Positions 1 through 64,000 of a stretch of DNA of 64,000 nt are shown piece after piece. The first letter of the stretch is position 1; the number at the start of each line of letters is the position of its first letter. Under the pieces are notes generated by a model. That model was given only the letters and a program-made list of their open reading frames with translations, was not told the origin of the DNA and searched no databases. The position numbers were made by a program, and so were the translations under genes. Source of the stretch: Ruditapes philippinarum (taxonomy: Eukaryota); contig NW_026852705.1 in assembly GCF_026571515.1 (NCBI RefSeq), positions 1 through 64,000 on the forward strand. Direction: 5' to 3'.

Positions 1-694
1 TTTTTCACGTCAATTACTCTATAGAATATGACGATTTAATTGTTAGAAATAGTTGTGAACAATATTCAACACTGATTTCACTGTCTAACGAGAAGAGATA
101 GTACTCATTTCAACTTACAAACGATTGCATTTTAATCGAAAGAAATTAAGACCAATGCATTCATCATGTACTCGATGATCTCAATATTAAGTTCAATATC
201 AAGAACAGAATTTTGCCTTCATACTTGTTATCAGAACAAATAGCTGCATGTTTCACTACATATCGAAAAAAAATGTCTAGCTAGAAGGATTTGAGAAATA
301 TATGTTCTTATCTATCTAAGTATATGCACTAACAATTCGGATTTCATCTTTCTAGCCAAAAAGATTTTAGAAAATGAACATATTCACAAAATCTGATCAT
401 ATCCCGAAAGCTAAAAAGGAAAGTCAAAGATATTACTCACAATCTCATTGCAGCGATGTTACCTCTTCAGCGGCTAGAAGTAAAATGACGCAATTTTCTT
501 TTTTCTTACAATGATTGTGTTATTCTAGTGTTGTGTTACCGCTTCAGTAATCTAGACAAATTTTATCTAATTTACAAAAAAACCTCGGTACTAGGTCCCC
601 CAATAGCTCAAAACAGCTATTGTACTATCTGCTCAAAGGCAGGGGTATCACAAGGCACCACCTTGCTCAATGTAGCCTAGTTTAGGATTTCAAT

Positions 695-799
695 TAACTC
701 ATTCACTCCGAGAGAATTTTTGCCCCGACTTTCACATAAGCAAAATTCGAGGCAAAATTTCTTGCTCGAAACAGGCTGAGTCAAGCCTTAAATGTCATT
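695..799 (-). ncRNA. Third, diverged omegaRNA copy (guide AUUGAAAUCCUAAACUAGG...)
   Basis: 93/105 nt identical to 6845-6949 with no gaps. The substitutions are largely structure-preserving (AGGUU/GACCU becomes AGGCU/AGCCU), and the terminal 39 nt are invariant. Confidence 0.85.
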
Positions 800-997
800 C
801 ACAGTTTGTTTGCTTGGCATCAACGTGGGTGTTGGGAATTGAAAATCAAATTAATGATAATTATGATGATACCAGATTTGATTCTAGTCAAATGAATACA
901 AGACAAGATAATGAATAACATCAAAATCAGAGTCTGATTTCAGGTGTTGCTCTGCTTTTGTACCGACTTGCAACGGTTAACCAACTCAAATTTTGAA

Positions 998-1186
998 TAA
1001 CTCATTCACTCCGAGAGAATTTTTGCCCCGACTTTCGCATATGTAAAATTCGAGGCAAAACTTCTTACTCGATGCAGGTCGAGTCAAACCTATAATGTCA
1101 TTTATATTTTTATGATGAAAATGGAAAAATGTTCAAATACTTTAGCATAATATTTCTCGCACCATTCACGTCTCGATGTGTTTCAT
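998..1186 (-). ncRNA. Second omegaRNA copy plus the last ~25 codons of Fz2 (guide UUCAAAAUUUGAGUUGGUUAAC...)
   Basis: 998-1186 matches 6845-7033 except for one substitution (1073 T vs 6920 G); the flanks differ on both sides. Confidence 0.85.
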
Positions 1187-1392
1187 TTCATACTTTTTAG
1201 AACCAAACGAAACATTTGACCCATACAAGCTACATTCCATTCCTAAAAAAATTAAAAGCGTTCAAGCACTTTAGAAAAATGTTTCTTGCATTATTGACAT
1301 CTTCATGCTTTTCATTATTGCAATTGCTTAGTACCTTTATGAATCTAAGTAGCTTATTTGATTGCATTCTACTTGCCAAAAAAAAATACGTA

Positions 1393-1517
1393 AATAGAAA
1401 AATATCTTGCAAAGAAACATGAACCTTTCGATGCTTTTCATTTCTGAATCTGATCAACTTTCTACTAGCAAAAGAAAATCTCGTTAATAGAAAAAATATC
1501 TTGCAAGCAAACATGAA
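1393..1517. repeat. Short direct repeat (~31 bp x2)
   Basis: AATAGAAAAATATCTTGCAA..AAACATGAA at 1393 and 1486. Confidence 0.7.
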
Positions 1518-1970
1518 AAAAATCAAATTTACTATCATGATAAGAATGAAAAAGCAAATTCAACCATTGAAATTACAGTGACAAAATGATTAGTATATGA
1601 TATTCATTTTGAAAATAAAAAAAAAAACATTTTGTGCATTGACTTTTCATGGTGTTTCTTTCTTCTTTATCTCAAAATTTTACGTTAATACAAAAAAATT
1701 CACAAACTTGACAAGCAATGTTTATTTTCTTCTTACAGCACACAAACAATTTTACATTTTGTTCCGACGCTCTGATTTTACACGGACTTGCGACCGTTAG
1801 CAAACATTTAACAATTTATCTTTCAAACAAGCATTGAAGAAAAATTGAAAAAATGTTTGCTAGTATCATTCCCGGACCAAAACGTTTTTTTATATGTCAC
1901 TGAATGAACATTTTGATAAGACCACTGTAAATGATTTCGCCTCATCAAACTAAAAGAGTCAAACTTTTTT

Positions 1971-4900
1971 TCTGCCTGAATGGAAATGTGTTCATGACCA
2001 AAATCAAGTAACATTATGTAGCGTGTATAACCAACTCGACTCAACCCACCCTTCAATCTCTCGTCTATCCTTCGAGAGACCAATCTGGACTGATATCGCA
2101 CGCCATACAGCGATGGGAATAGAGCGCTGATCACAGACGGAGCATTGGTTGTTCGAGCTGTTTATACACGTATTATAGCTGTAACAAGCAGACTAATTGC
2201 ACTATATTCGCCAAACAGCCAGCGAGTAATAGTGGCGGGTCAGAGACCACATTGACACTCTGCTTGCGCTAATGTTACATTAAACACCATTCAGGCAAAA
2301 TGCACAGAATTTTTTCTACTAACTTTGCCTTGTTAGCAGAAAAGTGATTTCACCTCATCACTTCAGAGACACAATTTTAACGTCTTGACTCAACGGAGTC
2401 AAAATGCATACTGAACCAAATTTATAGTTTATAGTCATTTCGGACTGAATAATTTTGATTTGATATGAAAGTTACCGAAAGAGAAAATATTTATACTTTC
2501 ATATCATGTACTAACTTTGCCTTGTTAGCAGTATAGTGATTTCACCTCATCACTCCAGAGACACAATTTTAACGTCTTGACTCAACGAAGTCAAAATGCA
2601 TACTGAACCAAATTTATAGTTTATAGTCATTTCGGACTGAATAATTTTGATTTGATATGAAAGTTGTCGAAAGAGAAAAATTTATCCTTTCATATCATGT
2701 ACTAACATCTACTTTGCCTTGTTAGCAGTATAGTGATTTCACCTCATCACTTCAGAGACACAATTTTAACGTCTTGACTCAACGAAGTCAAAATGCATAC
2801 TGAACCAAATTTATAGTTTATAGTCATTTCGGACTGAATAATTTTGATTTGATATGAAGTTACCGAAAGAGAAAATATTTATACATTCATATCATGTACT
2901 AACTTTGCCTTGTTAGCAGTATAGTGATTTCACCTCATCACTTCAGAGACACAATTTTAACGTCTTGACTCAACGAAGTCAAAATGCATACTGAACCAAA
3001 TTTATAGTTTATAGTCATTTCGGACTGAATAATTTTGATTTGATATGAAAGTTGTCGAAAGAGAAAATATTTATACTTTCATATCATGTACTAACTTTGC
3101 CTTGTTAGCAGTATAGTGATTTCACCTCATCACATAAGAGACAAAATTTTAACGTCTTGACTCAACCAAGTCAAAATGCATACTGAACCAAATTTATAGT
3201 TTATAGTCATTTCGGACTGAATAATTTTGATTTGATATGAAAGTTGTCGAAAGAGAAAATATTTAATCTTTCATATCATGTATTAGCTTTAACATTTTTT
3301 TTATCTGCCTGAATGATCAAAACCAAGTAACATTATGTAGCGTGTATAACCAACTCGACTCAACCCACCCTTCAATCTCTCGTCTATCCTTCGAGAGACC
3401 AATCTGGACTGATATCGCACGCCATACAGCGATGGGAATAGAGCGCTGATCACAGACGGAGCATTGGTTGTTCGAGCTGTTTATACACGTATTATAGCTG
3501 TAACAAGCAGACTAATTGCACTATATTCGCCAAACAGCCAGCGAGTAATAGTGGCGGGTCAGAGACCACATTGACACTCTGCTTGCGCTAATGTTACAGT
3601 AAACACCACCATTCAGGCAAAATGTTCAGACTTTTATCTACTAACTTTGCCTTGTTAGCAGAAAAGTGATTTCACCTCATCACTCAAGAGACAAAATTTT
3701 CATGTCTTGACTCAACGGAGTCAAAATGCATACTGAACCAAATTTATAGTTTATAGTCATTTCGGACTGAATAATTTTGATTTGATATGAAAGTTACCGA
3801 AAGAGAAAATATTTATACTTTCATATCATGTACTAACTTTGCCTTGTTAGCAGTATAGTGATTTCACCTCATCACTCCAGAGACACAATTTTAACGTCTT
3901 GACTCAACGAAGTCAAAATGCATACTGAACCAAATTTATAGTTTATAGTCATTTCGGACTGAATAATTTTGATTTGATATGAAAGTTGTCGAAAGAGAAA
4001 ATATTTAATCTTTCATATCATGTATTAGCTTTAACATTTTTTTTATCTGCCTGAATGATCAAAACCAAGTAACATTATGTAGCGTGTATAACCAACTCGA
4101 CTCAACCCACCCTTCAATCTCTCGTCTATCCTTCGAGAGACCAATCTGGACTGATATCGCACGCCATACAGCGATGGGAATAGAGCGCTGATCACAGACG
4201 GAGCATTGGTTGTTCGAGCTGTTTATACACGTATTATAGCTGTAACAAGCAGACTAATTGCACTATATTCGCCAAACAGCCAGCGAGTAATAGTGGCGGG
4301 TCAGAGACCACATTGACACTCTGCTTGCGCTAATGTTACATTAAACACCACCATTCAGGCAAAATGTACAGACATTTATCTACTAACTTTGCCTTGTTAG
4401 CAGAAAAGTGATTTCACCTCATCACTTCAGAGACAAAATTTTAACGTCTTGACTCAACGAAGTCAAAATGCATACTGAACCAAATTTATAGTTTATAGTC
4501 ATTTCGGACTGAATAATTTTGATTTGATATGAAAGTTGTCGAAAGAGAAAATATTTATACTTTCATTCATATCATGTACTAACTTTGCCTTGTTAGCAGT
4601 ATAGTGATTTCACCTCATCACTTCAGAGACAAAATTTTCATGTCTTGACTCAACCAAGTCAAAATGCATACTGAACCAAATTTATAGTTTATAGTCATTT
4701 CGGACTGAATAATTTTGATTTGATATGAAAGTTGTCGAAAGAGAAAATATTTAATCTTTCATATCATGTATTAGCTTTAACATTTTTTTATCTGCCTGAA
4801 TGATCAAAACCAAGTAACATTATGTAGCGTGTATAACCAACTCGACTCAACCCACCCTTCAATCTCTCGTCTATCCTTCGAGAGACCAATCTGGACTGAT

Positions 4901-5922
4901 ATCGCACGCCATACAGCGATGGGAATAGAGCGCTGATCACAGACGGAGCATTGGTTGTTCGAGCTGTTTATACACGTATTATAGCTGTAACAAGCAGACT
5001 AATTGCACTATATTCGCCAAACAGCCAGCGAGTAATAGTGGCGGGTCAGAGACCACATTGACACTCTGCTTGCGCTAATGTTACATTAAACACCACCATT
5101 CAGGCAAAATGTACAGACATTTATCTACTAACGTTGCCTTGTTAGCAGAAAAGTGATTTCACCTCATCACATAAGAGACAAAATTTTCATGTCTTGACTC
5201 AACGAAGTCAAAATGCATACTGAACCAGATTTATAGTTTATAGTCATTTCGGACTGAAAATTTTGATTTGATATGAAAGTTACCGAAAGAGAAAATATTT
5301 ATACTTTCATATCATGTACTAACTTTGCCTTGTTAGCAGTATAGTGATTTCACCTCATCACATAAGAGACAAAATTTTAACGTCTTGACTCAACCAAGTC
5401 AAAATGCATACTGAACCAAATTTATAGTTTATAGTCATTTCGGACTGAATAATTTTGATTTGATATGAAAGTTGTCGAAAGAGAAAATATTTAATCTTTC
5501 ATATCATGTATTAGCTTTAACATTTTTTTATCTGCCTGAATGATCAAAACCAAGTAACATTATGTAGCGTGTATAACCAACTCGACTCAACCCACCCTTC
5601 AATCTCTCGTCTATCCTTCGAGAGACCAATCTGGACTGATATCGCACGCCATACAGCGATGGGAATAGAGCGCTGATCACAGACGGAGCATTGGTTGTTC
5701 GAGCTGTTTATACACGTATTATAGCTGTAACAAGCAGACTAATTGCACTATATTCGCCAAACAGCCAGCGAGTAATAGTGGCGGGTCAGAGACCACATTG
5801 ACACTCTGCTTGCGCTAATGTTACAATAAACACCATTCAGGCAAAATGTTCAGACTTTTATCTACTAACTTTGCCTTGTTAGCAGAAAAGTGATTTCACC
5901 TCATCACATAAGAGACAAAATT
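1971..5922. repeat. Higher-order tandem array A-B5-A-B2-A-B2-A-B2-A-B(partial); AB2 period ~740 bp
   Basis: Unit A (~315 bp) at ~1972-2297, 3304-3619, 4046-4361, 4791-5106 and 5531-5843. Unit B (~192 bp) starts at ~2317, 2509, 2700, 2897, 3089, 3639, 3831, 4381, 4577, 5126 and 5317, with a partial copy at 5863-5922. Confidence 0.95.
3304..3619 (-). ncRNA. Putative structured ncRNA, unit A (representative of 5 near-identical copies)
   Basis: Nested inverted repeats: TGCCTGAATG/CATTCAGGCA ends; GTAACATTA/TAATGTTAC; long stem CGTGTATAA-C-CAACTCGA..CAACC / GGTTG-T-TCGAGCTG-T-TTATACACG; AAGCAGA/TCTGCTT junction; hairpins TCTCTCG/CGAGAGA and CAGCG/CGCTG. Much higher GC than its surroundings. G-U pairs mostly favour the minus strand. 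Confidence 0.55.
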
Positions 5923-6844
5923 TTTGAGATAGTTGAGTCTACAGCGACGATGTTAACACATCGAATGCTAAACGTAGACTGAACTGAAATCTAAACGTCT
6001 GAGGTTATATAACAACAAAAATAATGAAATTTTTCAGAAATTAGTTTTTCTGCTTGTGGTCTCACATACCAATTTTTTATGTGTTCCAATCATATATTTG
6101 TTGATATATCATATTCAACATTCTTTTTTTCAATGAAAAACGAACATTCTTATTCACGATTTGTGAATTCGAACGAATATAAAGTAAATTGAAAATGTTT
6201 ACTTTTTCTGTTTTGTATTCAGTCATTACTGCAAGAGAGAAACAGCATTAACACAAATTGATTAATATATAAAATTTTTACAGTAATACAAATTGATAGA
6301 AAGTATGATAACATGTTTCTCGGGTTTGAAATAGCGGATTCAATCAATTCAAAGTTAAAATGATAAGAAGATATTTTTGTCAAGAAGCTGCTTGGAATTA
6401 AAATATCATGATTGCAGATGAACATTGAACAATTTCAGAAATGAAACCAATAATAAACTAGAAACACATATTCGCATTTATACATCAGTGCAGTAAGAAA
6501 ATCATAGACCGTGATTGAATTTCATTTTTGTTAACACTAGAAGATTAACGTTGAACAGATGTCAAAAAGTTAAGTCAATTACAGTAATCGACATAAAAAA
6601 TGCAAGAAATGACCTTCTTGATCAACAAGTTGAAAAAAAGAAAATCTTTATTCTTTTTGTCCATTTATTTTCTAATCATACTATCATCAAAACAATAATG
6701 TCAAGAAATGTCTTTTTGGTTAAGTCGTAGAAGAACTCGACGTTCCAAACCCGCAAAGTGTTGACTTACTAGTTGAGGTAAAACCAAAACCACCGAATCC
6801 AGCAGTTTGGATTGGTTTCTGATGAGGAATACCGACTATTTTGA

Positions 6845-6949
6845 TAACTCATTCACTCCGAGAGAATTTTTGCCCCGACTTTCGCATATGTAAAATTCGA
6901 GGCAAAACTTCTTACTCGAGGCAGGTCGAGTCAAACCTATAATGTCATT
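6845..6949 (-). ncRNA. omegaRNA scaffold, copy adjacent to Fz2 (guide starts at 6844 going leftward: UCAAAAUAGUCGGUAUUCCUC...)
   Basis: Lies immediately 3' of the Fz2 stop. Minus-strand fold: hairpin AGGUU-UGACUC-GACCU; long stem UUUUGCCUCGA/UCGGGGCAAAA; loop UGACUC can pair with the terminal GAGUUA (pseudoknot). Ungapped homology shared by all three copies ends at GAGTTA. Confidence 0.88.
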
Positions 6950-6956
6950 TATATTT

Positions 6957-8393
6957 TTATGATGAAAATGGAAAAATGTTCAAATACTTTAGCATAATAT
7001 TTCTCGCACCATTCACGTCTCGATGTGTTTCATATTTGCACTTGTCGCAATAAAATGTTTCATTTCCACCCAATTGTTTGTTCTTTACTCCACAATTCCC
7101 ACATGTCATTGATGTGTAACTTTCATCTTGAACGATTACTTCGCAATTTGTATCTCGAGCTCTATGCAGCAATCTCTCTCTGAATTTGTAGTGTTGCCAG
7201 CATAACAGGTCTCTGTTGCTTCTCTTTGATAAATGTTTCGGTCTGTCTTTTCTAACAATTGAAGAGACTGATATTTTACCAAGAACTGTGAGCTTGTAAT
7301 GTTTCACAAGATAAGAACATAGTTTCAGATGTATGTCATTCACGTAAGTTTTCAATTTGAGATGTAGTTTCTTTAACTGACCGATTCGGTCATTCTTTGC
7401 TTGTGTTTGATTTCTCTGTATAGCGAGTGACAATTGTTCATGCACTCTATCAATTTTGTCATGAAGTCTGTAAATTATTCTCTCCTTATCTTCTTTGCGT
7501 CCGACTTGAAAGCATTTCAAATTACTTGGGTCGTAACATGTTGCGAATGTTCTACCACCAGGATCAATTGAGCATATTGAGTCTGATGAGTTAACATGTA
7601 TTTGTCTAGTACATATGGGATCACATGGAATATGCAAAACAAATTTGCCATTTGCTCGTTTGCTAATCTTCATATCACGACTAAGTGGTGGCAATTTTGA
7701 TACATCTTTTGAAATTTTGAGATACCTTTCTTTATAGTTCTTGCTTGAGTGTGAAAAGCTAGCTGGCATCAGAGCTATTCTCGATTTTCGAAAAAAGTCA
7801 TCGGCATTGTCTTTTGTTGTCAACAACCGTACAAACTGTTGTTGAACTTCGAATGATCCTTCTCGTAAAAAAGTAGTATCCTTATTGTTTAAAACAACTT
7901 TAGATTTCTTTTGGTTAGACTGTGCTGATTTGTACATAGCACAAAATGTTTTGCAAGCAGTCCCCTTGATACATGTCATCTTATTGTCGAAAAACCATTC
8001 ATCTTGGGGACGTCTGTATTCTGTTGGTATGTCACTTGCATTCGTTTTACTTACAACCTTTTGCAAGTCGAAATGCTTCGGTTTGAAATTTTTCTCTTTC
8101 ACTAAGTAATTGCACCAATTGTAAGCATAATTACTTACTTTGAGCATTTGATTCAACGTTCGTTTTTGTTTCGGTGTTGGTCTAATACCAACAGAAAAAG
8201 TACACATTACCTTATCTTTTGATTTTAAAAACTTCGATTTAGCTTCCAAGTCTGAGTAATGCGTTTTGCTTGTTTGTGAGCTATCGCCTTTAATTTCAAA
8301 CATTTTTACTTTATCAATCCAATTTTTTAATGTTCCGGAACCTTTGACAAAAGCAGCGTTCCACAATATCAATGATTCGTGTTTTCGCTTCAT
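6957..8393 (-). CDS. Fz2: Fanzor2 (eukaryotic TnpB/IS607-derived RNA-guided DNA endonuclease), ~478 aa, intronless
   Basis: The ORF track gives 6957-8468 from a GTG; the first ATG at 8393 gives MKRKHESLILW..., resembling (from memory) the N-terminus of mollusc Fz2 such as MmeFz2. Motifs: N-terminal FSVGIRPT...LKVSNYAYNWC; RuvC-I SIDPGGRTF; RuvC-II VLGKI with G at the canonical E position and the relocated Glu in VQDESYTS; Zn finger CGNC...CDKC; RuvC-III RDVNGARNI. No stops or frameshifts. Confidence 0.95.
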   Translation of the reverse strand: MKRKHESLILWNAAFVKGSGTLKNWIDKVKMFEIKGDSSQTSKTHYSDLEAKSKFLKSKDKVMCTFSVGIRPTPKQKRTLNQMLKVSNYAYNWCNYLVKEKNFKPKHFDLQKVVSKTNASDIPTEYRRPQDEWFFDNKMTCIKGTACKTFCAMYKSAQSNQKKSKVVLNNKDTTFLREGSFEVQQQFVRLLTTKDNADDFFRKSRIALMPASFSHSSKNYKERYLKISKDVSKLPPLSRDMKISKRANGKFVLHIPCDPICTRQIHVNSSDSICSIDPGGRTFATCYDPSNLKCFQVGRKEDKERIIYRLHDKIDRVHEQLSLAIQRNQTQAKNDRIGQLKKLHLKLKTYVNDIHLKLCSYLVKHYKLTVLGKISVSSIVRKDRPKHLSKRSNRDLLCWQHYKFRERLLHRARDTNCEVIVQDESYTSMTCGNCGVKNKQLGGNETFYCDKCKYETHRDVNGARNIMLKYLNIFPFSS

Positions 8394-9552
8394 GTTGTAA
8401 TGCGGATTATACTGACAGCTAACTATATATACTTTTTTTTCTAATACTTTTTTCCAATTATATTTCACTTATGCTTGTTCCAACAAATTCGAGAAAAGGG
8501 GTCGCTCGGAGCGAAAGAGTTAAATAAAAAATCAACAACGATTGTTAACTGTATAAAACATTTACTGTCAAAATCAACATGAGTAACAAATATGATCGAA
8601 ATTGAAAAAAAAATGTTTACCTTTTGTTTCATAAATATTCATCAGTGATCACTGTCAACAGTTGAATTGCTGAAATACACAACGCAAATTCATAGTCTAA
8701 ATATCAAGTAATGATCGATCAAGATACATATTTTTTTGCAGTAACAAATGTTATAGGTTTAGTAAAGAATTTAAGTACGCTAACATTTTTGCCGAGATTA
8801 AATAAAAATAGATTGAATCTTTCTATTTACAATAGACTACATATTTCTTGCATTTTACACGATATGATATCTACAGTACCACATTATCACCATTGATTAA
8901 ATATTGAAGAGAAAATATATAGAAAAAATATTGTAGATCCTTTTCACTGTCAAGTTAATTTGCAATAAGAATAAGCGGTTTTATTCAAGCAAAAATATTT
9001 TCAAAAAGCCTAGGTCAAAATAAAGATTTACATTAAAAAATAAAACACCAACACTTTATCAGCAAACAAATTTTTGACAAAAAAAATCGTAGAACAATGT
9101 TGATCTACTAAATCTATTCAGTGATAAATTTACCACTTTATTTCAATTTAAATTCATTTGTCAAAATAAAGTTTTTATATGTGATTTATATTTTCATCAA
9201 ATGTAAAATGAAATCGGGTTCGCAGACAAATAAACACGAAGAAAAAAATACCATCATTCTCGATACACAAAAGCGAACAGATTTTTTTTTCCTCTTGAAA
9301 ACATGAAATATTTGCACCAAGTAGCATTTCAAAACATGATCCGCTGTTTTACACTAAGTTTTCGAGCGTAGAAAATGTCAACAATTGATATTTTCCTACT
9401 GTGTAGATATCGTTTGGAGAAATAAACCATGAAAGCTTTTTTCAATATTTTTTCAAACATGTCCAATAAAAAATTGATCTAAATCCATTTTTCCCAGGCA
9501 AAATATTAACATCATACTGAATGTAAATTTTACAAAACATAAATCTAGATCT

Positions 9553-9770
9553 AACAAAACATTTCGCTAAAATATTTTAAATCGCTATTCAACTGACTTT
9601 CTGTACTCCGTAAATTTGACAAATAATTGTGTCTATCTACTAAAATATTCACACCATATTAAGTCTGCATTTTACAAAAAAATAAATCAAACAAAACATT
9701 TCGCTAAAATATTTTAAATCGCTATTCAACTGTACTCCGTAAACTTGAAAAATAAACTTGTCTATCGGGC
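9553..9770. repeat. Direct repeat (~80 bp x2)
   Basis: AACAAAACATTTCGCTAAAATATTTTAAATCGCTATTCAACTG...TACTCCGTAAA at ~9553 and ~9690. Confidence 0.8.
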
Positions 9771-10599
9771 CTATCCTGCCTATCAACAAGAAAATATTCA
9801 ACTTGTTTACATGTTTTATCAACCCAACATTACATCGTCAAAAGATTCAATTTGAAATTCGACATAAGACTCATGATGATAGATCTACGAAAATAAAATC
9901 AAAATTCAACAACATCAATCTCTCGAAGTAGAGTCTAATCTAAACCTCACTCTCTCGAAGAAAATAGCATTTTCAGACTGAAAATACATTGATATTCTTT
10001 TAAAAAATTCGCCAGAGTGAAAAGTATAAACAAATGTCACATACCTCATAAAAATTAAGTAAATATCCAGTAATTATCCACCTTAAATTAAATTTTTTAA
10101 CACAGCAATTTCCAACACGGCCGAACATTTTAAAAGCGAGACTTGTTATGACCCGTTTGAACGTTTTCCTATTCGAAGCTATATTGATGACGTAGTATTG
10201 ATGACGTCACATTATAATTATTTTCTTAGAACTATCAAAGGCGAGCTAATTAGCGCCATATTAGTCGATAGAAATATATTGTGTATCATTGAAAACGAAA
10301 TGACTTTGACAGACAAAAAAAAAGAGTAAATCAAATAAAAAAGAGGAGAAATATACCGACTGTGCCGTATTACTGTAGTACAGTAATTATAACCTGCAGT
10401 AAATACTGCAGAAAATCTGAATAAATACAATAAATATACATTTTTAAACGTTTACGAAGTGTTTATTCATTTTCTGAATATTACCTATCACATATTGTCC
10501 AACATTGTACTGTCATTCCATGTGAAAGCAAAATTATTGTAAATAAACTTATTCAGTACGGGTTTTGATAGCATCGGATTGTATCCCCTTGATTATCAA

Positions 10600-12490
10600 G
10601 CGTCGTTTGTTTGACTTTGTTATTGTGAGAAATGCAGGAATGGAAACGTTTATTTTCAACGGATTTTTGGGGCGTTTCAAGAAAATAAAGGTAAGCAAGT
10701 GTGTTAGATCGGGTTAGATCATTAACTATTAAAACGATAAACAACTTCATATGAAATATCTAGCTTGTTTTATTGATTTCATGCACTGTGTCAACAAAAA
10801 ATGTAAACAACAGCTTTTGATCATGCATGCTGAATGATACAACAGTTTGACATTTTCACTTTGACATTTGAAATATTACATCAATATTAGTCAGATACAA
10901 TGAAAATTGTTTCTGCAAAGTTGCCAGGGTGCTTGAAAGACTATTTCAATTTGATCAGAAATGAATTTGTCTGTAGAAAAAATATAGCAGAATCTATAGA
11001 TAAATTTAATACTGACTTTACTCATTGAGTGTTCTTACTGCTCTTAAAACAGTACTGTAGAGTAGTTTAGGAAGACAAACTGAACATATCTCTGATCATG
11101 TGTGTAACAATTGAAATTGAGTAAAACACTGAATTATCAGAAATACAGACCTGTCATGAATGAAAATATATGTATATTTATTTCATACAGAAATTTGCAA
11201 GCATTCAAAGCAAAACACACCCTGTAACTAGCATACTGACTTGAAGAACAGGACAGATTAATCTTTTTTGGATCACAGTATCAAGTAGCTCTTCTATTTA
11301 TTTTCATTTGCATGCTTTTTCATGAAACACACAGCAAATTTCAATACTAGTTTGAATAATTAATACAGTTACATGTCCAAAAATGTCTCACAAATTGTGT
11401 TTTTGATGCCATATGGCATTTGTTTTTGATGTAATTGTTTCTTTTTATACCCCATGTCAATGTATATGCATTTTGTCTCCTTTATTTCTTACATCATGAC
11501 TGAATTAACATCAAATTTCTGAAACTATTTTCAGAAACATGGTCAAAATGTGGGTTGTTACTAAGATGAACAATTGAAAAACATCAGTAGCTGGAAAAAA
11601 ATCAAGTCATGTGCAGTGAAAAGAATAAATACAACACAGTAATCAGGTAAAATACTTTTTTTCAAATAAATTGTTAAGTATTTTGGTCATTTATTTGCTA
11701 AACTTGACATATTCACTCTGGAAAATGAAATTTTGTATGTGTTTGAACATGCTAAGATAAGATTGTAGGTGATTTTCAAAATTATAAGACAAAGTACAAA
11801 GTCTAAGACACACTTAACATTTAATGTCAATATTTTCTTTTTCAGATTGGAATCTTCTGTAGTATTGAGAGTGGATTTTTTTACAATGGACCAGAACTCA
11901 TGATTAATGTAACAGTTGCTCCATTGATGTGCATAGCTTATTGTCACATATCAGTTATGGTAAGTTGTTTTCAGTTAATATGAGAATTTAACATCATTTA
12001 CATCATGTTTATATCTCAACCTTTTTGTTTTCCCTTGGTGGTAAGTTGTATACTTTATATTTCACTATTTTATCATCAATATGATGTTTACAAATCAATT
12101 AATTTGAACTACAGATATATTTCATATGTTTTATTTGTTTGAAGTGCTTATTTGATTATGTGCATTTTATTGATATACTTGTTATACTTTGACTCAATGT
12201 CAGTCCATTTTACATTCTGTAATCTTATTCATTTTGTGAAAAGCATATAAAATACTGGATTTATTTCATCACAGATAAATAGCTAAATTGTTAAATGATT
12301 TACATATATTTTTTTCATTTTATATTTTCAATGATTTCTATTTTGTTTTCAGACTGAAAAGGACAGTTAGCATTGTGGACTATGTATTGGTGATAGAGAA
12401 ATAAAAATTCACACGCAAAAAATATCCAGATATTGTCAGAAAGCATAAGATGTTGGGATGAAGTGTACATTTAAGACAATGAAATAAAAT
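10600..12490 (+). other. Possible spliced non-coding or degenerate transcript
   Basis: Consensus-like splice sites: donor AAG|gtaagc at ~10690; exons ttttcag|11534-11646|gtaaaa and tttcag|11845-11959|gtaagt; acceptor ttttcag|12352; AATAAA at ~12400 and ~12483. No convincing ORF. Confidence 0.3.
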
Positions 12491-15441
12491 TCATGTCTTC
12501 AATTTTGCATTTTTTATTGTTTATTTCAAACATGTATGTATGCACAAAAAAGGATTTATATCCTAAAACACCCCGGCCCAAACAAGGCGGGGGGTCTAAA
12601 AAAGAGGTGCCCCCCCTAAATATTATCATCAGATTTTTTTACATATCAATTATATACCATACACCAGTACTGGAAAAATATTGAACTTGAAAAAAATGCG
12701 TTTACGTGATGTTGAATAGTAAGACTATTGTCCGGCTTTCTTCTTTCTGCAAAATGTACTGAAGAACCATCTGCTATTTAAAATTGTCATTCATTTTTTT
12801 TTTAAATATGTAATAATGTTCTGAGTGGCTTTCTTGAACGGTCTTTTCTTATAACATCTTAATTGTATCTATCAAAAATAGTGATCTCTATATACATGCG
12901 TATTGCGTTGATTCTCACTATTTGGCCAATAAAATATCCATGCATAACAAGGTGAAAGAGAGAAACAAATGTGTAAAACCAAAAGCACATTAAATTTTCT
13001 TCATACATTATTACTTAACATACAGTATGCTTAAACTTGTTCAAAAAGAATGTTTTAACATAAGCCAGAAAATATTTTTTGTCAAACGACGTTTGCTGAT
13101 ATGATACTGGTTCGTTCCAGGAAGCAAATTCGAGAGTTGCACAAATACGCTCTCAAAGCTGTCATCAAATTCAAGCTGAAATAAATATGTTAATCTAACA
13201 TGTGTGAATGTATTCCTCTGTGATTCTTCTGTTATTGTGTAATAAAGAGTCTGAAACATTGATATTGTTTGAGTAGAAAACAAATATTTACCAGCACTGG
13301 AGACACAGAAGTAATTACCCTTTAATGTCCCTCTATTAATATAAACACTGCTATAACAACGATTGTATAAGTGTTAAGTAGTGAAGTGTAGTTCTTTGTT
13401 GTTTAAGAGTTGTTTGGGCATATGGTTACTTTTTCATATTTTAGATGTGCTTTACCAGAAATTAAAGAGTTGTTTTGTTTTTCTTCTTTCAGTTTTATTA
13501 AAAACCCCAATATTTGTCAGTAATGCTTTTATTTTTATTTCACGAAAGTCTTTACTTTTAATGTCCTGTTAAAGTTTCCAGAAAGTTACTCGTTGGTAAA
13601 TTACCTGATCAATTTTTTTTGAAAATAAAATAGTACGATTATAGTGATTGGAAGTCAAAATACTACTTTGTTCACATTTTGTTACTTTTATGAAGGATAA
13701 TTTTACATCATTTAGCGTGATAAGCATTTAACACGCTCTAAAACAAGTTTTAAAATGTTATAAAACTCATGTTTGCCCTTTCTAAAGAATGAAAATAATA
13801 TTCGTTTCTGAGGTATAATGTGCTACATAATTATGCTACACAAAAAGTTTTAATTCCATTTGTCGTTTCTCAGCGATGAGATCTTTCTCTAATAAACCTA
13901 GTTGTAATAGTTGTAATCTTTTTTAATATCAGATGGTTTAGTATGTGATAGCTTGTTTATATGTGTATTTTTGCGTATTGTTTAAAGAATTGTTTTCTTA
14001 TTTCTTTGTTTTCTTTTTGTCGTTTTTTGTTTGTCTGTTTGTTTCGTAAAATTGTCAAATCTTACTTCGTCGGTTTAACATTGTATTCATCATCATTTCA
14101 GTGGTACATTTGGACACTTAGTACGCTAAATATACCAAATTAACTTGTTCGTCTTTCAATCTGAAAAGAAAACCATTTAACATTTGAAGGAAAATTTTCC
14201 AAATATGTAGTGCCTCAATAGCGAGCAGTACAGGTCATGATCAGACCACACTGCGTCTAATCTGGGACTGAACTGATATATGGGTCAAAACATGTTGCCG
14301 TTAGCAAGCTATAAGTTCATCCAGACAATATTAAATTGTATACTCTCATGATACCTTCCAGATTAACTAAAGTGATTTTATTTACCGTATCATTTTATGA
14401 CATATAAATTGTTTCCTTCATATATAAGATTGTTATATTTTAAAAAACAGGAAATAAACTGAAGGATGTTCCATAATTATGTAACATACTTTATGTCTAT
14501 TACAAAAATGTATTTCATTACATAAAAGGACGCCAGCAAAAATGTATTTTGACATTGACAACCAAAGTATCGCACCATGCAGCGTTAAGCTGTACCATTA
14601 TTTCTGGCGTTTTTAATTAGTAATTGTCATAGAGCAATTCTAATTTTTAAGCAATTTAAGAGTTTGTTACATACAGTTTAATGTACCTTTTACAGTACAT
14701 GCACATTTTTTGGTTGTTAATACTATTTGATGAACACACGTTATTTTCTAAATTAGAATTTAAAAACAAAACAAACAACAAACAAAAAACAACAACAAAA
14801 AACAACAACAACGCTATATGTGTTAATCTATTAAGTAATGTTCACCAGGGAATAACAACATTTCTCAATTCTCCACTTACTATTGACTGACGGGTGTAAT
14901 ACTATAAGTAATTAAGTGTTAACACCTGACAAGTTATTAATCATTTCCCTGTCTGCAAACAATCATAGCTTTGTATAACAACAGAAGTGATTTCACGTGT
15001 TACCTCATTAATTACTGTAATTTGAATACTGGCGAAACAATTCAAAACAGTATATTGCTTCTGAAAACATTGAATTAACAAAATGAGGAGAGAAGTCACC
15101 CATTGTTTAAGATGTTGTCTGCCACTAATCGCAAGGATCCTGGGATTGCGTCTAAATGAGGGCACGACAAAGTTTCCAGACAAAATGCTCATACTGTTTG
15201 TTCAAGCTTAATGGACACGGGAATATGGTTTTAATAAGCTTCAAGTTTATTATCATCAAAATCAGTCTATTTAAACAAATTAACCATTTCTTTTTTCTAA
15301 TATTTCATGAAACGTTACCAGTAGAGATAATATGCTACAAATGAGGGGGTGCAAGGATACGAAATAAATCTAAAATGTCGAAAGGGAAAACATAGTTTAT
15401 GATAAACGTTTGATCTATCACATGTACTGTTTTAGTTGTTT

Positions 15442-15770
15442 AAAAATCTGGATAAAGTGATCCCTCGGAAGCATTAATGCTTTCTGGGGATCACACTTTA
15501 TCCAGATTTCATAACAAAATTAATAGAAAAATGCAGGCTAAGTTTGATTGAGTCTGTACATGAGGGATAATGATAAAGTGCAACATCCCTTTCGCCCCCT
15601 AGCACCGGCTTGATCGGTACTTAAAGTGTTGGAATCAATATTCCGAAGGACCAGAAAAATATACCACTGAAGTGAAATACGGGGCAACATTCTACAGCTG
15701 CCACACAGAACTTAACACCTGTGTGCTGTTGTGAAGTATAAAAATCTGGATAAAGTGTGATCCCTCGGAT
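15442..15770. repeat. Foldback/MITE remnant
   Basis: AAATCTGGATAAAGTGATCCC...GGGATCACACTTTATCCAGATTT (15442-15509); the left arm recurs at ~15741. Confidence 0.55.
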
Positions 15771-16952
15771 CGAAGCATCAGTCACACCAAAATTGCATGA
15801 AATTTGTAGACTCGGTTTGAATGAGTCTTTAAATTCTTCATGAGAAAAATGAACGTATGAACATGGCAACAGATATAAAACGATGAATTATTATAGTTTC
15901 TATATTATTTAAGATATTAAAATGATAATACATTACAAATGTAGCATACTGTTCCATAAAATCTCATTGTATTTGAAAACATCCTCTAGAAAAAATGTTT
16001 GGGCATATGCTCACTTATCATGAGTTTTGTATGTAACAGACAGGCAGCTGGTGCCTTTATGATGGGCCTATTGTCTTAGTTTACAAGTGTGAAGGTGTGA
16101 TGTCTCATAACATCAAAAGTTTTATTTGAAAAATATTCCTTTTTTAAAGGAGACCAATTCAGGACGAGGTTTCTACCCATTCTATTCAGTAGTTTTGGAG
16201 ATGCCAACGTGCACTCAAAAACTTAGCCAAAGTGTGACACCAAAGACGATGCAGACGCCGACGCTGGGGTAAGTACAATAGCTCTCCCTATTATTCAAAT
16301 AGTCCAGATAAAAATCGAGTTTTCAATTTAATTTAAAGACTTTATTTTTGTATCAGAATCTATATTTTAAATATTATTTTTTTACCATTTTAAGTGAACC
16401 GCTTGATCTATGTAAGAAAATCAAATGTATAGTTTTATGTCTGTCGTCAAATGATCAGGTTTTTTTCAACGCAGGTTATAGATTTAAATCTCTTGACTAC
16501 TTTGACTTTTTTAAATTGAAATACGAAAACTGATATTCTACGCTTTTAGAATGTATGTTAAAAAAACAGAATGGCAACTCAGTTTTGTTTCGTTTCAAAC
16601 TCTATTATACTCAAGATAAACAAATAAGCAACTGGGATTTAACTTCCATCACGCAAATATTCAAGAATTATAGAAATTTATTTCGAATACGCCTTTGCAT
16701 TTCATCTTATTCGTAGCGTAGTAAAATAATAATTTCTTAAGGATATGATTCATTTAAATTACTGAGCATTATTCCGGAATAAATTGGAGAGATATTTCAA
16801 TAATGAAAGGTTTTGTAAGTTGAACATTTCACATTTGCACTTCGAAAGAGATTTTGTAGACCAAGTACAGATATTTAAAAACGTTTGAAAAATGTTTAAG
16901 CCTCCATGTGAAAAAAATAGCGTTCATGTTTAAATGTTTACAAGACACATTG

Positions 16953-17070
16953 GTCGCGTGGGTTCAAACCCCGTCAGGGGCAAGCCGTTGTTTCCGTGAA
17001 CAAGAAACTTTACACTTAATATTTAGTACTGGTTTATTCCACGAACGGATTCAAGAGTGTTTCAATAAGC
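16953..17070 (+). mobile_element. tRNA-derived SINE fragment
   Basis: B-box-like GGTTCAAACCC followed by CAAGAAACTTTACAC...AGTACTGGTT..TTCCA.GAACGGATTC. Degenerate relatives (TACTGGTT.GTTCCAGGAA) occur at ~13105 and ~25358. Confidence 0.6.
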
Positions 17071-17327
17071 TTATCTTATTATAAGTACTTTAAACACGGA
17101 TCGCAGTTGTCATGTTCGAAATTGTAACTATGAGTTTAAGGAAACAGCGTGCTTTGAGGCATAATTTAATATTTTTAACGCTTACAGCTCCTCTTTGTTG
17201 CTATTAGAGTTATTTAATGAATGTATCTATGTTTATACTAATTCATTTTAGTTCGATTTTGTCGATACATCAACGTCATTTCTTCATATTGTTTGTGCTG
17301 GTGCGAGGCGCCGTTATATGTCGTTCT

Positions 17328-17385
17328 TGTCGCTAAATGTCGCAATTGCCGCTAAATGTCACAAAATGGTCGCTAAATGTCGCAA
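17328..17385. repeat. Short tandem repeat (GTCGCTAAATGTCGC-like)
   Basis: Three copies of CGCTAAATGTC. Confidence 0.6.
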
Positions 17386-19652
17386 CCGACCTATAACTTT
17401 TCCCCTCGACTTTTTGTAGAATTTCTAAAACACTAACAAAAAATGTCGCGGATTTCTTTCTGTTCCACGACATTTTATAGAAAAATGAGGGATAAAATCT
17501 AAAGTATGGACACTAGCGGCCACTGGAGTCAAAATGATCCTTGCTGTTTTCAACAACTGTTATGAAAGGTTTATACGTTGTCCGCGATATTTTGTACGAT
17601 TTTCCCGACATTTAATGATAAAAACGATAAAATTTCTCGCGGGTTTGATTAAGTAACAAACCATGAAAGAATTATATTATGTGGATGCTGATAATAAAAT
17701 GTAACGAAACTGTAATTTACATGTATACTATAAATTAGATTTTTTTAAAGAAGAATCTACGTATAATGTAAGTGACGTTGCAACTCCAACAAAAAAGGTA
17801 ATTTGGTTTATAATTTAATCTATATTAATTTTTATTTATGATGTGTAAGTGAGTTGTGCATGAGAAAAAAAAAACTCTACAGAAGATATTGAAGCTTCTA
17901 TTTCTCATAATTACCACGATGTAGATTATTTTTGACGGTATAGAATGCTGTACATTTAAGAATATATAAAGATCTCAGCGGTAGTCTTGCTTTTCATTTT
18001 CGTACGTCAAAATATCGAAATTACATAATTATTTCTCTCTGAGATACACTTTGGCAAAAGATAAACCTCTGTTGTCTCAGAAATAACATGCATTATCAAC
18101 TTATTAATATATGGAAAATACCATAACACGTAAATATAACAAGCTAATGAGATGGACATTGAGTTTATAGTGAAGATGAAAAAGTAAGATGTAAATAAAA
18201 AAAAAATTTAGCTCTCGTCGCAGCTGCATTTCTGGAAATTATAGACAGGACAAGAAAAAGTAAAATAACAGAAATAAATTCATGTTTTACGCGCTTGAAA
18301 GCCATGCCTTTGCAATAAAAATGAAACTTTTTTGACAATTCGTTAACTTAAAAAATATTTTCTCATTACTTATATCAACTGTAACGAAAGGCTTAAACGC
18401 CCTTCATCTGACAAACTGATTCTAATTTTCTCATTGTTGTAATATAAACATGAACTTTGTTTTTATTTTTTTTTTAACAAGAATATATGCTGGAAATTTT
18501 TCCTGAAAGAAATGTGACTTATACAAGGGAAATAACTGCAATGTTATATAATTTACAGAAAATAAGATTTGCGTTCCTTTATGTATCGAATGGTACCCAT
18601 TTTCATGAAACGAACGGTAACTTGCTCAAAAGCTGATCTCTCCGACATCAGACAACATCAACAAAAATAGCCGGTGTCAACAGAAAACTAAAGAAACTTT
18701 GAAATACTGTAACATAACAAAAAGACCCGTTTTTAGCGCAAACATATAGCTTTGATAATCATTACTGAGTATTCTATTTTAAATTTTCAAGCTACACTGC
18801 GGCTTGTATGAATTCATATCGATTCTGTAATTCTAAACGTTCAGTTAGACGATGTGATTCACATGAAAATAGAGTAGGCCTTTTCAAATATGTATAGATT
18901 TCTGCAAACACAAAACGTCCGGCAAAATTTTAAATATACAAGAGAAAGCAAAACTTTCGGATCTCAGTAAACTGTCCCCATATACATTTTAGCATTATAA
19001 TAAGAAATACAAAAAGGAAAGTAAACATGAAATCGGTATCACTTTAAATGGTTTTAAATAATATAGCAAAATATTTTGACCCACCTATTAGTGAGGATCA
19101 TATTATTGAATTTCATTACATTATTGATTATTTTAGGGGTCTCCTCACGTAATTACGGAAGGTGGCTGCCTGGCTGGTGTTTACTACGTCACCTTCCTAC
19201 GCAATCTCCACGCAGTGACCTCCACTAAATTCTTCGGCGTTAGTGTATTTATAAAGGGAAGTAACCGCTGCGAGGAGTTTGCCTACGCATTCTCTTACGC
19301 AATCTCCTACGCAGTGATCTCCCCTTACAGGATTAGATGGTTACTGGCCATAGCGTAACCGGCCTCGGATTTTTTTATTTTTTTTTGCACAGAAATCGGA
19401 ACATCCTCGGCTATTATTAACAGAAAGGGTCGAAAAGTTACAATTGATTGCGCGGCAAACTCGCAGTATTTTTACTTACAGGGGAAAGTTTATTCATAAC
19501 ATAAATGTTTTCCATATTTAAGTACGTAGAGTCTACTAAAGATTTATGATCGTTTTAAAGAAAGTCATTTTGCATTATATCAATATAATGAAACGTTATA
19601 GGTTCTCTCTAACATTCATTGAATTAATTTACAAATGAGAAAAAAAAAAATG

Positions 19653-19985
19653 TTAAAGATCCGGTAATCATTTTTTTTATGATTTTATATCATAAATATA
19701 ATGCTCAAATGAAGATTTATCAATATTGTAAGTTCCAAAAGATATTACCGAATTTACATTTTATGTTAGTAAAGGGAGGTAATTAGAAATTTATTTTCTA
19801 TAAAGGCTAAGTCAATTTTTACAATAGGAAATGAATGCATATATTTTAATGGTATTACATATAATGTGGACAAATATTTGCAGTAGATATCTTACAAATT
19901 CTTCGACGTTTGAAAATTGTTTTAGAAGCATAATTATTCACTTAAGTGTGGTAACAACCTTTATTACAACATACATGATCTTTAT
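19653..19985. mobile_element. TTAA-flanked MITE (Kolobok-like), copy 1
   Basis: TTAA-AGATCC...GATCT-TTAT ends; colinear with 45143-45669. Confidence 0.6.
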
Positions 19986-20952
19986 ATGATATGTCAATAT
20001 TTTCTCAAACACGTCTTTGGTCCATCATTCTGCAGTCACATGATATTATTCAACAAAAAAACATTGAAAATTAATTTCCGAAACTAAATCTAAACTATAA
20101 CCGTTAAAAGTTTCAGTTAATTAAATTTTATTGTTCCTGTATGTAAATGGGTGAAGTTTCGTTGAAATCTGATATCATAAATACATCGGCTATTTATACA
20201 ACGATCGATATACAAAGAAACTTTGTTTCAATGTAAATAAACACATTGTATTTGGATGTAAGAACTTAAAGTTTTGATTGTGTACATTATAAAATGGGTG
20301 AGTAAAGATTATCTTTACTTATTCATGTTTTTGTTTTTACTTTCGTAACACTTTGAAGGGAAATCTACTTTTGAAATGTTTAGGTAATTGTTACGTGTGA
20401 TTAAAAAAAATTAAAAAGAGTAAATAACCATTGAAGTTATGGTGTGTTGTCAGTTTTCTATTTTATTGCTTTCAACTATTTTAGTGAATGTGCATGGGTC
20501 TTTTAATCGCACTGGTTTGCTGGCTGTTTCAAGTGCAAATATTATTTGACAAAATCAAACAAGTTTCATTTACCCAAATGAGGAAATCCAAATACATACA
20601 TGTATTCAATTGAGAAGATTACTAGTTTCTTCCGTGTGCTCAACCAATAGCGCTTATCTAGATTATTTAAAAACAGAATACTAATTGTTATAAATTAATT
20701 AAATTATAATATGTAAATCATAATCATGATCTAAAAGGCTTTCGAAATATCATTCACGTTATATTGAACGGCTGTTATAGAATATTGCAGTGCGCATGAT
20801 TATGGTGATGTGCCAACAATACCGAATCAATAACTAGGACATTTTATGGCCGATCTATAAATAAATACAGTTCACAGTTTCGAAATATCAGTGATAAAAT
20901 CAGTTGAAGTAATCATTTTATTTGGATGTTTGTTAAATATAATTAGCCGTAA

Positions 20953-22557
20953 ATGGGTAAGTTTGAAAAAGTTTACTATTTAACTTAAGATAATTACCCT
21001 AAGTTTCCTGTATGTGTAAATATTTAATGAAGGGGTATCTTTTGTTTTAAACAAGTTATCAGCAAATTGACTCTCAAAACTGCTTAAGTTTGTAAACATA
21101 GATTTTTTTATCATTTATTTTGTTTGTATTGATACTAAGGGGTATAGATAAACACATTGGGCTAGCTCATGATCTTTGTCTTTCATTACACATGTGTGTT
21201 GTGCGTGTTTAAAACGGCAACTTACTAGCCATTATAATGGCTGTATTTTATTTCATTTTATAAATTAAACACTTGTCTTGGGCTACGTATAAAATGAGCA
21301 CTATTTAGCTTAAAGATATATTATGCTCAAATTTGATATTTGAAAAAAACTGATAATAACTATACAGTCTCTTAAACATTTTTTTTAATACATACGGAGA
21401 AAATATGTTACATTTTAGCAGGTAATCACAGTATAATATTATATAGTGTCATTAAAAAAACTGACAGTTTAATAGACCAAATTAACTTGACAAGTAATAG
21501 GGAATGCAGCTTCCCAAACATAGCTTATAGTTTACATTCACTTATTCAAATTTACTAGATTTCAATAAATTTCTGCAATAAAAGTATTTTTTCAAAAGAT
21601 GAGCAAAGTCGATCTATATCTTTAAGGTGTCGGATCTCAATTGTATTGATTTAAGTCAGAAATAAAACAGTATATCTAACTACATCGTCGGATTAACATG
21701 TAACATAAAATGTTAATGGTTCGGCCGTGGGTATCCGACGATGCAGTAAATATTATGTAACGAATTGTAATATGTTTCTAGATGAACGCTGGGCAATCAG
21801 AAGCCCTCCACCCAGTTATGACGAAACCAGTGACGTCGAGATGGTAAAGGACACTGACAAACGAACAATCTACGTTGGTCAACCACAGAACATGTTCTAC
21901 AATGGTGCTCGATTTGATGGTGTATCCAGAATGAAAATACATGTACGTCTCGTTTTCCCATATATTTTAATATTTTATATTATACTTCGTCGATGACATA
22001 TCGGAAAATGTTCAAAATTTAACATCAGAGCCAAATATGTAAAAGTAACACATACATGACGTTCGGTGTTTAAAATTTTTAGACATTTTAAAGTGTATTT
22101 ATTTACAAGTACATTTATTCATGTATAAAGAAATGAAGTCAGCCATGTAAGTCCTTAAATTAAGTCATTAAAAATCATAATCCTTGTAAACGCATATGAA
22201 CAAAAAATATTGAATTGCATTGATTTCGGTAAAGCTTTAAATATTTTTTTTATTATCCTTATATTGATTTATCCATACCATTCACACGATTTTCTGTTTG
22301 TATACCAATCAAAAGTATATTTTGAACTCACATGAATGAAATCATTGTACTTAATTTTAGTTCATTATACAAGTATATTCTTTTTTTCTCAGCCCCCTCC
22401 ACCGGGATGTGAACCGAATGAATACCAATCAATGTTGATGAAAAAAGATGGGGAAATATGGTTTAAGCCAGCACCGCAGCGACAGAATGGAACCAGCAAA
22501 TCTAAAAATAAAGTTACTCCTAATTCAACTGTTGTGGCAAATATTGACATGGCGTAA
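20953..22557 (+). CDS. Small spliced protein (~109 aa) with a PPSY (PPxY) motif
   Basis: Exons 20953-20956 (ATGG|gtaagt), 21782-21942 (ag|...|gtacgt) and 22393-22557 (cag|...TAA); phases are consistent. Protein MDERWAIRSPPPSYDETS...KIHPPPPGCEPNEY...IDMA. TATA-like TATAAATA at ~20857. Confidence 0.65.
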
Positions 22558-22724
22558 GACTAACATTGTCAAATTGCGCGTATCCAACCAAAGAAAACTT
22601 GAAATTACATGTATTTTATCAGTACTGTGAAACAGTATTGTACGCGTTTGTCTAAACGACAGATTGTGTGTATTCGAATCAATATTTAACATAAGTCATC
22701 AAATGAATGTGTCTGTCCTAAAAT

Positions 22725-23350
22725 GTGCATCTGTCCTAAACATTGTGACAAATTGTGCATACGTCCTAAACGTTGCGACAAATTGTGCGTATCCGTCCTA
22801 AACATTGTGACAAATTGTGTGTATCTGTCCTAAACATTGTGACAAATTGTGTGTATCCGTCCTAAACATTGTGACAAATTGTGTATCCGTCCTAAACATT
22901 GTGACAAATTGTATGTATCCGTCCTAAGCATTCAATAAAGTGTGTGTATCCGTCCTAACCTTTGTGACAAATTGCATGTATCAATCCGAAGCATTGACAA
23001 ATTGTGTATCCGTCTAATGTATTGTGACAAATTGCATGTATCCATCCTAAAGATTGTGACAAATTGTGCATACGTCTTAAGCATTGTGGCAAATTGTGTA
23101 TACATCCTAAGCATTGTGACAAATTGCATAATTCCGTCCAAAACAGTGTGACATCCGTCCTAAGTATGGTTGCAAGTTGTATATTCGTCCAAAGCGGTGA
23201 AATCTTGTGTATCAAAAATAAGAATAGTGACAAATAGTGTCATTATCTTAAATATAGTGATAAATTGTGCATCATTAACATGATCATAAATTTTCATGTG
23301 GTCTTCATAAGCACGTGACAAATTGTCTATTTGTCCTTAGCTAAGTGGCA
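22725..23350. repeat. Minisatellite, ~33-bp unit CATTGTGACAAATTGTGTGTATCCGTCCTAAA
   Basis: More than a dozen progressively decaying copies; explains the spurious ORFs at 22932-23233. Confidence 0.92.
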
Positions 23351-26300
23351 AAGCATGTGTCCTTGCAGAGCAGGTGTCCATCATAAACAGAACAGAAAAA
23401 TTGTGGCAAATTATGTGTAGTCAAACCAACTACATTTTTTTTGTATTGTATTATCAAATTGCTTGTATTCGCATTGTCATTCAAAATATGAAAAAATAAC
23501 ATACATTTTTTTAAATAATATTTTATTGTCATAAACGATGTTCATAAACAATTGTATTTAGAAATAGCAAAGCACATATTAATTCCATGTATGGAACCAT
23601 ATCTTAAAATCAATTGAAAATAAATGTTGTTAACAAGTGATAATATCTGTACACATTACATAAAATGATTTGTTGACCACACATACATTGTCATTCCACC
23701 CACATACATTGTCATTCCATCCACACATTATGTACAAAAAACATTATCTTGTTTAATTTTATATATAACTACTGGTGCAATTTATCAGTGTTTTATCACA
23801 TGTACTCGTCTATTTATCTTTTATTCCATTTCACTATAACATAATTACTATGCTAGGTATTGCTATCTACATGGAATAAGGATGGAATTATTACCATCCC
23901 TAATTTGTAAAACGTTTATAAATTTTCTCAGATATAATAAGATTAAATGTAAATCTGGTTTAAATGGTAGTCAAGATTTCACTGAGAATAGTTATTCTAA
24001 ATACAGTCACTTTAACACAACCTGAAAGACTATTTACATGTAAAATTACTTGAAATTTTGATGTTAATGAACAACAATGTTGTCGTTTGCTTTTTTGGCC
24101 TAAAGGATTCATTTACCAAATTTTAAAACTAAATCATTGTCAAAGTTTTTTTGTGAATCACCTATTATTTCACATATTTCTATAACAAAATAAGTGCACC
24201 ATTCAATTATAAACTGACCAGGTCTTATTGAATAAATCCAATTTAAAATCTATTTTTCTATTATACAGGTTTTCACTACCTTAATGTCTACCTTTGAGTA
24301 TATGAAATTTCTGTGAACAAAAATATAAAGAGAGTTTTAGAAGAAAAAATAATTTTGCACCAGCAATATCCAGCAGCCTGGATCTTTCCGAAGTTATTTC
24401 AAATCATGCTGTTCCTATTCAGGTTTTAAATTTTTTATAAGGTTTTGGTAATTCCGCGAAACACATGGAAAACCTGATTCAACTGCCGCAAAATGGGACA
24501 GGCTTTTTCTGGAAATTTTCCATTGCTTCGCAACCTCTATTTTTTGTTGTATTGTCGGTGAAACCGGTCAAAAATCCTCTTATACTTACAAAACATGGAA
24601 ACAGTGTAAAACTCAAAAAGAATCTATTTGAAATCTCAGTTTTTAGCACTTTTCATATTATCAAATATTATGACTTATAATAACATTATAATTATTATAA
24701 TCATTATTAATCATTTCTCTCCAAATTCTTCCTATTTGATAACAAAAATCTTGAATAAAATCTAGTCGGGATATTGCATGTTTTACTTGTATATTTTCTA
24801 TGATTTTTTCCCTGTAAAACTGTTGTACATTTTATATTTTCTTTCCCACCTAATAATATCAATATTCAGTAGTAATAAATGATTATAAAAGTATCTTTGT
24901 TTTCACTACAGTCAAATACATAATGTTCAAACAATATTTATCAGTAGCACTTATTAAGTAAAAAAATGCCAATTAATAATCCTCAGTACTGTTACAAATA
25001 ACATTCTTAATTATAATATACCTAAGTTCATAAAAATCTCCAACACCAAAATAAAACCATTTCAGTATTATAATATTACATGTTTTATTTTAACAGTCTG
25101 ATTATCAGACAATTATTTACAATTCTTATGTCTGTTTAATTTTTGATTCAGACAGAAATAAACTGCATCCCTTTAAAGAACTTGAACTCATAAAGCTATA
25201 GGAAATGTAAACCTATTTATGGTTGGTACTAGTATTACATCATCCAATCAATATTCAAAGTAATCCTTGACAAGAATCTGGATTATTATAACTGAATGAA
25301 TGAAGTGGGAATCCTAGTGGTAAAGGTGTCATTTCTTCATATGACACCAGTAGGCAGTACTGGTTGGTTCCAGGAAGTGGACATGAAAGTGATTAACATA
25401 AATTGCAAGAACTTGTTATGCAATCGCGTTGAAATAAATATTTTTTAACCAATTTGCATGGAAGATTTGTATTACTATACATATACAATGACTAATTATT
25501 CTTTTATCGGTCAACAAATAATAAAATCATTAGCATGACTATCTATAAGATATGTATGTTACATAATTTTCTTTTTGAACTGGAAATGATTACAAATGTA
25601 GGAAATCAAAATATGACTTACTAAAAAAAATTTAACATAATTAACCATTACAATGTTGAAACTGAACTTTTTTATTTCAATATTTTTATCAGTATATAGA
25701 ATGGCTGGGCTACATCATATATTCATACAGTCCAACCAGCATGTATACCGTTAGCTGATTAACTACATTGTATTATATTTCATAACGATAGCCCTAACAC
25801 TAACTACAATGTATAATGTTAAAAAATTTTTATAACGATAGACCCAACATGGCCTAATCGCGTTTCAAAATGGAAAGTGAATACTGTACATTTAGGTAAT
25901 TTAGCATGTTGATTTTAAGTCAGATAATAAAATGATGATAAAACAAAGGTTACCTTATGCTATTTACAAAATACATTTGAGATAAACATTATTATCAGAC
26001 AAATTAGATTTTACTTTACTCTAGGCCCTAATTTATAACAAATGCACAAATCTGTTCTTAAATCTGCAATATCGTTACACCTACAACAAATAATATCATT
26101 TTTCCAATTGGTTTCATCAGAGATTATCTTGTCAATGTATAAAACAAATCTATTTTCATCGAACATACTGTCACATATCCATGTACACATAACTTCTATT
26201 TATATCTATGATGCAATCAACAAAATAAAAACTCATATCCGTATATCAGTGTAATCAGATTTATCTAGTTAAGTGTTTACATCAACTTAATATGTTCAAC

Positions 26301-27257
26301 ATACAATTTCCTACAATAATGCCCTTTACATACACAGATCACTTTTGTAACCAAAGGGAGGTAACCAAAGTATCAGTGTGAAATAAAATTACACATAATA
26401 CATTTAAACATTACATTAGTATATTTGTTCATTTATACCAACACACACATACATACTTAAACATCTCTGTTATAAAACAGTCAGTGTCAGTGTAACCAGT
26501 CTTCAAATATTGAACTCAAATCTATATATATAATGGTAAGTAAAGGCATTTAGTTACAAAATTAATAAATAAATCAATTTTTGAAGACCGTATTTCGTCT
26601 AACATTGTCAGTTTAAAACAAAGAAAGTAAACATCTTTATAAGGTTCAATACTGAACTTTTTAGTTTCTGCTTGGACAAAAAAAAATAAGTAAAAAAATT
26701 GTGTTCTCCACATGTTAGAATTGAAGACAAAAATACCTCTATATCAGAAGTGGATTTTATTTAGATTTGAGGTCCGAGTCTGTCACGAGGCAGTTACTGA
26801 GGCAACGTTTACTGCTGTAATGACACACTGTTTCTGCATTACAAAAGAAATTGTTTTATCACTTTCAATGACATAATGTGTACAAAATACTACAATAAAT
26901 CTATAATTTCAATTTCTGTAACTAGAAAGATCATCCAATTATTATTTACATTCTCCCAACATTTTATATTGATTGAATCAATATAAACATGGCATTGGTG
27001 TTAAATATAGATATTTATATTACAAACATGTTAATTATGTTACACACATTTATGACTAATAATACCCTTTAACTTGGGACAAATTCTTCTAAAAACAATA
27101 TTCATTTACAGAAAGTAAGGATAACAAATTTTCATACCAATTCAATTCTTAATTTCTTTTTTTTCCTTATTAACTAAATTAAAATATTTGTCTAAATATT
27201 ACACTAAAATTAATGTTTTTCAATTGTATCATTATCATTAACCTACTGAAATGGAAA

Positions 27258-27460
27258 TTGATAAAGCCTTTGCCACCAGAATAGAACCAGGCCAGCCTGC
27301 ATATCTGTGTAATTTAACCAGGCCTTTTACTGTTGGTTAAGTATACAGCTGGCTGTCTAACTTTAAATTTTTCACATTGATAACCATAAAATTGATAATA
27401 AATATTTCCAAACAAGTCCTAATAAGAAATTCAGCAGGTGTAGTGTTATCCTTGACCCTT
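27258..27460. mobile_element. MITE-like dispersed repeat (related copy at ~42470-42540)
   Basis: Both sites share TTAACCT...AGCCTTTGCCACCAG..TAGAACCAGG.CAG.CTGC. Confidence 0.5.
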
Positions 27461-28677
27461 TTACCATCTAGTGATGAGTAAATAAATTAAAACAAAAATC
27501 TAACTTACATTTTAATGTAATGTAAACAGTATTAAGAGTTATTATATGTTATGTATAATTACTTGCAATCTATGCAGTACTCTGCATGTTTTATGTACAA
27601 ATAGTATATAAATGTATTTCCATTGATCACCATTTTATCTACCCTGTTTTCTGAGTAACTGCTCTTTACATACTTTAGTAGGTATGTAATTAATACCTTT
27701 TGGGAAGTTTTGGCGTCTTAGGCTGTTTAATCACTGATTCACGAGAAAACTTTTCACTATAAAATAACATAAATCTGGAGGCATGCTCTTTAAACAAAGC
27801 TTTTTTGAGATTTCTATTTAAAAGTTCATTAACTTTCAAAATATACTGTACATCTAAGACTTATCACATACATGTAAAAAATAAGACCAGTAATATTATG
27901 GTTAAACCAGAAAAAAATTGCCGTGTGTAACTTACTATGAAAATGTTGAACATACAATAGGCTTTCCTTGAAAACAATAATTTAAGATATTTTAAAATGG
28001 TTTACAGAATACACATCCATAAACAAAATCGGATTGTCTTATTACATTAAACCATTGTTTCTCAAGTTTTAATCCAATAGGTAACAACCTTTACGTTTTT
28101 ATTTCAAACTAAAAAATAATACAACATTTATTAACATTAATATAATGTATTCTTTTATCAATTTCCTTTTATCTTCTTACTCTAATTTCTATTAATCTGT
28201 AAGCATGAACACAATGTTGATAAACTCATTTTATTTATATGAGGTCATTAAGTGTTTAAGTTTGACTATTTTCATACCACTTTAAAGGCCTTAAATTAAT
28301 TATAAAATATGGTTTGCTTCTCGCTTCGAACCATGCTTTTCATACAACCAGATCTTTACAATAGCACAAATTTTCTAAAATTGGATGAGGTATAACTGAC
28401 TTTTGTGTAATCTACTTTTAACTAATTTTCTCAAATTAAATGGATTTTATAATTTATCTATTAGTTAAAAAACTTAAGTAACTATAATAATTACTAAATA
28501 ATATATTTTTCTGTAGTATCACACTCAATGCTGGATTTAATTCTTTTCTTTTTACATTACTAAAAATGATTAAGCTCCATCACAAAATATAATGTACTCA
28601 TGTTTGGTTACATACAAAGTTGAAAAATTAACTAAGAATTTCAAATACAAAGCAGCTGAATTAGATGATAGGTTAGT

Positions 28678-31600
28678 CTATAACAATCTATTCTTCTTTC
28701 TAGTAGGAGAGTCCATATTAACATCGGGAGTCGCCGCTCTTTTTCTAGAATCACAGTTTCGTGAAAATTCATCTAAAATGAAAGAGTTCAGTTCCTCAAC
28801 GTTGGTTTTTGGCAGGCCAGACAAACTATTAGAATTTGAATTGTTGTGTGGCCTGAATCCCACACTAATATTTGACATAGCTCCATCTAAACCTGAAAAA
28901 TAGAACAATATAAAACTGTTAAACAGTATTTGTCATGGACTAAAAACTATCAATTCGCACCAATTTTATCTTCTGAATCCATGGAACTATTATCTTATAA
29001 AATAATATTACTATTTACTAACACTATTCTTAGCTCACTCAGACATCAATTCCTGCTCCACTGAGAATAAATATGCATGTGTCTCAATAAACCTTAGGTC
29101 CATTCATGTCATGTAAAGTTTGGTAAAAAACTTTCCAGTTATTTGGGCAACTTTTGGAGAGTCATTACCTACTACAGATATCAGTGAACTGAATGATTTA
29201 AGCTAACCTTGGAGCATTTAGGTGTTCACAGGAGCTAAAAATATCTTCTAAAATGAAATTTATGATAAGCCTGTGGTTAAATTGACTAAAATAAACATCT
29301 AAAATTCTTAGGCCAATACAGTTTGGTACCTTTATGGTAAAAACTTCAGTCTTGGTGAAGGACCTTAACAAATATAACCCCCGAAGACATGCATGTAGTT
29401 AATACAAGTAAATTATTACTAAATACTGTACTTGTTGTGAGGAAATAAGAACTTGCAAATAAGCTTATTTGCAGTAATAAACTTTCTAAACAAAAGAGAA
29501 CTCATACTATGGTTAACACCCTTGTTGGTGACCAGTAATACTACAAACCCAATACATACATGTATATAGGATACAGAATATAAATTCAACAGGTAATGAG
29601 AAAGGAAGTGATTTGTGAAAGTTGAATTAAATGTTAGTTGTTACACCGCCATTGATGCCATGGCAAAATGAAAAGCTTCATTATTCTTGAGCTAAAAACA
29701 TGTCAAATTGATCAATGACATATTATGGCAAAATACAGTTAAAAACATCATTTCTTATTTCTTCCTATATAATAAATAACTCACAACACACACACTATTT
29801 ACTGATCATATCTAAAAATATTACACACCTTGCAAGGCAATTGCCTCTCGGAAGCATTGCAAATCCGCCTCCGTACTCCTAGGTAAACTATCCCCTGAAG
29901 GGAACCTTGGAAATGAACGATCCATTCTTGCTGATGCACTATGACGCACAACACTACCAGACATTTTAGTTCTTTGTGGTGGATTTTTACCACTAAGGAA
30001 AGCTAACAAATCTTCACGTCTAATATGTCTTCTTCGTTTTTTCACCCAGGACACAATGTCTTTCAGTTGTCTTTGCCGACCTCTTTGAACACCAGATTCC
30101 ATGCAATGTTTGGCTGTATCAACACTATCTGTTAAACAAAACTTTAAGCATTACAACAAGCTTGATCTAATCAATTATAAATATCTACCTTTTAAGTTTG
30201 GCTTTAAATTCACAAAGAACAAACAGTCACATTTTGCAACTTAAATAAGTTAAAAGGGTTAATGCTCCAGTGGAGACATACAGTAAGTAACTTTGGGTAC
30301 CCCCTGTGCATAATATCAAGCATTGAAACTTCAAGTTTAAGCTAAATTATAGTGAACGACAACATTCTCAGTCATACATATACAAAGACAAATATGTATA
30401 AATAATTCGGGAATATACTAGTCATGCTATGTGTTAACAAATCTATAAAACCAGAATCTGACAAGAACATGACTAACACTGGCCATGTCAAAGTTATATA
30501 TATTTTTTTTTATCAAGAACTGGCATTTATTTTTGGGAAAAAAATATCTGAATGTTTTATTGTTTACACAAATACATTAAACTATAATTTATCTTTTTTA
30601 TATTTAACCTTAAAATCTAATGCATACAAGATTTTTATGGCAAGTTTCCAAAGACATGTAAAGTACTTTTTTAAAATGGTTTGCAATATTATATCAATAA
30701 AAATATTCAAACATGGTAACAATGTTTTGTCTTAATTTGTTTAAATAAATTATCATAAATTATCATAAAAGCACTTTTGGACTTTTAATATCTTCTACTC
30801 CACTAACCTTCAAAAGGCTGAATAACTAGACACTGCATATATGTTGATTAATCATACAATTAATAAAGTTAATTCATATAGCTTTAGAACTAAAGCACCA
30901 ACTCATTTCATCTGAGTCGAACCACCAACCGTTCTGACATGAAAAACCTCAAATGTCTGATCAATGTGTTTTAAACCTACAGCAGACTGCAGACAGTGAG
31001 TGGCAAGAAATTCAAAGTCAACCACCTTTACCACTATGTCACAGTAGTCTTGTCATTTTAAATTTGAGATTTAAATATTTTATACTTGCTTACCTTTATA
31101 TAGAGTTGTAACTGAAGACGCAGCATTTTGGAATGGAATCCATAATGAAAGCCCATTGGTACGATCTATCAAAATCAAATGAAAATAAATAAAGTGTACA
31201 TAATATCATTATTCAGGGTTCGAATTTAAGCTGGCATACTGGCAAAATGCAAGTTAAAATCTAATAATGCCAGTAAAAATTACTCTAGCTGGCATTTATT
31301 TGCAAGTGACTGTTCATTTTGGATGTTTACATAATTGTTATCTTCTGAGCTGATGATGATGATTGGCAACTGCCTGCTGCAGTAACTGATGATGTTTACC
31401 TTAAAAACTTAAAAATAAATTTTAAGTTGCTCTACCGGTATTTATTTTTTCTGTAACGATATTTTGATGGATTATTTATAATAGCGAAACACTATTAGTT
31501 ACAACATCCAAGATGTTTTATCAGGGTCCAAAATATCATATGTAAGATGGTATAAATCATATGTAAGATGGTCTGACTTATGGTAGGTTTAAATGGAAAA

Positions 31601-34600
31601 GAGTCAACTCGGCCCTATACCAACTCGGCACGGTCAACTCGGCCCACTTTAAAAAAATATATTTAACGTAGTAATATTAAAAAAAATATCAAACAAAAAC
31701 ATGTTTACTTAATATCATAATTAAGCTTCTAATTAATTGCAGGTGGTCACTAATCAAGTTTAAATGAATGCGTCAATCATAATTATCACCTAATTAATCG
31801 GTATCCTTACGAACACACTGATTGATAATAATAGCCTGTGACAATAAGAGTCCCTTTAATGTCTTTAACCAATTTCATTTAATTTGTTTGTAATTGTCAA
31901 AAGCTGAAAATTAAGTCCGTGTATTATACATAATTACAAATATTACAAAAAATAGTGATTACACAAACCTAAATATAAATAATTGAAAAGTGGGCCGAGT
32001 TGACCCGTGCCGAGTTGGTATAGGGCCGAGCTGACTCGGGGGCCGAGTACGTTTTAGGGCCGAGCTGACCCGGAATCGTTTAAATTTAAATACCTTAAAT
32101 GTCAAACAATGTGTTGAAATATATTTTGAGATGAAACTAAGATCACAAGCCTTTTCATGTTTTAGCATAACACATTGATTTTACTAGATTGTAATGGAAA
32201 CAGCCATATTTTTTCACTCGCTATACCTCGCTTATTTATGTAGTTCATATAGAAAGTGTTGAGGTGTTTTTCGTTTGTCTAATTAATAAATTAATGTTCT
32301 TCAGATTACCTTCGAGCTAAACATCACTACATGACTTGCATACAACTATATACAGTCTATGCGAAAGTCAATTTTTTTTTCAGGCCACAAGGACCGAGAC
32401 CCTTAGGTTTATTTCCGGCCCGGATGATAGTTTTCCGGCCCAGACATTTCAAGCATTATTTTATAATAACTCGGTTGAATGTAAAAATGATTGTCTTTCT
32501 TTAAATTAGTGAGACTATCAATATAGAAACATAAGAAGATGCTGACCAATTGAAATAACTTAAGCAGGATTCTCACTAGGTTTTTAAAAAGAGGAGTCCT
32601 TGGACTCCCAAGCACAGAAAAAGCTTTTTATTCAGGAAAATGGTAGTATGTCCCAAATGGAATACATTGAACCATAAAAGTGATTGAAAAGATTTGAAAT
32701 ATAATTTCAAAAACCCTACATCATCAGACCATTATGCTGTTTTCTTCCAGATTCACTCCACACACCCCCCTCCCATCAGAAAATATTCATTGTATGTGAC
32801 AAACACATATACTGGTAAATACCTCCATCTCAACTAATGTGAACAATATATTTAGTAATTTTAATTCTTAAACTACATTTAAGTGTTATTACACACAATT
32901 TTAACAAAACAAAGTTTCCTTTTAGTTACGATTTTTTAATGATAAAAAGCGGCATCGCGAAAATATGTGACAATTGAAAATTTGTCTGTTTCCTGCAGAA
33001 ACATTCACAATTCTACTTGTTGTTGATTTTGATTATATAAGATTAAATATTTTTTGATTATTTTAAGATTGTTACTCATCGGCTATTTCAATTGGCATCA
33101 TAAAACAAAATTTTCAAATCTGTAATTTACGGCAAAATTTACCGTTGTTGATGAAACTTTTTGACGACAGAGCTGACTGGTATTTATTTGACAGGTACAA
33201 AATAGATCTAAGGTTGGTCAATATCTTCTTTAATAAATTCTTTGCATCACCGGGTACTTTTTATCAATCATGTCATTGATATTTTTGAATTTTTAAAAAT
33301 TTTATTCGGACATGAGGACTGACGGAAAGGAATTTTTCTCGGACCGCATGATTTTTATTCAGCCAGGACCGAGGACCGACGGACTTTCGCACAGACTGCT
33401 ATATATAATTTTAATGTCCTCATGGCCTTTATTAGGTACTTTGGCTAGTCAATTTAGTCAATGACACTTCTAAATTTATAAAAATTATTAAATATATATG
33501 GATAATTTGATAATTACTGTAAATAATTAATATGTTGCATCAAACAAGTCTATACTGGTTGGAGACCACCAAAACCGGACAACCATCAAACCCGGACGGC
33601 CCAGAAAATGCTTAATTTAGTATTTTCTTTGTTCAGTGGATGTCAGTCACTTTTTTACCAACAATAAATGCATGTTTCTTCTATAATTAAGTAAATAAAT
33701 TTATTCAACCTCCGTAACTGGTAATATTTTAATGTCTATTTCAAGAATGTTGACGTTGAAATTTGGGGGCCAGGAAAGCAATGCCTGACCTCATATACCA
33801 GCTATAATCATTTGCAGAGTAAACAATAGAATATCCAAAACTTCAGCATTTGTTGCTGACATATTGTATATCATGTTAAAAATCAAAAATCAAAACACCC
33901 AAGCTTTTATCTGAATTAAATCACGTCATGTACATATCTGTCCGGACACATGGTACTGTAGTGTAGACAATTTAGGTATTTTTGATACCCTCCTTGTCGG
34001 GCCTCAGATATAAGTGTCAATACATTCAGAAATAAACAAACTAGTTTGTAAGTTAGGGGAAGAACCTAGCTGAACTGTGTCAAATTTTTAGGTCTCTATG
34101 TTAAAAATTATGAAATCTTAGTCCTATAAATATGACGTCGCTTTGAGATATTTTTGCTTCTGGGCAAAGCAACGTCATATCGAAATTGCTCAAAAACCCA
34201 TAGCATGTTCCGCCAGAAAATCGGGTGGAACGAAAAACAATGAAGACAGCGTGTATTTACATAATTTTTGACCTATTTATGAACAAAACTAAAAAATAAA
34301 TACCTTTTGTCAAAATAATTAAACTGTCACATCCGAAAAATCATGATTAATTCCTCTCATGTATTTTAATTCCTTTTACAGCCGATAAACAAATGGCGGC
34401 CGTAAAAAGCGCCAAATCTGATTGGCTTATTCAAATGCAAGCGTTTAACTGAGTCAGAACAATCTAACGGAATATTGTTTTAACAAAATAATTGCCCATG
34501 CACCGCCAGTGTGTTCGAATATATTTTTCCGTTCAAAAAATTTGGAATCAATCTGTAAAGCACCTTGCTTAACCAGTATGGCTGATAGACAAAAATAGAT

Positions 34601-35129
34601 TGATGTTTATATTTTATTTTAAATTGATAAGTACATCGTTTGAAAGTTTTTGTGTATGATTGAGCATGAAATTGAAAGAAAATATGATAAGCTTTTGAAT
34701 AAAGCTTGAAAGGCAAGACAATAGACATTTTTTGATTTTTTTATGATGCTATGCGTTTTTGAGCAATAACTATTAGACGTCAGGCTTGACCGACAAAAAC
34801 TATAACAAGCCTGTAACGTCTAATATATTGGACTAATGAAATCTGTACGGAAAAATGTTCAAAAAGTGTCCGGTTGATGGTTCCCGACCAGTACCCTTCT
34901 CTTTAAGAAATGATCCATTTCAAACATTACCTTTATATAATTGAGCAATTGCTGTTGCAGAATTTTGAAACTGTAGAAATAATTTCTGCATTGCAAAGTC
35001 TGTATCTCTCTGAACGTTGTCCTCCATATTTGTTTCCGAACTTTCCAAATCCTCTAAACATTCTTCTTCAAAAGCACTCAACCAACCGTCGGCCATATGG
35101 TCATTTTGCTGGCCCTCTTGGTGGGCCAT
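28678..35129 (-). CDS. HAPSTR1: HUWE1-associated protein modifying stress responses (HAPSTR1/C16orf72/UPF0472), ~261 aa
   Basis: Exons 34931-35129, 31094-31165, 29829-30128 and 28678-28892, all GT-AG and phase 1. Motifs WLSAFEEECLE, KLFLQFQNSATAIAQLYK, LSLWIPFQNAASSVTTLYK, WVKKRRRHIRREDLLAFLSGK, DLQCFREAIAL and C-terminal NLS DSPTRKKNR. Confidence 0.93.
31601..32078. mobile_element. MITE/HINE-like element with ~50-bp inverted repeats made of CTCGGC/GCCGAG units
   Basis: GAGTCAACTCGGCCCTATACCAACTCGGCACGGTCAACTCGGCCCACTTT (31601-31650) is inverted at 31987-32038. Confidence 0.75.
32353..33398. mobile_element. Non-autonomous DNA transposon with 17-bp TIR (hAT-like CAG...CTG ends)
   Basis: CAGTCTATGCGAAAGTC ... 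GACTTTCGCACAGACTG; the flanks ACTATATA / CTATATAT resemble a target-site duplication (TSD). Confidence 0.75.
33553..34893. mobile_element. Non-autonomous DNA transposon with TA ends and ~27-bp imperfect TIR
   Basis: TACTGGTTGGAGACCACCAAAACCGGACA ... TGTCCGGTTGATGGTTCCCGACCAGTA; lies in HAPSTR1 intron 1. Confidence 0.7.
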
Positions 35130-35814
35130 GATTTAAGTTTGACTTTTCCAGAAACTATTTTTGAGAATAACCTTAATTTATCAGTATTTACGTCTTTTTA
35201 CAAAGGATGTGAAAAATTATTTTTCTTTTTCTCGTCTCAACGGAAATTATATTTGCGCATGCGCAATTGAGCAATCGGACATCCGAGATAGTAATAAGTT
35301 ATGAAAACCACTAACTTAGGGTTGGTAACTACTAGTTTTGGTTTTCAACCGCTAAATTTATACCAGATATTTTATTACCATAAACCAGTTATTGAAAAAG
35401 TCAAGGCCCATAAGAGAGTCTGACAAATAACACATATTCACAAATTTGCATGACATAAAAATGTAAGAATTTTGAATTGCAACGGAACTTAAAAGTTATT
35501 TGAAACATGTATTTTTTTATCTTACTATTCAGAAGATTGCCAAATTCAATGAATTTATACACGTACTATTTTGCATGTCACTATTTATAAGTATAGAATA
35601 TTTAATAGCATGAGGATTTTGAAAACATAACAAGTTTTATGTATAATTGTTATATTATGTTATCTTCCCTTGTCTAAATGCATGGTATGATTCATACACA
35701 TGAATTCATATGAAAATCAGTTTGAAATATTTCTTAAAAAGATTTTTGTACAATTATTATTGACAAAGTTATGCCCTTTTGAACAACGTCATTAATATAT
35801 TATATGACAGAATA

Positions 35815-35890
35815 CAATTTAGAGAACTCTGTTTCAAATTTAAGATATATTTAAGATTCTGTTTCAAATTTAAGATATATTTAAGATTTT
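35815..35890. repeat. Tandem duplication (~30 bp)
   Basis: TCTGTTTCAAATTTAAGATATATTTAAGAT twice. Confidence 0.75.
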
Positions 35891-36543
35891 CAGTTGAAAA
35901 GAATATGTTGGAATATAATGAGAATCGGCACATTTTTTTACTATAAGTAAATTTTATAAAGCACAATACTTAGGCAGATTCCAGTCATGCTTGAATCTAG
36001 TCCTTTGTCAACAGTGCATACTCTGCATTTTCAATTCACCAAACTTCCGTAACCTGGGCAACTATAAATGTTATCGTTTTACTCTTTGACCTGGAATTCT
36101 AGTTCCCCTTTTTACATAAAAACTGTGGCCCATTGAACGAAATTGTGAAGCTGTCAGTGTATACTTTATTTTTTAAAAAGTAACTGTGCACCATAATCAC
36201 ATCCGGCGGCATTGTTTATTGGTATTTGTTCGCGATATAACATCATTTCTTTTATCAGGATCATTTAGTCTTCCAGATTCCCCCCCCCCGTTAAATGGAA
36301 ATAAGCTTGATATCTTGGTAATGTACAAACATGAATAGTGTTATTAATTAAAAAATAAGAAAGTAAACAAAACCTATGGAACGGGGAAAATGTTCTTACA
36401 TCTAGAACTAGAAAGAAAGTTATATATAATATTTTATGACTTTCTGTCTGAGATTTTAAAGATAGTAGCGCACATGCAGCAAATAAATTACACTGAACAA
36501 TTCTTTGATGGTGATACATATATTTTAAATTGTTCTTTTTGAA

Positions 36544-36760
36544 ATACAGTAGGAATTCTGAGTCGAACTTCGATTAGTCGATTTTCTCGATGTGTCGAAG
36601 TAAAATGAATGGCCCAATTTTCTATATATTCCATATAAAAGTCTATAAAAATTATATGAGTCGAAATTTTATGTGTCGAAGTTTTTTCGATGTGTCGAAG
36701 TTTTTTCGTGGTCCGTATAGAATAAATCGAGTACAATTCACCACAAATAAGTCGAAGTCC
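36544..36760. mobile_element. MITE end (TA-CAGT..., repeated TGTCGAAG; Tc1/pogo-like), partial
   Basis: TACAGTAG followed by several GTCGAA repeats; the other end was not found. Confidence 0.4.
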
Positions 36761-38539
36761 TTGTATGCCCTTTAGGACACGCATGCACATGTAGTCTATA
36801 GCCGTGTAAGTCAAAGCCCTGGCACGTTTTGCAGGAAAGGTTATTGATTTCCCCGTATTTTCAACGGCTATTAATAATTGTCGATAATTGTGCTGCATAA
36901 ACTCTCACGAGTTATTTACAATCTCCGTCATGTCATGTAGCCCTACAAATGTTGCATCTGTGCAGAAAGTCTGTATAGAAATTTAAGAATAATCAAGACT
37001 TGATGAAATTCTAATGATAAAAATGAATGTATGGAAATAGATACATTTATATTGTCTTAATAGTTTTTTTAGGTACATTTGTATATCATTTATGATTGTT
37101 GGAGATCTTAGTCAGTGTCGATAGTAAGGGTAGGAAGAAAGGGATACCAGCTCCAATTATTAGTGAATTGAATTATAAATAAGCCGTTTATTTCAATCAA
37201 AATGTGCGATCAGTGAAGAAAATCAAAAATTTCTGTAGAGAAAGAAAAATTGTTTTTTAAAAGGAGAATAAACAGCTCACTGATTAAACAACAAAATGCT
37301 TTACAAAGTTATGTACAATGTAATGTTTTGAATTATAATTCTAGGTTATTTAAAATAGTGAGTTTTTCCCCCACAATTTGATCTGCTGAATTCTATTTTT
37401 CTATATTACACAATAGTTGCAAGAAACCTTATTGGTGTCTTTTTTGTCAGCTTCAAACAGACTTATATTCATTTTCTTGTTCTCTTCCGCACTTCGTATA
37501 TCTTGCAGAAAATGAAATTTCTACGAAGCAGCTTATATTTGAGTGTTTAGAAATATTTTAAAAAAAAAATTGTTACTTCTCTTTGCATATCATTAACTTT
37601 GGCCTTCAGCTTTTATTTTTTGTTGTTTCAAATTAAGTATTTCAGTAGTTTTATCTTGGAAAAGTGCATCATGTCCTTGTTAGGCTATCTTCAAAACGAT
37701 TTCCTGAGAGCTATTTATAACGCATCGGTGACATTTGTTTCTAAAAATAGAAGATAGTCACTTTACTAATTTACATATAAGAGACCGTACCTGTAGATTA
37801 GAGATATCGAGGTGTTTCCTTATTGTTTATATATTTTATCGGTGGCAAATTTCAATTTCCTACTTAATTCCTTGATTTGACAATTATATGAAACGATTTA
37901 TCTTTAAAAAAAACATATTTTAACTTTTAGAAAAGCTAAATATTTCTCTTTAATGGCATTAATGTCCTGTATTTATTTTACATTTCTATCATGCTCAACT
38001 TTTTTAGTGCTCCATTGACAAACATTTGCCACATGAACAGTCTCTGTATCATGTCTATAGAAATTCAAAACATTGCTTTAAATTTATATTCTTCTATATT
38101 TTTATATTCTTCTTTGTTTTATGAACAAATTCACATTTTTTCTGCAAAGTTTTATAAACAAATTCTTTTATTTCTGCAAAGAATACAACCTACTACATAC
38201 ATTTCTTATTCCAGATATTTGATTTTAATAAAGATCTTGTGTACGGTGGCATTTAACTTGGCTTTAATGACCTTTGGTCTTATAAATAATCTGTTGGTTG
38301 TTTTTTTTTTTGCCATATCTTTCATAAGTTATTAGCATAATTATCTATTTACTTGTGTTTTTAGAACACGCTCATGTGAATCTTTATATAATTATTAAGT
38401 TCAACATTGCTGCAACTTGATAATGTAAATGTGCAATTTGCCTGAAGAAAAAGATGCATATCTTTCACTTTTTCAGTATTTTTAAAACTTTATGCAAACT
38501 TGTGTTTCAAGCGTTGTTCATTTTTCAAGCTTATTCTAT

Positions 38540-39240
38540 TGTTTGAGCTCATAGATTTGGGTTCACAGTAAAGATCACTTTCAACACATAGTTCAAGCTT
38601 ATTAATAGTTCATACTCAGTTGACAGTTCAAACTCATAAATTTCATAGTTAAAGCTCATTACAAAATTCAAGGTCATTACATATATAGTTCAAAGTCATT
38701 ACATATCTCAGATTCATTTTCTTATTTAAGCTCATAGTTCGGTTCATATCTTAATACAAGCTCTTTTTTTAGTCCAGACCCTATAGTTCAGGCTCTCACA
38801 GCTAAAGCTCATAACATGATACAGTCTCATCTTTATAGTTTAGACTCATATGTCATGCTCATTACATATTTAAAGCTCACTTTTTAGGTCAGATCAAACA
38901 TATTTCACAACTCAAGCTCATTTTATAGTTCCAACTTGATTCATAGCTCATTTCATTATAAGTCAAACTCACTTCATTGATCAATTTATTTCACAATTCA
39001 GGCTCATTTCATATTTAGTTCTTATCAGGCAGTTGATGCATTTCGTAAATCAAGCTCATTACATATTACAAGCACATTTCTAAGTTCACTAAGTTCAATG
39101 GTTCTAGCTCATTGCACTTTTCAATAAAATCATAGCATGATTGAATCTCATTTCATAGTTTTGAATCATTGCGCAATATCATTACACATGCAGTTACTGA
39201 AGTTCAAGGGTTTAAGTTCAAGGTCATTTTATAGTGAAAA
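38540..39240. repeat. Degenerate satellite (ATAGTTCAAGCTCATT-like, ~20 bp)
   Basis: Recurrent AGTTCAA / AGCTCAT motifs. Confidence 0.7.
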
Positions 39241-39876
39241 ACCATGCTTGTTTTCTATTGTTTTGTGAACAGTGAATCATGATGTATTTATACTGTGTCT
39301 ATTTTGTAGTAATGTCAGATTGAAAATAAACAGAGGTAATTATATGTGTCAAGTTCATTTTTTTATAATCCACCAATTTCTGGCATTTTGTTATGCAGAA
39401 ATATTCAATGGACTTGTTTATTATTTAAAGTCCGTCTAGCTTATGTCAGAATGGGCTTTAATACAGCAGGAACTTGTATGCTAACCTTTTTTCTTATTCA
39501 GAAACAAGAGAGATATGACGGCCCTACATTACTCATCTGAGACACATTGCCAGAAAAGGACACCATGTTCCAATATATAAATAAATCATTTGGTCACATT
39601 TAGGGGCATTGCCATTTTACCTAAGAGAGATGTTTTATGTAATTTAGAAGAGAATTTGCCTGTAATATTAACATATTTCAATGAATGCGTTACTGTTTGG
39701 ACATTTGGTATTTTATATACCGGTAAAATACATATTCTTCATATAAATAAAACCCAAAAGAAAACAAAAACCACATTTGTAAAACGATTAACTTTATATT
39801 TAACAAAAATAAAATAAATCATATACTTATCACACAAAATAGATTTACTTCTTTAACATTTTCCGAATGGATCATT

Positions 39877-41645
39877 TCATTTTCTGTCATTTTTAAATCC
39901 AAAACAAGCAAGAATAGAGCGAAATGCGCTGGTGAAAAATCCTTTCTTTGATTTCTTCTTGTCTGCCAACTCATTTCTTAAAGCATCTTGTGGTAACTTG
40001 TCATTGATTTGCCGACTGCTAGTAGCTTGTGACTTTGGGCAGATATCTGTAATGCCCATGTCTAGGTTACCATGTTTGGTAGATTTCACAGTTTGGTCAT
40101 CTGACGTCTGCTGCTTTGCGGATTGGCACTGGATGTCGTCTGCTTCTCGATTGTTCCTGTTTAAAATCCAAAAATATTTAATGACATTTATAAATATGTA
40201 ATATAAGTGTTTAGAAAATTTGCATCATAAATTATGAGATGCTAAATATTTAAGAATTAAAGAACAACATTGGTTAAATATTTTTCTTAAACAGAAAAGT
40301 GTTCATTTCAAAATTGGTTAATCATTTTTCTTAATCTTAAACAGAAAAGTCCTCATTTCAAATATACTCATGAAAAAAACAATGATGGTCAATATTTGAC
40401 ACTATGAGCTAGACAAAGAAAAATGTATATCTTTGCAAGAATTCGATACCTTTTTAACTTGGGTTGGCAGTTTAATAAAACATCTTCTGACACCTTTGTA
40501 TCATTCCATTGAGAAGCGGGTACTTTGGAAGTTTTTCTGTCATTTCTGTTTGTATGTTGACTGTAGTCATAATTATCGTCAAGATACATCTTCAACTCTG
40601 AAAAAAAAGAGACGATTTAAAGCATAATGCAACGTTAGATTTAAAATTTACTCCGCACTTGATTATACTAAATGTGAAAATGCATTGGTCGCAAAGAAGT
40701 ACCAGTTGCACAAATAACATATAAATCTATCTTGGAACATTTTCATTTTGTACAAGCTTTGAAATCAGGTTCGATAATAAAATATCATTACAATGCCATA
40801 CTTGCAAAACACTTTTACAAGTTTGATATTAGTCACTACTAATCTTTTCAAACTAGCAGTTGTGAGAAGTTGTCTTAAGTGTCTAAATATTTTTGTAACT
40901 TCCCGAAAACCTGTACGTTTAATTAATTTACCATATGCAGACTGGTTTCTTATATCAGCTCTAGAGCTATTATGTCCGGTTGCGCGTCTTTTTCGCTGTC
41001 CAACTTGACCATGTTTTTGTGGCATCGGCCTCCTCTGACCTTGCGGTGGTAAAGCGCTCTTACTTCGCCTTTTCTTCTGTGTTGTCTTATCATTAGCTAC
41101 TAAAATAAGGAAAAGGAAGAGTGTAAATATCCATTGACAAACTTTATGATGGAATAATGTTCCATTTGGAGTACCTCTTTGATGGGTGGGAACCGAAAAG
41201 TTGCTTTACAATTATTAAATAACCTTGTAATAGAAATTATTGCTGTAATGTTATCAAGTTTATAACATCAGCTGAAGTCTCCTTTTCTAACGTACAGTCA
41301 TGTTCTCTTAATTAAGTATTCGATACGCAATCTAGACAGAGCCCCAACCTTATGTCAAAGGGTGACTTGACATTGTAGATGGGCCAAGTGATAGTCAAAC
41401 ATAAAATGTTATTTTCTGAGTTGCAAATAATACTTTCACTGATTCATGCATAATTCAAATAAACAATATTTAACAATTTAAAAAATATAAGAAATATTTC
41501 AAAACTTACCTTTTCTGCGATTTGCCGGTTTTCTTTGGGAATAGTGTCCTCTATATGTGCCAACTAAAGACTTTGCCCTTTTTGATGAACACATTTTGTC
41601 CATTCTTGAGTGAGCTTTGTAGTCGTTTCTTGTTAATCTGTTCAT
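39877..41645 (-). CDS. Uncharacterised basic protein (~243 aa) with a C-terminal amphipathic helix
   Basis: Exons 41510-41645, 40932-41099, 40450-40597 and 39877-40156 with GT-AG and consistent phases (1,1,2). This joins three ORF-track fragments; the protein ends KKKSKKGFFTSAFRSILACFGFKNDRK. Confidence 0.65.
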
Positions 41646-42660
41646 AATTCACTGTAACATGATTTTCATATTAAATAATTAAGTGTGCTCAAAACAAATC
41701 AGTTTTTTCCAGCATTTTCGATTATTTGAATTATCATGGTTGTTTAAATGAGAACGGAAATCATATCAATTTTCTTATATTGAGAATGGTTACGGCGTCT
41801 TTTTATAATGTGTGTCCAAGTCATACTGGGGTCATAACAATTTTTTGAGAGTGGATCGAATTAGCTGTGTTGAAGTTTTTATCACAAAAGAGCTAAATAA
41901 ATCTTACAATTGAAACTCATTTAAGTTTTGTAACATTTTGAATCTCTTTACTGACCATAACATATCCGGTAAAACGTATTTATAAAGAAATTATAAATGA
42001 TAATAAAAAACGTATGCACATACCGTTACGTGTTGATATCTTATGTTGCGGAACGTCGTTTCTATGACACGTTACGTCAGGAAATTTAATTATGATTACG
42101 TCAGTACAACGTTATTGACGTGATGAAAATATAATAGAATGCGTCTTACATGTATCTTTTTTTCCTAATTGCTGGACAATTTTCTCAATTTCACTTAACA
42201 TTAGAACATATTATGCAGACGTTACCAATAAACATGGCGAAATATGAATCTAGAGTCTTAATCATATCAATTTCCTTACATTACTTCATAGAAATCTGTA
42301 TGAAAATAATGTTGTAAAAATATTATTTTTAAAGTTTATCTAGCAAGATTTGATAAGAATGCACAATACGGTTTTTTTTCAATACAAGTAAAATACACTA
42401 TTATTTTAACGCTTCTAGGTAAACGGAAAATTAAGATTCGCAATAGCACTGAGTGGAAAATCTTAACTCATTAACCTGCTGGAAACGAGAGTAGTTAGCC
42501 TTTGCCACCAGTAGAGAACCAGGTCAGTCTGCGCTTCCATAGAATACTGACTCCTGAAGAATCAAAGTACTGAAGTACAGTTGGGCTGGCTATTTGTCAC
42601 CACGTTTTACACATGTCAATACAAAAAGTTAAAATGTCTTCACTAAACAATTGGTATATA

Positions 42661-43875
42661 CAGTCGACATTGTATTAAGAGACCACTCAAGGGACTGCCA
42701 AAAAGTGGTCTCTTAATAAAGTGGTCTCTCAATAGAATTCTGGAAAATTCGAGACTTTATTATATTACAAGTCATAGATATAATAACATCTTTTTATAAA
42801 AACAAAAACTGTACAATATTATATAATCATTATGTATTACAGATTCATAATTACATTTATGCCTTTTGTTTAAAAAAGTCACAAGATGTGTTTGTTTTTT
42901 TTTAGTAGAAATATTATTAATATGGTCATACACATCTATACACATCTCCTGCTGAACATACTTTCAAATCATCAGCCAGACCTCTAGATAATTTTTCATG
43001 CAATGAGTTTTAAAGTTCTTGATTTTTTTCAGCAATTAGTTTTCACACTACCCCGATTTCAAAACATTAAAGTTTGAGAGATCTTAGATTATCATTATAT
43101 ATTTTTTTATTTTATTTATTTTTTTTGTCGAAGGGTCATATTTAATGGGGTACTACATGTATTTTATAAAGCATCAGATGAGCACCTAGATCTACACCGT
43201 CAGCAATGAAAGGCTGTAATGTTTATTTCACTACGTTTCACGATTTTATTTTTACTACAAACGATGGCATTTGCTATTTACTCAGACTCAATTCCATGCA
43301 CGATTTCCTCATTCATTTTTTCCGGTATTATTATTTGTCTGTCATTTTTTCGCTCGTTCCGACGTCATTTTCAATGATTTTCTGGAAGGGAGGTCACTCT
43401 GAGCACATGACAAAACTGTGCCAATGCGGTGTTGTGATACGTTATTGCTCTGACAAAATATGTCACAATAAATATTACTATCGGAAAACTGTTTCTTTCT
43501 TTCCGATTTTGAAACGATTGCAATTGTTATTAATTTCGTTTTTAAACGACAATTATTTGTGACGGTCTAATTGACGACCGTTTAATAGATACTTTAAGAC
43601 CAATGACCATGAAAAATATTTGTTTGTTCAAACCTACTCGCTAATTACACAGGTGAGAATGTCCGTAGGGACGATTGTTTGTCACGGCCGTTTAATAGAT
43701 ACTTTAACACTGAATTTTGTACATTTGGGCGGACATTTAGTGGCCGCTGGCCGCGATATAAAATCGTCGTTTAATGGAATTAACTTATATAGTAAAAATC
43801 ATCGGGAGGGATTTTATGCGGCCGCTTAATAAAAAAGTCGCTCAATAAAGGTGGACGCAAGTACGATGCCGACTG
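42661..43875. mobile_element. Tc1/pogo-like MITE with TA TSD
   Basis: TA-CAGTCGACATTGTATTAAGAGACCAC ... GTGGACGCAAGTACGATGCCGACTG-TA. Confidence 0.75.
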
Positions 43876-45142
43876 TACATGTAAAACAGACAGCACAGAA
43901 TGTGAAGTTAGCAACATTACGGTATTTTAAATGACTGATGTCGTAACTTCTTGATAATTTGTCAGTTTACACTGTGCATTCGTTGTATTTTCTGATCCCA
44001 GATCAGGAAATACAATGCTGACATTCAATCTCTGACACAGCGCTATACGACAAACCTAACAACAAGTAGTTCTCAAAACAGCTTAAAACTAGCGATATGA
44101 AAGAAAGAAATATTTTTATTTTGTTACAAGTATCCAACAAATTACAACGCATTCAAAGTTTAAAAGTAGCGTTGGCTTATAGAATTGTCAATAAATGCAC
44201 AATCACAAATTACGCGGATGAATATCATTTTAATCAATGAAAATCGCTCGGCTATTTCCGTAAAGCTTCGGATTATTGTGATTTTAACTAAATAAACATT
44301 TGGTATTTAGACTTTCTGAAAAATAAAGTAAGGATGTTATGTTGACTCTAGGACAGGGACGAATTTAGGGCATTCGACGATCGATAATCAATTTCTACAC
44401 CCGAATATTTAATCCACGTAAACAAAATGCTATTTTAGCGATGTCGATACCGAATACTTCAGAGCGTGTCACACAAATAAATCTGAATGTCGAGTATACA
44501 TGTCGGGCTGTTTTGGCGAGAAGATTTTCGCTAAATTATGTCCATCAGTGTTAAGCAACATGTTTATCGTGAACAAATACCTCGAAATTAATAAGGATTA
44601 CCAACCCTAAATGGGAATTGTAAATTTAGAATTATTTAATTTTATTCAGGCTTGCTTCGTATAACTTCCCCGTAGTGCAGGGGTAAGGCGCTCGTTTAGG
44701 GTGTGAGAGGTCTGGGTTCAACTTTTGTCAGTTGTCAAACTTTATCCAATATTTGAACATTATTAAAATAAATGTTTGATATTTCAAAAGAACTAAACAA
44801 ATGTGGATTTAAGAAGTATAATGTGCAATTAAAAGATGGGTGAAATTCTATATGGTATGAAACTATAACGCATATTTTGAACTAGAAAACCAATAAATAG
44901 GTTATCTAAAACGGAAAATTTTCGGAAATACATATCAACAAGAAACCACATTTTTATAGTGTGCAATTTAATTCCTAATGGTACATACAAGTTGTAATAA
45001 AATACTTATTAAATTCCAATAACAATGTTGTTAAACACAATGTTAATAAAAATGTTTGTCTATGTAATTAAATTAATACATGTACATTTCATCATGGAAA
45101 TGATAATTTGTTACATCTATAAATGATCGTTTACTTAAATTC

Positions 45143-45669
45143 TTAAAGATCCTGTAACACAATTTTCATGGTTTTAAATCATAAATATGATGCTCAAATT
45201 AAGATTTATCAATATTGTAGGTTCCAAAAAACATCATTTATAAATATATTACCGAATTTAACATTTCATGTAAATAAAGGGAGGTAACAAAAAATTATTG
45301 TCTATAAAGTTTAAGTCAAATTTTACAATAAGAAATGAATGCATATATCTTAATGTCATTCTGGAAACATTCAAATAATAATTATCAACACCTCCAACGT
45401 TTCGAGGGGATAAACACCTCCTTTTCAAGGAGTTAACAGGAACTTCTTGATAAAGAGGGGTTTATCCCCTCGAAACGCTGGAGGTTTAAACTTTGTGAAT
45501 TTGATAATTATATTTTAATGATTACATATAATGTACACAAATATTTGCAGTAGAAATTTTAAATATTCTTCGATGTTTGAAAATTGTTTTATTTGCATAA
45601 TTATGTATACATATATATAATTTCACTTAGTGTGGTTTACCACTTTGATCACAACATACAGGATCTTAA
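45143..45669. mobile_element. TTAA-flanked MITE (Kolobok-like), copy 2, with a palindromic insertion
   Basis: TIR AGATCCTGTA/TACAGGATCT; homologous to 19653-19985, plus an extra ~160 bp at ~45355-45515. Confidence 0.7.
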
Positions 45670-45689
45670 TGAATAAATAAACCGGTAAA

Positions 45690-45855
45690 CATGTTTGTTT
45701 TTGGGTTTTTCGTCGCACCAACACAGTATAGATCATATGGCGACTTTCCGGTTTTAATGATTGAGGAAGGCATCAGGTGCCCTTCCAAACATTCTTTCAG
45801 GAACGAACGGGTACCTGAACAGAACCATGAACGTTCCATAAGCTAACTGGATGGT
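45690..45855 (-). mobile_element. SINE/LINE 3' tail fragment
   Basis: Simple-repeat tail (GTTT)n next to CATATGGCGACTTTCC...; looks like a dispersed-repeat end, family not verified. Confidence 0.4.
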
Positions 45856-46090
45856 TTTTACTGTTGTGTATTTACAAGCCTATCGACTACGAGAAATATT
45901 CATTGGAAATTGTTACTGTTTTGGTCACATTTATTTCCAGTTTACACAAATAAAGATATCTCACGAAAGCGCAAAAAGACGAAAATTAGAGACTCGGATT
46001 CGATTGAGTCTGTTTATAATAGGCGACGTGACTCTACCGCCTTTATAAACCCAAAACACCAGTAGTATTCATAGTTCAGTAATTGACGTA

Positions 46091-47278
46091 TTACTTGAAC
46101 TCATTTTCTAAAAGGAAAGCTATGAACTTTGCGTGCATTTGTTTTGCATGGACTGCATTGTCAGTTTTTGAAGCTTTCCGTAATACTTCATTGTTTTCTA
46201 TGATTTCTCTTACACCAATCTGTGGCATCTTCATATCGTCCACCTTCATTAAAGTGTTTGTCAGAGCAACATATCTAGGATCGTTAATTGAAGTATCAAA
46301 TTTTTCCCCAAACTTTCCAAAGAATCTTGGAGACTCAACCCATTTAGGAGTCACTGAATCGGTATTTGCTGAGGATTTTATAGGCCCAGATGGAAGAGAC
46401 GCATAACGTACGGATTTCGTTGGACTAGATGACCTTGACTTTTCTGGTGATGCTGACTTACTATTGGAGCCGTTCACCGAGGGAAATCTGAATTCAGTCT
46501 TTATGTCGTCTACATCATACTTGTGAACTGTTGAACTGCTTGTATTCACATAAACACCACGATTTGGTAGTTTTGTTTTGTCAGACGGAATGTTAGCACA
46601 CTTTGTCCTCCCGTTACTATTTTCGCCCCTTTTAACAGCACTTTTAATGGTACCTTTATAGTTTGTAGAGCTTTTCTGACTTGTAGCTTTATTTGATTGC
46701 CTCGTAGCATACTTATTAAGATTTAGAACTGTACTTTGTCTCGAAGTCCTCGAAGTTCTTGAATCTGAACGTCCAGCGTCATCACTGGAAACCTTTTTCT
46801 TATCTACTTTTGAACTTAATCTACTAGCCCGTGACCCTGGTCTAGAAATAGGATCCTCACCAACTGGACTTTCACAAGAACTTATTTCATCCATTTGTGG
46901 TACTCGAATTGTCAGCACCTTTTTCGGCCTTTCAGCATGCGTCTTCTCAATAACTTTTCTAGCGGATGCCATGAACTGTTTCATCATCTTATCTTTATTA
47001 TTTTGCCTCTCTACAAATTTTTGTTTTTCATATTCATGGTTGGTAAGAAATTTGTACCTTTCTCTTCCAAGTTCCAGCTGCCTCGAGTACAACATTCTTT
47101 CCTCCGTTACATTTTCAGTCAGATTATTAACACCGCGAGCAGATTTACGAGGTAAGTTATCACTTTCCCCTTTATTAATCCAACTATTTATTTCTTTGAT
47201 AGTTGTAGATTTATCCTTTTTCACAGAATTACGACGTCCAATGGACGGGGCGCTCTTAGATAAAGTTTTCCTCTCCAT
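46091..47278 (-). CDS. Uncharacterised Ser/Lys/Arg-rich protein, 395 aa (paralog of 50342-51214)
   Basis: Long single-exon ORF; N-terminal coiled block ENVTEERMLYSRQLELGRERYK and C-terminal DPRYVALTNTL are shared with the neighbour. Confidence 0.85.
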   Translation of the reverse strand: MERKTLSKSAPSIGRRNSVKKDKSTTIKEINSWINKGESDNLPRKSARGVNNLTENVTEERMLYSRQLELGRERYKFLTNHEYEKQKFVERQNNKDKMMKQFMASARKVIEKTHAERPKKVLTIRVPQMDEISSCESPVGEDPISRPGSRASRLSSKVDKKKVSSDDAGRSDSRTSRTSRQSTVLNLNKYATRQSNKATSQKSSTNYKGTIKSAVKRGENSNGRTKCANIPSDKTKLPNRGVYVNTSSSTVHKYDVDDIKTEFRFPSVNGSNSKSASPEKSRSSSPTKSVRYASLPSGPIKSSANTDSVTPKWVESPRFFGKFGEKFDTSINDPRYVALTNTLMKVDDMKMPQIGVREIIENNEVLRKASKTDNAVHAKQMHAKFIAFLLENEFK

Positions 47279-47879
47279 TCCTTTCTACTTCATATTTTAG
47301 TTGAATTCTAATTTCAATAAGTGATATTATATATGTTTTAGAATCAATTCACATTTGTCATTTTATAAAGGATATCAAAAATATATCACAACAAATAGAA
47401 GAATATCACCGTTGCTTTTTAAATTTTAAAACAATATCTACTCTTGTTATTTAATATTCACTCTATGAATTCATCATGAAATCTTTTTAAAAAAATGGAT
47501 TAAATTTAATCTATGCTTAAGTTAGAAAATAAGAACAATAATTCATGAACCTGGCGGATTATAATAATCTACTTTGACTGACGGACACAACAAAGCTGTC
47601 CTTAGATTAACCATGTCAAGCAAAGCTTTCACACGTTTATTACCATTGGTAAAAAGCCTCTCGATCACTGGTTATGCAGGTAGTTTATATGATCGGCTAC
47701 ATCCGATTAACATCGGAGAAGCATATAAGAAACATAATATAAATTTTAAATAGTAAGCTGTCTACAAATAGCATTCAGTTTTCATCTTTGTTATATAAAA
47801 AGAAAAAAAATCAATCATTATTTTTGACATAAGGACTCGTACAATCTTGGCATATCTTTTTTAAGTTGACAGTCGAGCA

Positions 47880-48310
47880 GTTTGAAGCTGGCACCCTTAC
47901 ATCTAGCAGCTTAATGTTAGTGACATACACGGCCAAAAATGTATTATAATCACTTCCTGGGGATATTGGAGGCAAATTTGCTATGAAAATAACTTCTAGG
48001 GCGCGGACTATATATAAGCTTTGTAACAGTCTAGCAACATGACGTTGGTAGCCTAGCAGCTTGTGTTAGAGGCATATACTAGACACATGGAAACTGCCGA
48101 AAAGGCATTGTAATCACTTTCTAAGGACACAAGAAGCAATATATTGATATAAAACAATAAATCTCTATAAGGCGTGGAAAATATATAAGATTCGTGGCAG
48201 CCTAGCAGCTTGAAGTTTACAGCCTAGCAGCCTACAGTTAGTGACATGTACTAGACTTACAGAAACGCCCGAAAATGCATTACTATCACTTTCTAAGGAT
48301 ATTTGAAGCC
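47880..48310. repeat. Degenerate tandem repeat (~170 bp x ~3)
   Basis: CTAGCAGCTT ... GAAAATGCATT..AATCACTTTCTAAGGA ... ATATATAAG recurs. Confidence 0.6.
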
Positions 48311-49250
48311 TTGTTGATAGGAAAAATATACAGACTACACATACATTTTTTCAATGTTTTAGTCAGTTTGTTTACAAACAGATTTGTTGTTTTATATAGA
48401 CATAAATGGGGCAGTTTTGAATTTATTAATTTTAATTTAATTATTAACTTTAGGCTTTTTGTTTGTGAATTATACTAGATCTGTCTGTCCAGTTAATGAT
48501 AAACATAATGGTTATTAGAGACCACATCCGGAAATAAAGCTCAGAAATAACCAAAACAAATGATCATTCTGTAAGCGAAATGTATAAGTTGATAACAGTT
48601 CGATTGAAACACAAAACTATAAAAGCTTGCTATAATTGATCTAATTTTTAAATGACTCAAAACATGTTGCGCAACAATTTGAATATGATTTATTGATACC
48701 ATATCTCATTTGAGAGTGAACGGCATATGATCAAAACGAAAAAGAAAAAACAAAAAAAAAAATATTCATAATAGCAGAATATGACAATGCCGGCGCTTTA
48801 TTGTTACGTGCACGACTGGATGTCATGCAACCATAAATATTACATAAGCGAGGGGGCAGCGGGTTTCAGTAAGACAATTAAACAAACACCCTGTGGTAGT
48901 ATTTCATTTCCATTCTTGGTATATCACAATTGTGTAAACTTTACATGATATATTGCACAATCATCCTTCTATCAATACACCGGATTTTATTGTCACCATG
49001 AATTGTTATGTTATATATGACCATATTGTATACACAGCAGAATCATACAACGAGTATTGTAGTGCCTGTTGTGTCATGACTGCAACAGTATAAACTTGGT
49101 GAGTAAGAAGTTATGTGAGCATCGTGTAATAATAATTTTAAGAAATTATTTTTGTTTAATTACTTAAAAGGAAACTTAAAAGGAAGCCCCGGCCGGGCTT
49201 TCATATAGTAATGATAGCTAAACAAACACATTATCCTTATATGAAGATGA

Positions 49251-49386
49251 ATATTCTGAAAGACATTTTCTAAAGCGACCATTTGACTAGTGAGCCATTG
49301 AATATGCTGTGATATTCAATGGCTCACTAGTCAGTAATTGTTTTATTATATGAATGGTCGCGTTAGAAAATGTCTTTCAGTATATT
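49251..49386. repeat. Long foldback palindrome
   Basis: CTGAAAGACATTTTCTAA.GCGACCATT..GACTAGTGAGCCATTGAATAT / ATATTCAATGGCTCACTAGTC...AATGGTCGC.TTAGAAAATGTCTTTCAG. Confidence 0.85.
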
Positions 49387-50341
49387 ATTATATTAATACT
49401 GTTTGGACCAATGGGATTGCAGCTAAATTTAGATTATATAATAATATCTATTATTAATAAGATTATCTTCACCAGAATTGGTGTAACCGCTCTGCACATG
49501 ATGTGTGATTCCAACTTCCTGCACTAAGAAAGTGCTGTGAGAAAAAATATACACATCAGGTATACCATTTGTAATTAGACATGTGTATTAACGAATTTGT
49601 TTAAATTCTGGTAATGAACTTAACTTAAAAAAAGTATTATTTCAGATGTAGAATAATTCATTCTTCATTTTAGATTTAAAATGCTGAACTCATTTCGATT
49701 TAAATGATATATAATAATTTATGTGGGATGAATGATACATGAGCACGTGCAAGCGAACTGTATAACCGGGGACACTTCCGGATCTGAATAGGAATGGATG
49801 AAAATTCCACGAAGGTTTGTGTGTTATTATGTAATGTCTATGAGGCAAAGATGTTTAAATATAAATTAATGTCCTAAATAATTAAAAACTTTAGTATCTT
49901 TCAGTGTATTCTACATATATACATTACTATATCATTTCATTATAGTCTATAGATACATCCGGTTCAGCTTAAAAGAAATATTTACGTTGATATATCTAAA
50001 TAAAGATAACAGTAATTCGCGAGTATAAATAAAGGGATTTACCTTATATAAAACTGAAAACCTGTAACTCTTTATTAATAATATGCGAAATTACAAATAA
50101 TTATTCATAAAATTCCCGTTAGTCAAATGACAAATAAGCTATATAACTTTAAGTAGCCGACTTTAAACAATACAAGAACTTGAAAGCTCCTTGGCTAAAT
50201 GCACCTCTTTTATTAACAGCAGCATCAACGGTATGTTTTAAGCAGTTCATAACATGGCAAAGGATATACGTGTATAGTGTATTTAATAAAAAAAGATGTT
50301 ACCATATGTATTTATTTTCCCAATACTGATTCAACATTGAT

Positions 50342-51214
50342 TTAAAACACTATATTGTTTTCTTCCATAAAAATTTTCACTTTTAGTTCTAATTCCTTCC
50401 GTGCCTCTTTTCCTCCAATCTTAATTGGTTTTCGTAAAGCTTCTATATTCCTTATAATCGTTTGTACATCCGTTTTGCAGTCCGTTTTATAATTTTTTGA
50501 CAGTGAATTTTCAAGTGCAAAAAACCTTGGTTCTTTGGATATACTCATTTCATTTGTCTTTTGATTTCTAGCAGAAATAAAAGATGGGAAGCTATGAGAA
50601 GAAACAGAACGAATGACTTTTTCATTCCCTGCAGTTGATGGCCGTGACCAGTCAGTAGTCATGGCTAAGGGGGTCCAGTCTTCTACTTGTACCTCGCCAG
50701 TTTGGTTGAGTAACTTTGTTTGAGCGGGAACTGTACGAGGACGGTTGTTTACATTCCCTGTTGCAAAGTTTTCTCTACGTGGGGAACCAGCCTCAAATTG
50801 AACAGTTTTTGGTCGAATCATTGGTGCTATGAACATAAGAGATGAGGCTGAATGTGTGTCACTTTTTGGTCCATCCGCCATGAGTCTCCTTTCAGCAGCG
50901 GCTGGAAATGATGCACTTTGTGGTCTATTAAATTTTATCCTAAAACCTTTGCGTTTTTGTTTATCTTTAAATGTCTGTATTTCATGATCGTATTTTGATA
51001 ATATTTTGAACCGTTCTTTCCCTAATTCCATCATTCTTGCTCGAAGAAGTCTTTCCTCTGTGATATTTTCTGCAAGTTGTCCAGAGTGAATGCGAGATGT
51101 TTCGGGCTCATGCTCTTTACCACTTAAAACCCATTCCTCAATGTCATGTAAAACTGATGTTTTCTTTGACTTCAATCGTCCTGCTGGTGCACTTTTTATT
51201 CTTGGAGGGTGCAT
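50342..51214 (-). CDS. Uncharacterised protein, 290 aa, with repeated RPx[ST] motifs (paralog of 46091-47278)
   Basis: Long ORF; a 5'UTR intron is likely (acceptor ~51238, donor ~51582). Motifs ENITEERLLRARMMELGKERFK and EPRFFALENSL. Confidence 0.85.
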   Translation of the reverse strand: MHPPRIKSAPAGRLKSKKTSVLHDIEEWVLSGKEHEPETSRIHSGQLAENITEERLLRARMMELGKERFKILSKYDHEIQTFKDKQKRKGFRIKFNRPQSASFPAAAERRLMADGPKSDTHSASSLMFIAPMIRPKTVQFEAGSPRRENFATGNVNNRPRTVPAQTKLLNQTGEVQVEDWTPLAMTTDWSRPSTAGNEKVIRSVSSHSFPSFISARNQKTNEMSISKEPRFFALENSLSKNYKTDCKTDVQTIIRNIEALRKPIKIGGKEARKELELKVKIFMEENNIVF

Positions 51215-54200
51215 TGTAATAATGTGCCTGTTTTACTGAAAAATACACAAATGTTACATTTAATTTTCAGTAAAAATACTTGTTCTCGGATGGAAAAATG
51301 AATGATAAGATATTCACATATAGTGATATCCTTCTGTTATTTAACAAGAAAATAATTTAACATTTTTAAATTCTTAAACTGTTACAGATATTAGTATTTT
51401 TGTTCATAGAAACTTATATTTAAATAACTTATGGCGATAAAACTAAATAATATATTTCAAACTATAGAAATTCCTTTTGCATGAAATGATGTTTAAATGT
51501 ACCACAATTAAAAAAGTTATTTGAATTTTACTGTTCTGTTAAACGTAAATAATAACTTAAAACAAAATATAGACATACATACCTCAACGTTTCTGACTAA
51601 AATAATCCTCTATTTTATGAATTTGATTGTGGAAATCCTGAGTAAGAAACCATTGTAATTCTATTGACATTGTATCAATTAATGCCAAATGCTGTTATTT
51701 TGCTGAATAGTTAAAGGGCGCATGTTTTAGATATCTAATTATCTGAACAATCATCCCACGGGTTTCCGTTCAAAATCTTCATACTGTGTCAAATTCATGC
51801 GTGCCCATTCCATTGTCTGTAAACTTTATATTTTGTAACAAATGATGTCCTGTGAACAAATACTATTCATAAAGTTATTGATAGCTTAATGCTATGTTAT
51901 GATCCGTTCTGGCCTATCAAATCTGAGACAAAGGTGTACAAATATAGATCACGATACAGTCTTTGCTAAATCATTGAAAATTCAACGTTTCAAATTACAT
52001 ATACTAAACACAGTCTGTCAGCGTTAAGTGGTCCAAGTATCCGCTATATTCATGCTATAATCCTCATCTCCCATTACTATATCGGTTACACTGTTTCCTG
52101 GTGCTGATTCAAATGATTAAATTGATCTTTTAAAAAAATGTTATAAATTATTTACTTTGTGCATTTTATGAATTGTTTACCTTTGCCTCCTGCATCTCAT
52201 TAATGTTTAACAAATTTACCAATTAGATTATTATCTTATCAGAATAATTTATTATAAAAAGATCTCCGTTTAAGCACTCACTTAAACAGAATCATAACAA
52301 ATTTAGCATAATAAAAATTGGTTTAGTATAATTTAGTTTAAGAAAATTTCGCCCTTGCTCAGTAACGTTTAATAGATATTATACATTTACATATTAAGTA
52401 GTCTCAATAAATTTTCGAGCAAACAAAACGATTTCGAATTGTTTACTTAATCGAATCATCTTACGGACAACTTAAATCTTGTTGATTTATTTGAAGACTT
52501 GACAAGTAAGTTGTATTTACAGATGTAACGGAAATTATAACAACCAAACTGTCCCTTAGATATGCGTTTAATAATTCAATTTGAAAATGAAAGGTACTGG
52601 AATTTATATAAACGAATTTGTTTAAACTTTCGATAAACAAGTTTTATCCATTTAAAGCAAATTCATCGATTTATATAACAATTCAAATGGACTGCCTTTA
52701 TAATAACATTATGACAATTTTAAAATGAATAACATTGGTTTTCTCTGTACTCGGATTGATTACTATTACAAACTCCAATAGTTACTTGCAAAAATATCTG
52801 ATCTATGTCCGATATCGACTGATGTTAAAAGTAAAATAATATTTCGTTACCATGTTTGAAATAGATGAGGTTAAAGCATTACACATAAATATGTATTCAT
52901 CATGATGACTTTGCACAACGCATTAAATAAAATTACAAGTCTGATAACTTTATCTTCAAAATACGCGTGGTTAATTAATCTGTTCTATAATTCATGGCTC
53001 TTTTAGGTTTTTTTTTTTTGTTTATTATACAACTTCATCAAAATATCTAAACTGAATCAGGACTTAGTCTTTCTGATCCAAATTTAAGTGTTAATATTTA
53101 TCAAAAGTTTGAATATTTAGACAAGGAAGGAAGGTTTAATTTAAGTTGGTGAATATGTTAAAGTCTGTATTTTAATGGATAAAATATGCTGATTTGCTGA
53201 TTTCGGGCTGAGGTACACGCTTAGTTTTCAAGTTACATAGATCAGGTTTTTTTGAAACTGTTTTATTTCTGTTAATATGCCGTCAGGCGTGTTTGAAAAT
53301 TACCGATGTTCACGTTTTCATATCTTTGTATATAGAGCAAATAATACTATTTGTTCGGTAAAAAAGGGCAAATCATCGTCATTGTTAAGTACAACGCATC
53401 CTGACAGGAAAATAAAAATCAAGTTAATTATTCTACTTTGCTGGAAGTATATTGATACAGCTTCAAATATTGACCTGTTTATGGTTTTGAACGATAAAAG
53501 TGCGCGGCGCTCTGAATAAAGTTTTGAATGACTAGTACGTTAACTTTGTTCTCGACCTTGTAAATCCATGTTTTATTAATGACCAATTATGGTTTAACAA
53601 AGCAGTAATTATTTTGTCGATATACAATACAAACCTTCTTTTATGAATATTTACACAGTAGATATTATTTTCTTTAATTAGTATTATGTGTTTAAATTAG
53701 CTTTCGTAGAGTTAAACGTATAAAATAATCTATAATCTATTGTAATTGTTTAAAGAACGTTTATAATTGCTTATCGGGAAGATAATGGCAAATGAAATTT
53801 CATCAAAGAATATTTCATTTGTTTTCTGCCTACTATCAAACATTATCGTATTTCTTAAACAAGTGGCAACAAAATCTTAAAAGATACACAGCCGTAGTGC
53901 TCGTAGCGAAAATAGAACACAAACCGTCCCTGTTTTGATATTTACTGTGCATATTACGGAGACCGTGATGATAATGGAGATGAACGTTATGAATATATAA
54001 ATCTGAACACAATGTGCATGACGAGGATTTCTAATTTGATAATTTTGACACTAAATTCAAAACAATACAATAACTTTCACAATATTCAAAAGAACTGTTA
54101 CGTTATGCTACTTTTTGCACATCATTTTCATAGAACTACTTATCCGTGACGGACGATAAGTTTCACATGCGAAATATGCCTGCACGATAAATCTTTTGTT

Positions 54201-55014
54201 TTTAATAATACATGTAATTTCATCCTTTAATTAAACTTTACATATACATACATATAAAACATAAATATAAAGACAATGAAAAATGAAAATCCATACGTAA
54301 AATATTATAAGAGACTCTTTTTTATGTTAATAGGAAAGAAAATCCTTAGCACATCTTACCATAGTGTTACTGTATATACACTGCAGATATATCATACGAG
54401 CATGCATCAGACAGGCCATTTTAAATTAACTTCAAAAAAATAAAGTTTTAGTAAATTTAATTAAAAAATATTACACACAAATAATGAACTGTTATATTCA
54501 CTTAAAATGTAAGATTTTTGTTAAAAATCGTACACTTCTTTTTAAACGTACATGTTTAAGTATAAGTGACCTGCTTTCATTTCAAATAATATCAGTGGAT
54601 ATGTTACATTGGTCCGTGCTCAAGGGTTGGGACATTTATAACAAGGGAAACTACCGTAAACGAATAAGGTTCTGATACAGGAATGGGCGATCATTTTAAA
54701 ACGATATTTACGTACCTTTGTTGTGTCAATAAGACAGAGGTGTATATTAAGGATATATATTTCTTGCATATCAGACTGGCGTTTCCGTTAGTTTTACCCA
54801 TGCCGGAAATTTCATCTGGCATGGGGGGTTCCAGATGAGTCGCGTGCTGTACAATGGCACGATAAAGATGACGTCATTTTACCTTTATGAATGATTTTGT
54901 AATTCATACGCTGTTATATGAAAGTAGTAACGGTTGTAATGATATAAATTTTCATTGAAAATAAAGATAAAGAATTTAAAATATAATGGAATATGGTAGA
55001 ATATGCAAGAAAAA

Positions 55015-55165
55015 ATATCTGACATATGTTTGCGGTTCGGATCGGAATATCCGTCCCTCGGTCACCCGCCCATGGGCGGTAACTCGGCAAGCCTCGTTAC
55101 CGCCCAATGGGCGGGTCACCTCGGGACGGATATTCCGATCCGAACCGCAAAATATGACAGATATT
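55015..55165. mobile_element. GC-rich ~150-bp foldback, Crypton-like non-autonomous element core
   Basis: ATATCTG.CATAT.TTTGCGGTTCGGATCGGAATATCCGTCC...GGC-AA-GCC...GGACGGATATTCCGATCCGAACCGCAAA.ATATG.CAGATAT. Confidence 0.65.
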
Positions 55166-57258
55166 ATTAATATCTCTTCTTTTGAGTCATTATTCGGCTA
55201 TTATTGCTTTGATGCCGTTGATATCTATTGTTACGATTCTTGCGATTCATTCTTTTATTCATTTTTTATTTATCGTCTACTTTGTGCAATTTATGAATCA
55301 TTTACCATTGCCACCTGCATATCATTAATGTTTTACAAATTTACCGATTAGATTATTAACTTATCAAAATGATTTATTACAGAAAGATCATTTGCAGGCA
55401 GTTTATGGTGGCTGATTAACGCCATGTCATGTTTTCGCTTTTTTCGCCACGAAAATGCGAAAACAAGAACATATGACAAATTCAACTGTGTCGTATCTAT
55501 TGTGTTTCTCATTCCAGCATTTTCGTGGTCGTCAACTTTGCCATATCTTCGTGTTTTTATCAGTAGACGAAAAACCGAAAAGACAACATGGAGTAAATCA
55601 GCTATCATAGGCAACGCGTAAGGCAACGCGTATGAGGTATGTTGTAAATTTCAATGATATCGATTCCGATATAACTCGAACATATAAATAGGTGCTACGT
55701 TAGAAGTGCTTTTCTTTGCTTTTATTGTTATTTTCTTAAATTTATTCTAAGTATCCTTATATATCATTATAGAAATAATAATTAAGCGTGTTTGATTTAA
55801 CCGCCGGTACTGACAGAATTACTTACCACAACATTAAACCGAGCCTGCAACATTGTCAATGTTGCCGTTTTGAGCGTTATTTATAGGTTCCGTTTTTTTT
55901 TTCAATGTAATTTCATTTAGTATGTCATTTGTGTTGTATACGCCACGTTACAACATATAGACTCATGCTAGATGAGTGAAACCTTTTAGCTTTCATATAA
56001 GCATATAAATTCATATTTAAAAATATCATGTTTGTCTATCGCATGTATCAGTTATATTTCACTATATCATCAGTTCAATAATAACAAACATTTGTATGAA
56101 TGTAAAAACATTTGCAATGTATGAATGCAATAGTTTTGTACATTCTATTACTTTGTCATCTTTTTGAAAGCATATTATTATAGTATGTGTTTTATCATAT
56201 CAAGTTTTATTTATTATTTCTTTTTGTATATTTCACAACGATCACAATTCTTTAACAGAAATATCATGATTTTAAGAGTTCCTTCTTTCTTTTGCTAAGG
56301 GCTCGTTTTAAATGACAAGGTCTCGGTTGTTTTTTAATCCACAGTACTGACGACCAAACTGTTATTAAGGACGTATTGTTATTCGCACATATTGATAATC
56401 AAAAAATAGTTTGACAAGTAGAAACGCAAAGTCGGTCAAATATTGAGATATAACATGTATGTTAACACATTCAAATCATTGCTTTAAACGCGTCTTTTAT
56501 GTATATAAAAAGCATTTACTTTGCCTTTGAACCATTTAAAAAACAAATTACTGCACTGAAATCAATAAGGGGTATTTGTTTATTTGCACATATATATCGA
56601 TATACGCGTTGATAATTAATACTCGTATATGATAACATTAAACAACCCATACAGAGGTATTATGATATACGACAAGTATAAAGATTAATCCCGGTGGTTG
56701 TTAGGCTTATTGAGCATGTAACAGAAGATTTTCTGCCCCATTGATCATTAATTTAAACCACTGACGGATTTATAGCATTGGATTTCGACTTTCTGTGTAT
56801 CAAAGAATTGAAAATACATGAATACCGATTTAAAAAGCCATTTGTCATGTTAAGCGTTTAGTTTTAAAAGAGTGATACATGATTCTATAGACGACCAAAC
56901 AAATATGTAAGTGCTCAGTTTTATGCTATTTTAACTAACAATGTTTTAAATTTTTTAGCTTATATATCTATTGTCAAATGTTTGTTCTATTCTTATTTAT
57001 TATACTTATTTAACGATATTTTTTCATTTTAAATAATGTTTGATTTTTTAATGATTAAAAAACGAAATCGGTAGTTAGATTATTTCACGGATTAAAATCT
57101 ATTTAGCAATTAAGGGTATATATAATAAACAATGTATAAAGGAAAAGCAAACAAGTTATCTATGTACATTTAATTTATTATGTCTTTGAATAAAATTAAT
57201 ACTTAAATTGTTTTAGACAACTACATACATTTGAAACTATTCTACAAAACAAGAAGAG

Positions 57259-58282
57259 ATGGCGAATCGTGTTTCATCACCAGACTCTGCTTCGAGTTCA
57301 GCAGATTTACCAAACGTACACGGACTCAGTAAGGCGCATGCACATCCTGAGGAATGGACTCTACCACACGAGTGGAATATTGAAAAGCGAGAAATGTTTG
57401 ATGTAAGTGTTACAGCATAAAATATTATGATGAAATCTTAAATAATATTGTTACCATAAGCTTTTTTTATCTGTCTTTGTCTTAATAAGGACTCTCGTAT
57501 TATAAACAGCGTGTTATTAGAATTATACCCTACATGTTGTTATCAGTTTGTTTTTATGAATATTTGCAGAATTGGAAAATGGACGTGCAGAATCAAATCT
57601 CGAACATTGCAGGGCAACTGGTACGATTTGTTTTATAATCTTTTAAAACACCGTTCAGGGATATATTTTTATCCACTTTTTTACATATATTTATAAATGT
57701 TTACAAGCACCACTCAAGGGATTTTCTATTGCGTAATTAATCATATATGTATATTAACATCATTTTGAAATTTAAAAGTTTTGTTTTGAATCTATGACTG
57801 TTAGTTTAAACGTTTAGTCATAATTATTCTTTCGGATCGTTTGTCGAACTTTTGACAGCAACTGTATGACGCTAAAGTAAAGACGAAATGTAAGTTTAAA
57901 CTAACCTGTTAAACTTACAGTTTGTCTTTAAAAGCCAAAGCATTTGTTTATTTATGAGCATATAATGACTTTATGAAAGAAAACAACAACAACATCAGCA
58001 GCATTTCAATTTAGATGAAAATCATTCAGTAACTTCAGTGTCATTGTATTACCTTCCAATTGATTGCAATAGCATAATAACAAATTTTATATCGAACAAT
58101 TTATCTATATTTTCGTGCAGACTCATTCCCTGGAAAAACATCCTAGAAGTGACATTGTAAAGTTAGACTACAGCGATGCAATTGAAGACAACGAGTTACA
58201 TAAAGCTGTTATACAAAAAGAAAGACAAGCAGGAAATACCTTAAACTACGGACTAGCAAGAGTTCCTGTTCCTAACAGATAA
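57259..58282 (+). CDS. Small spliced uncharacterised protein (~118 aa)
   Basis: Exons 57259-57402, 57570-57620 and 58121-58282, all phase 0 and GT-AG. Protein MANRVSSPDSASSSADLP...WTLPHEWNIEKREMFDNWKMDVQNQ...NYGLARVPVPNR*. Missed by the ORF track. Confidence 0.7.
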
Positions 58283-59080
58283 TAAAATACTTTTGTTTTA
58301 TCTAGGGAAACATAAGAACTCCGAGCAGCTTTCAATTTGTTTGCAAATAGCTTTGCTTGAATCTTTGTGTTAAGGTAGTGGAACATACATTCCCTAAACT
58401 TATTTATATATGAACATCTGCCATACAGTCAGTATTGAGATATATTGTTTCTTGTTCTTGTTATAGTCTAATAAACTTACTTTTCTTCTTACATATATAA
58501 TTAGACATTTGATATTCTTAATCAGTCTTTAAACCTACAAAATATCACATTGAAAATATGCAGCTGTGTGTTTTTCTGTTTTCGTCATGGTTTACGAGTA
58601 CATTATGTTTCTTCTTCTATTCGCAAATAACATCATCTTTCAATCAATGGTGTGGAATGGGTGTAACTATTACAAATCAATCTAACATTCATATGAAAAT
58701 GGTAATATTTATTTTTCTATTCATCTATTATGCATAATCCAATACATGTTTTCATATTAAAGCCTTTTATAGATATGCATTGTAAATATATAATTGATTG
58801 TGGTTTGATGAGTTTACACATAGTAATAACTATTTTGGCTCATGGTCATTATATAAATTTGCCATGCGTGTTTTGTGCAATTCGGGTGCTGTTGAAATTA
58901 TAAAACATTAAAAATATGATAAATTGTTCCGTGTGTGTTTTTTTTCTTTTATACTATTAAGTGATAAGTCTTAAACCAGTTTAGACTGACTTAAATGCAG
59001 GACTGCTTGCAGTTGTTTTATATGTGACGTAAATGATGTCAAATATAATTAACCAGTATGTTAAGCAAAGACAATACGGT

Positions 59081-60657
59081 TTAATGGTATTTCAAAGATT
59101 TATTATGCCTTGCATAATCATCATTTGACTTTCTCAAGTCCCCAAAGAGAATGCTAGGGTGATCATCGTACTCAAAAATACGAAAGTCGGATTCATAAAT
59201 TTTACTTATCATTTCTAAATCATTTATAGGTACCTTTGAGTACATTTGTAAGAAATGTTCTTTCTGCAGTTGTTTTCTTTCATCTGACGTAGAAGAAAAA
59301 CGTGCAGCTTTTGCTAGTTCAATAAATGCTTGTTCTGATATATTATTTATATGCAACTCATCCAACGGAAAATCTTGTCTTCCAATTAAGCCTCGTATTT
59401 GCATTTTCTTCCATGATCTTTGTAAAGCTTGTTTAAAGCTGATGCAATGAGCGTACTGTTTCTGGAAATATTCATCAAAAGGTTGATGTGCTGTATCTTC
59501 AATGGCATCAAGCCATGAAAATCGATTTTTCTTGTCTTTGATTATATCCATTGTTTTACGAGGGAGTTTTAGGTGTCTACCTAGCTCTACCACATCTTCA
59601 GTAAAACTTTCCATCTTACCGACAAAATCGTAATGTGCCGTACAAGGCTTACACAAAGAGGTCATTCTATCAAAATGCCCATCAGGTTTTGCACTCCTTT
59701 GCTTAGGATTAAGAGCTTTTATTACGTATTTGACGTACTCATGGAATTGAAGGTCATGACCACATTTAAGACTCGTAACATTTGGATGTTTCCTTGTTTT
59801 TCGTATTGCGGGAATACCTATTATTTTCCAATACACAGGGTTTGGGGCTAACAGTTTGTCTACATATCCTGACGTTAATCGATAAAACGGATTTCGAACA
59901 AACATAAATCTGCTTGTAACACTGTCTTGTGACATTGACGCAGTTGGAAGAAAACGCTTATCAAAACGAATGCTGTATGGATTAATAACATTTTTAAAAG
60001 CGGGTATCTTTTTCATCATATAAAGTCTTTTAATAAAAGTAGTCCCTATTTTCCAAATAACACAGGTTTCTGTAGAACCCCATTTATAGACACCAAACAC
60101 TTTAGTTCGCCTCTTAGAAGACTTTGTTCTTCGGCATGCAGCGTTTATTCTTTTTGCAAGGTTATAACCATCTGAAACCTTAGCCTCTGTAAGACTGCCA
60201 AAGCTCGTTGAATTCACACATCGCTAGATAAAGAGAGAGAGCCATTCATATTTATTTTTCCACATTAAGAAGAGCAAAATATCTTATAAACAAGCTAGAG
60301 TTTTGTAACATTAGTGCTCCCTGGTACCGCTCTGACACGGATGTAGTATATTCATTGGCAGGTAATTAAAGAAAGTAAAAATAAAAAAAAATGCCAGATA
60401 CCTACCTAAAAGTGATATCGGTCAGCTAATCGTATGAATGAAAGTACTATGAGAAACGGTAAAGCTGTCAATAAACAAGAGAAAAGTTACGAAAATAAAA
60501 ACTACAAACCAGCAACCACATGAAATCATTACAAAATAGTGTACTTGTTAATTTCACAATATATTTCTTACCGTTGTATTCTGAATATGTTTGTGAGAAC
60601 GAAGTCTACGAGTTTTCCCATGCACAAACCTTGAAATATCTTTGGCGATCCTTTCAC
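59081..60657 (-). CDS. Carbohydrate sulfotransferase (Sulfotransfer_2; CHST8-14/HNK-1ST-like), 3' part
   Basis: Main exon 59081-60223 has 5'-PSB-like CVIWKIGTTF, 3'-PB FVRNPFYRLTSGYVDK, HF..MTSLCKPC..HYDFVGKMESF and C-terminal IYESDFRIFEY. Probable upstream exon 60572-60657; the transmembrane/start exon was not located. Confidence 0.9.
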
Positions 60658-63600
60658 CTGAAGTAAACATTTTCTTCTACAATTTCATTTACATGCAAAG
60701 TGTATATGCATGTAAGCTTTTTTTCTTGCCAAGGAATCTAACGGGCTCCATCGGAAAGCAAGTATGTGGACTTTGTAACGTGTTAAAAAAGTTTGCCATT
60801 GATAATATATTTTTAAGGGAATAAGCTCTGGCATGAGTTAAATTTTTTTAAAGCAATCACAACTACAACAATTTGATCGGCTTTTATCTGTTTGCCAACA
60901 CATCGATGGGAAAAGAACGTCATCTGCATGCCAGTCCTGTGCTTTTCTAATTAAATACCAATTAAATATGTATACCTTCTGAACGATAAATGTAATTTAC
61001 AAGCATCTAAAACATTGCAGAAAGGCTAAGTTTTTTATGCACTGTTATTTAAGATCAACATAAGTAACCATGATAACACAAAAACATACATTTGGATAAT
61101 AGGGAGAATATAGTCAAAATAAGATATAAATAACAAAAACAAGTAATGGAAAAACTATAATGAAATATTTGCTAATATTTATAGATTCTCCAAAAGATGA
61201 CTCATGTTCAAATAATACACTAAGAGTTGCATACGGATTCTCTTACATCGTTTTACAAATGACAGCATTGATAAATCCCTACTCTGACCTTTTATTTGAA
61301 TAACAATATATTTAACAAGAAAAGCATTGATGCAAAGCATCAAAGGGCGTCCAAGCAAGAAATGCAGAAAGTGAAGATGAACTAGTAGACATATGATGAC
61401 AAGATATTCTTATAAACTTTTCAATGGTTAATTAGTTTTTACCAGAATGAACGGACGAAAGACATTGTTCATTATGAACTTTGATTGGCATGCTAGAGAT
61501 TAGAATATAACTTGTTATTTCTTTATGATCGTGATTATTAATAGCAACGGATATACATGTATACCGGTACCATCATTTATAATCCATATGTGTAACGCAT
61601 GATCAACACCACACTTGTGGAATTGTCTCTTATTATGTTATCGCTATTAGCGAAGACCCCCTCTTAAGGTATCTGTTCACACTTAGTAAAAATATGACAC
61701 TCATGGTTATATTACCATGTTGATCATGTTGAGCATAATTGTTTATCATACAATAATTGTAATATCTATTTTAATATGAAAAATACAGATTTTATGAATA
61801 TTGTTTTCCTCTCTTTTTTGTGTTTTATGTGCTATTTTAATACTGAGTTTTTACGTTTACTACTCTTTTTTTATCAAATTGTAAAATATTTTAAGAATTC
61901 AATTGTCATATTGACCGATGATTTTAAGTCAAAACTTAACTGGAAAAAGTCAGTAAATTATGCTTAATCTTTCAATATATAATATTGTTTATTCTTAAAC
62001 AATGTACATGTACATTTGTATTTTATTTTATCATTTTTTAAATTATCAATCAATTGAATAATTCATAAAATCTAATTTGTAACTTTGAATTATTCCTCGG
62101 CATCTTTACTAAACACGAATAACAAATTAAAAAAATATTTCAAAGTTGATAGTGTCATATTAATACCATAAAATGTACCCTTTTCTCAATTATTGCACAT
62201 ATTTATTGTTTTTATCTCATATAGATAAAATGAAACATGCTAGTCTTGTTGTTGTTGGTTTTTTTTCCGAATTGTATGTTTATGTATAATAATAATCAAT
62301 AAATTTGAGAGTTGATCTGTATTTATTAATTATTGTAACCAAACTAAGTGACAAACATTCATTTTGGAAAAAAAGCTTATTTATCTGTAAAATATTTGTT
62401 CTGTTCTGTAAGTACTAACGATATCAAACATCTACTCTAAAACCGGGAGAGACCGGACAATAAACGTGTGATACTATTCGCCGGTCACTAGTAAATCCCT
62501 GTCAAAATAGACAGTACATCCCTCTATAAATAGATTTTCGGAATGTTTAGGTCGTCATTTCATGCATTGCGAAATTCTCCAGTTCGCTATTCATTGTACA
62601 TATCGAGACATTTTTTTTAATCAAGCACCCTCATACCGATCGGAATGATCGGCTTTTATTATGACCGACTAAAAGGCTCGAGAAGTTGCTGTCGCCCATT
62701 CACAAAATCTGATTTCATTCCATAAGGGCGCCGCGCTCCGGCGCGGCCGCCAATCACAAACATTGCCATGCGCTCTTTTGTTGACAAATATGTTGTATTG
62801 TATTCACTAATCTGATAAGGTCATAAAAAATAAAGAAAACAAATCAATTGATTGATATTCTCTAAATTAGGGAACACATTTTTTTGTTTATTTTCCTTAT
62901 ACGCTAATTACTTTTTACATGGACACAGCTAAGTCCGGTACAGCTTTATTCTTAAAAATCAAGCACTTAACGGAGATGGTTAAACCCACCAATATATTTT
63001 TGTTAAAAATGTAAGTAGCGTAAGATGATTTTAAACACCCCAAATTGTATGTGCTTCATATAATAAAAACTGAAGAATGTATTATTATATGTGCAAGATA
63101 AATTCATACAGGTTCACATACTTCTCCAAATGCCCCACCCGGCGAGGCGTGCACATCGCGGAGAAGGGGCACGACAGGTCAAGGTCAAGTCATTCTACGC
63201 ATGAGGGATAAGTGGTTGAATATCTGAGGGTTTGTGTAAAACACAAGTGTCTTTAATCAATTTTAAAAAAAGAGGAATGAAGTGTCGGGGTGGTGAAGTG
63301 TTTGTAAATCAAGATAATATATCCGTATATAAGGTGCCCGATGTGTTGTTAACAGGATACAAAAAGGTAAGTTATCTGTGACATCAAAACATTTTCTTGG
63401 ATTTGCTCATTTACATTATTATGAACAGATTGACAAATTTTATGAATATTCCCGAAGCACTTAAAATTGAAACGCAGCGAAAATAAAAAAGGCGAACGTA
63501 TCATTTAAAAATAAATTGAAAATAAAAAACATATATAAAAATACAAAAAATACCTGTAAATGGCAAGTTGTTTGATATAAAAAGCATTGATGCAGCCAGT

Positions 63601-64000
63601 ATCGTCAATTTTATAGCATTTCTCTTGCCGCACTTCATTTTAATCACTTTATAAGCCAAGGCACAGTTTACCAAGCATATATCTGAAATTAATAGTATAA
63701 ATATGTTAATTATGAGTGTGCAAATAGTTTATTAAAAAGTTTATATACCGACAAGTAACATGAGTACCTTAATTAAGGCAAGATTCATTAGAGCGACAAG
63801 GAATCTTATTTATTTTATTATCAAACAACTTATACTAATAATTATTGGTTACATGTAACATAATTAAACTTAATTAACTTAAAGATTTTATTAAAATATG
63901 AAAAGACGTCTTTTGTTTATTGAATTAAATTTGAAAGTTAGAAAAAAAGGTGATCGTGTTACGAAACAACTTCGTCCAGTTTTTCAATAGGATGATGTTC

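Follow-up and report, generated by a model that had tools for sequence, protein, structure and literature searches.

An orphan omegaRNA scaffold in Ruditapes philippinarum, probably the remnant of a sister subfamily of mollusc Fanzor2* elements

Mollusc Fanzor2* elements were described by Yoon et al. (2023) as cut-and-paste elements with inverted repeats, an RNA scaffold that takes in the target-site duplication, and a pseudoknot predicted to precede the guide (PMC10711439). In Mercenaria mercenaria, the RNA of MmeFz2 comprises a first stem S1, a second stem S2 and a pseudoknot (PMC12923547), and TTTA was given as the TAM of MmFNuc by Jiang (2023; PMC10530073). Both the pseudoknot and the rule that the duplication falls within the scaffold are already published for this family (PMC10711439, PMC12923547). 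Further from molluscs, the structure of ApmFz2 shows a pseudoknot (PMC11832414), and ghost loci of SpuFz1 give rise to omegaRNAs that support editing (Saito 2023; PMC10432273).

Here we describe a stretch of 64,000 nt from R. philippinarum (contig NW_026852705.1; hereafter the window) that holds one intact element of this kind and several gene-less pieces (Table 1). The intact element, 6845–8522 on the minus strand, is 1.68 kb long, with one nuclease gene, inverted repeats that are identical at 18 of 21 positions (6845–6865 and 8502–8522) and TA at both ends, a layout that a blunt insertion between T and A would formally produce just as well. The nuclease matches Pfam PF07282, and its DPG motif, shifted glutamate and terminal aspartate are invariant or nearly so in 29 relatives. 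It shares 71% identity with a Mercenaria protein (P0004) and 49–51% with Dreissena proteins, and a sister protein that is 92% identical (P0002) is on record. Only one open reading frame of at least 80 amino acids occurs in 6845–8522, with no transposase frame in the element; with inverted repeats present and no serine-recombinase tnpA, it does not match the canonical IS607 Fanzor2 layout. ApmFz2 lies in an IS607-type element without inverted repeats. Given this kinship of the nuclease with a Mercenaria Fanzor2, and a scaffold homologous to the MmeFz2 RNA, the element and its scaffold are, judged by sequence, an added member of the mollusc Fanzor2* family.

Table 1. Features of the window discussed in the text (c1–c3, scaffold copies; tw1 and tw2, twister-like motifs)
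Feature	Position	Strand	Remarks
Element X, structured repeat	591–690	.	directly after c1 guide; closing stem 680–676 with 595–591, three hairpins
Predicted c1 guide	675–694	-	start 694, or 693 by the published MmeFz2 boundary; placed from the TA boundary
Right-end inverted repeat and TA duplication	695–715 (TA, 695–696)	-	18/21 identical to left end 8502–8522
3′ pseudoknot strand	701–695	-	predicted; overlaps right-end inverted repeat and TA
c1, orphan omegaRNA scaffold	695–807	-	homologous to c3 only from stop-codon position to right end (non-coding)
Predicted long stem S2	706–771	-	from folding
Predicted stem S1, AGGC/GCCU	788–785 with 776–773 (span 773–788)	-	linker U784; one compensatory pair, 785/776
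5′ pseudoknot strand	783–777	-	predicted; adjoins S1
AAUGACA motif	793–799	-	just 5′ of first stem; same motif at 6943–6949
tw2, twister-P3-like	908–984	-	between c2 and c1; RF03154, 27.9 bits (gathering score 39.9)
c2, scaffold copy	998–1186	-	last 24 codons, scaffold and right end; overlooked in the first-pass annotation
Divergent Fanzor C-terminus remnant (HEDVNNARNI)	1230–1334	-	tblastn 64% over 25 aa, E 6e-4
tw1, twister-P1-like	1764–1814	-	RF03160, 28.1 bits (gathering score 67.2); predicted cut near 1809/1808
c3, scaffold and right end	6845–6949	-	gene-linked; predicted guide from 6844
Intact Fanzor2 gene, 478 codons	6957–8393	-	catalytic-motif residues D302, E449, D484 (P0001 numbering)
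Left-end inverted repeat, TA duplication (8521–8522) and TTTA flank	8502–8524	-	TTTA, predicted target motif

The orphan copy c1 is 87% identical to 6845–6957 over 113 nt (blastn). Our recount of 695–799 against 6845–6949 gave 12 ungapped differences in 105 positions, the number reported in the first-pass annotation, and these comprise nine transitions and three transversions. That annotation had also read the first hairpin as AGGUU/GACCU changed to AGGCU/AGCCU, and had noted that the loop UGACUC and the 3′ GAGUUA are the same in both copies and complementary over 6 bp. On the minus strand both readings hold, with AGGCU/AGCCU in c1, AGGUU/GACCU in c3 and G-U as one of the six loop-to-end pairs. 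A search of the window for the inverted repeat, allowing up to three mismatches, returned four matches, three right ends and one left end, with no left end near c1, and tblastn found no Fanzor coding remnant upstream of c1. The motif AAUGACA also follows the stop codon in Mercenaria loci, where it is not part of the MmeFz2 scaffold as published. Over 704–1000 a contig of run X2 agrees with the window at all but two positions, so the sequence of this region is real.

The proposal that c1 is an omegaRNA scaffold with a terminal pseudoknot finds support as a predicted fold, and distant homologues keep the pseudoknot. First, c1 has a folding z of -4.8 and a predicted folding energy of -38.3 kcal/mol, against -31.8 kcal/mol for the gene-linked c3. 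Second, a metagenome scan of 23 of 64 parts, from which the best 80 loci were kept, contained five loci that look like close relatives (L001, L002, L004, L013 and L014). Our scaffold alignment, A3, used L013 and L014 and excluded L002, which ends at the gene, and L001 and L004, in which no scaffold was recognisable. Across c1, c3, L013 and L014, four scaffolds that amount to two lineages, the 7-bp helix between loop and scaffold end is paired in 26 of 28 cells (slid controls, 21–39%), with a C-G to U-A change in the L013/L014 helix, and 16 of 35 pairs of the consensus fold change on both sides; on the same four scaffolds, 84 of 500 shuffles reach the observed pseudoknot score. Third, the MmeFz2 scaffold, as given in the supplement of PMC10432273, and other Mercenaria loci match S1, S2 and the 3′ helix by eye. 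In the L014 scaffold at 262–370, the pseudoknot is partly broken, and the loop can pair with the flank just beyond the right end.

Other searches with the scaffold returned little. Rfam holds no family that matches it, the 30-nt right end has no match in the species genomes, and a scan of viral contigs yielded 80 distant loci, none of which was used. An 18-nt repeat pattern found in three viral contigs was set aside as chance, its surroundings being unrelated and further matches lacking.

The first-pass annotation had based structural selection on covariation at two pairs of the first hairpin. Only one of them, 785/776 (U-A to C-G), changes on both sides; the other change, at 777, alters one side only, and base 777 could just as well form a seventh pair of the pseudoknot, with 701 (A-U or G-U). 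For this junction base, 701 is the better partner in MmeFz2 and L013 and 784 in one Mercenaria locus, and because a 5-bp stem with a fully paired 6-nt loop would have no linker, one junction pair would have to open. With the 12 changes placed at random, a simple null applied post hoc, at least one two-sided pair change is expected with P 0.09–0.22, and for the 12 pseudoknot bases to remain unchanged P is 0.21. Unlikely by chance is the invariance of the last 39 nt (P 0.0025, again post hoc with a simple null), and 21 of these 39 are the inverted repeat plus TA. The invariant GAGUUA is thus also transposon end and duplication, a second constraint that the first reading had overlooked.

Some of these figures speak for c1 as a neutrally decayed copy of the 6845–8522 element, its pattern owed to chance and to conservation of the inverted repeat: there is a single double change, the invariance of the pseudoknot is not significant, and 84 of 500 shuffles reach the pseudoknot score. 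What speaks against neutral decay is pair breakage. Not one of the 37 pairs predicted for 6845–6949 is broken in c1, against 4.2–4.5 expected (P about 0.002, in a post hoc test with a simple null and a structure predicted from the same sequences), and leaving out the last 21 or 39 nt does not remove the deficit; moreover, c1 pairs at two sites that are mismatched in c3. In the reverse direction, 2 of 39 c1 pairs are broken in c3 (P 0.06–0.07, under the same reservations). Pair breakage is a stronger signal than the covariation cited before, and the first-pass annotation had not used it. It argues that c1 is not merely a randomly decayed c3, and we regard neutral decay as very unlikely; the test gives no date for the selection.

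Structural selection therefore survives in part: the differences look filtered by structure, and covariation is not something that the two sequences show. The further step, that c1 is a functional RNA now, is unsupported, because selection on an active sister lineage before gene loss would give the same pattern; c1 also has no left end, and RNA reads show no discrete transcript. An origin from a paralogous Fz2, which had been offered as a possibility, is plausible, as contigs aligned to c1 carry upstream letters like a Fanzor stop region.

For the boundary between scaffold and guide, the flanks of the copies are informative. The intact element is flanked on its left by TTTA, which occurs at both of the two sites with a readable left flank. 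The base that follows the terminal TA is A, T and T in the window copies (694, 997 and 6844) and G, A, A, A, A and T in six Mercenaria right ends, drawn from about 37 records in the supplement of PMC10432273. Five of ten Mercenaria records there have a recognisable left end, all five preceded by TTA, three of them at one shared site. Together these sequences suggest that the scaffold ends at the TA duplication, as the first-pass annotation had assumed, with an uncertainty of one base in the guide start, because in MmeFz2 the scaffold as published extends by one more base. Because the base after the terminal TA varies among copies, the ‘TAG’ motif of MmeFz2 may consist of TA and a G that is really the first base of the guide, counted as scaffold in the published sequence. 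If the scaffold does end at TA, TAG would contain a guide base fixed in the construct, and the target range of MmeFz2 would be wider than reported.

The history of the gene-less copies was followed in contigs and reads of four runs, aligned to 450–1950 at 85% likeness; we examined 40 of 144 variants, 12 of 34 indels, 23 of 115 loose ends and 22 of 199 pieces, and copy number and empty-site alleles rest on the aligned contigs. The third copy, c2, has a single difference from 6845–7033 over 189 positions. One contig of run X2 departs from the window sequence at 1000 and represents an empty site, with TTTA before the c2 flank. At 1186 some contigs continue through the remainder of the Fanzor gene, and in another the match to host DNA starts only at 1179; 1179–1186, at the left edge of c2, is an 8-nt microhomology. 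From the contigs at 1000, 1179 and 1186, c2 probably inserted recently at a TTTA site and then lost its left part by a deletion at the microhomology. A retrocopy was rejected, as the empty-site contig shows that the flank predates the insertion. The predicted guide of c2 matches the empty allele beside tw2, and the empty-site flank does not occur elsewhere in the window.

The C-terminus remnant at 1230–1334 has related copies elsewhere, seen as variant letters in reads, in which the usual HRD motif, as read by eye, is restored; its homology starts at nearly the same codon as that of c2 (477 and 480). The first 8.5 kb hold four Fanzor-derived pieces, which share one strand; the remaining 55 kb hold none. 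An array of 192-bp tandem units, interleaved with several copies of a GC-richer block of roughly 300 bp, separates the scaffold cluster from the intact element (about 2030–5940). Elsewhere the window holds a direct repeat of about 130 bp with 80% identity (9500–9766), two long single-exon open reading frames without a Pfam match whose N-terminal parts are alike by eye (46091–47278 and 50342–51214, both minus strand) and a sulfotransferase open reading frame (PF03567; 59081–60217, minus strand).

We favour, as the probable account of c1, a gene-less right end from a sister subfamily of the 6845–8522 element, with a predicted scaffold fold and by now a passive remnant. The anatomy of the element, the Mercenaria protein, the MmeFz2-like scaffold, the absence of broken pairs and the conserved pseudoknot helix all point this way. 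So do the 92% identical sister protein, the missing left end and the loose ends of run X14: among the loose ends listed, two X14 contigs aligned to c1 exit at 797 into 19 letters like the Ser-Ser-stop end of a Fanzor, a hint that a sister subfamily has a gene of its own. Only 300 nt away, c2 sets a precedent for an insertion that later suffered a deletion.

Published relatives suggest how the system works. A transposase acting in trans would move the element into TTTA sites; a transcript over the right end would fold, with the S1 loop pairing with the end of the repeat and the duplicated TA, and the bases next to TA would act as guide. The nuclease would then cut empty alleles, which carry TTTA and the guide sequence, and spare filled ones, which read GAGTTA and the guide sequence. 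In c1, the 12 differences would have arisen and been filtered during the active life of the lineage, and a later deletion would have taken the left end and the gene, as apparently happened in the younger copy at 998–1186.

Several observations run against this account. The 19-letter loose end of X14 may sit on c1 rather than c2 through a tie, and the limits of c1 coincide almost exactly with those of the non-coding scaffold, which in c1 has a better predicted fold than in c3. In addition, the twister-like segment and the spacer, 789–973, recur in identical or nearly identical form with at least two variants of the first stem, and one contig type, in runs X2 and X14, links a c1-like 5′ end to sequence on the tw1 side (joint 804 to 1782). 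This recurrence and this joint look more like a module than a single accident.

RNA reads bear on whether c1 is passive. From an RNA run, 386 reads aligned, on both strands and in 278 cases only partly, with a depth of about 30 over 705–806 and no sharp start or end at c1 among the 386. This silence is weak evidence, because a 150-nt cDNA library of which about 4% was read is ill-suited to small RNA. The reads would fit a working, trans-acting ‘ghost’ omegaRNA, transcribed by read-through from a host promoter and loaded by Fanzor2 from intact copies, the twister motifs then being incidental parts of a host repeat. The intact predicted fold agrees with such a role, and the ghost omegaRNAs of SpuFz1 set an example of it (PMC10432273). 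The ghost elements described there keep both inverted repeats, whereas c1 has one; the reads, on both strands and mostly partial, may derive from paralogues; and the c1 guide has no target elsewhere in the 64-kb window (0–1 mismatch over 12 nt behind TTTA). We hold present use in trans to be unlikely.

Both twister-like motifs score below the Rfam gathering score. They are the sole matches in 64 kb and share the strand of the scaffolds, and each has a scaffold copy 3′ of it. By eye on the Rfam alignments, and with a descriptor for the 3′ half, the pairing of P2, P4, PK1 and PK2 and the conserved loop bases fit both. In tw1 all core elements can be assigned by eye, with a 5-bp P2 that contains one U-U mismatch, and the general-acid adenine is present. 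In tw2, P2, P4 and both pseudoknots can be assigned by eye, and the general-acid position is G (U923/G922); a diverged copy of tw2 in the RNA reads also has G there, and its P4 is apparently broken. The Rfam-based descriptor, written after tw1 and tw2 had been seen, finds 2 matches in the window, whereas shuffled windows give 0.03 each and the 164 fetched loci, 785 kb in all, give none. The two motifs are homologous and thus not independent; they share a stretch of only 37 nt, and their P4 and PK2 differ in compensating ways. Twister stems tolerate flaws, bivalves carry twisters, and a change of the general acid to U or C abolished cleavage in five of five natural cases (PMC11662667); the passages of that paper available to us do not cover an A-to-G change. 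Neither motif matches the inverted repeat, which removes them as transposon left ends, and tw2 has no match in the viral contigs.

Element X, directly beyond the c1 guide, has a folding z of -2.4 on the plus and -1.3 on the minus strand. Diverged copies of its part 622–690 occur elsewhere, with variant letters and with loose ends on both sides; changes among copies of the element look compensatory, and a long U run follows on the minus strand. It matches no Rfam family at E up to 10 and nothing in the viral contigs, and by-eye fits to the layouts of HDV-like, pistol, hammerhead, hairpin and twister-sister ribozymes, tRNA and U7 failed.

Two readings of the twister neighbourhood suggest themselves: a host repeat in which TTTA-seeking elements become trapped, and a guide cassette punctuated by ribozymes. 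Taken as a cassette, 695–1814 would run from tw1 through the Fanzor tail, scaffold c2 and its guide to tw2, spacer, scaffold c1, its guide and element X, with twister cleavage freeing scaffold-plus-guide RNAs and the module kept or spread as a unit. Both twister matches of the window fall here on the scaffold strand, the descriptor separates them from shuffled sequence, and their P4 and PK2 differ in compensating ways. Contig joints 804–1782, 692–1666 and 654–901 (the letters between are not given) suggest related loci that retain the order twister, scaffold or spacer, element X, and the four Fanzor pieces cluster on one strand. The motifs, for their part, are homologous and under their gathering scores, and the descriptor is post hoc; tw2 has G as general acid, as does its diverged copy with the apparently broken P4; c2 resembles an ordinary late insertion; and the predicted cuts would leave guide 3′ ends untrimmed. 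No sharp ends occur in the RNA reads, which are not a cleavage test, and a low-sensitivity search with five twister-loop 8-mers found no twister in Mercenaria Fanzor loci. We therefore regard a cassette of this kind as quite unlikely. The same doubt attaches to its fuller form, which we consider equally improbable, in which the cassette is a guide-RNA array from different Fanzor2 subfamilies, cut from one precursor by twisters and perhaps element X, that supplies guides in trans or spreads in the manner of retrozymes.

A natural twister-flanked scaffold would make one possible route by which eukaryotes cut omegaRNAs from longer transcripts directly testable. We found no twister-flanked Fanzor or TnpB scaffold in the literature. 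Metazoan non-LTR retrozymes, known in a mussel, are ribozyme-punctuated repeats (PMC7229834); those are tandem repeats with hammerheads, unlike the window, where the spacers are not repeats of each other, no hammerhead matched and 1–2300 holds no tandem array. The RAGATH-18 reRNA is alike in being a TnpB scaffold first found near twister-linked genes, and unlike in that the link is one of neighbourhood and not of processing (PMC11061315).

Returning to the reading of c1 as a remnant, the closest relatives of the window system differ in what they share with it. The nearest solved protein is ApmFz2 (PDB 9b0l; E 1.7e-21), whose omegaRNA likewise pairs a 5′ loop with the last scaffold bases; ApmFz2 is a viral Fanzor2 with a 247-nt RNA, unlike the window system (PMC11832414). 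The ghost Spu-1 loci resemble c1 as gene-less scaffolds of related but distinct sequence, possibly used in trans; they have both inverted repeats, belong to Fanzor1 and have no pseudoknot, whereas c1 has one end only (PMC10432273).

MmeFz2/MmFNuc is closer; the 71% identity given above is to P0004, its Mercenaria paralogue. MmeFz2/MmFNuc shares with the window system a 478-aa nuclease, a scaffold of about 100 nt past the stop codon with S1, a long S2 and a terminal pseudoknot (PMC10432273, PMC10530073, PMC12923547), a similar left-end sequence and a TAM that equals the TTTA flank of the window element (PMC10530073). The scaffold sequence differs, c1 is without gene and left end, and in MmeFz2 the scaffold is published with an end one base further on (CAG) and the TAM given as TAG. 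Our copies enlarge, by natural scaffold variants, a family that already serves genome editing, with ready-made tests of the pseudoknot and of S1 swaps. The exact right-end motif is absent from the readable part of the supplement of PMC10711439, whose figures 4A and S3 may show the same layout. With the mollusc Fanzor2* elements described in that paper, the window system has in common the inverted repeats, the target-site duplication in the scaffold and the predicted pseudoknot, and in what is accessible of that description we see no essential difference.
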